This document shows, piece after piece, positions 1 to 64,000 of a stretch of 64,000 bases of DNA. The notes under the pieces are model-generated. The model was not told where the DNA came from and searched no databases. It saw only the letters and a list, made by a program, of their open reading frames with translations. The number at the start of each line of letters is the position of its first letter. Within the stretch, counting starts at the first letter, position 1. Position numbers and translations under genes: made by a program. The DNA comes from Eledone cirrhosa (Eukaryota): positions 2,914,001 through 2,978,000 of the forward strand of contig OZ024742.1 of assembly GCA_964016885.1 (NCBI GenBank), in the 5' to 3' direction.

Positions 1-122
1 ATGGTGGGGGAGGAGTATAAGAAGGAAGGATGAGAGAGGAGGAGAGATGGGTGATCTTATATTGTTTTTACTCCTGTCTTACAAATAGTAGAGTGCTACT
101 TATCCGATATTTGCATTGCTTT

Positions 123-149
123 ATTGTGCTACAATAAAACTCACCTCCT

Positions 150-152
<3 letters not shown>
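123..152. repeat. Short dispersed repeat end (ATTGTGCTACAATAAAACTCACCTCCTACA) abutting (TA)n; probable terminus of an element running off the window start
   Basis: Same sequence recurs at ~39417-39447 and inverted at ~39288-39318, each next to (TA)n. Confidence 0.55.
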
Positions 153-195
<43 letters not shown>

Positions 196-286
196 CGAAG
201 GAAATGTGGTAAGGAACCAGGTGGACCATAACGCACCAAAATACTCAATACTTAGGGTAGTAGAGTGGGTAATAGGAACGAGTAGG

Positions 287-382
287 ACCTCGACGGCTAA
301 GCTCAAGCCGTTTCGACGGCTAATTCTGGACTAAATGAACATTTTTATCCTGGTATGTGAATAGCCCAGCTTCTCAGGGGGT
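287..382 (-). ncRNA. Type I hammerhead motif, variant core CUGAGAA
   Basis: Reverse-complement copy of 3100-3195 with one stem I mismatch. Confidence 0.6.
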
Positions 383-1525
383 AATTCCATATATGGTAAC
401 AGTGATTGTCACAAGGATTGGTCAAAAGTTTGTTGTTGAGACATAATAATTCTATCATGGCAATTTGTGGAGGGAAGGGATAGCTGAACCTGCCAGTAGA
501 AGAAAGAGGGAGAGGGGGTAGAGGAAACCCAGTCGTGCGTTGATAGTGCCAACTACCGCTGGGCAGGAGGTCAAAGAAGATACTAGGGAGGGGGAGGAAG
601 TCGAAACAATAAGTAAAACAATATGGGGTAGATATATAGAAAAATATCGAGAGTGTTAAAAAACAATTAAATGTAAAAAAAAAAAAAACAATTTCTGGTT
701 ACTATAACCTAAGGACAGCTATCAAGTCTCTCACTGGTACTGCTAGACTAAAGAAGGATTTACTAGGTGGGACGGAATTATAATGAGACCCTTTTAAGAG
801 GTATAAGTAAACAACCGAATATATCTTACGGTGGCGGGTCAACAAGTGGGGGGCCAAACTACTAAAGAAACTACCACGAAATAATAAATCAGCGTCCCGA
901 GACCAGTACGAAATAAAGGTTTCTACCCCAGGCACAAGGCCAGCAACCACCCAGTGCAAAAAAAAAAAACTAATACGAAATAATAATTCAGAATCCCGAA
1001 AAAGAATACTAATTTTTTCTCTAAGGGTGCCGCCACGATACAAAAATTCTAGTGCAATCTACATAAATGCTCGTACGAAGTATATGTTAAATTTGATACG
1101 GAAAATTAATTCAGAATCCACCCCCCCAAAAAAAAAATAAATACTGATATACGAGAAATTAAAGCAAAGATACCACTAAGAAATATAGAAAGTCGGAAAA
1201 GGGGCAGCCATCGGATAAGAAGGCAAGTATCCGGAGTCTAACACATCTGTTATAAAAATCGGAGTCGGCCAAATCAATCATAGAATAGGGGAAGGGGGTG
1301 GGGGTACTGAGGCTACAAAGGACCGAGGGGCTGCCTCGGGTGGGCGAGAAAGTAAAAGGACGACGACAAAGAAAGAGGACTGGGGTGGAAGGACTAGGGA
1401 GGGATGAGGGGAAGAAGGAAATATAGAGGAAGCGATAAAAAGATATAAAAGAAGATCTTACGTCTACCTTTGCAAGCAGGGGTTACTCATTACAAAATCG
1501 GCAAGTGGGGTGTTATAGCCCTAGT

Positions 1526-2245
1526 CTACCCTCCCCCCGGGTCATTATGGGGTTTGAGGGCGAGGTAACTCCTACGCAATCTGTGTTTACATGCAGTTAC
1601 CAGTTCATCTTTCTTGTTTAGGAGTTGGTCCGTCGAAAACAGCATTTGTAAACTTTCCTCAGAGCATAAATTGCACGGACGGCGTCCTCCCGTGTAAGAG
1701 TTGGCTCTGGACAGTAAGCTCCAAGTGAGATCATAGGTAATATTGTTATCCTTGAGGTTCCATATGTGGCCCGAAAGTGTAGTGGCGTGAAGCCGGGCCG
1801 GGTTTCGGAAGGTATGTCTGTGTTGGTATAGCCGGGTCTTGAAGTCACATGCGGTTAATCCTATATAAGCTTTGTTGGAGGTGCCCGTCCTCACGTTGCA
1901 CTGGTAGATCACATTACGATCTCTGCATCTGTTGTAGTGGGGGCAAGTGGATCCATCAGGACAGTTGCACCTCCTGGTCGGCTCTCCACTGCTATTTAGA
2001 TTATTTCTTCCATAGGGGTTGAGTTTTTTGTTGTTAGAGGAGACGATGTTTTGTGCAAGGTTTGGTGTGGTGCTGTAGGAGAGTTTGATGGTATTTTTGT
2101 TAATTATGTTGTGGTAGCGGTGTTGTAGTGGGATGTGTTTTTCAATGAGCCTAAAGAAGATTTTCCCGATAGGAGTTGTCACCTCGGCGTTGTGGGGAGG
2201 ATTGAACCATGTTACGTTGCGTGAGCGGTGTGTTGGATATTTGCC
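1526..2245 (-). pseudogene. C-terminal part of PLE ORF: linker + GIY-YIG endonuclease
   Basis: VTWFNPP, IKLSYS, CNCPDGSTCP (CxCx5CP), VIY...YIG, FKTRLYQH, CNLC, LNKK...CKHR. The first ~48 aa of the track ORF (2246-2392) come from the inverted arm and are not genuine. Confidence 0.9.
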
Positions 2246-3099
2246 CCGGATACTTGCCTTCTTATCCGATGGCTGCCCCTTTTCCGTGCTTTCTATATTT
2301 CTTAGTATTATCTTTGCTTTAATTTCTCGTATACCAGTATTTATTTTTTTTTGGGGGGGGGGGGGGAATTCAGAATTAATTTTCCGTATCAAATTTTACA
2401 TATACTTCGTACGAGTATTTATGTAGTTTGCACTAGAATTTTTGTATCGTGGCGGCACCCTTAGAGAAAAAATTAGTATTCTTTTTCGGGATTCTGAATT
2501 ATTATTTCGTATTAGTTTTTTTTTTTGCACTGGGTGGTTGCTGGCCTTCTGCCTGGGGTAGAACCCTTTATTTCGTACTGGTCTCGGGACGCTGATTTAT
2601 TATTTCGTGGTAGTTTCTTTAGTATTTTGGCCCCCCAGTGTTGACCCGTCACCGTAAGATATATTCGGTTGTTTACTTATACCTCTTAAAAGGGTCTCAT
2701 TATAATTCCGTCTCACCTAGTAAACCCTTCTTTAGTCTAGTAGTACCAGTGAGAGACTTGATAGCTGTCCTTAGGTTATAGTAACCAGAAATTGTTTTTT
2801 TTTACATTTACTTGTTTTTTAACACTCGATATTTTTCTATATATTTACCCCATATTGTTTTACTTATTGTTTCGACTTCCTCCCCCTCCGCCTCCCTAGT
2901 ATCTTCTTTGACCTCCTGCCCAGCGGTAGTTGGCACTATCAACACACGACTGGGTTTCCTCTACCCCCTCTCCCTCTTTCTTCTACTGGCAGGTTCAGCT
3001 ACCCCTTCCCTCCACAAATTGCCATGATAGAATTATTATGTCTCAACAACAAACTTTTGACCAATCCTTGTGACAATCATTTTTACCAAATATGGAATT

Positions 3100-3195
3100 A
3101 CCCCCTGAGAAGCTCGGCTATTCACATACCAGAATAAAAATGTTCATTTAGTCCAGAATTAGCCGTCGAAACGGCTTGAGCTCAGCCGTCGGGGT
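3100..3195 (+). ncRNA. Type I hammerhead motif, variant core CUGAGAA
   Basis: ACCCC-CTGAGAA-G..CGGCTA..TAGCCG.C-GAAA-CGGCT(TGAGCTC)AGCCG-TC-GGGGT; GUC triplet; position 8 is A instead of G. Confidence 0.65.
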
Positions 3196-3248
3196 CCTAC
3201 TCGTTCCTATATATATATATATAGGAACGTTTCGACGGCTAATTCTGG

Positions 3249-3341
3249 AGACATGTTTTATGATATATAGCTCTGATTATTTAATTTATTAAATTTTCAT
3301 TGAGCCACAAAGTGACCCATTGCAAAACACGTATATGTATG

Positions 3342-3416
<75 letters not shown>

Positions 3417-3962
3417 TTTTTCATATGTAATAATCTCCCATTAGGTTGAGATACAAATTTGGCTGTATTGTGCTGTGCTTTCTAGCAAAAAAGCCACCAG
3501 CCGTAAGCAACAACCACACCACTTCCAACCTGACCGCTACTACGTCACGATTCTTAGCCATTTTGAATGAATTCTTGGCGCGATCACTTTGGAAAATTTA
3601 GTGTCTAGATCAGAGCAAATCTCCTGATGAATCCGATGCTCGAGTTACATAATTATTACATAATTATTGGAAATCTCAAAATGCGGACGAAACCATGGTA
3701 GAGGTATTTAAATTTATTCTATTTTCTCCTAGTTTATTTTTCACCTAATTCTGTTTAATTGACAGTATCTGGGCGATTACGCTGTCGAAATATTCAATAA
3801 ATATTCCGTTGCGGCCGACGCGAAGGGCTAGTTTCGGTTATTTGTTGGAGATTTCTCCATAGAAGCCTCATTCTTATAGTCTGGTCTATTCGATTTTTCA
3901 TATAGTTAATTGGGAGAGGAAATGGTATATATTTTATCTTGTGATTCTATAGACATGTTTTA

Positions 3963-3970
<8 letters not shown>
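3249..3970 (+). mobile_element. ORF-less PLE-type insertion (family B) with HHR
   Basis: AGACATGTTTTATGATATATA at 3249 and 3951; HHR at 3617-3709; tail 3271-3332 resembles 62213-62280; internal and right-flank (TA)n. Confidence 0.65.
3617..3709 (+). ncRNA. Type I hammerhead motif
   Basis: CTC-CTGATGA(3624)-ATCCG...CGGAC-GAAA(3689)-CCATGG-TA-GAG; palindromic stem III, GUA triplet. Confidence 0.8.
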
Positions 3971-4007
<37 letters not shown>

Positions 4008-4039
4008 GTATGTATATATATATATAATGTGATAATGTG

Positions 4040-4090
<51 letters not shown>

Positions 4091-5066
4091 TTCTTTGTAG
4101 ATAATTAGAAACAGGGACAGATGTACAGATGACGATCTGTCTAGATACAACCACTGTGGTAATGTGTGTCATTGTGTATTCATGTTTATATGTGAGTGTT
4201 TGTGCTTGTGTCTATTATGTGTGTATGTACTTATTTCATTACCATGTCTGCATTGTAAAATGTTTTCAATGACAATCACTTTAATTACCTGCCACAGACG
4301 TTTAATTAAGCCATTTGTCTGTCATAAAGATTTCTTCATGTGATAATATTTTCTTTATATCTATAGTTGTGTTGTATAATGAACGATAATTTTCATACGA
4401 ATTGTAAAGTTTTGCACAAAAGGATTCTCTTGAAGAAGAATTGTTGACAAAATTCACACAAGACAAAATTATATTTATTGCATATCATAAAATTGAAGAT
4501 AATTTATTTAATGTAAAGTTCATTAAAAGTATCATTGAGTATAATTATGTAGTGGAGAAAAAACAACAACAATGTGATCTAATTTATTAACACTACTACA
4601 ATCATATCTCTACTTCTCACGTAGTGTATTCTGTGTTCCGCTGTAAATGACTTTAAATATGAAATGAAATCGAAGACACACTTGAAATCTAATAAAACTA
4701 ATTCGAGCTTTTCATCTTGAACAATCTCAACTATAAAGATATAATTCAAATATTTAGCATAATCAGATAAGTTTCAGCCATACTAGATTAATCATATTAA
4801 CTGTGGAACGAAGTTGAACAAAGAATGTTATTCAATATAATGAAATAATTTCCAGGTTTACGCATTGAACAACTCAAGCTATTGAAGTAGCTGTATTACA
4901 TAACATACACAGAATACTGTAGACCCGGGATAAAGTCTGCAATATAAAAGGTCCCACGGCATAGAGAGTTACTTGTATACACCTGCAAACACCTTGAATG
5001 CCTATATAGTGAAATTATCTTCATATTTAAACGTTTCTCTATCATTTTTGCCCGCTGAGTAGACTG

Positions 5067-5168
5067 CAGCAACGTGCAACAAAGTATCTTGCTCAAGAAA
5101 ATGATTCATTGGACCGGGAATCCATCTCAGAATCGTTAATCGAACACCCTAACCACTAAGTCACGTGG
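5067..5168 (-). mobile_element. Degenerate tRNA-derived SINE, same type as 57030
   Basis: Reverse complement reads GTGACTTAGTGGTTAG (A-box-like)...TTCTTGAGCAAGATACTTTGTTGCACGTTGCT, matching 57119-57148. Confidence 0.6.
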
Positions 5169-5284
5169 TGCCATCATTTCTAGATATGTACACAAAAATG
5201 TAATATTTACGACTGGATCGTCTTCATCACAAGTCGTCTGGATGAGGGTTAATTTGCTACCTCTGCCTGACCAGAACTGTAACA

Positions 5285-5495
5285 TCAACTACAATATCAA
5301 CAACAATAACAACAATAACAAAAGATAAAGAATGAGAACAACAACAACGTCGCTAACAGAACAACAACAACGACACCAACAGTGAATGATAACAACAAAA
5401 GTAAGGACAGTAATCACAACAAAAGTAAGAACAGTGACAACAATAACAGCAACAAAAGTAATAACAGTAATTACAACAACAACAACATTAACAGC
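5285..5495 (+). repeat. Degenerate (AAC)n low-complexity tract
   Basis: Runs of caacaa/aacaat/aacag. Confidence 0.8.
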
Positions 5496-6484
5496 AATAT
5501 ATATTGTCCCTTTGGAAAACTGTTCGTTGTGAAATTTCACGATATTCAATCACAAGTGGCTAATTAGGCTAAAATGATCGATGGACGAGATTTAACGCTA
5601 TTTAGACGAGATTAAGCTAAACCAGTCAGTGAATAGATAAAAGTTATCCAAGTGAAAGAAGGTCGCTAATTGCTGATATATATTCATTAATAGAATAGCA
5701 ATGCCAAAGGAATCGGTGAAGCGTACAATACTTCAAAGTTTAATGTGATTCTACATAGTGGTATTTTGTATTGGTAATTTGCATAAATAGTGTATGTGCG
5801 CGCGCGCGCGCGTGTGTGGGTGTGTGGGTGGGTTGGTGGGTGTGTGTGTGTGTGTGGTCCATAATTCTTGTAGTTATTAAAAAGAAATATATTAACCTCA
5901 TGCTTGCGATCGGACACCAACATTTACAATAAAAATGTAAACTCGCACATATGTATACATACTTAAAAGAAAAGAAAAGAATTACTTCACTTGTAGTTCT
6001 AAACAATTTAATTTAATTTTATAATATTATAATTTTACAATTTCGTTTTGTAGATCTAATAAGTTCTTTGTTAACTTCGGTGAGGAGATTTTTGAAAGAT
6101 TCCTGGTTCATTTTCCTGGACAACTTTCTCACATTCATCGGTGGCGATTGTCAAACTGATCTCAGGTTGTATCGTGATGTGTGACTCTCTATATAAGAGA
6201 TTTTGGTGAGACTGGCGGATGGGGGTAGGTTGTTAATGAGTGTGGGAGGGAAGGAGTGTTGATGAAGATTTAAAGGAATTAAAGCATATACACATATACA
6301 CATACATATGTATATATATACATATATATATATATACATATATATTACAGAAAATAGTGAACGATAAGAGCAAGATAATTGATTGGGAGGGGATTTGGGA
6401 GGTGTTGGGGTGTTTAAGGAGTATTTTAGGGGTTGTAAATTTTCCCTCCTGCTGGTTCCATTTCAATAGACGACCTTTAGAGAA

Positions 6485-6674
6485 TATAATTGTTTTTACG
6501 TTTGGCACAAGGCCAGCAATTACCCCAGTGCATTACTGGTACTTAATTTTATAGACTCCGTAAGGATGAAAGGCAAAGTTAACCTCGGTAAGATTTGAAC
6601 TCAGACCAAAAAGGGACGTAACTCTATGCTGCAAAGCATTGTGCCCGACCCTCTACCGATACTGCCATCCTACC
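6485..6674 (-). mobile_element. tRNA-type SINE (second family)
   Basis: Reverse complement aligns with 6691-6880 and 53205-53427; B-box-like GAGTTCAAATC, then CCGAGGTTAACTTTGCCTTTCATCC. Confidence 0.8.
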
Positions 6675-6690
6675 ATTATATTCACCTTTC

Positions 6691-6880
6691 AGGTGAATTG
6701 GCAGTATCGGTAGAAGGTGGGACGTCATGATTTGACGCATAGAATTTCGGCCCTTGCTATTCTGAGTTCAAATCCCGCCGAGGTTAAATTTGTCTTTCAT
6801 CATTACGGGGTCGATACAATAAAGTAGCAGTAATACACTGGGTAATTGCTGGCCTTGTGCCAATAGTTGAAACAATTATA
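6691..6880 (+). mobile_element. tRNA-type SINE (second family), head-to-head with previous copy
   Basis: TGGCAGTATCGG (A-box-like), GAGTTCAAATCCC (B box), 3' end GCTGGCCTTGTGCC...AAACAATTATA. Confidence 0.8.
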
Positions 6881-6996
6881 TTCACATTTCATGAATATAA
6901 TGGCAGGATGTTTTTCAAAGTCTTTTCTTACAGAAGAATCAACTCTCTTAAATTTATAAAGAATGAATTCAACAATTTCTATATTAAAGATGAATT

Positions 6997-9900
6997 TAGG
7001 TGTGTGTCTGGGGGCGGGTTTAATGAGGTGTAAGATACATGTCATGTGTAGGTGTGTGTCTGGGGGCGGGTTTAATGAGGTGTAAAATACATGTCATTTG
7101 TAGGTGTGTGTCTGGGGGGCGGGTTTAATGAGGTGTAAAATACATGTCATTTGTAGGTGTGTGTCTGGGGGCGGGTTTAATGAGGTGTAAGATACATGTC
7201 ATTTGTAGGTGTTGTCTGGGGGGAGGGTTTAATGAGGTGTAAGATACATGTCATTTGTAGGTGTTGTCTGGGGGGCGGGTTTAATGAGGTGTAAGATACA
7301 TGTCATTTGTAGGTGTTGTCTGGGGGGCGGGTTTAATGAGGTGTAAGATACATGTCATTTGTAGGTGTTGTCTGGGGGGCGGGTTTAATGAGGTGTAAGA
7401 TACATGTCATTTGTAGGTGTTGTCTGGGGGGCGGGTTTAATGAGGTGTAAAATACATGTCATTTGTAGGTGTTGTCTGGGGGGCGGGTTTAATGAGGTGT
7501 AAGATACATGTCATTTGTAGGTGTTGTCTGGGGGGCGGGTTTAATGAGGTGTAAGATACATGTCATTTATAGGTGTTGTCTGGGGGGAGGGATTAATGAG
7601 GTGTAAGATACATGTCATTTGTAGGTGCGTGTCTGGGGGACTGGTTTAATGAGGTGTAAAATACATGTCATTTGTAGGTGTTGTCTGGGGGGCGGGTTTA
7701 GTGAGGTGTAAGATACATGTCATTTGTAGGTGTTGTCTGGGGGGCGGGTTTAATGAGGTGTAAGATACATGTCATTTGTAGGTGTTGTCTGGGGGGCGGG
7801 TTTAATGAGGTGTAAGATACATGTCATTTGTAGGTGTTGTCTGGGGGGAGGGTTTAATGAGGTGTAAGATACATGTCATTTGTAGGTGTTGTCTGGGGGG
7901 AGGGTTTAATGAGGTGTAAGATACATGTCATTTGTAGGTGTGTGTCTGGGGGCGGGTTTAATGAGGTGTAAGATACATGTCATTTGTAGGTGTTGTCTGG
8001 GGGGAGGGTTTAATGAGGTGTAAGATACATGTCATTTGTAGGTGTTGTCTGGGGGGAGGGTTTAATGAGGTGTAAGATACATGTCATTTGTAGGTGTTGT
8101 CTGGGGGGAGGGTTGAATGAGGTGTAAGATACATGTCATTTGTAGGTGTTGTCTGGGGGGCGGGTTTAATGAGGTGTAAGATACATGTCATGTGTAGGTG
8201 TGTGTCTGGGGGGAGGGTTTAATGAGGTGTAAGATACATGTCATTTGTAGGTGTGTGTCTGGGGGCGGGTTTAATGAGGTGTAAGATACATGTCATTTGT
8301 AGGTGTTGTCTGGGGGGCGGGTTTAATGAGGTGTAAGATACATGTCATTTGTAGGTGTTGTCTGGGGGGCGGGTTTAATGAGGTGTAAGATACATGTAAT
8401 TTGTAGGTGTTGTATGGGGGGAGGGTTTAATGAGGTGTAAGATACATGTCATTTGTAGGTGTTGTCTGGGGGGCGGGTTTAATGAGGTGTAAGATACATG
8501 TAATTTGTAGGTGTTGTCTGGGGGGAGGGTTTAATGAGGTGTAAGATACATGTCATTTGTAGGTGTTGTCTGGGGGGCGGGTTTAATGAGGTGTAAGATA
8601 CATGTCATTTGTAGGTGTGTGTCTGGGGGCGGGTTTAATGAGGTGTAAGATACATGTCATTTGTAGGTGATGTCTGGGGGGCGGGTTTAATGAGGTGTAA
8701 GATACATGTCATTTGTAGGTGTGTGTCTGGGGGCGGGTTTAATGAGGTGTAAGATACATGTCATGTGTAGGTGTGTGTCTGGGGGGCGGGTTTAATGAGG
8801 TGTAAGATACATGTCATTTGTAGGTGTTGTCTGGGGGCGGGTTTAATGAGGTGTAAGATACATGTCATTTGTAGGTGTGTGTCTGGGGGCGGGTTTAATG
8901 AGGTGTAAGATACATGTCATTTGTAGGTGTGTGTCTGGGGGCGGGTTTAATGAGGTGTAAGATACATGTCATGTGTAGGTGTGTGTCTGGGGGCGGGTTT
9001 AATGAGGTGTAAGATACATGTCATTTGTAGGTGTGTGTCTGGGGGCGGGTTTAATGAGGTGTAAGATACATGTCATTTGTAGGTGTTGTCTGGGGGCGGG
9101 TTTAATGAGGTGTAAGATACATGTCATTTGTAGGTGTTGTCTGGGGGGCGGGTTTAATGAGGTGTAAGATACATGTCATTTGTAGGTGTGTGTCTAGGAG
9201 GCGGGGTTAAGGAGGTGTAAGATACATGTCATTTGTAGGTGTTGTCTGGGGGGAGGGTTGAATGAGGTGTAAGATACATGTCATTTGTAGGTGTTGTCTG
9301 GGGGGAGGGTTTAATGAGGTGTAAGATACATGTCATTTGTAGGTGTGTGTCTGGGGGGAGGGTTGAATGAGGTGTAAGATACATGTCATTTGTAGGTGTT
9401 GTCTGGGGGGAGGGTTGAATGAGGTGTAAGATACATGTCATTTGTAGGTGTGTGTCTAGGAGGCGGGGTTAAGGAGGTGTAAGATACATGTCATTTGTAG
9501 GTGTGTGTCTAGGAGGCGGGTTGAAGGAGGTGTAAGATACATGTCATTTGTAGGTGTTGTCTGGGGGGAGGGTTTAATGAGGTGTAAGATACATGTCATT
9601 TGTAGGTGTTGTCTGGGGGGAGGGTTTAATGAGGTGTAAGATACATGTCATGTGTAGGTGTGTGTCTGGGGGGAGGGTTGAATGAGGTGTAAGATACATG
9701 TCATTTGTAGGTGTTGTCTGGGGGGAGGGTTGAATGAGGTGTAAGATACATGTCATTTGTAGGTGTTGTCTGGGGGGAGGGTTGAATGAGGTGTAAGATA
9801 CATGTCATTTGTAGGTGTGTGTCTGGGGGGAGGGTTGAATGAGGTGTAAGATACATGTCATTTGTAGGTGTTGTCTGGGGGGAGGGTTTAATGAGGTGTA

Positions 9901-12274
9901 AGATACATGTCATGTGTAGGTGTGTGTCTGGGGGGAGGGTTGAATGAGGTGTAAGATACATGTCATTTGTAGGTGTTGTCTGGGGGGAGGGTTGAATGAG
10001 GTGTAAGATACATGTCATTTGTAGGTGTGTGTCTGGGGGCGGGTTTAATGAGGTGTGAGATACATGTCATGTGTAGGTGTGTGTCTGGGGGGAGGGTTTA
10101 ATGAGGTGTAAGATACATGTCATTTGTAGGTGTTGTCTGGGGGGAGGGTTTAATGAGGTGTAAGATACATGTCATGTGTAGGTGTGTGTCTGGGGGGAGG
10201 GTTGAATGAGGTGTAAGATACATGTCATTTGTAGGTGTTGTCTGGGGGGAGGGTTGAATGAGGTGTAAGATACATGTCATTTGTAGGTGTTGTCTGGGGG
10301 AGGGTTTAATGAGGTGTAAGATACATGTCATTTGTAGGTGTTGTCTGGGGGGAGGGTTTAATGAGGTGTAAGATGCATGTCATGTGTAGGTGTGTGTCTG
10401 GGGGGAGGGTTGAATGAGGTGTAAGATACATGTCATTTGTAGGTGTTGTCTGGGGGGAGGGTTTAATGAGGTGTAAGATACATGTCATTTGTAGGTGTTG
10501 TCTGGGGGGAGGGTTTAATGAGGTGTAAGATACATGTCATTTGTAGGTGTTGTCTGGGGGGAGGGTTGAATGAGGTGTAAGATACATGTCATTTGTAGGT
10601 GTTGTCTGGGGGGAGGGTTTAATGAGGTGTAAGATACATGTCATTTGTAGGTGTTATCTGGGTGGAGGGTTTAATGAGGTGTAAGATATATGTCATGTGT
10701 AGGTGTGTGTCTGGGGGGAGGGTTGAATGAGGTGTAAGATACATTATCATTTGTAGGTGTTGTCTGGGGGGAGGGTTGAATGAGGTGTAAGATACATGTC
10801 ATTTGTAGGTGTTGTCTGGGGGGAGGGTTGAATGAGGTGTAAGATACATTATCATTTGTAGGTGTTGTCTGGGGGGAGGGTTGAATGAGGTGTAAGATAC
10901 ATGTCATTTGTAGGTGTTGTCTGGGGGGAGGGTTGAATGAGGTGTAAGATACATGTCATTTGTAGGTGTTGTCTGGGGGGAGGGTTGAATGAGGTGTAAG
11001 ATACATGTCATGTGTAGGTGTGTGTCTGGGGGGAGGGTTGAATGAGGTGTAAGATACATGTCATTTGTAGGTGTTGTCTGGGGGGAGGGTTGAATGAGGT
11101 GTAAGATACATTATCATTTGTAGGTGTTGTCTGGGGGGAGGGTTGAATGAGGTGTAAGATACATGTCATTTGTAGGTGTTGTCTGGGGGGAGGGTTGAAT
11201 GAGGTGTAAGATACATTATCATTTGTAGGTGTTGTCTGGGGGGAGGGTTGAATGAGGTGTAAGATACATGTCATTTGTAGGTGTTGTCTGGGGGGAGGGT
11301 TTAATGAGGTGTAAGATACATGTCATTTGTAGGTGTTGTCTGGGGGGAGGGTTTAATGAGGTGTTAGATACATGTCATGTGTAGGTGTGTGTCTGGGGGG
11401 AGGGTTGAATGAGGTGTAAGATACATGTCATTTGTAGGTGTTGTCTGGGGGGAGGGTTGAATGAGGTGTAAGATACATGTCATTTGTAGGTGTTGTCTGG
11501 GGGGAGGGTTTAATGAGGTGTAAGATACATGTCATTTGTAGGTGTTCTCTGGGGGGAGGGTTTAATGAGGTGTAAGATACATGTCATGTGTAGGTGTGTG
11601 TCTGGGGGGAGGGTTTAATGAGGTGTAAGATACATGTCATGTGTAGGTGTGTGTCTGGGGGGAGGGTTGAATGAGGTGTAAGATACATGTCATTTGTAGG
11701 TGTGTGTCTGGGGGGAGGGTTTAATGAGGTGTAAGATACATGTCATGTGTAGGTGTGTGTCTGGGGGGAGGGTTGAATGAGGTGTAAGATACATGTCATT
11801 TGTAGGTGTTGTCTGGGGGGAGGGTTGAATGAGGTGTAAGATACATGTCATTTGTAGGTGTTGTCTGGGGGGCGGGTTGAATGAGGTGTAAGATACATGT
11901 CATGTGTAGGTGTTGTCTGGGGGGAGGGTTTCAGGAGGTGTAAGATACATCTTCTGTAGGTATGTGTTTGGGGGCGGGGTTAGGGAGGTGTAAGATACAT
12001 GTCTTTTGTAGGTGTGTGTCTGGGGGCGGGGTTAATGAGGTGTAAGATACTTGTCTTTGTAGGTGTGTGTCTGGGAGGCGGGGTTAAGGATGTGTAAGAT
12101 ACATGTCTTTGTAGGTGTGTGTCTGGGGGGGTGGGCGGGGTTAAGGAGGTGTAAGATACATGTCTTTTGTAGGTGTGTGTCTGGGGGAGGGGTTTAGGAG
12201 GTGTAAGATACATGTCTTTTGTAGGTGTGTGTCTGGGGGGCGGCGATTAATGCGGTGTAAGATACTTGTCTTTG
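6997..12274 (+). repeat. 52-bp tandem minisatellite, ~100 copies
   Basis: Consensus TGTAGGTGTTGTCTGGGGGGAGGGTTTAATGAGGTGTAAGATACATGTCATT; homogeneous, degenerate in the last ~6 units. Confidence 0.98.
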
Positions 12275-15200
12275 ATACAGACTCACGCATCCAGACACAC
12301 ACATCCAGACACACACATCCAGACACACACATCCAGACACACACATCCAGAATCACACATGCAGACATACGCATCCAGACACACACATCCAGACACACAC
12401 ATCCAGACTCACACATCCAGACATACGCATCCAGACACATACACCCAGACACACGCATCCAGACACAAACATCCAGACACACACATCAAGACACGCACAT
12501 CCAGACACACGCATACAGACTCACACATCCAGACACACACATCCAGACACACGCATACAAACACACGCATCCAGACACAGGCATCTAGACACACACATCC
12601 AGACACACACATCCAGACACACACGTCCAGACTCATACATCCAGACACACACATCCAGACTAACACATCCAGACACACGCATACAAACACACGCATACAG
12701 ACACAGGCATCTTGACACACACATCCAGACACACACATCCAGACACACACATCCAGACTCATACATCCAGACACACAAATCCAGACTCACACATCCAGAC
12801 ACACACATCCAGACTCACACATACAGACACACGAATCCAGACACACACATCCAGACACACACATCCAGACACACACATCCAGAATCACACAAACAGACAA
12901 ACGCATCCAGACACACACATCCAGACTCACACATCCAGACATACGCATCCAGACACATACATCCAGACACACGCATCCAGACACAAACATCCAGACACAC
13001 ACATCAAGACACGCACATCCAGACACACGCATACAGACTCACACATCCAGACACACATATCCAGACACACGCATACAAACACACGCATCCAGACACAGGC
13101 ATCTAGACACACACATCCAGACACACACATCAAGACACACACATCCAGATTCATACATCCAGACACACACATCCAGACTCACACATCCAGACACATGCAT
13201 ACAAACACACGCATACAGACACAGGCATCTTGACACACACATCCAGACACACACATCCAGACACACACATCCAGACTCATACATCCAGACACACAAATCC
13301 AGACTCACACATCCAGACACACACATCCAGACTCACACATACAGACACACGAATCCAGACACACACATCCAAACACACACATCCAGACACACACATACAG
13401 AATCGCACATCCAGACACACACTTCCAGACACACGCATACATACACACACATCCAGACACACACATCCAAACACACGCATACAGACACACACATCCAGAC
13501 ACACACATCCAGACACACATATCCAGACACACACATCCAGACACACGCATCCGGACACACACATCCATACACACACACATCCAGACACACACATCCAGAC
13601 TTACACACCCAGACACACACATCCAGACACACGAATCCAGACACGCATCCAGACACACGCATCCAGACACACAGATCCAGACACACAGATCCAGACACAC
13701 ACATCCAGACTCACACATCCAGACACACACATCCAGACACACACACATCCAGACTCACACATCCAGACACACACATCCAGACACACACATCCAGACAAAC
13801 ATATCCAGACTCACACATCCAGACACACACATCCAGACACACAAATCCAGACACACAGATCCAGACACACACATCCAGACACACACATCCAGACTCACAC
13901 ATACAGACACACGAATCCAGACACACACATACAGACACACACATCCAGACACACACATCCAGACACACACATACAGAATCGCACATCCAGAGACACACAT
14001 CCAGACACACACATCCAGACACACACATCCAGACTCACCCATCCAGACACACACATCCAGACACACACATCCAGACACACACATCCAGACACACACATCC
14101 AGACACACACATCCACACTCACACATCCAGACACACACATCCAGACACACACATCCAGGCTCACACATCCAGACACACACATCCAGACACACACATCCTG
14201 ACAAAGACATCCAGACTCACACATCCAGACACACATCAAGACACACGCATCCAGACACACGCAGCCAGACACACGCATCCAGACACACACATCCAGTCAA
14301 ACGCAGCCAGACACACGCATCCAGACACACACATCCACACACACACATCCAGACACACACGTACAGAATCACACACCCAGACACACACATCCAGACTCAC
14401 ACATCCAGTCATACACATCCAGACTCACACATCCAGACACACACATCCAGACACACACATCCAGACTCACACAGCCAGACACACGTATCCAGAATCACAC
14501 ATCCAGACACACACATCTAGACACACACATCCAGACACACACATCCAGACACACACATGCAGACTCACACATCCAGACACACACATCCAGACTCACACAG
14601 ACAGACACACGTATCCAGAATCACACATCCAGACACACACATCCAGACACACACATCCAGACACACACATCCAGACACACACATCCAGACTAACTCATAC
14701 AGACACACACATCCAGAATCACACATCCAGACACACACATCCAGACACACACATCCAGACACACACATCCAGACTAACTCATACAGACACACACATCCAG
14801 ACTCACACATCCAGACTCACACATCCAGAATCACACATCCAGAATCACACATCCAGACACACACATCTAGACTCACACATCCAGACACTCACATCCAGAC
14901 TCACGCATCCAGACATACACACCCAAACATACACATCCAGACACACACATCCAGACACACACATCCAAACTCACACATCCAGACACACACATCCAGGCAC
15001 ACACATCCAGACTCACACAGCCAGACACACGCACCCAGAAACACACATCCAGAATCACACATCCAGACACACACATCTAGACTCACACATCCAGACACTC
15101 ACATCCAGACACACGCATCCAGAGATACACACCCAGACACACACATCCAGACACACACATCCAGACACACACATCCAGACACACATATCCAGACACACAC

Positions 15201-18200
15201 ATCCAGACACACACATCCAGACTCATACATCCAGACACACACATCAAGACTCACACATCCAGACACACACATCCAGACTCACACATACAGACACACGAAT
15301 CCAGACACACACATCCAGACACACACATCCAGACACACACATAGAGAATCGCACATCCAGACACACACATCCAGACACACGAATCCAGACACACGAATCC
15401 AGACACGCATCCAGACACACGCATACAGCACACACATCCAGACACACACATCCAGACACACACATCCAGACACACACATCCAGACACACAGATCCAGACA
15501 CACACATCCAGACTCACACATCCAGACACACACATCCAGACACACACATCCAGACACACACATCCAGACACACACATCCAGACACACATCCAGACACACA
15601 CATCCAGACACACACATCCAGACTCACACATCCAGACACACACATCCAGACACACACATCCAGACTCACACATCCAGACACACACATCCAAACACACACA
15701 TCCAGACACACACATCCAGACACACACATCCAGACACACACATCCAGACACACACATCCAGACTCACACATCCAGACACACACATCCAGACACACACATC
15801 CAGACTCACACATCCAGACACACACATCCAAACACACGCATACAGACACACACATCCAGACACACACATCCAGACACACATATCCAGATACACACATCCA
15901 GACACACGCATCCAAACACACACATCCATACACACACACATCCAGACACACACATCCAGACTTACACACCCAGACACACACATCCAGACACACGAATCCA
16001 GACACGCATCCAGACACACGCATCGAGACACACAGATCCAGACACACAGATCGAGACACACACATCCAGACTCACACATCCAGACACACACATCCAGACA
16101 CACACATCCAGACTCACACATCCAGACACACACATCCAGACACACACATCCAGACAAACATGTCCAGACTCACACATCCAGACACACACATCCAGACACA
16201 CAAATCCAGACACACACATCCAGACACACACATCCAGACACACACATCCAGAGACACACATCCAGACTCACACATCCAGACACACACATCCAGACACACA
16301 CATCCAGACTCACACATCCAGACACACACATCCAGACACACACATCGAGACACACACATCCAGACACACACATCCAGACACACCCATCCAGACTCCCACA
16401 TCCAGACACACACATCCAGACACACACATCCAGACTCACACATACAGACACACGAATCCAGACACACACATACAGACACACACATCCAGACACACACATC
16501 CAGACACACACATACAGAATCGCACATCCAGACACACACATCCAGACACACACATCCAGACACACACATCCAGACTCACCCATCCAGACACACACATCCA
16601 GACACACACATCCACACACACACATCCAGACACACACATCCAGACACACACATCCAGACTCACACATCCAGACACACACATCCAGACACACACATCCAGA
16701 CTCACACATCCAGACACACACATCCAGACACACACATCCAGACAAACATATCCAGACTCACACATCCAGACACACATCAAGACACACGCATCCAGACACA
16801 CGCAGCCAGACACACGCATCCAGACACACACATCCAGACAAACGCAGCCAGACACACGCATCCAGACACACACATCCACACACACACATCCAGACACACA
16901 CGTACAGAATCACACACCCAGACACACACATCCAGACTCACACATCCAGTCATACACATCCAGACTCACACATCCAGACACACATCCAGACACACACATC
17001 CAGACTCACACAGCCAGACACACGTATCCAGAATCACACATCCAGACACACACATCTAGACACACACATCCAGACACACACATCCAGATGCACACATCCA
17101 GACACACATATCCAGACACACACATCCAGACTCACACATCCAGACACACACATCCAGGCACACACATCCAGACTCACACAGCCAGACACACGCACCCAGA
17201 AACACACATCCAGAATCACACATCCAGACACACACATCTAGACTCACACATCCAGACACTCACATCCAGACACACGCATCCAGACATACACATCCAGACA
17301 CACACATCCAGACACACACATCCAAACACACGCATACAGACACACACATCCAGACACACACATCCAGACACACATATCCAGACACACACATCCAGACACA
17401 CGCATCCAGACACACACATCCATAAACACACACATCCAGACACACACATCCAGACTTACACACCCAGACACACACATCCAGACACACGAATCCAGACACG
17501 CATCCAGACACACGCATCCAGACACACAGATCCAGACACACAGATCCAGACACACACATCCAGACTCACACATCCAGACACACACATCCAGACACACACA
17601 TCCAGACAAACATATCCAGACTCACACATCCAGACACACACATCCAGACACACACATCCAGACACACACATCCAGACACACACATCCAGACACACACATC
17701 CAGAGACACACATCCAGACACACACATCCAGACTCACACATCCAGACACACACATCCAGACACAGACATCCAGACTCACACATACAGACACACACATCCA
17801 GACACACACATCCAGACACACACATCCAGACACACACATCCAGACACACACATCCAGACACACACATCCAGACACACACATCCAGACACACACATCCAGA
17901 CTCACACATCCAGACACACACATCCAGACACACACATCCAGACACACACATCCAGACACACCCATCCAGACACACACATCCAGACACACACATCCAGACT
18001 CACACATCCAGACACACACATCCAGACACACACATCCAGACTCACACATCCAGACACACACATCCAAACACACGCATACAGACACACACATCCAGACACA
18101 CACATCCAGACACACATATCCAGACACACACATCCAGACACACGCATCCAGACACACACATCCATACACACACACATCCAGACACACACATCCAGACTTA

Positions 18201-21200
18201 CACACCCAGACACACACATCCAGACACACGAATCCAGACACGCATCCAGACACACGCATCGAGACACACAGATCCAGACACACAGATCCAGACACACACA
18301 TCCAGACTGACACATCCAGACACACACATCCAGACACACACATCCAGACTCACACATCCAGACACACACATCCCGACACACACATCCAGACAAACATATC
18401 CAGACTCACACATCCAGACACACACATCCAGACACACAAATCCAGACACACACATCCAGACACACACACATCCAGACACACACATCCAGAGACACACATC
18501 CAGACTCACACATCCAGACACACACATCCAGACACACACATCCAGACTCACACATCCAGACACACACATCCAGACACACACATCCAGACACACACATCCA
18601 GACACACACATCCAGACACACCCATCCAGACTCCCACATCCAGACACACACATCCAGACACACACATCCAGACTCACACATACAGACACACGAATCCAGA
18701 CACACACATACAGACACACACATCCAGACACACACATCCAGACACACACATCCAGACACACACATCCAGACTCACCCATCCAGACACACACATCCAGACA
18801 CACACATCCACACACACACATCCAGACACACACATCCAGACACACACATCCAGACTCACACATCCAGACACACACATCCAGACTCACACATCCAGACACA
18901 CACATCCAGACACACACATCCAGACAAACACATCCAGACTCACACATCCAGACACACATCAAGACACACGCATCCAGACACACGCAGCCAGACACACGCA
19001 TCCAGACACACACATCCAGACAAACGCAGCCAGACACACGCATCCAGACACACACATCCACACACACACATCCAGACACACACGTACAGAATCACACACC
19101 CAGACACACACATCCAGACTCACACATCCAGTCATACACATCCAGACTCACACATCCAGACACACACATCCAGACACACACATCTAGACTCACACAGCCA
19201 GACACACGTATCCAGAATCACACATCCAGACACACACATCTAGACACACACATCCAGTCACACACATCCAGATAGACACATCCAGACTCACACATCCAGA
19301 CACACACATCCAGACTCACACAGCCAGACACACGTATCCAGAATCACACATACAGACACACACATCCAGACACACACATCCAGACACACACATCCAGACT
19401 AACTCATACAGACACACACATCCAGAATCACACATCCAGACACACACATCCAGACACACACATCCAGACACACATATCCAGACTAACTCATACAGACACA
19501 CACATCCAGACACACACATCCAGACTCACACATCCAGAATCACACATCCAGAATCACACATCCAGACACACACATCTAGACTCACACATCCAGACACTCA
19601 CATCCAGACTCACGCATCCAGACATACACTCCCAAACATACACATCCAGACACACACATCCAGACACACACATCCAGACTCACACATCCAGACACACACA
19701 TCCAGGCACACACATCCAGACTCACACAGCCAGACACACGCACCCAGAAACACACATCCAGAATCACACATCCAGACACACACATCTAGACTCACACATC
19801 CAGACACTCACATCCAGACACACGCATCCAGACATACACATCCAGACACACACATCCAGACACATACATCCAAACACACGCATACAGACACACACATCCA
19901 GACACACACATCCAGACACACATATCCAGACACACACATCCAGACACACGCATCCAGACACACACATCCATACACACACACATCCAGACACACACATCCA
20001 GACTTACACACCCAGACACACACATCCAGACACACGATTCCAGACACGCATCCAGACACACGCATCCAGACACACAGATCCAGACACACAGATCCAGATA
20101 CACACATCCAGACTCACACATACAGACACACACATCCAGACACACACATCCAGACAAACATATCCAGACTCACACATCCAGACACACACATCCAGACACA
20201 CACATCCAGACTCACACATCCAGACACACACATCCAGACACACACATCGAGACACACACATCCAGACACACACATCCAGACACACCCATCCAGACTCCCA
20301 CATCCAGACACACACATCCAGACACACACATCCAGACTCACACATACAGACACACGAATCCAGACACACACATACAGACACACACATCCAGACACACACA
20401 TCCAGACACACACATACAGAATCGCACATCCAGACACACACATCCAGACACACACATCCAGACACACACATCCAGACTCACCCATCCAGACACACACATC
20501 CAGACACACACATCCACACACACACATCCAGACACACACATCCAGACACACACATCCAGACTCACACATCCAGACACACACATCCAGACACACACATCCA
20601 GACTCACACATCCAGACACACACATCCAGACACACACATCCAGACAAACATATCCAGACTCACACATCCAGACACACATCAAGACACACGCATCCAGACA
20701 CACGCAGCCAGACACACGCATCCAGACACACACATCCAGACAAACGCAGCCAGACACACGCATCCAGACACACACATCCACACACACACATCCAGACACA
20801 CACGTACAGAATCACACACCCAGACACACACATCCAGACTCACACATCCAGTCATACACATCCAGACTCACACATCCAGACACACACATCCAGACACACA
20901 CATCCAGACTCACACAGCCAGACACACGTATCCAGAATCACACATCCAGACACACACATCTAGACACACACATCCAGACACACACATCCAGATGCACACA
21001 TCCAGACACACATATCCAGACACACACATCCAGACTCACACATTCAGACACACACATCCAGGCACACACATCCAGACTCACACAGCCAGACACACGCACC
21101 CAGAAACACACATCCAGAATCACACATCCAGACACACACATCTAGACTCACACATCCAGACACTCACATCCAGACACACGCATCCAGACATACACATCCA

Positions 21201-24200
21201 GACACACACATCCAGACACACACATCCAAACACACGCATACAGACACACACATCCAGACACACACATCCAGACACACATATCCAGACACACACATCCAGA
21301 CACACGCATCCAGACACACACATCCATAAACACACACATCCAGACACACACATCCAGACTTACACACCCAGACACACACATCCAGACACACGAATCCAGA
21401 CACGCATCCAGACACACGCATCCAGACACACAGATCCAGACACACAGATCCAGACACACACATCCAGACTCACACATCCAGACACACACATCCAGACACA
21501 CACATCCAGACAAACATATCCAGACTCACACATCCAGACACACACATCCAGACACACACATCCAGACACACACATCCAGACACACACATCCAGACACACA
21601 CATCCAGAGACACACATCCAGACACACACATCCAGACTCACACATCCAGACACACACATCCAGACACAGACATCCAGACTCACACATACAGACACACACA
21701 TCCAGACACACACATCCAGACACACACATCCAGACACACACATCCAGACACACACATCCAGACACACACATCCAGACACACATCCAGACACACACATCCA
21801 GACACACACATCCAGACTCACACATCCAGACACACACATCCAGACACACACATCCAGACTCACACATCCAGACACACACATCCAGACACACACATCCAGA
21901 CACACACATCCAGACACACCCATCCAGACACACACATCCAGACACACACATCCAGACTCACACATCCAGACACACACATCCAGACACACACATCCAGACT
22001 CACACATCCAGACACACACATCCAAACACACGCATACAGACACACACATCCAGACACACACATCCAGACACACATATCCAGACACACACATCCAGACACA
22101 CGCATCCAGACACACACATCCATACACACACACATCCAGACACACACATCCAGACTTACACACCCAGACACACACATCCAGACACACGAATCCAGACACG
22201 CATCCAGACACACGCATCGAGACACACAGATCCAGACACACAGATCCAGACACACACATCCAGACTGACACATCCAGACACACACATCCAGACACACACA
22301 TCCAGACTCACACATCCAGACACACACATCCCGACACACACATCCAGACAAACATATCCAGACTCACACATCCAGACACACACATCCAGACACACAAATC
22401 CAGACACACACATCCAGACACACACACATCCAGACACACACATCCAGAGACACACATCCAGACTCACACATCCAGACACACACATCCAGACACACACATC
22501 CAGACTCACACATCCAGACACACACATCCAGACACACACATCCAGACACACACATCCAGACACACACATCCAGACACACCCATCCAGACTCCCACATCCA
22601 GACACACACATCCAGACACACACATCCAGACTCACACATACAGACACACGAATCCAGACACACACATACAGACACACACATCCAGACACACACATCCAGA
22701 CACACACATACAGAATCGCACATCCAGACACAAACATCCAGACACACACATCCAGACACACACATCCAGACTCACCCATCCAGACACACACATCCAGACA
22801 CACACATCCACACACACACATCCAGACACACACATCCAGACACACACATCCAGACTCACACATCCAGACACACACATCCAGACTCACACATCCAGACACA
22901 CACATCCAGACACACACATCCAGACAAACACATCCAGACTCACACATCCAGACACACATCAAGACACACGCATCCAGACACACGCAGCCAGACACACGCA
23001 TCCAGACACACACATCCAGACAAACGCAGCCAGACACACGCATCCAGACACACACATCCACACACACACATCCAGACACACACGTACAGAATCACACACC
23101 CAGACACACACATCCAGACTCACACATCCAGTCATACACATCCAGACTCACACATCCAGACACACACATCCAGACACACACATCTAGACTCACACAGCCA
23201 GACACACGTATCCAGAATCACACATCCAGACACACACATCTAGACACACACATCCAGTCACACACATCCAGATAGACACATCCAGACTCACACATCCAGA
23301 CACACACATCCAGACTCACACAGCCAGACACACGTATCCAGAATCACACATACAGACACACACATCCAGACACACACATCCAGACACACACATCCAGACT
23401 AACTCATACAGACACACACATCCAGAATCACACATCCAGACACACACATCCAGACACACACATCCAGACACACATATCCAGACTAACTCATACAGACACA
23501 CACATCCAGACACACACATCCAGACTCACACATCCAGAATCACACATCCAGAATCACACATCCAGACACACACATCTAGACTCACACATCCAGACACTCA
23601 CATCCAGACTCACGCATCCAGACATACACTCCCAAACATACACATCCAGACACACACATCCAGACACACACATCCAGACTCACACATCCAGACACACACA
23701 TCCAGGCACACACATCCAGACTCACACAGCCAGACACACGCACCCAGAAACACACATCCAGAATCACACATCCAGACACACACATCTAGACTCACACATC
23801 CAGACACTCACATCCAGACACACGCATCCAGACATACACATCCAGACACACACATCCAGACACATACATCCAAACACACGCATACAGACACACACATCCA
23901 GACACACACATCCAGACACACATATCCAGACACACACATCCAGACACACGCATCCAGACACACACATCCATACACACACACATCCAGACACACACATCCA
24001 GACTTACACACCCAGACACACACATCCAGACACACGATTCCAGACACGCATCCAGACACACGCATCCAGACACACAGATCCAGACACACAGATCCAGATA
24101 CACACATCCAGACTCACACATACAGACACACACATCCAGACACACACATCCAGACAAACATATCCAGACTCACACATCCAGACACACACATCCAGACACA

Positions 24201-27200
24201 CACATCCAGACACACACATCCAGACACACACATCCAGACACACACATCCAGACACACACATCCAGACACACACATCCAGACACACACATCCAGACACAGA
24301 CATCCAGACTCACATATACAGACACACACATCCAGACACACACATCCAGACACACACATCCAGACACACATCCAGACACACACATCCAGACTCACACATC
24401 CAGACACACACATCCAGACACACACATCCAGACACACACATCCAGACTCACACATCCAGACACACACATCCAGACTCACACATCCAGACACACGAATCCA
24501 GACACACACATCCAGACACACGCATCCACACACACGCAGCCAGACACACGCATCCAGACTCACACATCCAGACACACACATGCAGACTCACACATCCAGA
24601 CACACACATCCAGACTAACTCATCCAGACACACACATCCAGACACACACACACAGACACACGCATCCAGACAGACGCATCCAGACACACACATTCAGACT
24701 CACACATCCAGACTAACTCATACAGACACACACATCCAGACTCACACATCCAGCCACACACATCCAGACACACACATCCAGACTCACACATCAAGACACA
24801 CACTTCCAGACACACGCATACATACACACACATCCAGTCTCACACATCCAAACGCACGCATCCAGACACACACATCCAGACACACACATCCAGACACACA
24901 CATCCAGACACACACATCCAGACACACGCATCCATACACACACATCCATACACACACACATCCAGACACACACATCCAGACTCACACACCCAGACACACA
25001 CATCCAGACACACGCATCCAGACACACATATCCAGACACACACAATCAGACACACGCATCCAGACTCACACATCCAGACACACACATACAGACACACGCA
25101 TCCAGACTCACACATCCAGACACACACATCCAGACACACACATCCAAACATACACATCCAGACACACACATCCAGACACTCACATGCAGACACACACATC
25201 CAGACTCACACATCCAGACACACACATCCAGACACACACATCCAGACTCACACATCGAGACACACACATCGAGACACACACATCCAGACTCACACATCCA
25301 GACACACACATCCAGATACACACATCCAAGGCACACGCATGCAGACACACACATCCAGACACACACATCCAGACACACACATCCAGACAGACGCATCCAG
25401 ACACACACATTCAGACTCACACATCCAGACACACATATACACACACACGCATCCAGACACACGCCTCAAGACACACGCATACAGACACACACAGCCAGAC
25501 ACACACATCAAAACACACGCATCCAGACACGCACATCCAGACACACACGTACAGAATCACACATCCAGACACACGCATCCTGACACACACATCGAGACAC
25601 ACACATTCAGACTCACACATCCAGAAACACACATCCAGACACTCACATCCAGACACACACATGCAGAGAGACGCCTCCAGACACAAACATTCAGACTCAC
25701 ACATCCAGACACACACATCCAGATACACACATCCACACACACGCATCCCGACACACGTATCAAGACACACGCATACAGACACACACAGCCAGACTCACAC
25801 ATCCAGACACACACATCCAGACACACACATCCAGACACACGCATGCAGACACACACATCCAGACTCACACATCCAGACATACACATCCAGACACTCACAT
25901 CCAGACACACACATCCAGACAGACGCATCCAGACACACACATTCAGACTCACACATCCAGACACACACATCCAGACACACACATCCAGAATCACACATCC
26001 AGGCACAGACATCCAGACACACCCATCCATACACACGCATCCAGACACACACATCCAGACACACACATCCAGACACACGCATCCAGACATACAGATCCAG
26101 ACACACACATCCAGACATACACATCCAAACACTCACATCCAGACACACACTTCCAGACAGACGCATCCAGACACTCACATTCAGACTCACACATCCAGAC
26201 ACACACATCCAGACACACACATCCAGACTCACACATCCAGGCACAGACATCCAGACACACCCATCCATACACACGCATCCAGACACACACATCCAGACAC
26301 ACACATCCAGACACACGCATCCAGACATACAGATCCAGACACACGCATCCAGACACACACATCCAGACACACGCATCCAGACACACACATCCAGACTCCC
26401 ATATCCAGACACACACATCCAGACACACACATCCAGACTCACACATCCAGACACACACATCCAGACACACGCACATCCAGACACACACGTACAGACTCAC
26501 ACATCCAGACACACGCATCCAGACACACGCATCCAGACACACGCAACCAGACACACACATCCAGACACACATACCCAGACACACACATCCAGACACACGC
26601 ATCCAGACACACACACATCCAGACACACACATCCAGACACACACATCCAGACACACACATCCAGACACACATACCCAGACACACACATCCAGACACACGC
26701 ATCCAGACACAGACATCCAGACTCATACATCCAGACACACGAATCCAGACACACACATCCAGACACACACATCCAGACTCACATATCCAGACACACACAT
26801 CCAGACTCACACATCCAGACACACATATCCAGACACACACATGCAGACACACACATCCAGACACACGCATCCAGACACAGACATCCAGACTCACACATCC
26901 AGACACACATATCCAGACACACACATCCAGACACACGCATCCAGACACAGACATCCAGACTCACATATCCAGACACACACATCCAGACTCACACATCCAG
27001 ACACACATATCCAGACACACACATCCAGACACACACATCCAGACACACGCATCCAGACTCACACATCCAGACACACATATTCAGACACACACATCCAGAG
27101 ACACACATCCAGACACACGCATCCAGACACAGACATCCAGACACACACATCCAGACACACATATCCAGACACACACATCCAGACACACGCATCCAGACAC

Positions 27201-30200
27201 AGACATCCAGACTCACACATCCAGACACACACATACAGACACACGCATCCAGACTCACACATCCAGACACACACATCCAGACTCACACATCCAAACATAC
27301 ACATCCAGACACACACATCCAGACACACACATGCAGACACACACATCCGGACTCACACATCCAGACATACACATCCAGACACTCACATCCAGACACCCAC
27401 ATCCAGACAGACGCATCCAGACACACACATTCAGACTCACACATCCAGACACACACGTCCAGACACACACATCCAGACACACACATCCAGACTCACACAT
27501 CCAGGCACAGACATCCAGACACACGCATCCAGACATACACATCCAGACACACACATCCAGACATACACATCCAGACACACACATCCAGACACACGCATCC
27601 AGACACACACATCCAGACTCACATATCCAGATACTCACATCCAGACACACACATCCAGACACACACATCCAGACTCAAACATCCAGACTCACATATCCAG
27701 ACACACGCATCCAGACACACACATCCAGACACACGCATCCAGACACACGCACATCCAGACACACACGTACAGAATCACACATCCAGACACACGCATCCAG
27801 ACACACGCATCCAGACACACGCATCCAGACACACACATCCAGACACACACATCCAGACACACGCATCCATACATACACATCGAGACACACACATCCAGAC
27901 ACACACATCCAGACACACACATCCAGACACAAACATCCAGACACACACATCCAGACACACATACCCAGACACACACATCCAGACACACGCATCCAGACAC
28001 ACACATCCAGACTCATACATCCAGACACACGAATCCAGACACACACATCCAGACACACACATCCAGACTCATACATCCAGACACACGAATCCAGACACAC
28101 ACATCCAGACACACACATCCAGACTCACACATCAAGACTCATACATCCAGACTCATACATCCAGACACACGAATCCAGACTCACACATCCAAACATACAC
28201 ATCCAGACACACACATCCAAACACACACATGCAGACACACACATCCAGACTCACACATCCAGACATACACATCCAGACTCACACATCCAGACACACACAT
28301 CCAGACACACACATCCAGACTCACACAGCCAGACACACGCATCCAGAAACACACATCCAGACACACACATCCAGACACACACATCGAGACACACACATCC
28401 AGACTCACACATCCAGACACACACATCCAGACTCACACATCCAGACACACGCATGCAGACACACACATCCAGACTCACACATCCAGACATACACATCCAG
28501 ACACACACATCCAGACACACACATCCAGACAGACGCATCCAGACTCACACATTCAGACTCACACATCCAGACACACACATCCACACACACGAATCCAGAC
28601 AGACGCATCAAGACACACGCATACAGACACACACAGCCAGACACACACATCAAAACACACGCATCCAGACACGCACATCCAGACACACACGTACAGAATC
28701 ACACATCCTGACACACGCATCCAGACACACACATCGAGACACACACATCCAGACTCACACATCCAGACACACACATGCAGACACACACATCCAGACACAC
28801 GCATGCAGACACACACATCCAGACTCACACATCCAGACATACACATCCAGACACTCACATCCAGACACACACATCCAGACAGACGCCTCCAGACACACAC
28901 ATTCAGACTCACACATCCAGACGCACACATCCAGACACACACATCCACACACACGCATCCAGACACACGCATCAACACACACGCATACAGACACACAGAG
29001 CCAGACTCACACATCTAAACACACGCATCCAGACACGCACATCAAGACACACACGTACAGAATCACACGTCCAGACACACGTATCCAGACACACGCATCC
29101 AGACACACACATCCAGAGACACACATCCAGACACACACATCCAGACACACACATCCAGACACACATACCCAGACACACACATCCAGACACACGCATCCAG
29201 ACACACACATCCAGACTCACACATCCAGACACACGAATCCAGACACACACATCCAGACACACACATCCAGACTCACACATCCAGACTCACACATCCAGAC
29301 ACACACATCCAGACTCACACATCCATCCACACACATCATGACACACACATCCATACTCACACATCAAGACACACACTTCCAGACACACGCATACATACAC
29401 ACACATCCAGTCTCAGACATACAAACACACGCATCCAGAAACACACATCCAGACACACACATCCAGACACACAAATCCAGACACACACATCCAGACACAC
29501 ACATCCAGACACACACATCCAGACACACGCATCCAGACACACACATCCAGACCAACACATCCAGACACACACATCCAGACACCACCTCCTGACTCACACC
29601 TCCAGAATCACACATCCAGACACACACATCCAGACACACATATCCAGACACACGCATGCAGACACACACATCCAGACTCACACATCCAGACATACACATC
29701 CAGACACACACATCCAGACACACACATCCAGACAGACGCATCCAGACTCACACATTCAGACTCACACATCCAGACACACACATCCACACACACGAATCCA
29801 GACAGACGCATCAAGACACACGCATACAGACACACACAGCCAGACACACACATCAAAACACACGCATCCAGACACGCACATCCAGACACACACGTACAGA
29901 ATCACACATCCTGACACACGCATCCAGACACACACATCGAGACACACACATCCAGACTCACACATCCAGACACACACATGCAGACACACACATCCAGACA
30001 CACGCATGCAGACACACACATCCAGACTCACACATCCAGACATACACATCCAGACACTCACATCCAGACACACACATCCAGACAGACGCCTCCAGACACA
30101 CACATTCAGACTCACACATCCAGACGCACACATCCAGACACACACATCCACACACACGCATCCAGACACACGCATCAACACACACGCATACAGACACACA

Positions 30201-33200
30201 GAGCCAGACTCACACATCTAAACACACGCATCCAGACACGCACATCAAGACACACACGTACAGAATCACACGTCCAGACACACGTATCCAGACACACGCA
30301 TCCAGACACACACATCCAGAGACACACATCCAGACACACACATCCAGACACACACATCCAGACACACATACCCAGACACACACATCCAGACACACGCATC
30401 CAGACACACACATCCAGACTCACACATCCAGACACACGAATCCAGACACACACATCCAGACACACACATCCAGACTCACACATCCAGACTCACACATCCA
30501 GACACACACATCCAGACTCACACATCCATCCACACACATCATGACACACACATCCATACTCACACATCAAGACACACACTTCCAGACACACGCATACATA
30601 CACACACATCCAGTCTCAGACATACAAACACACGCATCCAGAAACACACATCCAGACACACACATCCAGACACACAAATCCAGACACACACATCCAGACA
30701 CACACATCCAGACACACACATCCAGACACACGCATCCAGACACACACATCCAGACCAACACATCCAGACACACACATCCAGACACCACCTCCTGACTCAC
30801 ACCTCCAGAATCACACATCCAGACACACACATCCAGACACACATATCCAGACACACGCATCCAGACACACACATCCAGACTCACACATCCAGACACACAC
30901 ATCCAGACACACACATCCAGACTCACACATCCAGTCATACGCATCCAGACACATACACCCAGACACACGCATCCATGCACCCACATCCAGACACACACAT
31001 CCAGACACACGAATCCAGACACGCATCCAGACACACACATCCGGGAACACACATCCAGACTCACACATCTAGACACACACATCCAGACTCACACATCCAG
31101 ACATCCACATCCAGACTCACACATCCGGGAACACACATCCAGAAACACACATCCAGACATACACATCCAGACACACACATCCAGACTCACACATCCAGAC
31201 ACACACATCCAGACTCACACATCCAGACATACACATCCAGACACACACATCCAGACACACACATGCAGACACACACATCCAGACTCACACATCCAGACAT
31301 ACACATCCAGACTCACACATGCAGACACACCCATCCAGACACACACATCCAGACTCACACATCCAGAAACACACATCCAGACACACACATCCAGACACAC
31401 ACATCGAGACACACACATCCAGATTCACACATCCAGACACACACATCCAGACACACGCATACAGACACACACATCCAGACACACACATCCAAACACACAC
31501 ATCCAGACACACACATCCAGACACACACATCCAGACACACACATCCAGACACACACATCCAGACACACACATCCAGACACACATCCAGACACACGCATGC
31601 AGGCACACACATCCAGACTCACACATCCAGACACACGCATGCAGGCACACACATCCAGACACACACATCCAGACTCACACATCCAGACAGACGCATCCAG
31701 ACTCACACATTCAGACTCAAACATCCAGACACACACATCCAGACACACACATCCACACACACGCATCCAGACACACGCATCAAGACAAACGCATACAGAC
31801 AAATACAGCCAGACACACATCAAAACACACGCATCCAGACACGCACATCCAGACACACACGTACAGACTCACACATCCAGACACACGCATCCAGACAAAC
31901 ACATCGAGACACACACATCCAGACTCACACATCCAGACACACACATCCAGACTCACACATCCAGACACACACATCCAGACACACACGTACAGACTCACAC
32001 ATCCAGACACACGCATGCAGAAACACACATCCAGACACACACATCCAGACATACACATCCAGACACTCACATCCAGACACACACATCCAGACAGACGCCT
32101 CCAGACACAAACATTCAGACTCACACATCCATACACACACATCCAGATACACACATCCACACACACGCATCCAGACACACGCATCAAGACACAAGCATAC
32201 AGACACACAGAGCCAGACTCACACATCTAAACACACGCATCCAGACACGCACATCCAGACAAACACATCCAGACTCACACATCCAGACATACACATCCAT
32301 ACACACACATCCAGACACACGCATCCAGACACACACATCCAGACACACATACCCAGACACACACATCCAGACACACGCATCCAGACTCACACATCCAGAC
32401 ATACACATCCAGACACACACATCCAGACACACGCATCCAGACACACGCATACAGACACACACATCCAGACTCACACATCCAGACATACACATCCAGACAC
32501 ACACATCCAGACTCACACATCCAGACATACACATCCAGACACACACATCCAGACACACGCATCCAGACACACGCATCCAGACACACGCATCCAGACACAC
32601 ACACATCCAGACACACATACCCAGACACACACATCCAGACACACGCATCCAGACACACACATCCAGACACACACATCCAGACACACACATCCAGACACAC
32701 ACATCCAGACACACATATCCAGACACACACATCCAGACACACGCATCCAGACACACACATCCAGACTCACACATCCAGACACACGAATCCAGACACACAC
32801 ATCCAGAAACACACATCCAGACTCACACATCCAAACACACACATCCAGAAACACGCATCCAGACAAACACATCCAGACTCACACATCCAGACTAACTCAT
32901 CCAGACACACACATCCAGACACACACACACAGACACACGCATCCAGACTCACACATCCAGCCACACACATCCAGACACACACATCCAGACTCACACATCA
33001 AGACACACACTTCCAGACCCACGCATACATACACACACATCCAGTCTCACACATCCAAACGCACGCATCCAGACACACACATCCAGACACACACATCCAG
33101 ACACACACATCCAGACACACACATCCAGACACACGCATCCATACACACACATCCATACACACACACATCCAGACACACACATCCAGACTCACACACCCAG

Positions 33201-36200
33201 ACACACACATCCAGACACACGCATCCAGACACACACATCCAGACACACACAATCAGACACACGCATCCAGACTCACACATCCAGACACACACATACAGAC
33301 ACACGCATCCAGACTCACACATCCAGACACACACATCCAGACTCACACATCCAAACATACACATCCAGACACACACATCCAGAAACACACATCCAGACAC
33401 ACACATCCAGACACACACATCCAGACACACACATCCAGACTCACACATCCAGACACACACATCCAGTTACACACATCCAGCCACACGCATGCAGACACAC
33501 ACATCCAGACACACACATCCAGACACACACATCCAGACAGACGCATCCAGACACACACATTCAGACTCACACATCCAGACACACATATCCACACACACGC
33601 ATCCAGACACACGCCTCAAGACACACGCAGACACACACAGCCAGACACACACATCCAGACACACGCATCCAGACACGCACATCCAGACACACACGTACAG
33701 AATCACACATCCAGACACACGCATCCTGACACACACATCGAGACACACACATTCAGACTCACACATCCAGAAACACACATCCAGACTCACACATCCAGAC
33801 ACTCACATCCAGACACACACATGCAGAGAGACGCCTCCAGACACAAACATTCAGACTCACACATCCAGACACACACATCCAGACACACACATCCAGACAC
33901 ACACATCCAGACACACGCATGCAGACACACACATCCAGACTCACACATCCAGACATACACATCCAGACACTCACATCCAGACACACACATCCAGAGAGAC
34001 GCCTCCAGACACAAACATTCAGACTCACACATCCAGACACACACATCCAGATACACGCAAACAGACACACACAGCCAGACTCACACATCCAGACACACAC
34101 ATCCAGACACACACATCCAGACACACGCATGCAGACACACACATCCAGACTCACACATCCAGACAGACGCATCCAGACACACACATTCAGACTCACACAT
34201 CCAGACACACACATCCAGACACACACATCCAGACAGACGCATCCAGACACACACATTCAGACTCACACATCCAGACACACACATCCAGACACACACATCC
34301 AGACAGACGCATCCAGACACACACATTCAGACTCACACATCCAGACACACACATCCAGACACACACATCCAGACTCACACATCCAGGCACAGACATCCAG
34401 ACACACCCATCCATACACACGCATCCAGACACACACATCCAGACACACACATCCAGACACACGCATCCAGACATACAGATCCAGACACACACATCCAGAC
34501 ATACACATCTAGACTCACACATCCAGACACACACATCCAGACACACGCATCCAGACACACACATCCAGACTCACATATCCAGACACACACATCCAGACAC
34601 ACACATCCAGACTCACACATCCAGACACACACATCCAGATACACGCACATCCAGACACACACGTACAGAATCACACATCCAGACACACGCATCCAGACAC
34701 ACGCATCCAGACACACGCATCCAGACACACACATCCAGACACACATACCCAGACACACACATCCAGACACACGCATCCAGACACACACATCCAGACACAC
34801 ACATCCAGACACACACATCCAGACTCACACATCCAGACACACATATCCAGAAACACACATCCAGACACACGCATCCAGACACACACATCCATACACACAC
34901 ACATCCAGACACACACATCCAACTCACACACCCAGACACATACATCCAGACACACGCATCCAGACACACACATCCAGACACACACATTCAGACACACGCA
35001 TCCAGACACACATATCCAGACACACACATCCAGACACACACATTCAGACTCACACATCCAGACACACACATCCAGACACACGCATCCAGACACACACATC
35101 CAGACACACACATCCAGACACACACATCCAGACACACATATCCAGACACACATATCCAGACACACGCATCCAGACACAGACATCCAGACTCACACATCCA
35201 GACACACACATACAGACACACGCATCCAGACTCACACATCCAGACACACACATCCAGACTCACACATCCAAACATACACATCCAGACACACACATCCAGA
35301 CACACGCATGCAGACACACACATCCAGACTCACACATCCAGACATACACATCCAGACACTCACATCCAGACACACACATCCAGACAGACGCATCCAGACA
35401 CACACATTCAGACTCACACATCCAGACACACACATCCAGACACACACATCCAGACACACACATCCAGACTCACACATCCAGGACACAGACATCCAGACAC
35501 ACCCATCCAGACACACGCATCCAGACACACACATCCAGACACACACATCCAGACACACGCATCCAGACATACACATCCAGACACACACATCCAGACATAC
35601 ACATCTAGACTCACACATCCAGACACACACATCCAGACACACGCATCCAGACACACACATCCAGACACACACATCCAGACACACGCATCCAGACACACAC
35701 ATCCAGACTCAAACATCCAGACTCACATATCCAGACACACGCACATCCAGACACACACGTACAGAATCACACATCCAGACACACGCATCCAGACACACGC
35801 ATCCAGACACACGCATCCAGACACACACATCCAGACACACACATCCAGACACACGCATCCAGACATACACATCCAGACACACACATCCAGACACACACAT
35901 CCAGACACACACATCCAGACACACACATCCAGACACAGACATCCAGACACACACATCCAGACACACATACCCAGACACACACATCCAGACACACGCATCC
36001 AGACACACACATCCAGACTCATACATCCAGACACACGAATCCAGACACACACATCCAGACACACGCATCCAGACACACACATCCATACACACACACATCC
36101 AGACACACACATCCAGACTCACACACCCAGACACATACATCCAGACACACGCATCCACACACACACATCCAGACACACACATTCAGACTCACACATCCAG

Positions 36201-37645
36201 ACACACACATCCAGACACACGCATCCAGACACACACATCCAGACACACACATCCAGACACACACATCCAGACACACATATCCAGACACACACATCCAGAC
36301 ACACGCATCCAGACACAGACATCCAGACTCACACATCCAGACACACACATACAGACACACGCATCCAGACTCACACATCCAGACACACACATCCAGACTC
36401 ACACATCCAAACATACACATCCAGACACACACATCCAGACTCACACATCCAAACATACACATCCAGACACACGCATCCAGACTCACACATCCAGACACAC
36501 ACATCCAGACTCACACATCCAAACATACACATCCAGACATACACATCCAGACACACACATCCAGACACACACATCCAGACACACACATCCACACACACGC
36601 ATCCAGACACACGCCTCAAGACACACGCATACAGACACACACAGCCAGACACACACATCAAAACACACGCATCCAGACACGCACATCCAGACACACACAT
36701 CCAGACACACGCATCCAGACACACACATCGAGACACACATATCCAGACACACACATCCAGACACGCATCCAGACACAAACATCCAGATACACACATCCAG
36801 ACACACACATCCAGACTCACACATCCAGACACACACGTCCAGACACACACATCCAGACTCACACATCCAGTCATACGCATCCAGACACATACACCCAGAC
36901 ACACGCATCCATGCACCCACATCCAGACACACACATCCAGACACACGCATGCAGACACACACATCCAGACTCACACATCCAGACACACACATCCAGACAC
37001 ACACATCCACACACACGCATCCAGACACACGCATCAAGACACACGCATACAGACACACACAGCCAGACTCACACATCTAAACACACGCATCCAGACACGC
37101 ACATCCAGACACACACGTACAGAATCACACATCCAGAGACACACATCCAGACACACATATCCAGACACACACATCCAGACACGCATCCAGACACACACAT
37201 CCAGACACATACATCCAGAGACACACATCCAGACACACACATCCAGAGACACACATCCAGACACAGACATCCAGACACACACATCCAGACTCACACATCC
37301 AGACACACACATCCAGACACACGCATCCAGAGACACACATCCAGACACACACATCCAGAGACACACATCCAGACACACATCCAGACACACACATCCAGAG
37401 ACACACATCCAGACACACACATCCAGACACACACATCCAGACTCACACATCCAGACACACACATCCAGACACACGCATCCAGACACAGACATCCAGACAC
37501 ACGCATCCAGACACACACATCCAGACACACACATCCAGACTCACACATCCAGACACACACATCCAGACTCACACATCCAGACACACACATCCAGACACAC
37601 ACATCCAGACTCACACATCCAGACACACACATCCAGACACACGCA
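12275..37645 (+). repeat. 14-bp satellite (CCAGACACACACAT)n, ~1800 copies, with higher-order duplications
   Basis: Continuous 14-bp periodicity; identical variant strings recur at offsets 518, 1203, ~3900-4000 and 8207 (seen as identical translations in the ORF track). Confidence 0.98.
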
Positions 37646-37688
37646 CACAGGCACACAAACACAGACACACAGACACACAGACACAGAC

Positions 37689-37763
<75 letters not shown>

Positions 37764-37781
37764 TACACACACACACACACA
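37646..37781 (+). repeat. (CA)n microsatellite ending the satellite
   Basis: Direct reading. Confidence 0.95.
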
Positions 37782-38006
37782 CGAACGCTGATGCCAGTGC
37801 AGAACAGATACATAGATAAAAAAGAGAAATGTTTTAGAATCTCAGAAGAAAAAAATAGAACGAGAGGAAGAGGCATCGCCATTGAGAAGGAAATGTGTGA
37901 CGAGAAGGATGTGTGACGAAAGTCTCTTGGCCATTAAACATTAAACAAGCAGCCTGTTAATAAACTAAACGATGAATGGATTATTTACGCAACTAATAAT
38001 AATAAT

Positions 38007-38082
<76 letters not shown>

Positions 38083-38112
38083 ATATATATATATATATAT
38101 ATACATATATAT

Positions 38113-38386
38113 GCAAAAGTTCTATTTAAATTGTTGGGATACAACTAGCAAATATTTTTATAACTGATATAAAGCACTCAACAAGTATTTGGAGTAAACA
38201 TACGATATTAACAAATGGAAACTATATTTATAAAACCATATTTATTTCATTATACATATTTCAAGGACACCAAGTTAAATTATGGTGTGCTTTCATCAGA
38301 CAAATTATAATATAGATCAGTTTTATAAATAAATATTGACATACCCTTAAAAAATACAACCATCACTGTTGGAAGCCTCCGGATAG
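38113..38386 (-). mobile_element. PLE-type 3' fragment (family C) in (TA)n
   Basis: HHR at 38246-38304; shares AAAGCACTCAACAA and AAATGGA with 62389-62735. Confidence 0.65.
38246..38304 (-). ncRNA. Type I hammerhead motif (weak stem I)
   Basis: TTGT-CTGATGA-AAG.ACACCA...TGGTGT.CTT-GAAA-TATGTA-TA-ATGA. Confidence 0.65.
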
Positions 38387-38425
<39 letters not shown>

Positions 38426-38449
38426 ATATGTATATATATATATATATAT

Positions 38450-39220
38450 GTAAACAAGGTTTAGTAAATAATGAAAAAGTTTCAAAATAAATTTTAAAAA
38501 ATTGACTTTACCTACTATAGTTACCTTTACCGATCGGTTTCGAATCTCAAAAATAAAACGGAGACCATACGGCCTTCGTTGTTAAAATTTATTTTGAAAC
38601 TTTTTCATTATTTACTAAACCTTGTTTATATTTGTTCTGGCTCGTTAATTTATTAACCCGCCATTGAACTACATTGGCACTTGGTTGGACAATACATGCG
38701 TACCTTGGCGCCTTGTGCGTGAAGGGACGTATTTCATATTACTACTACCTCCACTAACGTTGAGAACAAACCGGGTCATTCCGACTGCTGCTGGCAACAG
38801 CGGTGGCTAGTTTGACCTACCTCCTTTTGCCTCTATCTTTGCTACGGCCCTTGATAAACCTGTTCTACATCATCCACTCTCATCCCAGGAACAGTTTTTG
38901 ATAGCGCTAGTTTGTGATTTAAATTCAGGAATTTTATATTCTTTGAATGAAAAGAACCTTCTGACGAGAATCTCTCTTTGCAACGAAGGCCGTATGGTCT
39001 CCGTTTTATTTTTGGGATTCGAAACCGATCGGTAAAGGTAACTATAGTAGGTAAAGTCAATTTTTAAAAATTTATTTTGAAACTTTTTCCTTATTTACTA
39101 AACCTTGTTTATATTTGTTCTGGCTCGTTAATTTATTAACCCGCCATTGAACTACATTGGCACTTGGTTGGACAATACATGCGTACCTTGGCGCCTTGTG
39201 CGTGAAGGGACGTATTTCAT
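38450..39220 (+). mobile_element. ORF-less HHR element (family D): inverted arm + terminally redundant ~483-bp unit
   Basis: 38450-38581 is the inverse of ~38980-39112; 38584-38738 repeats directly at 39067-39221 (offset 483); (TA)n flanks. Confidence 0.85.
38956..39039 (+). ncRNA. Canonical type I hammerhead motif
   Basis: ACCTT-CTGACGA-GAATCTC...GGGATTC-GAAA-CCGATCGG-TA-AAGGT; all stems pair. Confidence 0.92.
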
Positions 39221-39250
39221 ATATATATATGTATGTATATATATATATAT

Positions 39251-39281
<31 letters not shown>

Positions 39282-39314
39282 ATTATATGTAGGAGGTGAG
39301 TTTTATTGTAGCAC

Positions 39315-39345
<31 letters not shown>

Positions 39346-39347
39346 TT

Positions 39348-39415
<68 letters not shown>

Positions 39416-39468
39416 ATATTGTGCTACAATAAAACTCACCTCCTACATATAATTATATATATATATAC

Positions 39469-39564
<96 letters not shown>

Positions 39565-39637
39565 CAATCTAACACCGACGAGCACCATCGCTGAATGTTA
39601 ATATCGGTTGGGATTTTTTATAATATATTGTTGGGCA

Positions 39638-39759
39638 TCCACTGATGATTTATACGTGCCCACCTACATATATTCCTATGGACTATGTGTAGGCTTCTAC
39701 ATAACCTGGACGTTATTTTCCCAATTTGTAGAAAACTTATAATGAAACGATCGTTTGGA
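39638..39759 (+). ncRNA. Type I hammerhead motif
   Basis: TCCA-CTGATGA-TTTATA...TATAAT-GAAA-CGATCG-TT-TGGA; GUU triplet. Confidence 0.8.
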
Positions 39760-39790
39760 AAGAGGGATGTATTTAATTAATTATGTTTCA

Positions 39791-40888
39791 TCTATATATA
39801 TAAAACTGAGGTTGTCTGTCTGTCTATCGATTTTTGGCGCACATCTCCTCTTAGAATCTCTCACGGAATTGCACCCAAATTGCTATACTTGTACATTGAG
39901 CCCTAGCGAAGACATCGGAAAAACAATATTTCAAATTGACCCGCCCTATCTGACGAAATCGAATATAATGTATCGATTTTTGAGCGTAAGTGATCAGTTA
40001 TTTCCCTTTGTTCTGTTTACATTCAGCGTAGCGTCTTACGTTCTGTTTACATTTTCTGCGTGCAAAAATTAAAAAAATTACGCTGGCAAAAATTAAAAAA
40101 ATTACGCTGGCTTTCTCAGCGTTTAAAATGACATTAACACAATACACGAACAGTTGTCGAGCCAGCAAAATTTTGACCTGCAAAATTCATCAGTTCGAAC
40201 ACTAAGCTTCCGTTTTGCTTCATTTCCATTTAAAAGCCTTTTAAAACAATATTTTTACTTGAAAACAAGTCTATTTAAAGACTACGTAAAACAAGCAAAT
40301 ATTTCGTAAAAAAAAGCAAAAATTATATAAGTTTATTTAAAATATATGTATCTGTAAATTTCGTTAGGCGTGCAGACAGACAGTCGTGCAGACAGACAGT
40401 CGTGCAGAGAGGTGATATACGGGTGCAGACAGACAGTCGTGCAGAGAGGTGATATACGCGTGCAGACAGACAGTCGTGCAGAGAGGTGATATACGCGTGC
40501 AGACAGACAGTCGTGCAGAGAGGTGATATAGGCGTGCAGACAGACAGTCGTGCAGAGAGGTGATATAGGCGTGCAGACAGACATAACTGATAATTTGGTT
40601 ACGCTAATGTTTTTCTCTGCGTTGCAGTGTTTACATTTTCGATCTTTGTTAATAAATAACCAGTGCAGTTTTTATCCCCAGCATCCTCTTTTGTTATAAC
40701 ATTCGGGTTATCGTTATGTTTTCTTAACTTCATAAGGCATATTGTTGGTTGAGGGAATATTAATCAAAAACACCACATGCAAGTCTGCACAGTAGACACT
40801 ACAGTTTTTAAGCCAAAAAAGAAACTTAACATTGTAACTTTAACACAGCTACTGAGCGACCCCGAGCAACGCCGGGCTTTACTGCTAG
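39791..40888 (+). mobile_element. Non-autonomous Helitron
   Basis: 5' TCTATATATATAAAA..(GTCT)n; 3' hairpin CCCG-AGCAACGC-CGGG, 8 nt, CTAG; inserted between A and T, no TSD. Confidence 0.85.
40369..40582 (+). repeat. 37-bp tandem repeat (~5 copies) inside Helitron
   Basis: GATATA at 40414, 40451, 40488, 40525, 40562. Confidence 0.92.
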
Positions 40889-41032
40889 TATAAAATAATA
40901 CAACTGGCAATCCGCAAAATACGTATCGTTACCACCCCAAACAAATAATTGGAATTATACTAAGGTATATCCTAATGCTTTTTGAATGAGACGGAAGTCG
41001 GTCGGAGTATTGCTTAAAGCTTTCTCTTAATG

Positions 41033-41244
<212 letters not shown>

Positions 41245-41414
41245 AGATAAATCTACCAAAATATACGGTAGTGTCCAATCCTTATGAAGAACTCAATTAA
41301 TCCTAATATCATGAAAAGAGAAGATGTATTGAACATGTTTTTTAATGAAAACAGAGTCAAGATAAATTAATAAAAGTTAATAAAACAAAGAAGCAGTTCC
41401 TTATATTAAAAAAT

Positions 41415-41554
41415 TCATCATTTTACGATCGTTTCTAGGATATATATATGTGTGTGTTGGTATGTATATCATATAGATCTATGTAAAAGTTTTACAAACT
41501 ATTAGAGGGGATATACATACCTACACATATATATGCTGTCTTCAGAAATAATGA
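41415..41554 (-). ncRNA. Type I hammerhead motif, long stem II
   Basis: TCATTATTT-CTGAAGA-...-GAAA-CGATCG-TA-AAATGATGA. Confidence 0.82.
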
Positions 41555-42262
41555 CCAACAAAGATTTAATATAATAGGTCTGTTTGGGAACAGGTTTTTT
41601 TTGAATTGACCAATAGAAAGGTAGTAAGTGATCAAGTTGATAGAATAGTAGTAGTAGAAATTTAATTTAGGGGTAGAAGAATGCAGACTTCAGTTTTGAA
41701 TGGAAAGAGTATTTTGAATGAAAAGATTACTTTGGGGATGAAAATAGGTCAAGCCGGTGAAAGGTACACGAAAAATTGATGTTATTAAAGAATAATGCTA
41801 ATGTTAAAATCTAAGGAGATTACAATTTTACGATAAATGTGTTAGTGAAAAATATCAATCTTATTTAAAACATAAGGAATTTAGATCTATAAAAAGAAAT
41901 TAAATTAATTTAATTGATAGGTATATTTATAGGGATACATTTATATTAATTCATATAGATATGATAAATAAGAGTTAGATGTTATTAAAGAATGTTGTTA
42001 AAAACGAAGGAAAATAAATTGGGGTGGGGGAGGGGGTAAATGTATTAGTGAGATATAACAAACTTATATAGATTACAAGGAATATAGATTCATAACAGGA
42101 AATCAAAATAGTTTATATGTATACTTATTGGTATAAATTTTAGGAAAAGATAGCTGTAAAAGGGAAATAAAATCATGCAGTTCTTAGTAGTAGAATATTA
42201 ATTATAGGTTAACTAATTTAAAAAAAATGTAATTATAATAATTTGTAAAATATAAGTGTATA

Positions 42263-44330
42263 TTAATTAGGTTTATAATATTTGAAAGTTTTTCTAATTC
42301 TATGATTGCATGATATAATTAATTCTTGTCGCTTATTTAATAAGATATCCTTAGATTTCATTATTTCAAAGAGTTCCTGGGAACATAATCTACATTAATA
42401 TCTATTATTTTGATAAGGGGTGGCGCTTTTGAGCACACTCCAGGTCAGGTTATAATCGATATTCTTTTTTCTATAATTATTAATTATTTCAGCTAAGGAT
42501 GTTGTATTAGCTAATGTGGCATTTTTGAAACTGTGTTTGTGGGTATTAAATCTTACTTTAAATTGGTTAGAAGTAGCTCCTATATATGAATAAGTTGAGT
42601 CCTTAGTGCTAATTTTACATTTATATACTATGTTATTAATAAGGCAATTTCCTTTTAATGGGCAATTTGCTTTGTTTCTACAGTTACAACCTTTCGTGAA
42701 TGTTATATCAGGGGAGTTAGTCAAATTAGGTGTGGAATTTTCTCGACTTGTATGTGAATGAGATTGTAGTTTGCTGTGGTTTATTTTAGTATTATGGTTA
42801 GTTTGATGTATTGGTGGTATATTCATGGTTTTTTTTTACATTTATATGCATTGTAGGCACTTATATTTCGTTGTATAATTTTGGTTGTTGAGTAGGAGAA
42901 TTTGACCGTTGATCTATTTAAAATTTGATGGTATTTATGGTTTGGCCGGAAGTTTTTCTCTAGGATAGTAAAAACTTCTTTAGGTATATTATCTTTAATT
43001 TGTAGATTAAATGGAGCATTATACCATGTAACTCGTCTATTACGGTTTCGATATTGTTTTTTATTTTTATACGATGTATCCTGATGTTTACTAAGAGAAT
43101 TAGTATTAGTGATTTTATTACACATATTTTTAGTTAGATTCACTGATTTAGGTGTTTTAGCATGATTATTAGGAATTTTGTTAGTAATGTTATTAACATA
43201 TATTGGAATATTAGGATGAATGGTTTTTTGAAAGTTATTATATTGTATATTAGAAGAGGTAGAGAAATTAAGTTTTAAGTTGGTATGTTTGGGTATAGTG
43301 TGAGTGGCATTTAGGTGTGTATATTTCATTTGGTGTTTGTTGGTAATATTGGTTGTATGTTTGTAGTATTATTGGTACAAGGTATATATATACTAAAATT
43401 TTTTGTGGCCGCTTCTAGCTAGAGCTTCGTTATAAAAGGTCGCATTTTTATCGAATACATCCTGGTTAGATGAAAGGTAAGAAATTCTGAGTGAGATATT
43501 ATATGCTAGGTTTTTAAGGATAGATCTAGGTTGATTAGATTGTGAGTGTATGTAATGTAAGTTTTGGTTAGGTTTATGGTAAGGTTGGTAGATACCCGTA
43601 GATAAGTCTAAAGTTATATCAAGGAAATTAACTACTATACTTGTGTTTTCAAATGTAATAGTGAGACTATAATAATCTTTGAGGAAAGTTCTAAGTTTTT
43701 TTATTTTTTTCAATTTCTGATAGGCTAAGGTTAGTGGAAAGAAGAAGACAGTCATCGCGATATAAACCACCTTTAAGGTGGGGAAAAGAAGCATTTATGT
43801 TAAATAGAAGAAAGAGGCCTACAAGATCGGTAATTTGGGCAGAATCACTAGAGCCCATAGTAATGTCGAATAGATTACTATATGTATTTCTGGTCCAGTA
43901 TTCCTTCTGAAATTCCAGTAGTGTTTGTCTAGCGTGCGTGATAATATTAATGTCATCCATAGTTAAGTTTGATCTATTTTTGGCAAATATCAAGGCTTTG
44001 TTCAGGAGTATGGGTGATATAGAGGGATAATAAGCATCTATATCGAATTGTAGAAATGAAGCAGATGATTTATTTCTAATATTAGTAAACCTGGGATGTG
44101 TTTTCCCAGAGTGGTAAATTAACATGTTTTCTTAATTGTGGGATGACTCTATCTAAAAAATGTTTACTATATTTCGTATCGGTACATTTTGTTTTTTTAT
44201 CAAAGTGGTAGGCCCTCCATCTGACCCTTTTGATGAATTGGTTGGTTTTTTATATCATAAGAAGTAAGAATTCATCCTTAGAAGGTATTGGTATATTCTT
44301 TAAAGAAGTTCCCAAGTATTGTTTTTCCAT
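42263..44330 (-). pseudogene. Frameshifted PLE RT-GIY-YIG ORF
   Basis: N-term SLKNIPIPS; RT motifs FDIDAYYPSI, ITMGSSDSAQITDLVG, GLYRDD, VNFLDITLDL, YHKPN; VTWYNAPF; CNCRNKANCP; IVY...YIG; LNKR...CNHR. Several frameshifts/stops and an apparent N-terminal deletion. Confidence 0.93.
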
Positions 44331-45412
44331 TGTGATATGGATAATGGACAAGAAAAAGAGCTCAACTATATATATATAGGGAGTTATAAAATTATATATA
44401 TATAAAAATATTAATACCTTTATAAAATTATGAGCAAAGTATGTAGATAAATCTACCAAAATATACGGTAGTGTCCAATCCGTATGAAGAACTCAATGTA
44501 ATCCAAATATCATGAAAAGAGAAGATGTATTCAACATTTTTTTTATAATGAAAAACACAAGAAAACAGAGTCAATATAAATTAATAAAAGTAATAAACTC
44601 TCTGAAATAATGAAATCTAAGGATATCCTATTAAATAAGCGACAAGAATTAATTATATCATGCAATCATAGAATTAGAAAAACTTTCAAATATTATAAAC
44701 CTAATTAATATACACTTATATTTTACAAATTATTATAATTAATTTTTTTTTAAATTAGTTAACCTATAATTAATATTCTACTACTAAGAATTGCATAATT
44801 TTATTTCCCTTTTACAGCTATCTTTTCCTAAAATGTATACCAATAAGTATACATATAAACTATTTTAATTTCCTGTTATGAATCTATATTCCTTGTAATC
44901 TATATAAGTTTATTTCTCACTAATACATCTATCCACCCCCAACAATTTTTTTCCTTCGTTTTTAACAACATTCTTTAATAACATCTAACTCATATTTATC
45001 ATATATATATGAATTAATATAAATGTATCCCTATAAATATACCTATCAATTAAATTAATTTAATTTCTTTTTATAGATCTAAATTCCTTATGTTTTAAAT
45101 AAGATTGATATTTTTCACTAACACATTTATCGTAAAATTGTATTCTCCTTAGATTTTAACATTAGCATTATTCTTTAATAACATCAATTTTTCGTGTACC
45201 TTTCACTGGCTTGACCTATTTTCATCCCCAAAGTAATCTTTTCATTCAAAATACTCTTTCCATTCAAAACTGAAGTCTGCATTTTTCTACCCCTAAATTA
45301 AATTTCTACTACTACTATTCTATCAACTTGATCACTTACTACCTTTCTATTGGTCAATTCAAAACCTGTTCCCAATATTAAATCTTTGTTGATTTTTTTC
45401 AATAAACAAATA

Positions 45413-45550
45413 TCATTATTTCTGAAGAAAGCATATATATGTGTAGGTAGGTATATCCCCTCTGATAGTTTGTAAAACTTTTACATAGATCTATATGATA
45501 TACATACCAACACACACATATATATCCTAGAAACGATCGTAAAATGATGA
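45413..45550 (+). ncRNA. Type I hammerhead motif (inverted-arm copy)
   Basis: CTGAAGA 45422, GAAA 45530, CGATCG, TA, 9-bp stem I. Confidence 0.82.
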
Positions 45551-45610
45551 ATTTTTTAATATAAGGAACTGTTTCTTTGTTTTTATTCATTATTTTTATT
45601 AATTTATATA

Positions 45611-45697
<87 letters not shown>

Positions 45698-45700
<3 letters not shown>

Positions 45701-45937
45701 AGTTGATATAAATTAATATATATGATAAAACACAAACACCAACATATAAGTGTTTGTATTGTAAATGACTAAGTTAGCTAACTTAGTCATTTACAATACA
45801 AACACTTATATGTTGGTATTTGTGTTTTATCATATATATTAATTTATATTAACTTGTATTACACGGCTCAGAAATACTTCTTTATTTGAGCTATTTCATT
45901 GTAAAGGACTGCTTGAGTTTAGAACTCATTATTCTTA

Positions 45938-45939
<2 letters not shown>
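45698..45939 (+). mobile_element. Spacer-less 160-bp palindrome + 82-nt tail (PLE-type 3' end, family L)
   Basis: Arms 45698-45777/45778-45857 centred on TTAGCTAA; unfolded copy at 48101-48327 on the other strand. Confidence 0.8.
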
Positions 45940-45974
<35 letters not shown>

Positions 45975-45977
<3 letters not shown>

Positions 45978-46215
45978 TTGTGTATAATGGTAGCTGCGGT
46001 GCTTCCATAGGCGGTATGGCAACATTAGCACTCAATATTCATACAGAGCAGGGTGTGGATAGTATATAAAAAAAAATCAGTGATGCATCTGGACTCAATT
46101 TAGAATCAGCCATATCCATACAGTGATCATGACTCGAGCCTACTTGCCGGCGAAACAATTGTAACACGCAATAAACTGAGTCCAGATGCATCACTGATTT
46201 TTCGTTTTTTTATAC

Positions 46216-46218
<3 letters not shown>
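45975..46218 (-). mobile_element. PLE-type tail + hairpin insertion with partial HHR
   Basis: ~46059-46098 inverted at ~46177-46218; spacer holds GCC..GGC-GAAA-CAATTG-TA (46152) but no clean CUGANGA. Confidence 0.6.
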
Positions 46219-46287
<69 letters not shown>

Positions 46288-46472
46288 GATAAATCTACCA
46301 AGAGTTTACGGTAGTGTCCAATCCGTATGAAGAACTCAATGTATTCCGGATATCATGGAAAGAAGAAATGTAATGAAAAATCACTTTCGGTGAAAGATAA
46401 ACGGTATACAGAGTCAAGATAAAATATTAAACAAATAATGAATAAACAATTCCTTATATTAAACAAAAAAAG

Positions 46473-46626
46473 TTCATTATTTAACGATCGTTTCTAGGAT
46501 ATATATGTGTTAGAGTTGGCATGCATATTCAACAGATCTATGTACAAAATTATACAAAATTATACAAACTATCAAGATTAAATATACATACCAACACATA
46601 TATACGCCGTCTTCAGAAATAATGAA
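46473..46626 (-). ncRNA. Type I hammerhead motif
   Basis: TTCATTATTT-CTGAAGA-...-GAAA-CGATCG-TT-AAATAATGAA (10-bp stem I). Confidence 0.82.
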
Positions 46627-47254
46627 ATATATTTATTGATAATAACAACAATTCAAACTTTCAGGTCCGTTTGGGAACAAAATTGACCAATGAAAATACA
46701 AAAGGTTTAATGCCGTTCGGTGTGTGTATATACATGTAATAACCCTTACACATATTTTACAAAAATGTATGCACAACCTGTATACTCATACAAAAAGGAT
46801 GGATGCAAATACAAAATTTCAAGGTTAATGTCTCTGTAAGTTTATAATGCACAGATAAGATGCGTATAGATACATAAATATGAAAAAAGTGTATACACAT
46901 ATTTTCATACTAACACATATCCGTACAATCACACATACACGCGCGTATATGCATAAACATACACATAAACTACAAACATACAAACACACACACACCACCA
47001 CTCACATATATATATGTGGATATAAAATCCTAAGCACATGGATATTAATTCACTCACATAAACACTGGCACACACATTTAGATAAAGATACAGAAATTAG
47101 GTGGGAGGGGGGGGAGAGGTCAGTATTCAACGGTTTGGGCTGCCTGCTTAATATAGATGTATCTATAAACTAAGAAAATAAAAAATAATAATAAATAATA
47201 AATAAACATTAAAAAGGAAAGAAAAAAGAAAAAAGAAAAAAGAAATATATCACG

Positions 47255-47289
<35 letters not shown>

Positions 47290-47511
47290 ACATATATATA
47301 TCTATATATATATATACATACATATACATATACATACACATACATACACACACACACACACATATACATATACACAAACACATATACAAACACATACATA
47401 CATATACACACATCCACACTTAGAACATAACATACACACACATATATAAATATATACATATACACACATAGATACAAATACACACATACATATAAATACA
47501 CATACACATAT

Positions 47512-47572
<61 letters not shown>

Positions 47573-47876
47573 CACTCATACATAGGCATATAATCACACA
47601 TACTATATAGACACACATATATATACACACATACATACACATATACCTACACTTACATACATATATACATACAGATATACACATACATACCTATATATAC
47701 ACACAAATACATACAGACATATATACATACATACAGACAAATACTTACGCATCTATATATCGGTATATACATACAAACACCACTACACGGCATTAAACCT
47801 TTTGTATTTTCATTGGTCAATTTTGTTCCCAAACGGACCTGAAAGTTTGAATTGTTGTTATTATCAATAAATATAT

Positions 47877-48030
47877 TTCATTATTTCTGAAGACGGCGTA
47901 TATATGTGTTGGTATGTATATTTAATCTTGATAGTTTGTATAATTTTGTATAATTTTGTACATAGATCTGTTGAATATGCATGCCAACTCTAACACATAT
48001 ATATCCTAGAAACGATCGTTAAATAATGAA
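47877..48030 (+). ncRNA. Type I hammerhead motif (inverted-arm copy)
   Basis: CTGAAGA 47887, GAAA 48009, CGATCG, TT. Confidence 0.82.
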
Positions 48031-48100
48031 CTTTTTTTGTTTAATATAAGGAATTGTTTATTCATTATTTGTTTAATATTTTATATATATATATATATAT

Positions 48101-48327
48101 ACTAAGAATAATGAGTTCTAAACTCAAGCAGTCCTTTACAATGAAATAGCTCAAAGAAAGAAGTATTTCTGAGCCGTGTAATACAAGTTAATATAAATTA
48201 ATATATATGATAAAACACAAATACCAACATATAAGTGTTTGTATTGTAAATGACTATGTTAGCTAGATTGAAAAATACTAATTATAATAATACAGTTTGC
48301 CTGTCTCGATTTAAAATAATAAATAAA
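48101..48327 (-). mobile_element. Second copy of family L 3' end
   Basis: Near-identical reverse complement of 45778-45939, extending further upstream. Confidence 0.8.
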
Positions 48328-48338
48328 TATATATATAT

Positions 48339-48531
48339 ATAGGTGAAAGTGTGACCCCGACGCAGAGCTCAAGCCGTTTCGACTAGAGACTTTAGTCCAG
48401 AAATAGCCGTCGAAACGGCGTGAGCTCTGCCATCGGGGTCATACTTTCTTCTATTACCAACTCTACTACCCTAAGTATTGAGTACTCTGGTGCGTTATGG
48501 TCCATCTTATTCCTTGCCACACCTCCTTCGT
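48339..48531 (+). mobile_element. Family A mini-insertion (short inversion + 77-nt tail)
   Basis: Homologous to 195-335; carries the HHR 3' half only. Confidence 0.85.
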
Positions 48532-48606
48532 TATATATATATATACCAACACATTTCGTACTGCACTTCTTATTTTTGTTTTGTTCTTTGCCAATATATA
48601 TATGTA

Positions 48607-51600
48607 TCTTATATATAAAGTGAAGTTGGGCGTTGTTTGTTTGTTTGGTTCCCCGAACTTGCAATTTTGATGACACTTGAGACATATATAAAACTCGACC
48701 CGTAGATTGGAATAGGCTACTTGAAATTTTCGAAAAATCGATTATCGGGCCCACAGAAGCCACTCCCGCCATACAAAAAACGTTCAATCTATCAGGATTA
48801 TCCACCGTAAGTCTCTTTAAATTAACGCTCACCATATTCAGCAAACGTTTTATGCCGATTCTTGCATTTCTTATATAAGGACTATCAAGACTATACCGCC
48901 GCGCATCATCCTGTATTGCGCCCAGGCTTCTAAAGCGATCATCGAGCCTCCATGCGCTCTGTTCATTCCCGTGGTCCCACTACCGTAGCATAATAAGGCA
49001 TCCGTCAACCCCTGCCCTCTCCCTTCCCTGCACGCCGTCGACCTACTGCATCATGATGCATCACCATGCGCATCTTGTCAGCCTCAATTCATTCCCCGGC
49101 CCTTTACATTGCCTGCCCTCCGTGGTCCCTAAGGACTGCCACGGCTCAACATGCCGAATCCCTGCCACCGTCCACCCCTGCCCATCTCCATTGCCTACAC
49201 TCCGGGAGAGCTCAAGACTTCCATGCCTGACCAAGCCGCATCCCTGCCACCGTCAACAAACCTGTGCCCTCTCCCTTACCTGCACGCCGTCGTCCCACTG
49301 CATCGTCATGCCTCACCATGCCGCATTACTGCCCTGTCGACCACCATCTCCTCCTCAGCCGTTTCTTTTGCCTGCTCGCCGTGCTCCTTCAAGACTGCCA
49401 TGCCTAACCAAGCCGCATCCCTGCCACCATCAAGTTCTGCCCTCTCCCTTCCCTGCACACCGTCGTCCCACTGCATCGTCATGCCTCACCATGCCGCATC
49501 CATGCTCTGTCAGCCGCCATGCCCTCCCCTGCCCCCTCCATTACCCGCACGCCTTGGTCCTTCACGAGTGCTATGGTTCACCATGCGGAATCCCTGCAAC
49601 CGTCAATCCCGGCCATCTCCCTTCCCTGCACGCCGTCGACCCACTGCATCGTTATTCCTTACCATGCCGCATCCATGATCTGTCAGCCACCATCCCCTCC
49701 TCGGCCTTTTATTTTTCCTGCCCACCGTGCTCCTTCACGACTGCCATGCCTAACCAAGCCGCATCCCTGCCACCGTCAACCCCTGCCCCCTCCCTTGCTC
49801 GCACGCCTTGGTGCCTCACGACTGCCATGGCTCACCATGCGGCATTCCTGCCCTGTCAGCAACTTGCTCAAATGTCATCAGCATGGTTTATTCCTGCGCC
49901 GCACATAACCGCCCATTATCTCAGACCAAAGACAGCACCGAACATGAAGACGATCCTATGTAACTCTTTTTACATTCATTTTGACCATATTTAACAAAAT
50001 TAAACAAAAATCTATCCCATTCTCCTCCAAAGCCTACCGATCATGTATGGCTGATACACATCATACCTTGCACCCGGTTTTCTCAAACAATCATCGTGCC
50101 TCCCAGTGCTCTCTACATTCCCGAGGTGCAACTCAATTGGCATGCCACTTCCACGCCCTGTCAGCCGCCATGCAGCCTGCCCTTTCGTCATGCCTCACCA
50201 TGTTGCATCCCTGCTCTGTCAGCCGCCATCCACTCTCCGGCCCTTTCCACTGCCAAGGCATGGAAGTCTTGAGGGACCAAGTCGCATCCCTGCCAACGTC
50301 AAACCCTGCCCTCTCCGTTCCATGCACGCCTTCGTCCCACTGCATCGTCATGCATCACCATGCCGCATCAATGCTCTTTCAGCCGCCCTCCCCTCCTCGG
50401 CCCTTTCTTTTTCCTGCCCGCAGTTCTCCTTCAAGACTGCCATGGCTCACCATGCGGCATCCCTGCCACCGTCCACCCCTGTCCTCTTCCTTGCCTGCTG
50501 GCCGTCGTCCCACTGCATCGTCATGCCTCAGGATGCCGCCTCCATGCACTGTCAGCCACCATCCCCTCCTCGGCCCTTTCTTTTGCCTGACCGCCGTGCT
50601 CCTTCAAGACTCCCATGGCTATCTATGCCGCATCAATTCCTTGCCACCCGCTTAAACGTCATCAGCATGGCTTATTGTTGCCCCAATTGACCACCGATTT
50701 TCGCAGGCTAAACACAATACCAACGTGCACGATAGTCCATGGTAAATCTTTTTAATTACATGTTCATCATGCTAAGCAAAGGATGAATAGCAACTCTTTC
50801 ATTTCTCCTGACATGCCTTTCTGTCAATTATGGCCGAGAAGCATCCTGTGTAGCATCGCGTCTTCTCAAGCGATCAGCCTGCCTTCCACTGTCCTCACAA
50901 TTGACTCAAAACGCCGCATCTATTCCCTGCGACGCCCCTAAACATCATCAGCATGGCTTATTTTTATGCCGCGTTTAACCGGCCCTCATTCTAGGCCAGG
51001 AACAACAAAATCGCACGATGATGCTGCGTAAGTCTATTTAAATTAATGGTCAACATGTTCAGCTAAAGAATTCTACCAATTCTTCCTCTTCACCTCCAAG
51101 GCCTATCCATTACATCTTAGAAGTCGTGATTCGCAATTTCTACGATTTCAATATTGACACAATAGTCCTTCTAATTTTTCGGCACATGTTGCTCCGATAG
51201 GAATATCAACGTGATTTTCACTTAATTCGTAAGTGTTCAGTCTTCTGTATGCTTTTATTTTTTATTGATACAACACCGACTACAATCATCTAACTTCACT
51301 TTGTAGGCTAGACGCAAATCACAAGGAAAACAATCCTCTGATATACAACCCCACCAAATTCTTTGGTCTACGTAGATTTCAATGGCTGTATCCTTTGCCT
51401 TTGTATGGTTGTACATTTGACAATGTCGCAAAACACTATTCCATTTAATTCTTCCCTTTCAGCTATGAATTGGGCAGTGCCTTAAATCCCGGTTTATTTG
51501 CGTGCAATTTTTTGGTATCTTATGAATGGAGAATCGAAAACCCTTTTTCTCATAACTTGATACATGCGTTACACATGCTCCATGGATGTTTGTGGACTAT

Positions 51601-52430
51601 TTTTTCAAAATACCAATATCACGGATTGGAGCACAAAAAGAAACGTTTGTTCTTCATTTATTTCGGTTAAAGCATCCTGCTGGAATTTAGCGCAGACCCG
51701 TTTAAATCCAGCGCCTTATAACCCCGAGTGTAACCGGGTACACCAGCTAGAAAGACAAATGGAAACATTGTTTCCTCGATCCGATTTGACGAAAGTCGAT
51801 TTAGTTCCACAACAAATTAACAAACCATACTTAAAGGTACGTTGAGGCTGTTTTGATCAACTTTTTTATCAACTTTTTTTCACCTATAGCAAATTTACCG
51901 GGACAGGTTTTTAGCTAATTCAGAGGTCACGCATTCATGTAAAAAATCAATAAAACTGAAGCGGAGGTTCGACTTTGCGCAAAAAACAAGGCAAAGTTGC
52001 ACATGGGAAAACCTTTTACAGGAACGTCCGATTTTCTTGAAAACTGTCGCAAAACACTCGCCATTATGTCGCGGTTCAGATAAAGTCCCTTTTATTTCTT
52101 ATTCTGCACGTATGAGCGCGAAAATTGTAAAAAAAAAAAACTGTGAAAAAATCGACTTTTTCACCCTGCTTTAAAAATCAACTGAAAATTCAATTTCAAG
52201 TGAATTTGACTTCGGTCAGTCCTGCAAAGAACGATATCAACGATACAATGTGAACCTACAATTGTTCCATTATTTATGCTCAATTACACACCTGCGTCTA
52301 CTAACCTCTGTTTTTTTCCTTGAGGTTCAAAGGTTTTTGCACCTGCGATGCGCGGGAAGTAACTTAAAAAACATTTTAACAACAGAGCAAAGGTCGACTT
52401 ACTCCCGGGCAACGCCGGGTACTTCTGCTA

Positions 52431-52431
<1 letters not shown>
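48607..52431 (+). mobile_element. Non-autonomous Helitron (~3.8 kb) with internal GC-rich repeats
   Basis: A|TCTTATATATAAAG..(GTTT)n start; 3' CCCG-GGCAACGC-CGGG, 8 nt, CTAG|T. The 5' boundary is less certain than the 3'. Confidence 0.78.
48900..51110 (+). repeat. Degenerate C-rich modular repeats inside Helitron
   Basis: Recurring ACTGCCATGCCTCACCATGCCGCATCCCTGCCACCGTC-like subunits; TCATCAGCATGG marks three diverged modules at 49875, 50659, 50945. Confidence 0.8.
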
Positions 52432-52508
<77 letters not shown>

Positions 52509-52729
52509 TATGTGTGTGTGTGTGTGTGTGTGTGCGTGTGCGTGAATGTGTGTGTGTGTGTGTGTATGTGTGTGTGTGTGTGTGTGTGCGTGTGCGTGAA
52601 TGTGTGTGTGTTTACGATTATTCTCATTAAATTTTATCAAGCACAATCAAACGACGGAAAACAATAGGAATATATTTATAGCTTAACATGGAAACTAATC
52701 ATGGCAGAAGCACATTTACAACAGCACTT

Positions 52730-53085
52730 ATACCACCACCTCCACCACTCACAACATCACCACCACCATTACCGCCACCGCTACCACCAACATCACCACC
52801 ACTCACAACACCACCATCACCACCTGCACCACCATTAACACCACCAACTATACCAACAACATCACCACCACCACCACTCACAACACCACCCCCATCTATA
52901 CCAACATCAACACCACCACCACACCACCAATACCAACAACACCACCACCACCACCACCATTACCGCCACCACTACCACCAACAGTACCAACAACATCAAT
53001 TAAGAAACTTGTTTTAACACCTTACCGTTGTCACAAACATAATCTCCATTATCAACAACAACACGCAAGATAACAACAACAATAT
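52730..53085 (+). repeat. Degenerate (CCA)n/(CAA)n tract
   Basis: Direct reading. Confidence 0.85.
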
Positions 53086-53204
53086 TAAGAATCAAATCAG
53101 ACGGCATTCAGCTGACAGAGACCCTTTGGTGTAATACCTTAACATCATCGTCTGTCATTGCCACGGGTGTATCTCGTTTTCTTGCCACCTCTCCAGTTAA
53201 TATT

Positions 53205-53427
53205 GTGGAATGTCAGTGTCGGTAGAGCGTCAAACACCATGATTTGCAGCACAGAGTTATGGACCTTTACGTTCTGAGTTCTAATCCCGCCGAGGTTAGC
53301 TATGCTTTTTATTCTTATGGGGTTGATAAAATAAAGTACCAGTAATGCACTGGACTCTATTTAATCGACTATCTCCACCCTTACAAATTGCTGGACTTGT
53401 GCCTAAAGTAGAAACAATTATAATTAT
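53205..53427 (+). mobile_element. tRNA-type SINE (second family)
   Basis: Aligns with 6691-6880, including GAGTTCTAATCCCGCCGAGGTT and the 3' end. Confidence 0.8.
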
Positions 53428-53474
53428 CTGGATTGTCAAGATATGTTTTGAAGTATATTTTCAAATGTCTAATT

Positions 53475-53521
<47 letters not shown>

Positions 53522-53526
<5 letters not shown>

Positions 53527-53705
53527 AATGGCAGTTCCGCCCTTTCTTCTGCCAGCGCGATCAGCACGGATGGCTTTGAAATTTTTCACTTTCACCTCGG
53601 CTTCCAAGTGGAGGTTACTGAGATGGGTTTCAGTGAGGACGAAGAAAGGGATGTGGTTTGGATGGACATCAATCCAGTCCTCCAGGAATTTGATCTTCCA
53701 TTTTT
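53522..53705 (-). repeat. 184-bp inverted duplicate of LINE 5' region
   Basis: Reverse complement of 53747-53930; bounded by (TA)n on both sides. Confidence 0.92.
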
Positions 53706-53720
53706 ATATATATATATATA

Positions 53721-56967
<3,247 letters not shown>

Positions 56968-56972
56968 TATAC

Positions 56973-57029
<57 letters not shown>

Positions 57030-57033
<4 letters not shown>

Positions 57034-57250
57034 AGGCGTGTGGCTGAGTGCTTAGAGAATTGGATTCGCAATCGTAAGGTTGTGAGTTCGATTCCTGGAC
57101 CAGGCGATGCGTTATGTCCTTGAGCAAGACACTTTATTTCACGTTGCTCCTTCTACCTGGAGTTGCGACCGATAGATAGTATTAGCAATTGGAAAGACCA
57201 ACGGAAACATTGTTACCTCGGTCCGATTTCACGAAAGTCGATCGTTTAAG
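57030..57250 (+). mobile_element. tRNA-derived SINE with CORE/Meta-SINE-like central motif
   Basis: A box TGGCTGAGTG (57041), B box GAGTTCGATTCC (57084), TGTCCTTGAGCAAGACACTTTA; 3' extent uncertain. Confidence 0.8.
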
Positions 57251-57300
57251 ATATATATATATACTCACTCCCCACACACACACATTTATATATATATATA

Positions 57301-57624
57301 GTTAAAAGAATAGAGGTGTAACACACAAGTTATTATATATTGGTAAACGGAATAGAAAATGCTGACAAATTGTTCACAGTTGAAAAATGGTTTAATTAGG
57401 AATAAAAGAGTATTAGTGATTATATGGGTTAGTATTCAGTTGTGGTTTTAAGTTTTTAAGTTTTTACCGGTTGCGCATTTCTAAAGGCTTTTCAAAAATA
57501 ATTTTGAGATAAAAACTTAAAACCACAACTGAATACTAACCCATATAATCACTAATACTCTTTTATTCCTAATTAAATCATTTTTTAACTGTGAACAATT
57601 TGTCAGCATTTTCTATTCCGTTTA

Positions 57625-57630
<6 letters not shown>
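57301..57630 (-). mobile_element. PLE-type hairpin insertion (family G)
   Basis: ~57337-57458 inverted at 57510-57630; variant HHR in the loop; second copy at 61705-61907. Confidence 0.82.
57461..57498 (-). ncRNA. Minimal hammerhead-like motif, core UUGAAAA/GCAA
   Basis: TTT-TTGAAAA-GC...GC-GCAA-CCGG-TA-AAA; same layout as 61471-61508. Confidence 0.5.
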
Positions 57631-57658
<28 letters not shown>

Positions 57659-57670
57659 TCCCCCGCCCCC

Positions 57671-57712
<42 letters not shown>

Positions 57713-57750
57713 GAAAGATTTGAATGGATACAGTTTATTTGAAAGGAATT

Positions 57751-57869
57751 TATTGACACGTGTTTCTATAACAGTTACATAACCTGAAAACAGCTGCTAT
57801 CTACAAAGTATTAGTTATGTAGACATTCAATATTTCAATGTTATTATATACTGTCATTTCATCAGAATA
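57751..57869 (-). ncRNA. Type I hammerhead motif
   Basis: TATT-CTGATGA-.ATGACAGT...ACTGTTAT.-GAAA-CACGTG-TC-AATA; GUC triplet. Confidence 0.85.
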
Positions 57870-58391
57870 ATATTACTGAGGGCCTGTTTGGTTTTTATAG
57901 AGAATATTAGGAGGGAGGGGTGAAGTTGTTAGAAGAATAGTTGAGGGAGTGGTTTTTTGATAGCAGTGAGAATTTTTGGTGGCAGTGAGTAATTAGATTC
58001 CCATCTGTTGTTTTGACATTTTTATAGACTATATTATTGGTTATTTTTCTAAATCTATAGAAGGATTAGAGATAGTATAGATATGCGTGATTGGTTTTGT
58101 GTTTGCACTTAATTAACATTCAGACTTAAATTTTTCTTTCAAGTGTACGTATCCTTTCACCCACGCATTCACACACAAACATATTCGCACACCTCTACAA
58201 AATACATATACTCACATTTACATAGTAACATGTTCATACTTACATACATATACACATGCATACATATATATACACACATGTATTCATGTACATACATACG
58301 CGTTCATGTGTATACATTTTTATACTCAACTTATCTTTATATACACACGTATAGACACACACATATATACATACATACTCTAGTCTATGTG

Positions 58392-58472
<81 letters not shown>

Positions 58473-58751
58473 CCACTTTAATACATGAATACACTTACAT
58501 CTAACTATACACATCAAACATATATATATATATTTACTTATATATATACATTTTCACATATATATACATACTTATGGTCGCTATTAGACACATTCATTAT
58601 CGCATTTTTGCATCTATTCTCATCAGCATATCTTTCCATTATTAGTGTGGTAATTTGAGGTTATTAATATACGTATATATGTTGAGAAGAGATTGTTTTT
58701 ATATTTTTCTAACTAGATTGAAGTTTATATAGTTGGGGGGATGTCCCTCTT

Positions 58752-59557
58752 TTATGTAATATTCGGCTTGTAGTGGGAAAAAAGGGTTTTAGTTCGGTGA
58801 CGGCAGAATAATGTTCGTTCAATTCTGTTATTCAGCAATTTCTTCTTGTGTGTGATTATGTAATAAATCTCAAGATTACACAATTTGCAGAAATTTTGGC
58901 TCCTGGAAAGGCTTTGGGTTTTAGCTAATTTCTCCCATTTTAGGGTAAACTTTTGATCGCTATCCCTGAGCGTCCAAGCTTTTTCTGCTAAAGTTGTTAC
59001 ATTTCTTTGGCTCTGGTGTTTTATTGAGTAAGAATGCCTATATAATCGAGATTTAAACGATGTTGCCGTTGATCCCACGTAATACCACTCGTTGCCTCCG
59101 GATTTAATGGTACACTTATAAATAATATTTTTTTCCAGGCAGTTATTGCCGAGGGGGAAGTTGTCAGGATAGGTGCAGTTACAGTTGTGTACGTTGGGTT
59201 TTCTCTGGAGTAGTATTGCGGACGAACTTAGGTGTGGTTTATTTATGTTCTGTAGTGTATTGTCTACTGTTTTTTTGTGTTCTTTGTACTTAAGTTTTTA
59301 GTGTTTTCGTTTAACCTTCTAGTATTGATCTTTTTTATGTGTTGTTCAAGGTTTAACGCTGTAGAGTATGACAGTCTTATAGTGGTAGGGTTTAGGATTT
59401 TGTGGTATTTGTGTGATGTAGGAAAATGTCTCTTAATTATTTTAAAGAAGAGTACTGGTAAATTTGTACTAATGGAACTATTGTATTCGGGGTTATACCA
59501 TAAGTACTCTTTGCATCGCTTTCTATTAGTTTTGTTTGTTGGTTTACTGGTGTGCAT
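58752..59557 (-). pseudogene. PLE linker + GIY-YIG remnant
   Basis: WYNPEY, IRLSYS, CNCTYPDNFPLGNNC, IIY...YVG, FKSRLYRH, CKLC, LNNR...CRHR; interrupted near 59264. Confidence 0.88.
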
Positions 59558-59691
59558 ACTATGGTAGTAAGTGTGGTTTGGTGTTGTGTTATATATCTAC
59601 CTATGTGGGATTTATTTTGGGATTTATTTATATATATATATAGATATATATAGATATATATAGATATATAAATACTCACTCCACGCACACA

Positions 59692-59765
<74 letters not shown>

Positions 59766-59840
59766 AATATATATAAATATATATAAATATATATAAATAC
59801 TCACTGCCCACACACTTCTATATATATATATACATATATA

Positions 59841-59998
59841 ACGAACGAATTGTGGTAAGGAACCAGATGGACCATAAAGCACCAAAGTACTCAATACTTA
59901 GCATAGTAGAGTGGGTAATAGGAACAAGTATGACCCTGACGGCAGAGCTCAAGCTGTCGAAACGGCTTGAGCTCTGCCGCGGAGTCATACTTGTTCCT

Positions 59999-60000
<2 letters not shown>
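59841..60000 (-). mobile_element. Family A mini-insertion (77-nt tail + short inversion)
   Basis: Homologous to 195-310; arms ~59918-59954 and ~59965-60000. Confidence 0.85.
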
Positions 60001-60043
<43 letters not shown>

Positions 60044-60125
60044 CTCACTCCCAACACACATCTATATATATATACAAGACGTAAAATAAGAACATTATAG
60101 TAATTAACTTACTTACTTAAATTTC

Positions 60126-60207
60126 ACTCCAACTAATTAGTTTCTGAAAGGGGATATACATAGTCTTCAAATAGAGATCATGGAGAGGCCTTTCTTCATC
60201 AGGGAGT
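60126..60207 (-). ncRNA. Type I hammerhead motif
   Basis: ACTCC-CTGATGA-.GAAAGG...CCTTTC.-GAAA-CTAATTAG-TT-GGAGT. Confidence 0.88.
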
Positions 60208-60660
60208 CATTCTCGGCTAAGATTCCTGGCGATGCGCGGACACAGGAAACTTATACAAAAATAATTCAGTGGGTGTAAAAGAGCAAGCGCGGACTAAATT
60301 CCAAGACATTGAAAAAATCAGTGCCTTCTGTGTCGGTGGCAAATTCAAAAGAATCAATCACGTGACATCGAGGTTAATCAGTGAGGAGTGGGGTGTTAAA
60401 AAGACAGTAGCCAAGCTAATACTATGAACCATAGTAGTAATTTAGGCAAATTTTTGCTCAACAAAATAATTTGGAGATAATTATAAAGAAGTAGTATATC
60501 TACCAACATAGTTATACAGATGTATACTAACGCTAGCAAATATATAGGTTTTGTCTTAGTAACTTTGTGGTTCAATACAAAGGGATGCAGAACAATTATA
60601 TGAAAGACGTAAAATAAGAAAATTATAGTAATTAACTTACTTACTTAAATCTCAAATTTC

Positions 60661-60742
60661 ACTGCAACTAATTAGTTTCTGAATGGGGATATACATAGTC
60701 TTAAAATGGAGATCATGGAGAATCCTTTCTTCATCAGGGAGT
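60661..60742 (-). ncRNA. Type I hammerhead motif (second tandem copy)
   Basis: As 60126-60207 with single mismatches in stems I and II. Confidence 0.8.
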
Positions 60743-60976
60743 CATTCTTGGCTAAGATTCCTGGCGATGCGCGGACACAGGAAACTTATTAACACTCCTC
60801 ACTGATTATCCTCGATGTCACGTGATTGATTCTTTTGAATTTGCCACCGACTAAGAAAGCAGTGATTTTTTCAATGTCTTGGAATTTAGTCCGCGCTTGC
60901 TCATTTCCATCCACTAATATTATTTTTGTATAAGAATCCTGTGTCCGCGCATCGCCAGGAATCTTAGCCGAGAATG

Positions 60977-61058
60977 ACTTCCTGATGAAGAAAGGTCTCT
61001 CCATGATCTCCATTTGAGGACTATGTATATCCCCTTTCAGAAACTAATTAGTTGGAGT
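60977..61058 (+). ncRNA. Type I hammerhead motif (inverted copy)
   Basis: CTGATGA 60982, GAAA 61040, CTAATTAG, TT, GGAGT. Confidence 0.86.
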
Positions 61059-61230
61059 GAAATTTGAAATTTAAGTAAGTAAGTTAATTACTATAATTTT
61101 CTTATTTTACGTCTTTCATATAATTGTTCTGCATCCCTTTGTATTGAACCACAAAGTTACTAAGACAAAACCTATGTATTTGCTAGCGTAAGTATACATC
61201 TGTATAAATATGTTGGTAGATATACTAATT

Positions 61231-61278
<48 letters not shown>

Positions 61279-61380
61279 TCACTCCCCACACACACATCTA
61301 TATATATAAAGAAAAAGGGATGAAATCGAAAATGCAACTGAAGTCTTATTTTTTTTTAAAATATATATATTTATTTGGTT

Positions 61381-61418
61381 CCTTTACCGGTTTCGCAGTT
61401 CTTCTGCTTTTCAAAAGG
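61381..61418 (-). ncRNA. Minimal 38-nt hammerhead, U3-A8 variant
   Basis: Reverse complement of 61471-61508. Confidence 0.8.
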
Positions 61419-61470
61419 TGAGTTGAGATGGAGGGTCTGTGGTTTTTCTCAGACCCTCCATCTCAACTCA

Positions 61471-61508
61471 CCTTTTGAAAAGCAGAAGAACTGCGAAACC
61501 GGTAAAGG
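61471..61508 (+). ncRNA. Minimal 38-nt hammerhead, U3-A8 variant
   Basis: CCTT-TTGAAAA-GCAG(AAGAA)CTGC-GAAA-CCGG-TA-AAGG. Confidence 0.8.
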
Positions 61509-61648
61509 AACCAAATAAATATATATATTTTTAAAAAAAATAAGACTTCAGTTGCATTTTCGATTTCATCCCTTTTTCTTTATACTTCCACTCGTGTAGG
61601 ACACCTCGGTTATTTTTCATTTTGTAAAAAAAACCTCACTTTCTAATA

Positions 61649-61704
<56 letters not shown>

Positions 61705-61708
<4 letters not shown>

Positions 61709-61905
61709 TAAACGGAATAGAAAATGCTGACAAATTGTTCACAGTTGAAAAATGGTTTAATTAGGATTAAAAGAGTATTAGTGATTGTATGGGTTAGTAT
61801 TCAGTTGTGGTTTTAAGTTTTTAAGTTTTTACCGGTTGCGCATTTCTAAATGCTTTTCAAAAATAATTTTGAGATAGAGTGTCCGTGTTGTTTGCTCTGA
61901 TCTGA

Positions 61906-61907
<2 letters not shown>
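61705..61907 (-). mobile_element. Second family G copy (no tail)
   Basis: Near-identical to 57340-57510. Confidence 0.82.
61826..61863 (-). ncRNA. Minimal hammerhead-like motif, core UUGAAAA/GCAA
   Basis: TTT-TTGAAAA-GCATTT(AG)AAATGC-GCAA-CCGG-TA-AAA. Confidence 0.55.
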
Positions 61908-61945
<38 letters not shown>

Positions 61946-62140
61946 AATAAAGATTCAGCGAGAATCACATTTCGGCGGGCAGGAAAGGCGAAGCGAAACG
62001 CAAAAATCAAAAATGATACTGGCAAAGTGCTCAATACTTAAAAACCAGAGCTAAACAATGTGTTAAGAAGCCATACAAAACTGAAAAGGTGGTCAAGAAG
62101 GCATTAACCACCCAAGCCAAAACAATATATATATATATAT

Positions 62141-62286
62141 ACAATAAAGTATGTCCATAGAAATAATGTATATATTTTATCAAATGATTCTATGGACATA
62201 CTTAATTGTATATTGCTCTGATTGTTGATTATTTAATTAATTAATTCGTTATTGAGCCACATCATGAATGGTTGCCAAAAAAAAAA
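62141..62286 (+). mobile_element. Mini hairpin + tail, related to family B
   Basis: ACAATAAAGTATGTCCATAGAA inverted at ~62188-62209; tail GCTCTGATT..TTATTTAATT..ATTGAGCCACA as at 3270-3309. Confidence 0.65.
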
Positions 62287-62388
62287 TATATATATATGAC
62301 TTTGTCTAGTTTATATATATGTAAATCTTTATATATATATATAATCACTCCCCCCACACACGCCTATATATATATATATATATATATA

Positions 62389-62735
62389 CCAAATGTTAAA
62401 CAAGGTTCATTGATTATTCAATGAAAATAGTTTTACAATAGATTAAAAGCACTCAACAATGAAGTTTTCGGGAGTTATTAATATTATTCAAAATATTAAT
62501 AAATGGATACATTCACATAATCAAAATATGTTTTATTATATATATTTATATATATTACTGCCAAGACTGGAATTGAACCATCAGCACATTTGAGGTATGT
62601 CATACATCAATTTATGTATTTTATCTGATGAGGACGTACTGAAAAAACAACACAGTACCTCCGAAATATATATAATAAAACATATACTTTGATTATGTGA
62701 ATGTATCCATTTATTAATATTTTGAATAATAATAT
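62389..62735. mobile_element. PLE-type tail + inverted arm (family C relative)
   Basis: ~62482-62548 inverted at ~62664-62732; HHR in the + arm. Confidence 0.78.
62619..62680 (+). ncRNA. Type I hammerhead motif
   Basis: TTTTAT-CTGATGA-GGA.GTACTG...CAGTAC.TCC-GAAA-TATATA-TA-ATAAAA; AUA triplet. Confidence 0.85.
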
Positions 62736-62740
62736 ATATA

Positions 62741-62872
62741 TAAACGGAAAAAATGAAACGAAATTTCATTTCTCACTCTTAGTACGGCTGTTACTTAAAT
62801 ATAAATATGTATACGTACATACATTTATGTATACAGACTTACAGTAGTATGTATATATATATACATACATGC

Positions 62873-62905
<33 letters not shown>

Positions 62906-63590
62906 AGTATGTATGCGAACATACATATGTGTATACAGACGTAGAGTAGTATGCCTATATATATACATACATGCACACATATATATATGTACGTATGGAT
63001 TCACCGAATATTTATTATAATGTTCGGTGTGTTTGTGGACAAACATCCCGAATTAAGCCGTACAGTGTCTAGCAACCAACGTTGCTCATTTGTTCAACAC
63101 TGACAAAGGAACGCTGTACTAGTTTCAATCTTATTAGCTATCGTCAGCAACGTATACCTTCCTGCCAGATGGTTGAACGTCTGAAAGTATATACTTTCCT
63201 TATGCATATTAACACCTGAGCAGCCTAATTTGCATATCGAGTGAGTTAATCGGCCGGGGTACCCAAAACGATAAACGGAAAAAATGAAACGAAATTTCAT
63301 TTCTCACTCTTAGTACGGCTGTTACTTAAATATAAGTATGTATACGTACATACATATATTTATACAGACGTACAGTAGTATATATATATATATATATACA
63401 TACGTGCACACATATATATATGTACGTATGGATTCACCGAATTCACAAAGATGTTTATTTACAAATACACCGAGCATTATAATAAATGTTCGGTGAATCC
63501 ATACGTACGTATATATATGTGTGCATGTATGTATATATATATACATACTACTGTACGTCTTTATACATATATGTATGTACGTATATGTAT
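62741..63590 (-). mobile_element. ORF-less HHR element (family K): terminally redundant ~530-bp unit + inversion
   Basis: TAAACGGAAAAAATGAAACG... at 62741 and 63272; 63449-63590 is the inverse of ~62915-63047; HHR at 63112. Confidence 0.75.
63112..63152 (-). ncRNA. Minimal type I hammerhead motif (weak stem II)
   Basis: CGTTG-CTGACGA-TAGCTAATAAGATT-GAAA-CTAG-TA-CAGCG. Confidence 0.7.
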
Positions 63591-64000
63591 GTCAGGTCAT
63601 TAGTTGGTGCTACTGGTAACATGTATCCCAGTACAACCTGTCTCATGGTCGGGTCGTTGGTGACTACACTGGCAACCCCACCAAGGTTTCTTGGTGAGGA
63701 GGGTGATTTTGGACATCCTGCAGGACTAAAAACAAAACCTGTCAAAGCTCTTAAAAGTCAATGGCCATCCAAAATCACCGGGTGAGATGACCCCTTAGCC
63801 TTTGTCAAGGCAGAATACTAGGAGAAGGAAAACTCTGATATATCACCTGCAACCCTGATGGTATCCAATGATGTTGTCTTGTTATTCTTTTTGGTAAATA
63901 TCATCTTGGTTAAGAGAGTGGGACTGGCTTTGTGCAGTGCCTTTGCTCACTATAAAAGCTTCACGGCACAGACATTGCTTTATATCTGGAGATCTCTCTG
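63591..64000 (+). mobile_element. Possible 5' UTR of an RTE-type LINE (runs off window)
   Basis: Abrupt shift to higher GC; CTAGGAGAAGGAAAACTCTGA motif recalled from RTE-clade 5' UTRs; no ORF reached. Confidence 0.35.

Follow-up and report, generated by a model that had tools for sequence, protein, structure and literature searches.

Animal non-LTR retrozymes consist of tandem repeats carrying type I hammerhead ribozymes and are expressed as circles, as described in PMC7229834. In Xenopus they have been linked to the pLTRs of Penelope-like elements (PLEs), and the same preprint reports in vitro cleavage for only one of nine dimers (10.64898/2026.07.22.740005). According to PMC8557442, PLEs of the Hydra clade target (TA)n. 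PLE insertions are known for their inverted arms and for a tail at one of the ends (PMC8557442, PMC3846280), and the tail is treated as optional in PMC3846280. The protein of the Poseidon PLE is reported to cut and extend both target strands, to start at two internal RNA sites which define the tail, and is predicted to be a dimer; in the same account hammerhead cleavage is unnecessary for insertion in vitro, and RNA that has not been processed serves as the main substrate (PMC11167929). The mode of PLE integration and the enzyme that moves animal retrozymes are presented as open questions in these sources (PMC7229834; PMC11167929; 10.64898/2026.07.22.740005).

We examined a window of 64,000 nucleotides (the whole stretch of DNA analysed here) from Eledone cirrhosa. 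Judged by its sequence, the element at 60076-61237 is one insertion of a non-coding repeat of about 530 nt, arranged as two back-to-back arms. Our overall reading, to which we assign a probability of roughly two in three, is that this hammerhead repeat is copied into (TA)n by a Hydra-type Penelope enzyme from an RNA that is likely monomer-length and possibly circular. The retrozyme class itself is known, and the PLE-type two-armed insertions are a distinctive variant of it. PLE insertion marks on a unit of retrozyme type would mean that retrozymes and PLEs are tied by mechanism and not by mere co-occurrence.

The family resembles the animal non-LTR retrozymes described in PMC7229834 and 10.64898/2026.07.22.740005 in having one type I hammerhead per head-to-tail unit, no ORF, low GC, arrangements ranging from dimers to long arrays, and co-occurrence with PLEs. 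It differs from them in the length of its unit, which is 513-538 nt across the family as opposed to the 150-450 nt given in PMC7229834 (it falls within the 51-972 nt of 10.64898/2026.07.22.740005), and in its stem II, which is about 50 nt long and has a mismatch at the base. Its copies are mostly dispersed two-armed insertions with fixed ends of PLE type on (TA)n, no pLTR homologue of the unit was found in the two autonomous families compared, and the family is known from DNA alone. With Hydra-clade PLEs, as characterized in PMC8557442, it shares the (TA)n target, the hammerhead, partial tandems, an inverted 5'-truncated arm and a tail at one end, whereas its unit carries no ORF and its tail is about 115 nt long instead of 30-40 nt. 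A biochemical parallel is Poseidon of Anolis (PMC11167929), whose tail is defined by two start sites that lie downstream of the hammerhead cut; both target strands are cut and extended, and a dimer is predicted. The Poseidon sites are described there as adjacent and without strand difference, whereas those of the 530-nt family lie 115 nt apart and are used nearly always one per end.

Structure of the locus

The left arm (60076..60789, minus strand) contains one complete unit of 535 nt, flanked by 124 nt of one neighbouring unit and about 55 nt of the other, and its RNA-sense 3' end lies on (TA)n at site A, about 60 nt past the hammerhead cut. The right, inverted arm (60793..61237, plus strand) consists of about 260 nt followed by a hammerhead and then by the tail, which runs to site B on (TA)n, about 175 nt past the cut. 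Both arms are 5'-truncated and meet head to head at 60789..60793, with 3 nt between the aligned arms; the RNA-sense 3' ends of both lie on the (TA)n target, which is seen on the left (60063..60075) and on the right (61234..61277). The tail between sites A and B is present as an internal copy of about 115 nt at 60483..60604 (minus strand) and as a terminal copy at 61116-61237 (plus strand). Two stretches, one per arm (60477-60789 and 60930-61242), are 95% complementary. An earlier note on this DNA had regarded the inverted copy as a diverged third one; it is instead half of one insertion, and its divergence is no greater than that between the tandem units.

The monomer between the predicted cleavage sites (60131..60665, minus strand) is 535 nt long with 35% GC and includes a private 7-nt duplication, which is present in copies 2 and 3 of the repeat and absent from copy 1. 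No PLE protein match was found inside this unit, and the longest stop-free frame in 60076-61236 is 84 aa, in agreement with the initial description of the unit as free of ORFs. The arrangement in which 60400-60482 is joined to 60399, proposed as a check on other copies, does occur elsewhere, with full-length matches in the genome. A target-site duplication beyond (TA)n was seen at only one of 28 loci, namely the window locus, where the motif is a local repeat with five occurrences within 3 kb. This 25-nt CACTCCC/ACACAC motif stands between (TA)n runs at window positions 59671, 59796, 60040, 61274 and 62343; two of its copies flank the element in the manner of a target duplication, and it is absent from the other fetched loci.

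Hammerhead motifs and predicted folds

All three hammerheads carry the core pattern CUGAUGA...GAAA-CUAAUUAG-UU and are composed of a 5-bp stem I, a 51-nt stem II insert, a palindromic CUAAUUAG stem III and a GUU cut site; the first has an A.A at the base of its stem II. The first (60126..60207, minus strand; core at 60202, cut 60131/60130) and the third, which belongs to the inverted arm (60977..61058, plus strand; core at 60982, cut 61053/61054), are type I hammerheads intact by prediction. The second, also of type I (60661..60742, minus strand; core at 60737, cut 60666/60665), has an intact core with one mismatch each in stem I and stem II and is probably inactive. The minus-strand cores, read directly, thus bear out the original observation of two same-strand hammerheads with cut sites 535 nt apart. 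Constrained to the hammerhead, the folds of copies 1, 2 and 3 have energies of -12.6, -1.2 and -10.2 kcal/mol; because copy 2 compares so poorly with copy 1, double cleavage at the window locus is doubtful, and the model indicates that its upstream hammerhead (copy 2) is probably broken. A G>C change breaks stem I of this copy, which explains why it was missed by a pattern scan with a 4-bp stem I filter.

The minimum-energy fold is 3.8 kcal/mol more stable than the hammerhead fold. The basal stem II mismatch was present in 116 of 116 cores examined, and among copies spanning the junction, a sample partly picked for the junction, the core is kept in 116 of 146 and the core together with the stems in 95 of 146. 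Two-sided covariation was not found in the hammerhead, and Rfam listed no hammerhead over the window at E<=1. The monomer fold (z = -3.4) is branched with 61% of its bases paired, and the antisense strand of the unit contains no CUGANGA; a viroid-like replicon, for which a rod-shaped circle bearing ribozymes on both strands would be expected, was rejected on these two features.

Each end site has a predicted hairpin just upstream of it. The one before site A (60081..60127, minus strand) has a 5' strand that overlaps hammerhead stem I; 1064 of 1088 cells are paired, with no two-sided change. The one before site B is 50 nt long (60495..60544, minus strand; second copy at 61175-61224, plus strand), with z of -3.1 and -3.4. 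Most common variants in these hairpins retain pairing via G.U, three break a pair, and none is two-sided. In three families (window 60081-60130, L062 and window 39035-39110) pairing is predicted between the bases that immediately follow the cut and those directly preceding site A. Such pairing, which was not seen in the family with a 785-aa ORF described below, would compete with hammerhead stem I.

Copies of the unit and their ends

In order to establish the extent of the family, the genome was queried with a 27-mer across the cut site and with the unit itself. The 27-mer has 2,048 exact genomic copies and its reversed control has none, therefore its matches are not attributable to chance. 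The search with the unit returned 2,889 first-look candidates, 40 of which were scored. The mapped set comprises 85 loci (25 from the genome search, 21 from the 27-mer search after removal of overlaps, and 39 of 40 further stretches) containing 148 arms, of which 38 span at least two cut sites; one array has 16 units. The copies are scattered across many contigs, and their A and B ends on (TA)n are fresh. Subfamilies exist, and each insertion has its own variant in both hammerheads. Three loci considered as chimeras (L107, L110 and L121) proved to be stem II subfamilies. A pattern scan of metagenome contigs gave 0 matches, and the matches in two sequencing runs of unspecified kind, available as contigs, look like genomic copies.

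The arms end at 66 A sites, 67 B sites and 15 other places. On the reference unit, 58 arms end exactly at +62 (A) and 51 exactly at +177 (B). Since 133 of 148 arms stop at one of the two sites, the ends are fixed and not permuted, contrary to what the earlier note had expected of other copies. Its proposal of insertion into (TA)n held, with (TA)n abutting 119 of 132 A or B ends (one duplicated locus dropped). The TTGAG tail motif that it pointed out is indeed inside the unit; it does not form an end of the unit, the ends being at sites A and B. Among the 93 segments that read through site B, 91 reach the next hammerhead; the remaining two end at +206 and +228, with no match to an ORF. A tail leading into a reverse transcriptase (RT) ORF, suggested beforehand as the mark of plain pLTR fragments, was therefore seen in 0 of 93, and none of these read-throughs shows the organization of an autonomous PLE, with an RT and GIY-YIG ORF between pLTRs.

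Pairing of A and B ends in three families

We classified the two ends of every head-to-head join. The 51 joins of the 530-nt family include 38 of type A+B, two B+B, one A+A and ten with an unclassified end. A+B thus accounts for 38 of 41 classifiable joins, where random choice would give half (p = 1e-8), and two of the three exceptions sit in one nested locus. The junction of the two cDNA arms often has an overlap of 1-12 nt. The same pairing was found in an autonomous Hydra-type PLE of this genome with an 830-aa ORF, whose ends lie at +64 or +201 past its own hammerhead and whose inverted pairs, chosen by proximity among the first 100 listed places, are A+B in 29 of 29 cases. It was also found in a sister family with a 483-nt unit (26 of 27 joins; 38 loci). 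Across the three families, A+B was observed in 93 of 96 classifiable pairs. The presence of the tail is therefore near-strict in three families, as opposed to optional at one end in the papers cited here.

L1 twin priming, in which both DNA ends prime on the RNA and head-to-head arms are joined by microhomology, places the second primer at variable internal sites. In the 530-nt family, by comparison, both sites are fixed, and the arms overlap in sequence and exceed one unit. A literature search that did not extend to the older Penelope papers on the tail yielded no statement of strict one-A-one-B pairing and no Hydra-type retrozyme ending in this way; the rule may already be in print. The near-strict pairing in 93 of 96 cases provides a sharp prediction for an in vitro assay. 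Together with the indirect case for a monomer template, we consider this rule the most useful result of the analysis; the 530-nt family alone is a modest addition, the class being known already.

Penelope-like elements of the genome

PLEs with intact ORFs of 830 aa and 785 aa are abundant in the genome. Inspection by eye revealed the motifs RWR/RWK, DKT and CxCX5C in both, matching the Hydra list of PMC8557442, and a Pfam search of the two ORFs returned 0 families. DNA homology of the 530-nt unit to either of these two autonomous families was not detected (by blastn for the 830-aa family), and the score of a tail alignment between the unit and the 830-aa family was equalled by 10 of 200 shuffles. 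The two do have in common the geometry with two ends and the A+B rule, as well as a C.A mismatch at the base of stem II, the GUU cut site and a 9-nt word before site B. Because of the stem II base, the GUU site and the 9-nt word, the 830-aa family is a lead for the mobilising element. In a relaxed hammerhead scan of all fetched DNA the CUAAUUAG palindrome was not found outside the 530-nt family. The scan recovered about 25 further types of hammerhead, in which stem III is palindromic and stem II measures 14-116 nt; many of their copies end on (TA)n 45-75 nt after the cut. Two loci were considered as parents, L026, which abuts the end of an old PLE ORF, and L010, which lies in a PLE 5' region; both were rejected and are read as single insertions.

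Near-identical intact copies of the 830-aa family are found elsewhere in the genome (L061-L071). Within the window, 41240-45700 is a decayed Hydra-type PLE with inverted arms and 46285-48100 a second inverted pair of the same family, and in both of them the left end appears to be B and the right end A. A frequent form of the 830-aa family is a short inverted pair whose hammerheads are separated by about 273 nt (L199, L202, L209 and about six more pairs). In the three named pairs, which were inspected, the two arms end immediately 5' of hammerhead stem I, which suggests a defined RNA 5' end or a block at this point. The window also contains, at 57755-59596, a 5'-truncated copy of the second Hydra-type family (the one with the 785-aa ORF elsewhere), whose hammerhead has a 92-nt stem II.

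The 483-nt sister family

A second non-coding hammerhead family, with a 483-nt unit, is present at window 38450-39219. It gave 1,408 first-look candidates, with arms of up to nine units, and fits the expectation of further families of about 0.5 kb of the same sort. Its copies are 97-99% identical and it is younger than the 530-nt family. Among its rare variants, 18 are present in all overlapping units, arrays of seven and nine units included, and eight in only some. Of ten arms inspected, one has its 5' end exactly at the cut site and four at +6. This family is a better experimental subject than the 530-nt family, and near-identical intact Hydra ORFs together with a young 483-nt passenger in one genome make a ready test pair.

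Likeness of units and nature of the template

Segments of the 530-nt family differ by 4.6% within an arm, by 5.7% between the arms of a locus (median 4.4%) and by 11.3% between loci. Rare alleles are shared at 17% within an arm and 15% between arms, when five duplicated or multi-insertion loci are dropped and the long array is handled apart. Of the rare alleles, 54 occur throughout the overlapping segments and 21 in just part of them; arrays L005 and L122 account for 14 of the latter, and the other seven show no consistent register. L103, the array of 16 units, is heterogeneous, its units differing by about 6%, and local duplication is seen both in this array and in L005. There are 172 crossings of the cut site by arms, a number partly owed to how the loci were selected, and 5' ends fall exactly on it in 0 of 34 refined cases. 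At first 5' ends seemed to accumulate at this site; the effect vanished on refinement and was also confounded by the choice of loci. Since the units within an insertion are alike and the cut site is passed intact by the arms, the data favour a template of one unit that was read repeatedly. On these comparisons the template was probably of monomer length; that it was a covalent circle is plausible, at slightly less than an even chance. A required circle is disfavoured by the finding, reported in PMC11167929, that hammerhead cleavage is unnecessary in vitro.

A proposed mechanism for the insertions and its alternatives

Features read directly from the DNA (family size, the (TA)n target, two fixed ends, A+B pairing, crossings of the predicted cut site and likeness within insertions) are the ground for the following proposal. 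The 530-nt family is very probably a non-autonomous passenger of PLEs, that is, a non-LTR retrozyme, and movement into (TA)n by a Hydra-like PLE, as first put forward in the earlier note, is the most likely route given the target and the PLE-type ends. A tandem locus would be transcribed and its RNA cut by the hammerheads, which probably act as a dimer formed through the palindrome, and the resulting monomer would be ligated. A PLE protein, probably itself a dimer, would cut both strands of (TA)n, after which one DNA end would prime reverse transcription at A and the other at B. Each polymerase would pass the ligated cut site, sometimes for several rounds, and the two cDNA ends would finally join, often by short microhomology, to give head-to-head arms. 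Such two-end priming, which the end data make likely, yields exactly two outward-facing 3' ends and is in line with the behaviour of the Poseidon protein in PMC11167929. In its fullest form, in which the 530-nt RNA is a circular parasite and the subunits of a Penelope dimer prime both ends of one (TA)n break at two structure-marked sites, each rolling round the circle, the proposal is tentative. If true, it would make the one-A-one-B rule a general signature of Hydra-clade PLE integration and would bring the tail, the inverted pLTR and tandem arrays into one mechanism.

The same priming could also have operated on an uncleaved linear tandem transcript, or on a linear RNA of about 1.3 units re-entered by template jumps, with the hammerhead a passenger and the circle unneeded. 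We regard this as unlikely, though the in vitro results in PMC11167929, with cleavage dispensable and unprocessed RNA dominant, agree with it, and long arrays such as L103 could serve as sources. The 7-nt duplication of the window locus would fit two different source units, and very young homogeneous source arrays would mask any register. The 5' ends are divided on this point: those at and near the cut site in the 483-nt family fit a linear RNA, whereas the refined ends of the 530-nt family avoid the exact site. Rare alleles that are shared no more often between arms than inside one, and the lack of a consistent register among the partly shared variants outside L005 and L122, also argue against a linear template, as do the rare variants fixed in all seven to nine units of the 483-nt arrays, which need a one-unit bottleneck at some point.

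Two further explanations dispense with the unit or with the second primer. Plain pLTR fragments of an autonomous PLE, with 5'-truncated arms and template jumps, would resemble the partial tandems, inverted truncated copies and one-sided tails common in PLE insertions (PMC8557442, PMC3846280), and a satellite grown by unequal crossover would account for the local duplication at L103 and L005 and would accord with the local pLTR amplification proposed in 10.64898/2026.07.22.740005. In neither case would there be a replicating unit of its own. Both are largely refuted and very improbable: the read-throughs of site B enter no ORF, the copies are dispersed with fresh ends, and the subfamilies and insertion-specific hammerhead variants fit neither. 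That the inverted arm arose by self-priming or fold-back of the cDNA after the first strand, or from an antisense template, and not by priming from the second DNA end, is hardly credible. Self-priming from palindromes at inverted junctions is argued for in PMC3846280, both arms share a template lineage, and some 830-aa pairs meet at a near-palindromic junction. Fold-back, however, predicts like ends and not A+B, and an A-ended arm shorter than one unit cannot supply the A-to-B tail, yet such loci, L073, L111, L126 and L142 among them, end at B. Loci with a short A arm and a B arm therefore refute fold-back unless a second template was used.

Other elements in the window

Besides the PLEs, the window contains an intact-looking frame of 976 aa with endonuclease and RT, belonging to an element of LINE type (53722-56652). 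In a long repeat region at 6997-37777, 101 copies of a 52-nt satellite give way to about 1,820 copies of a 14-nt satellite.
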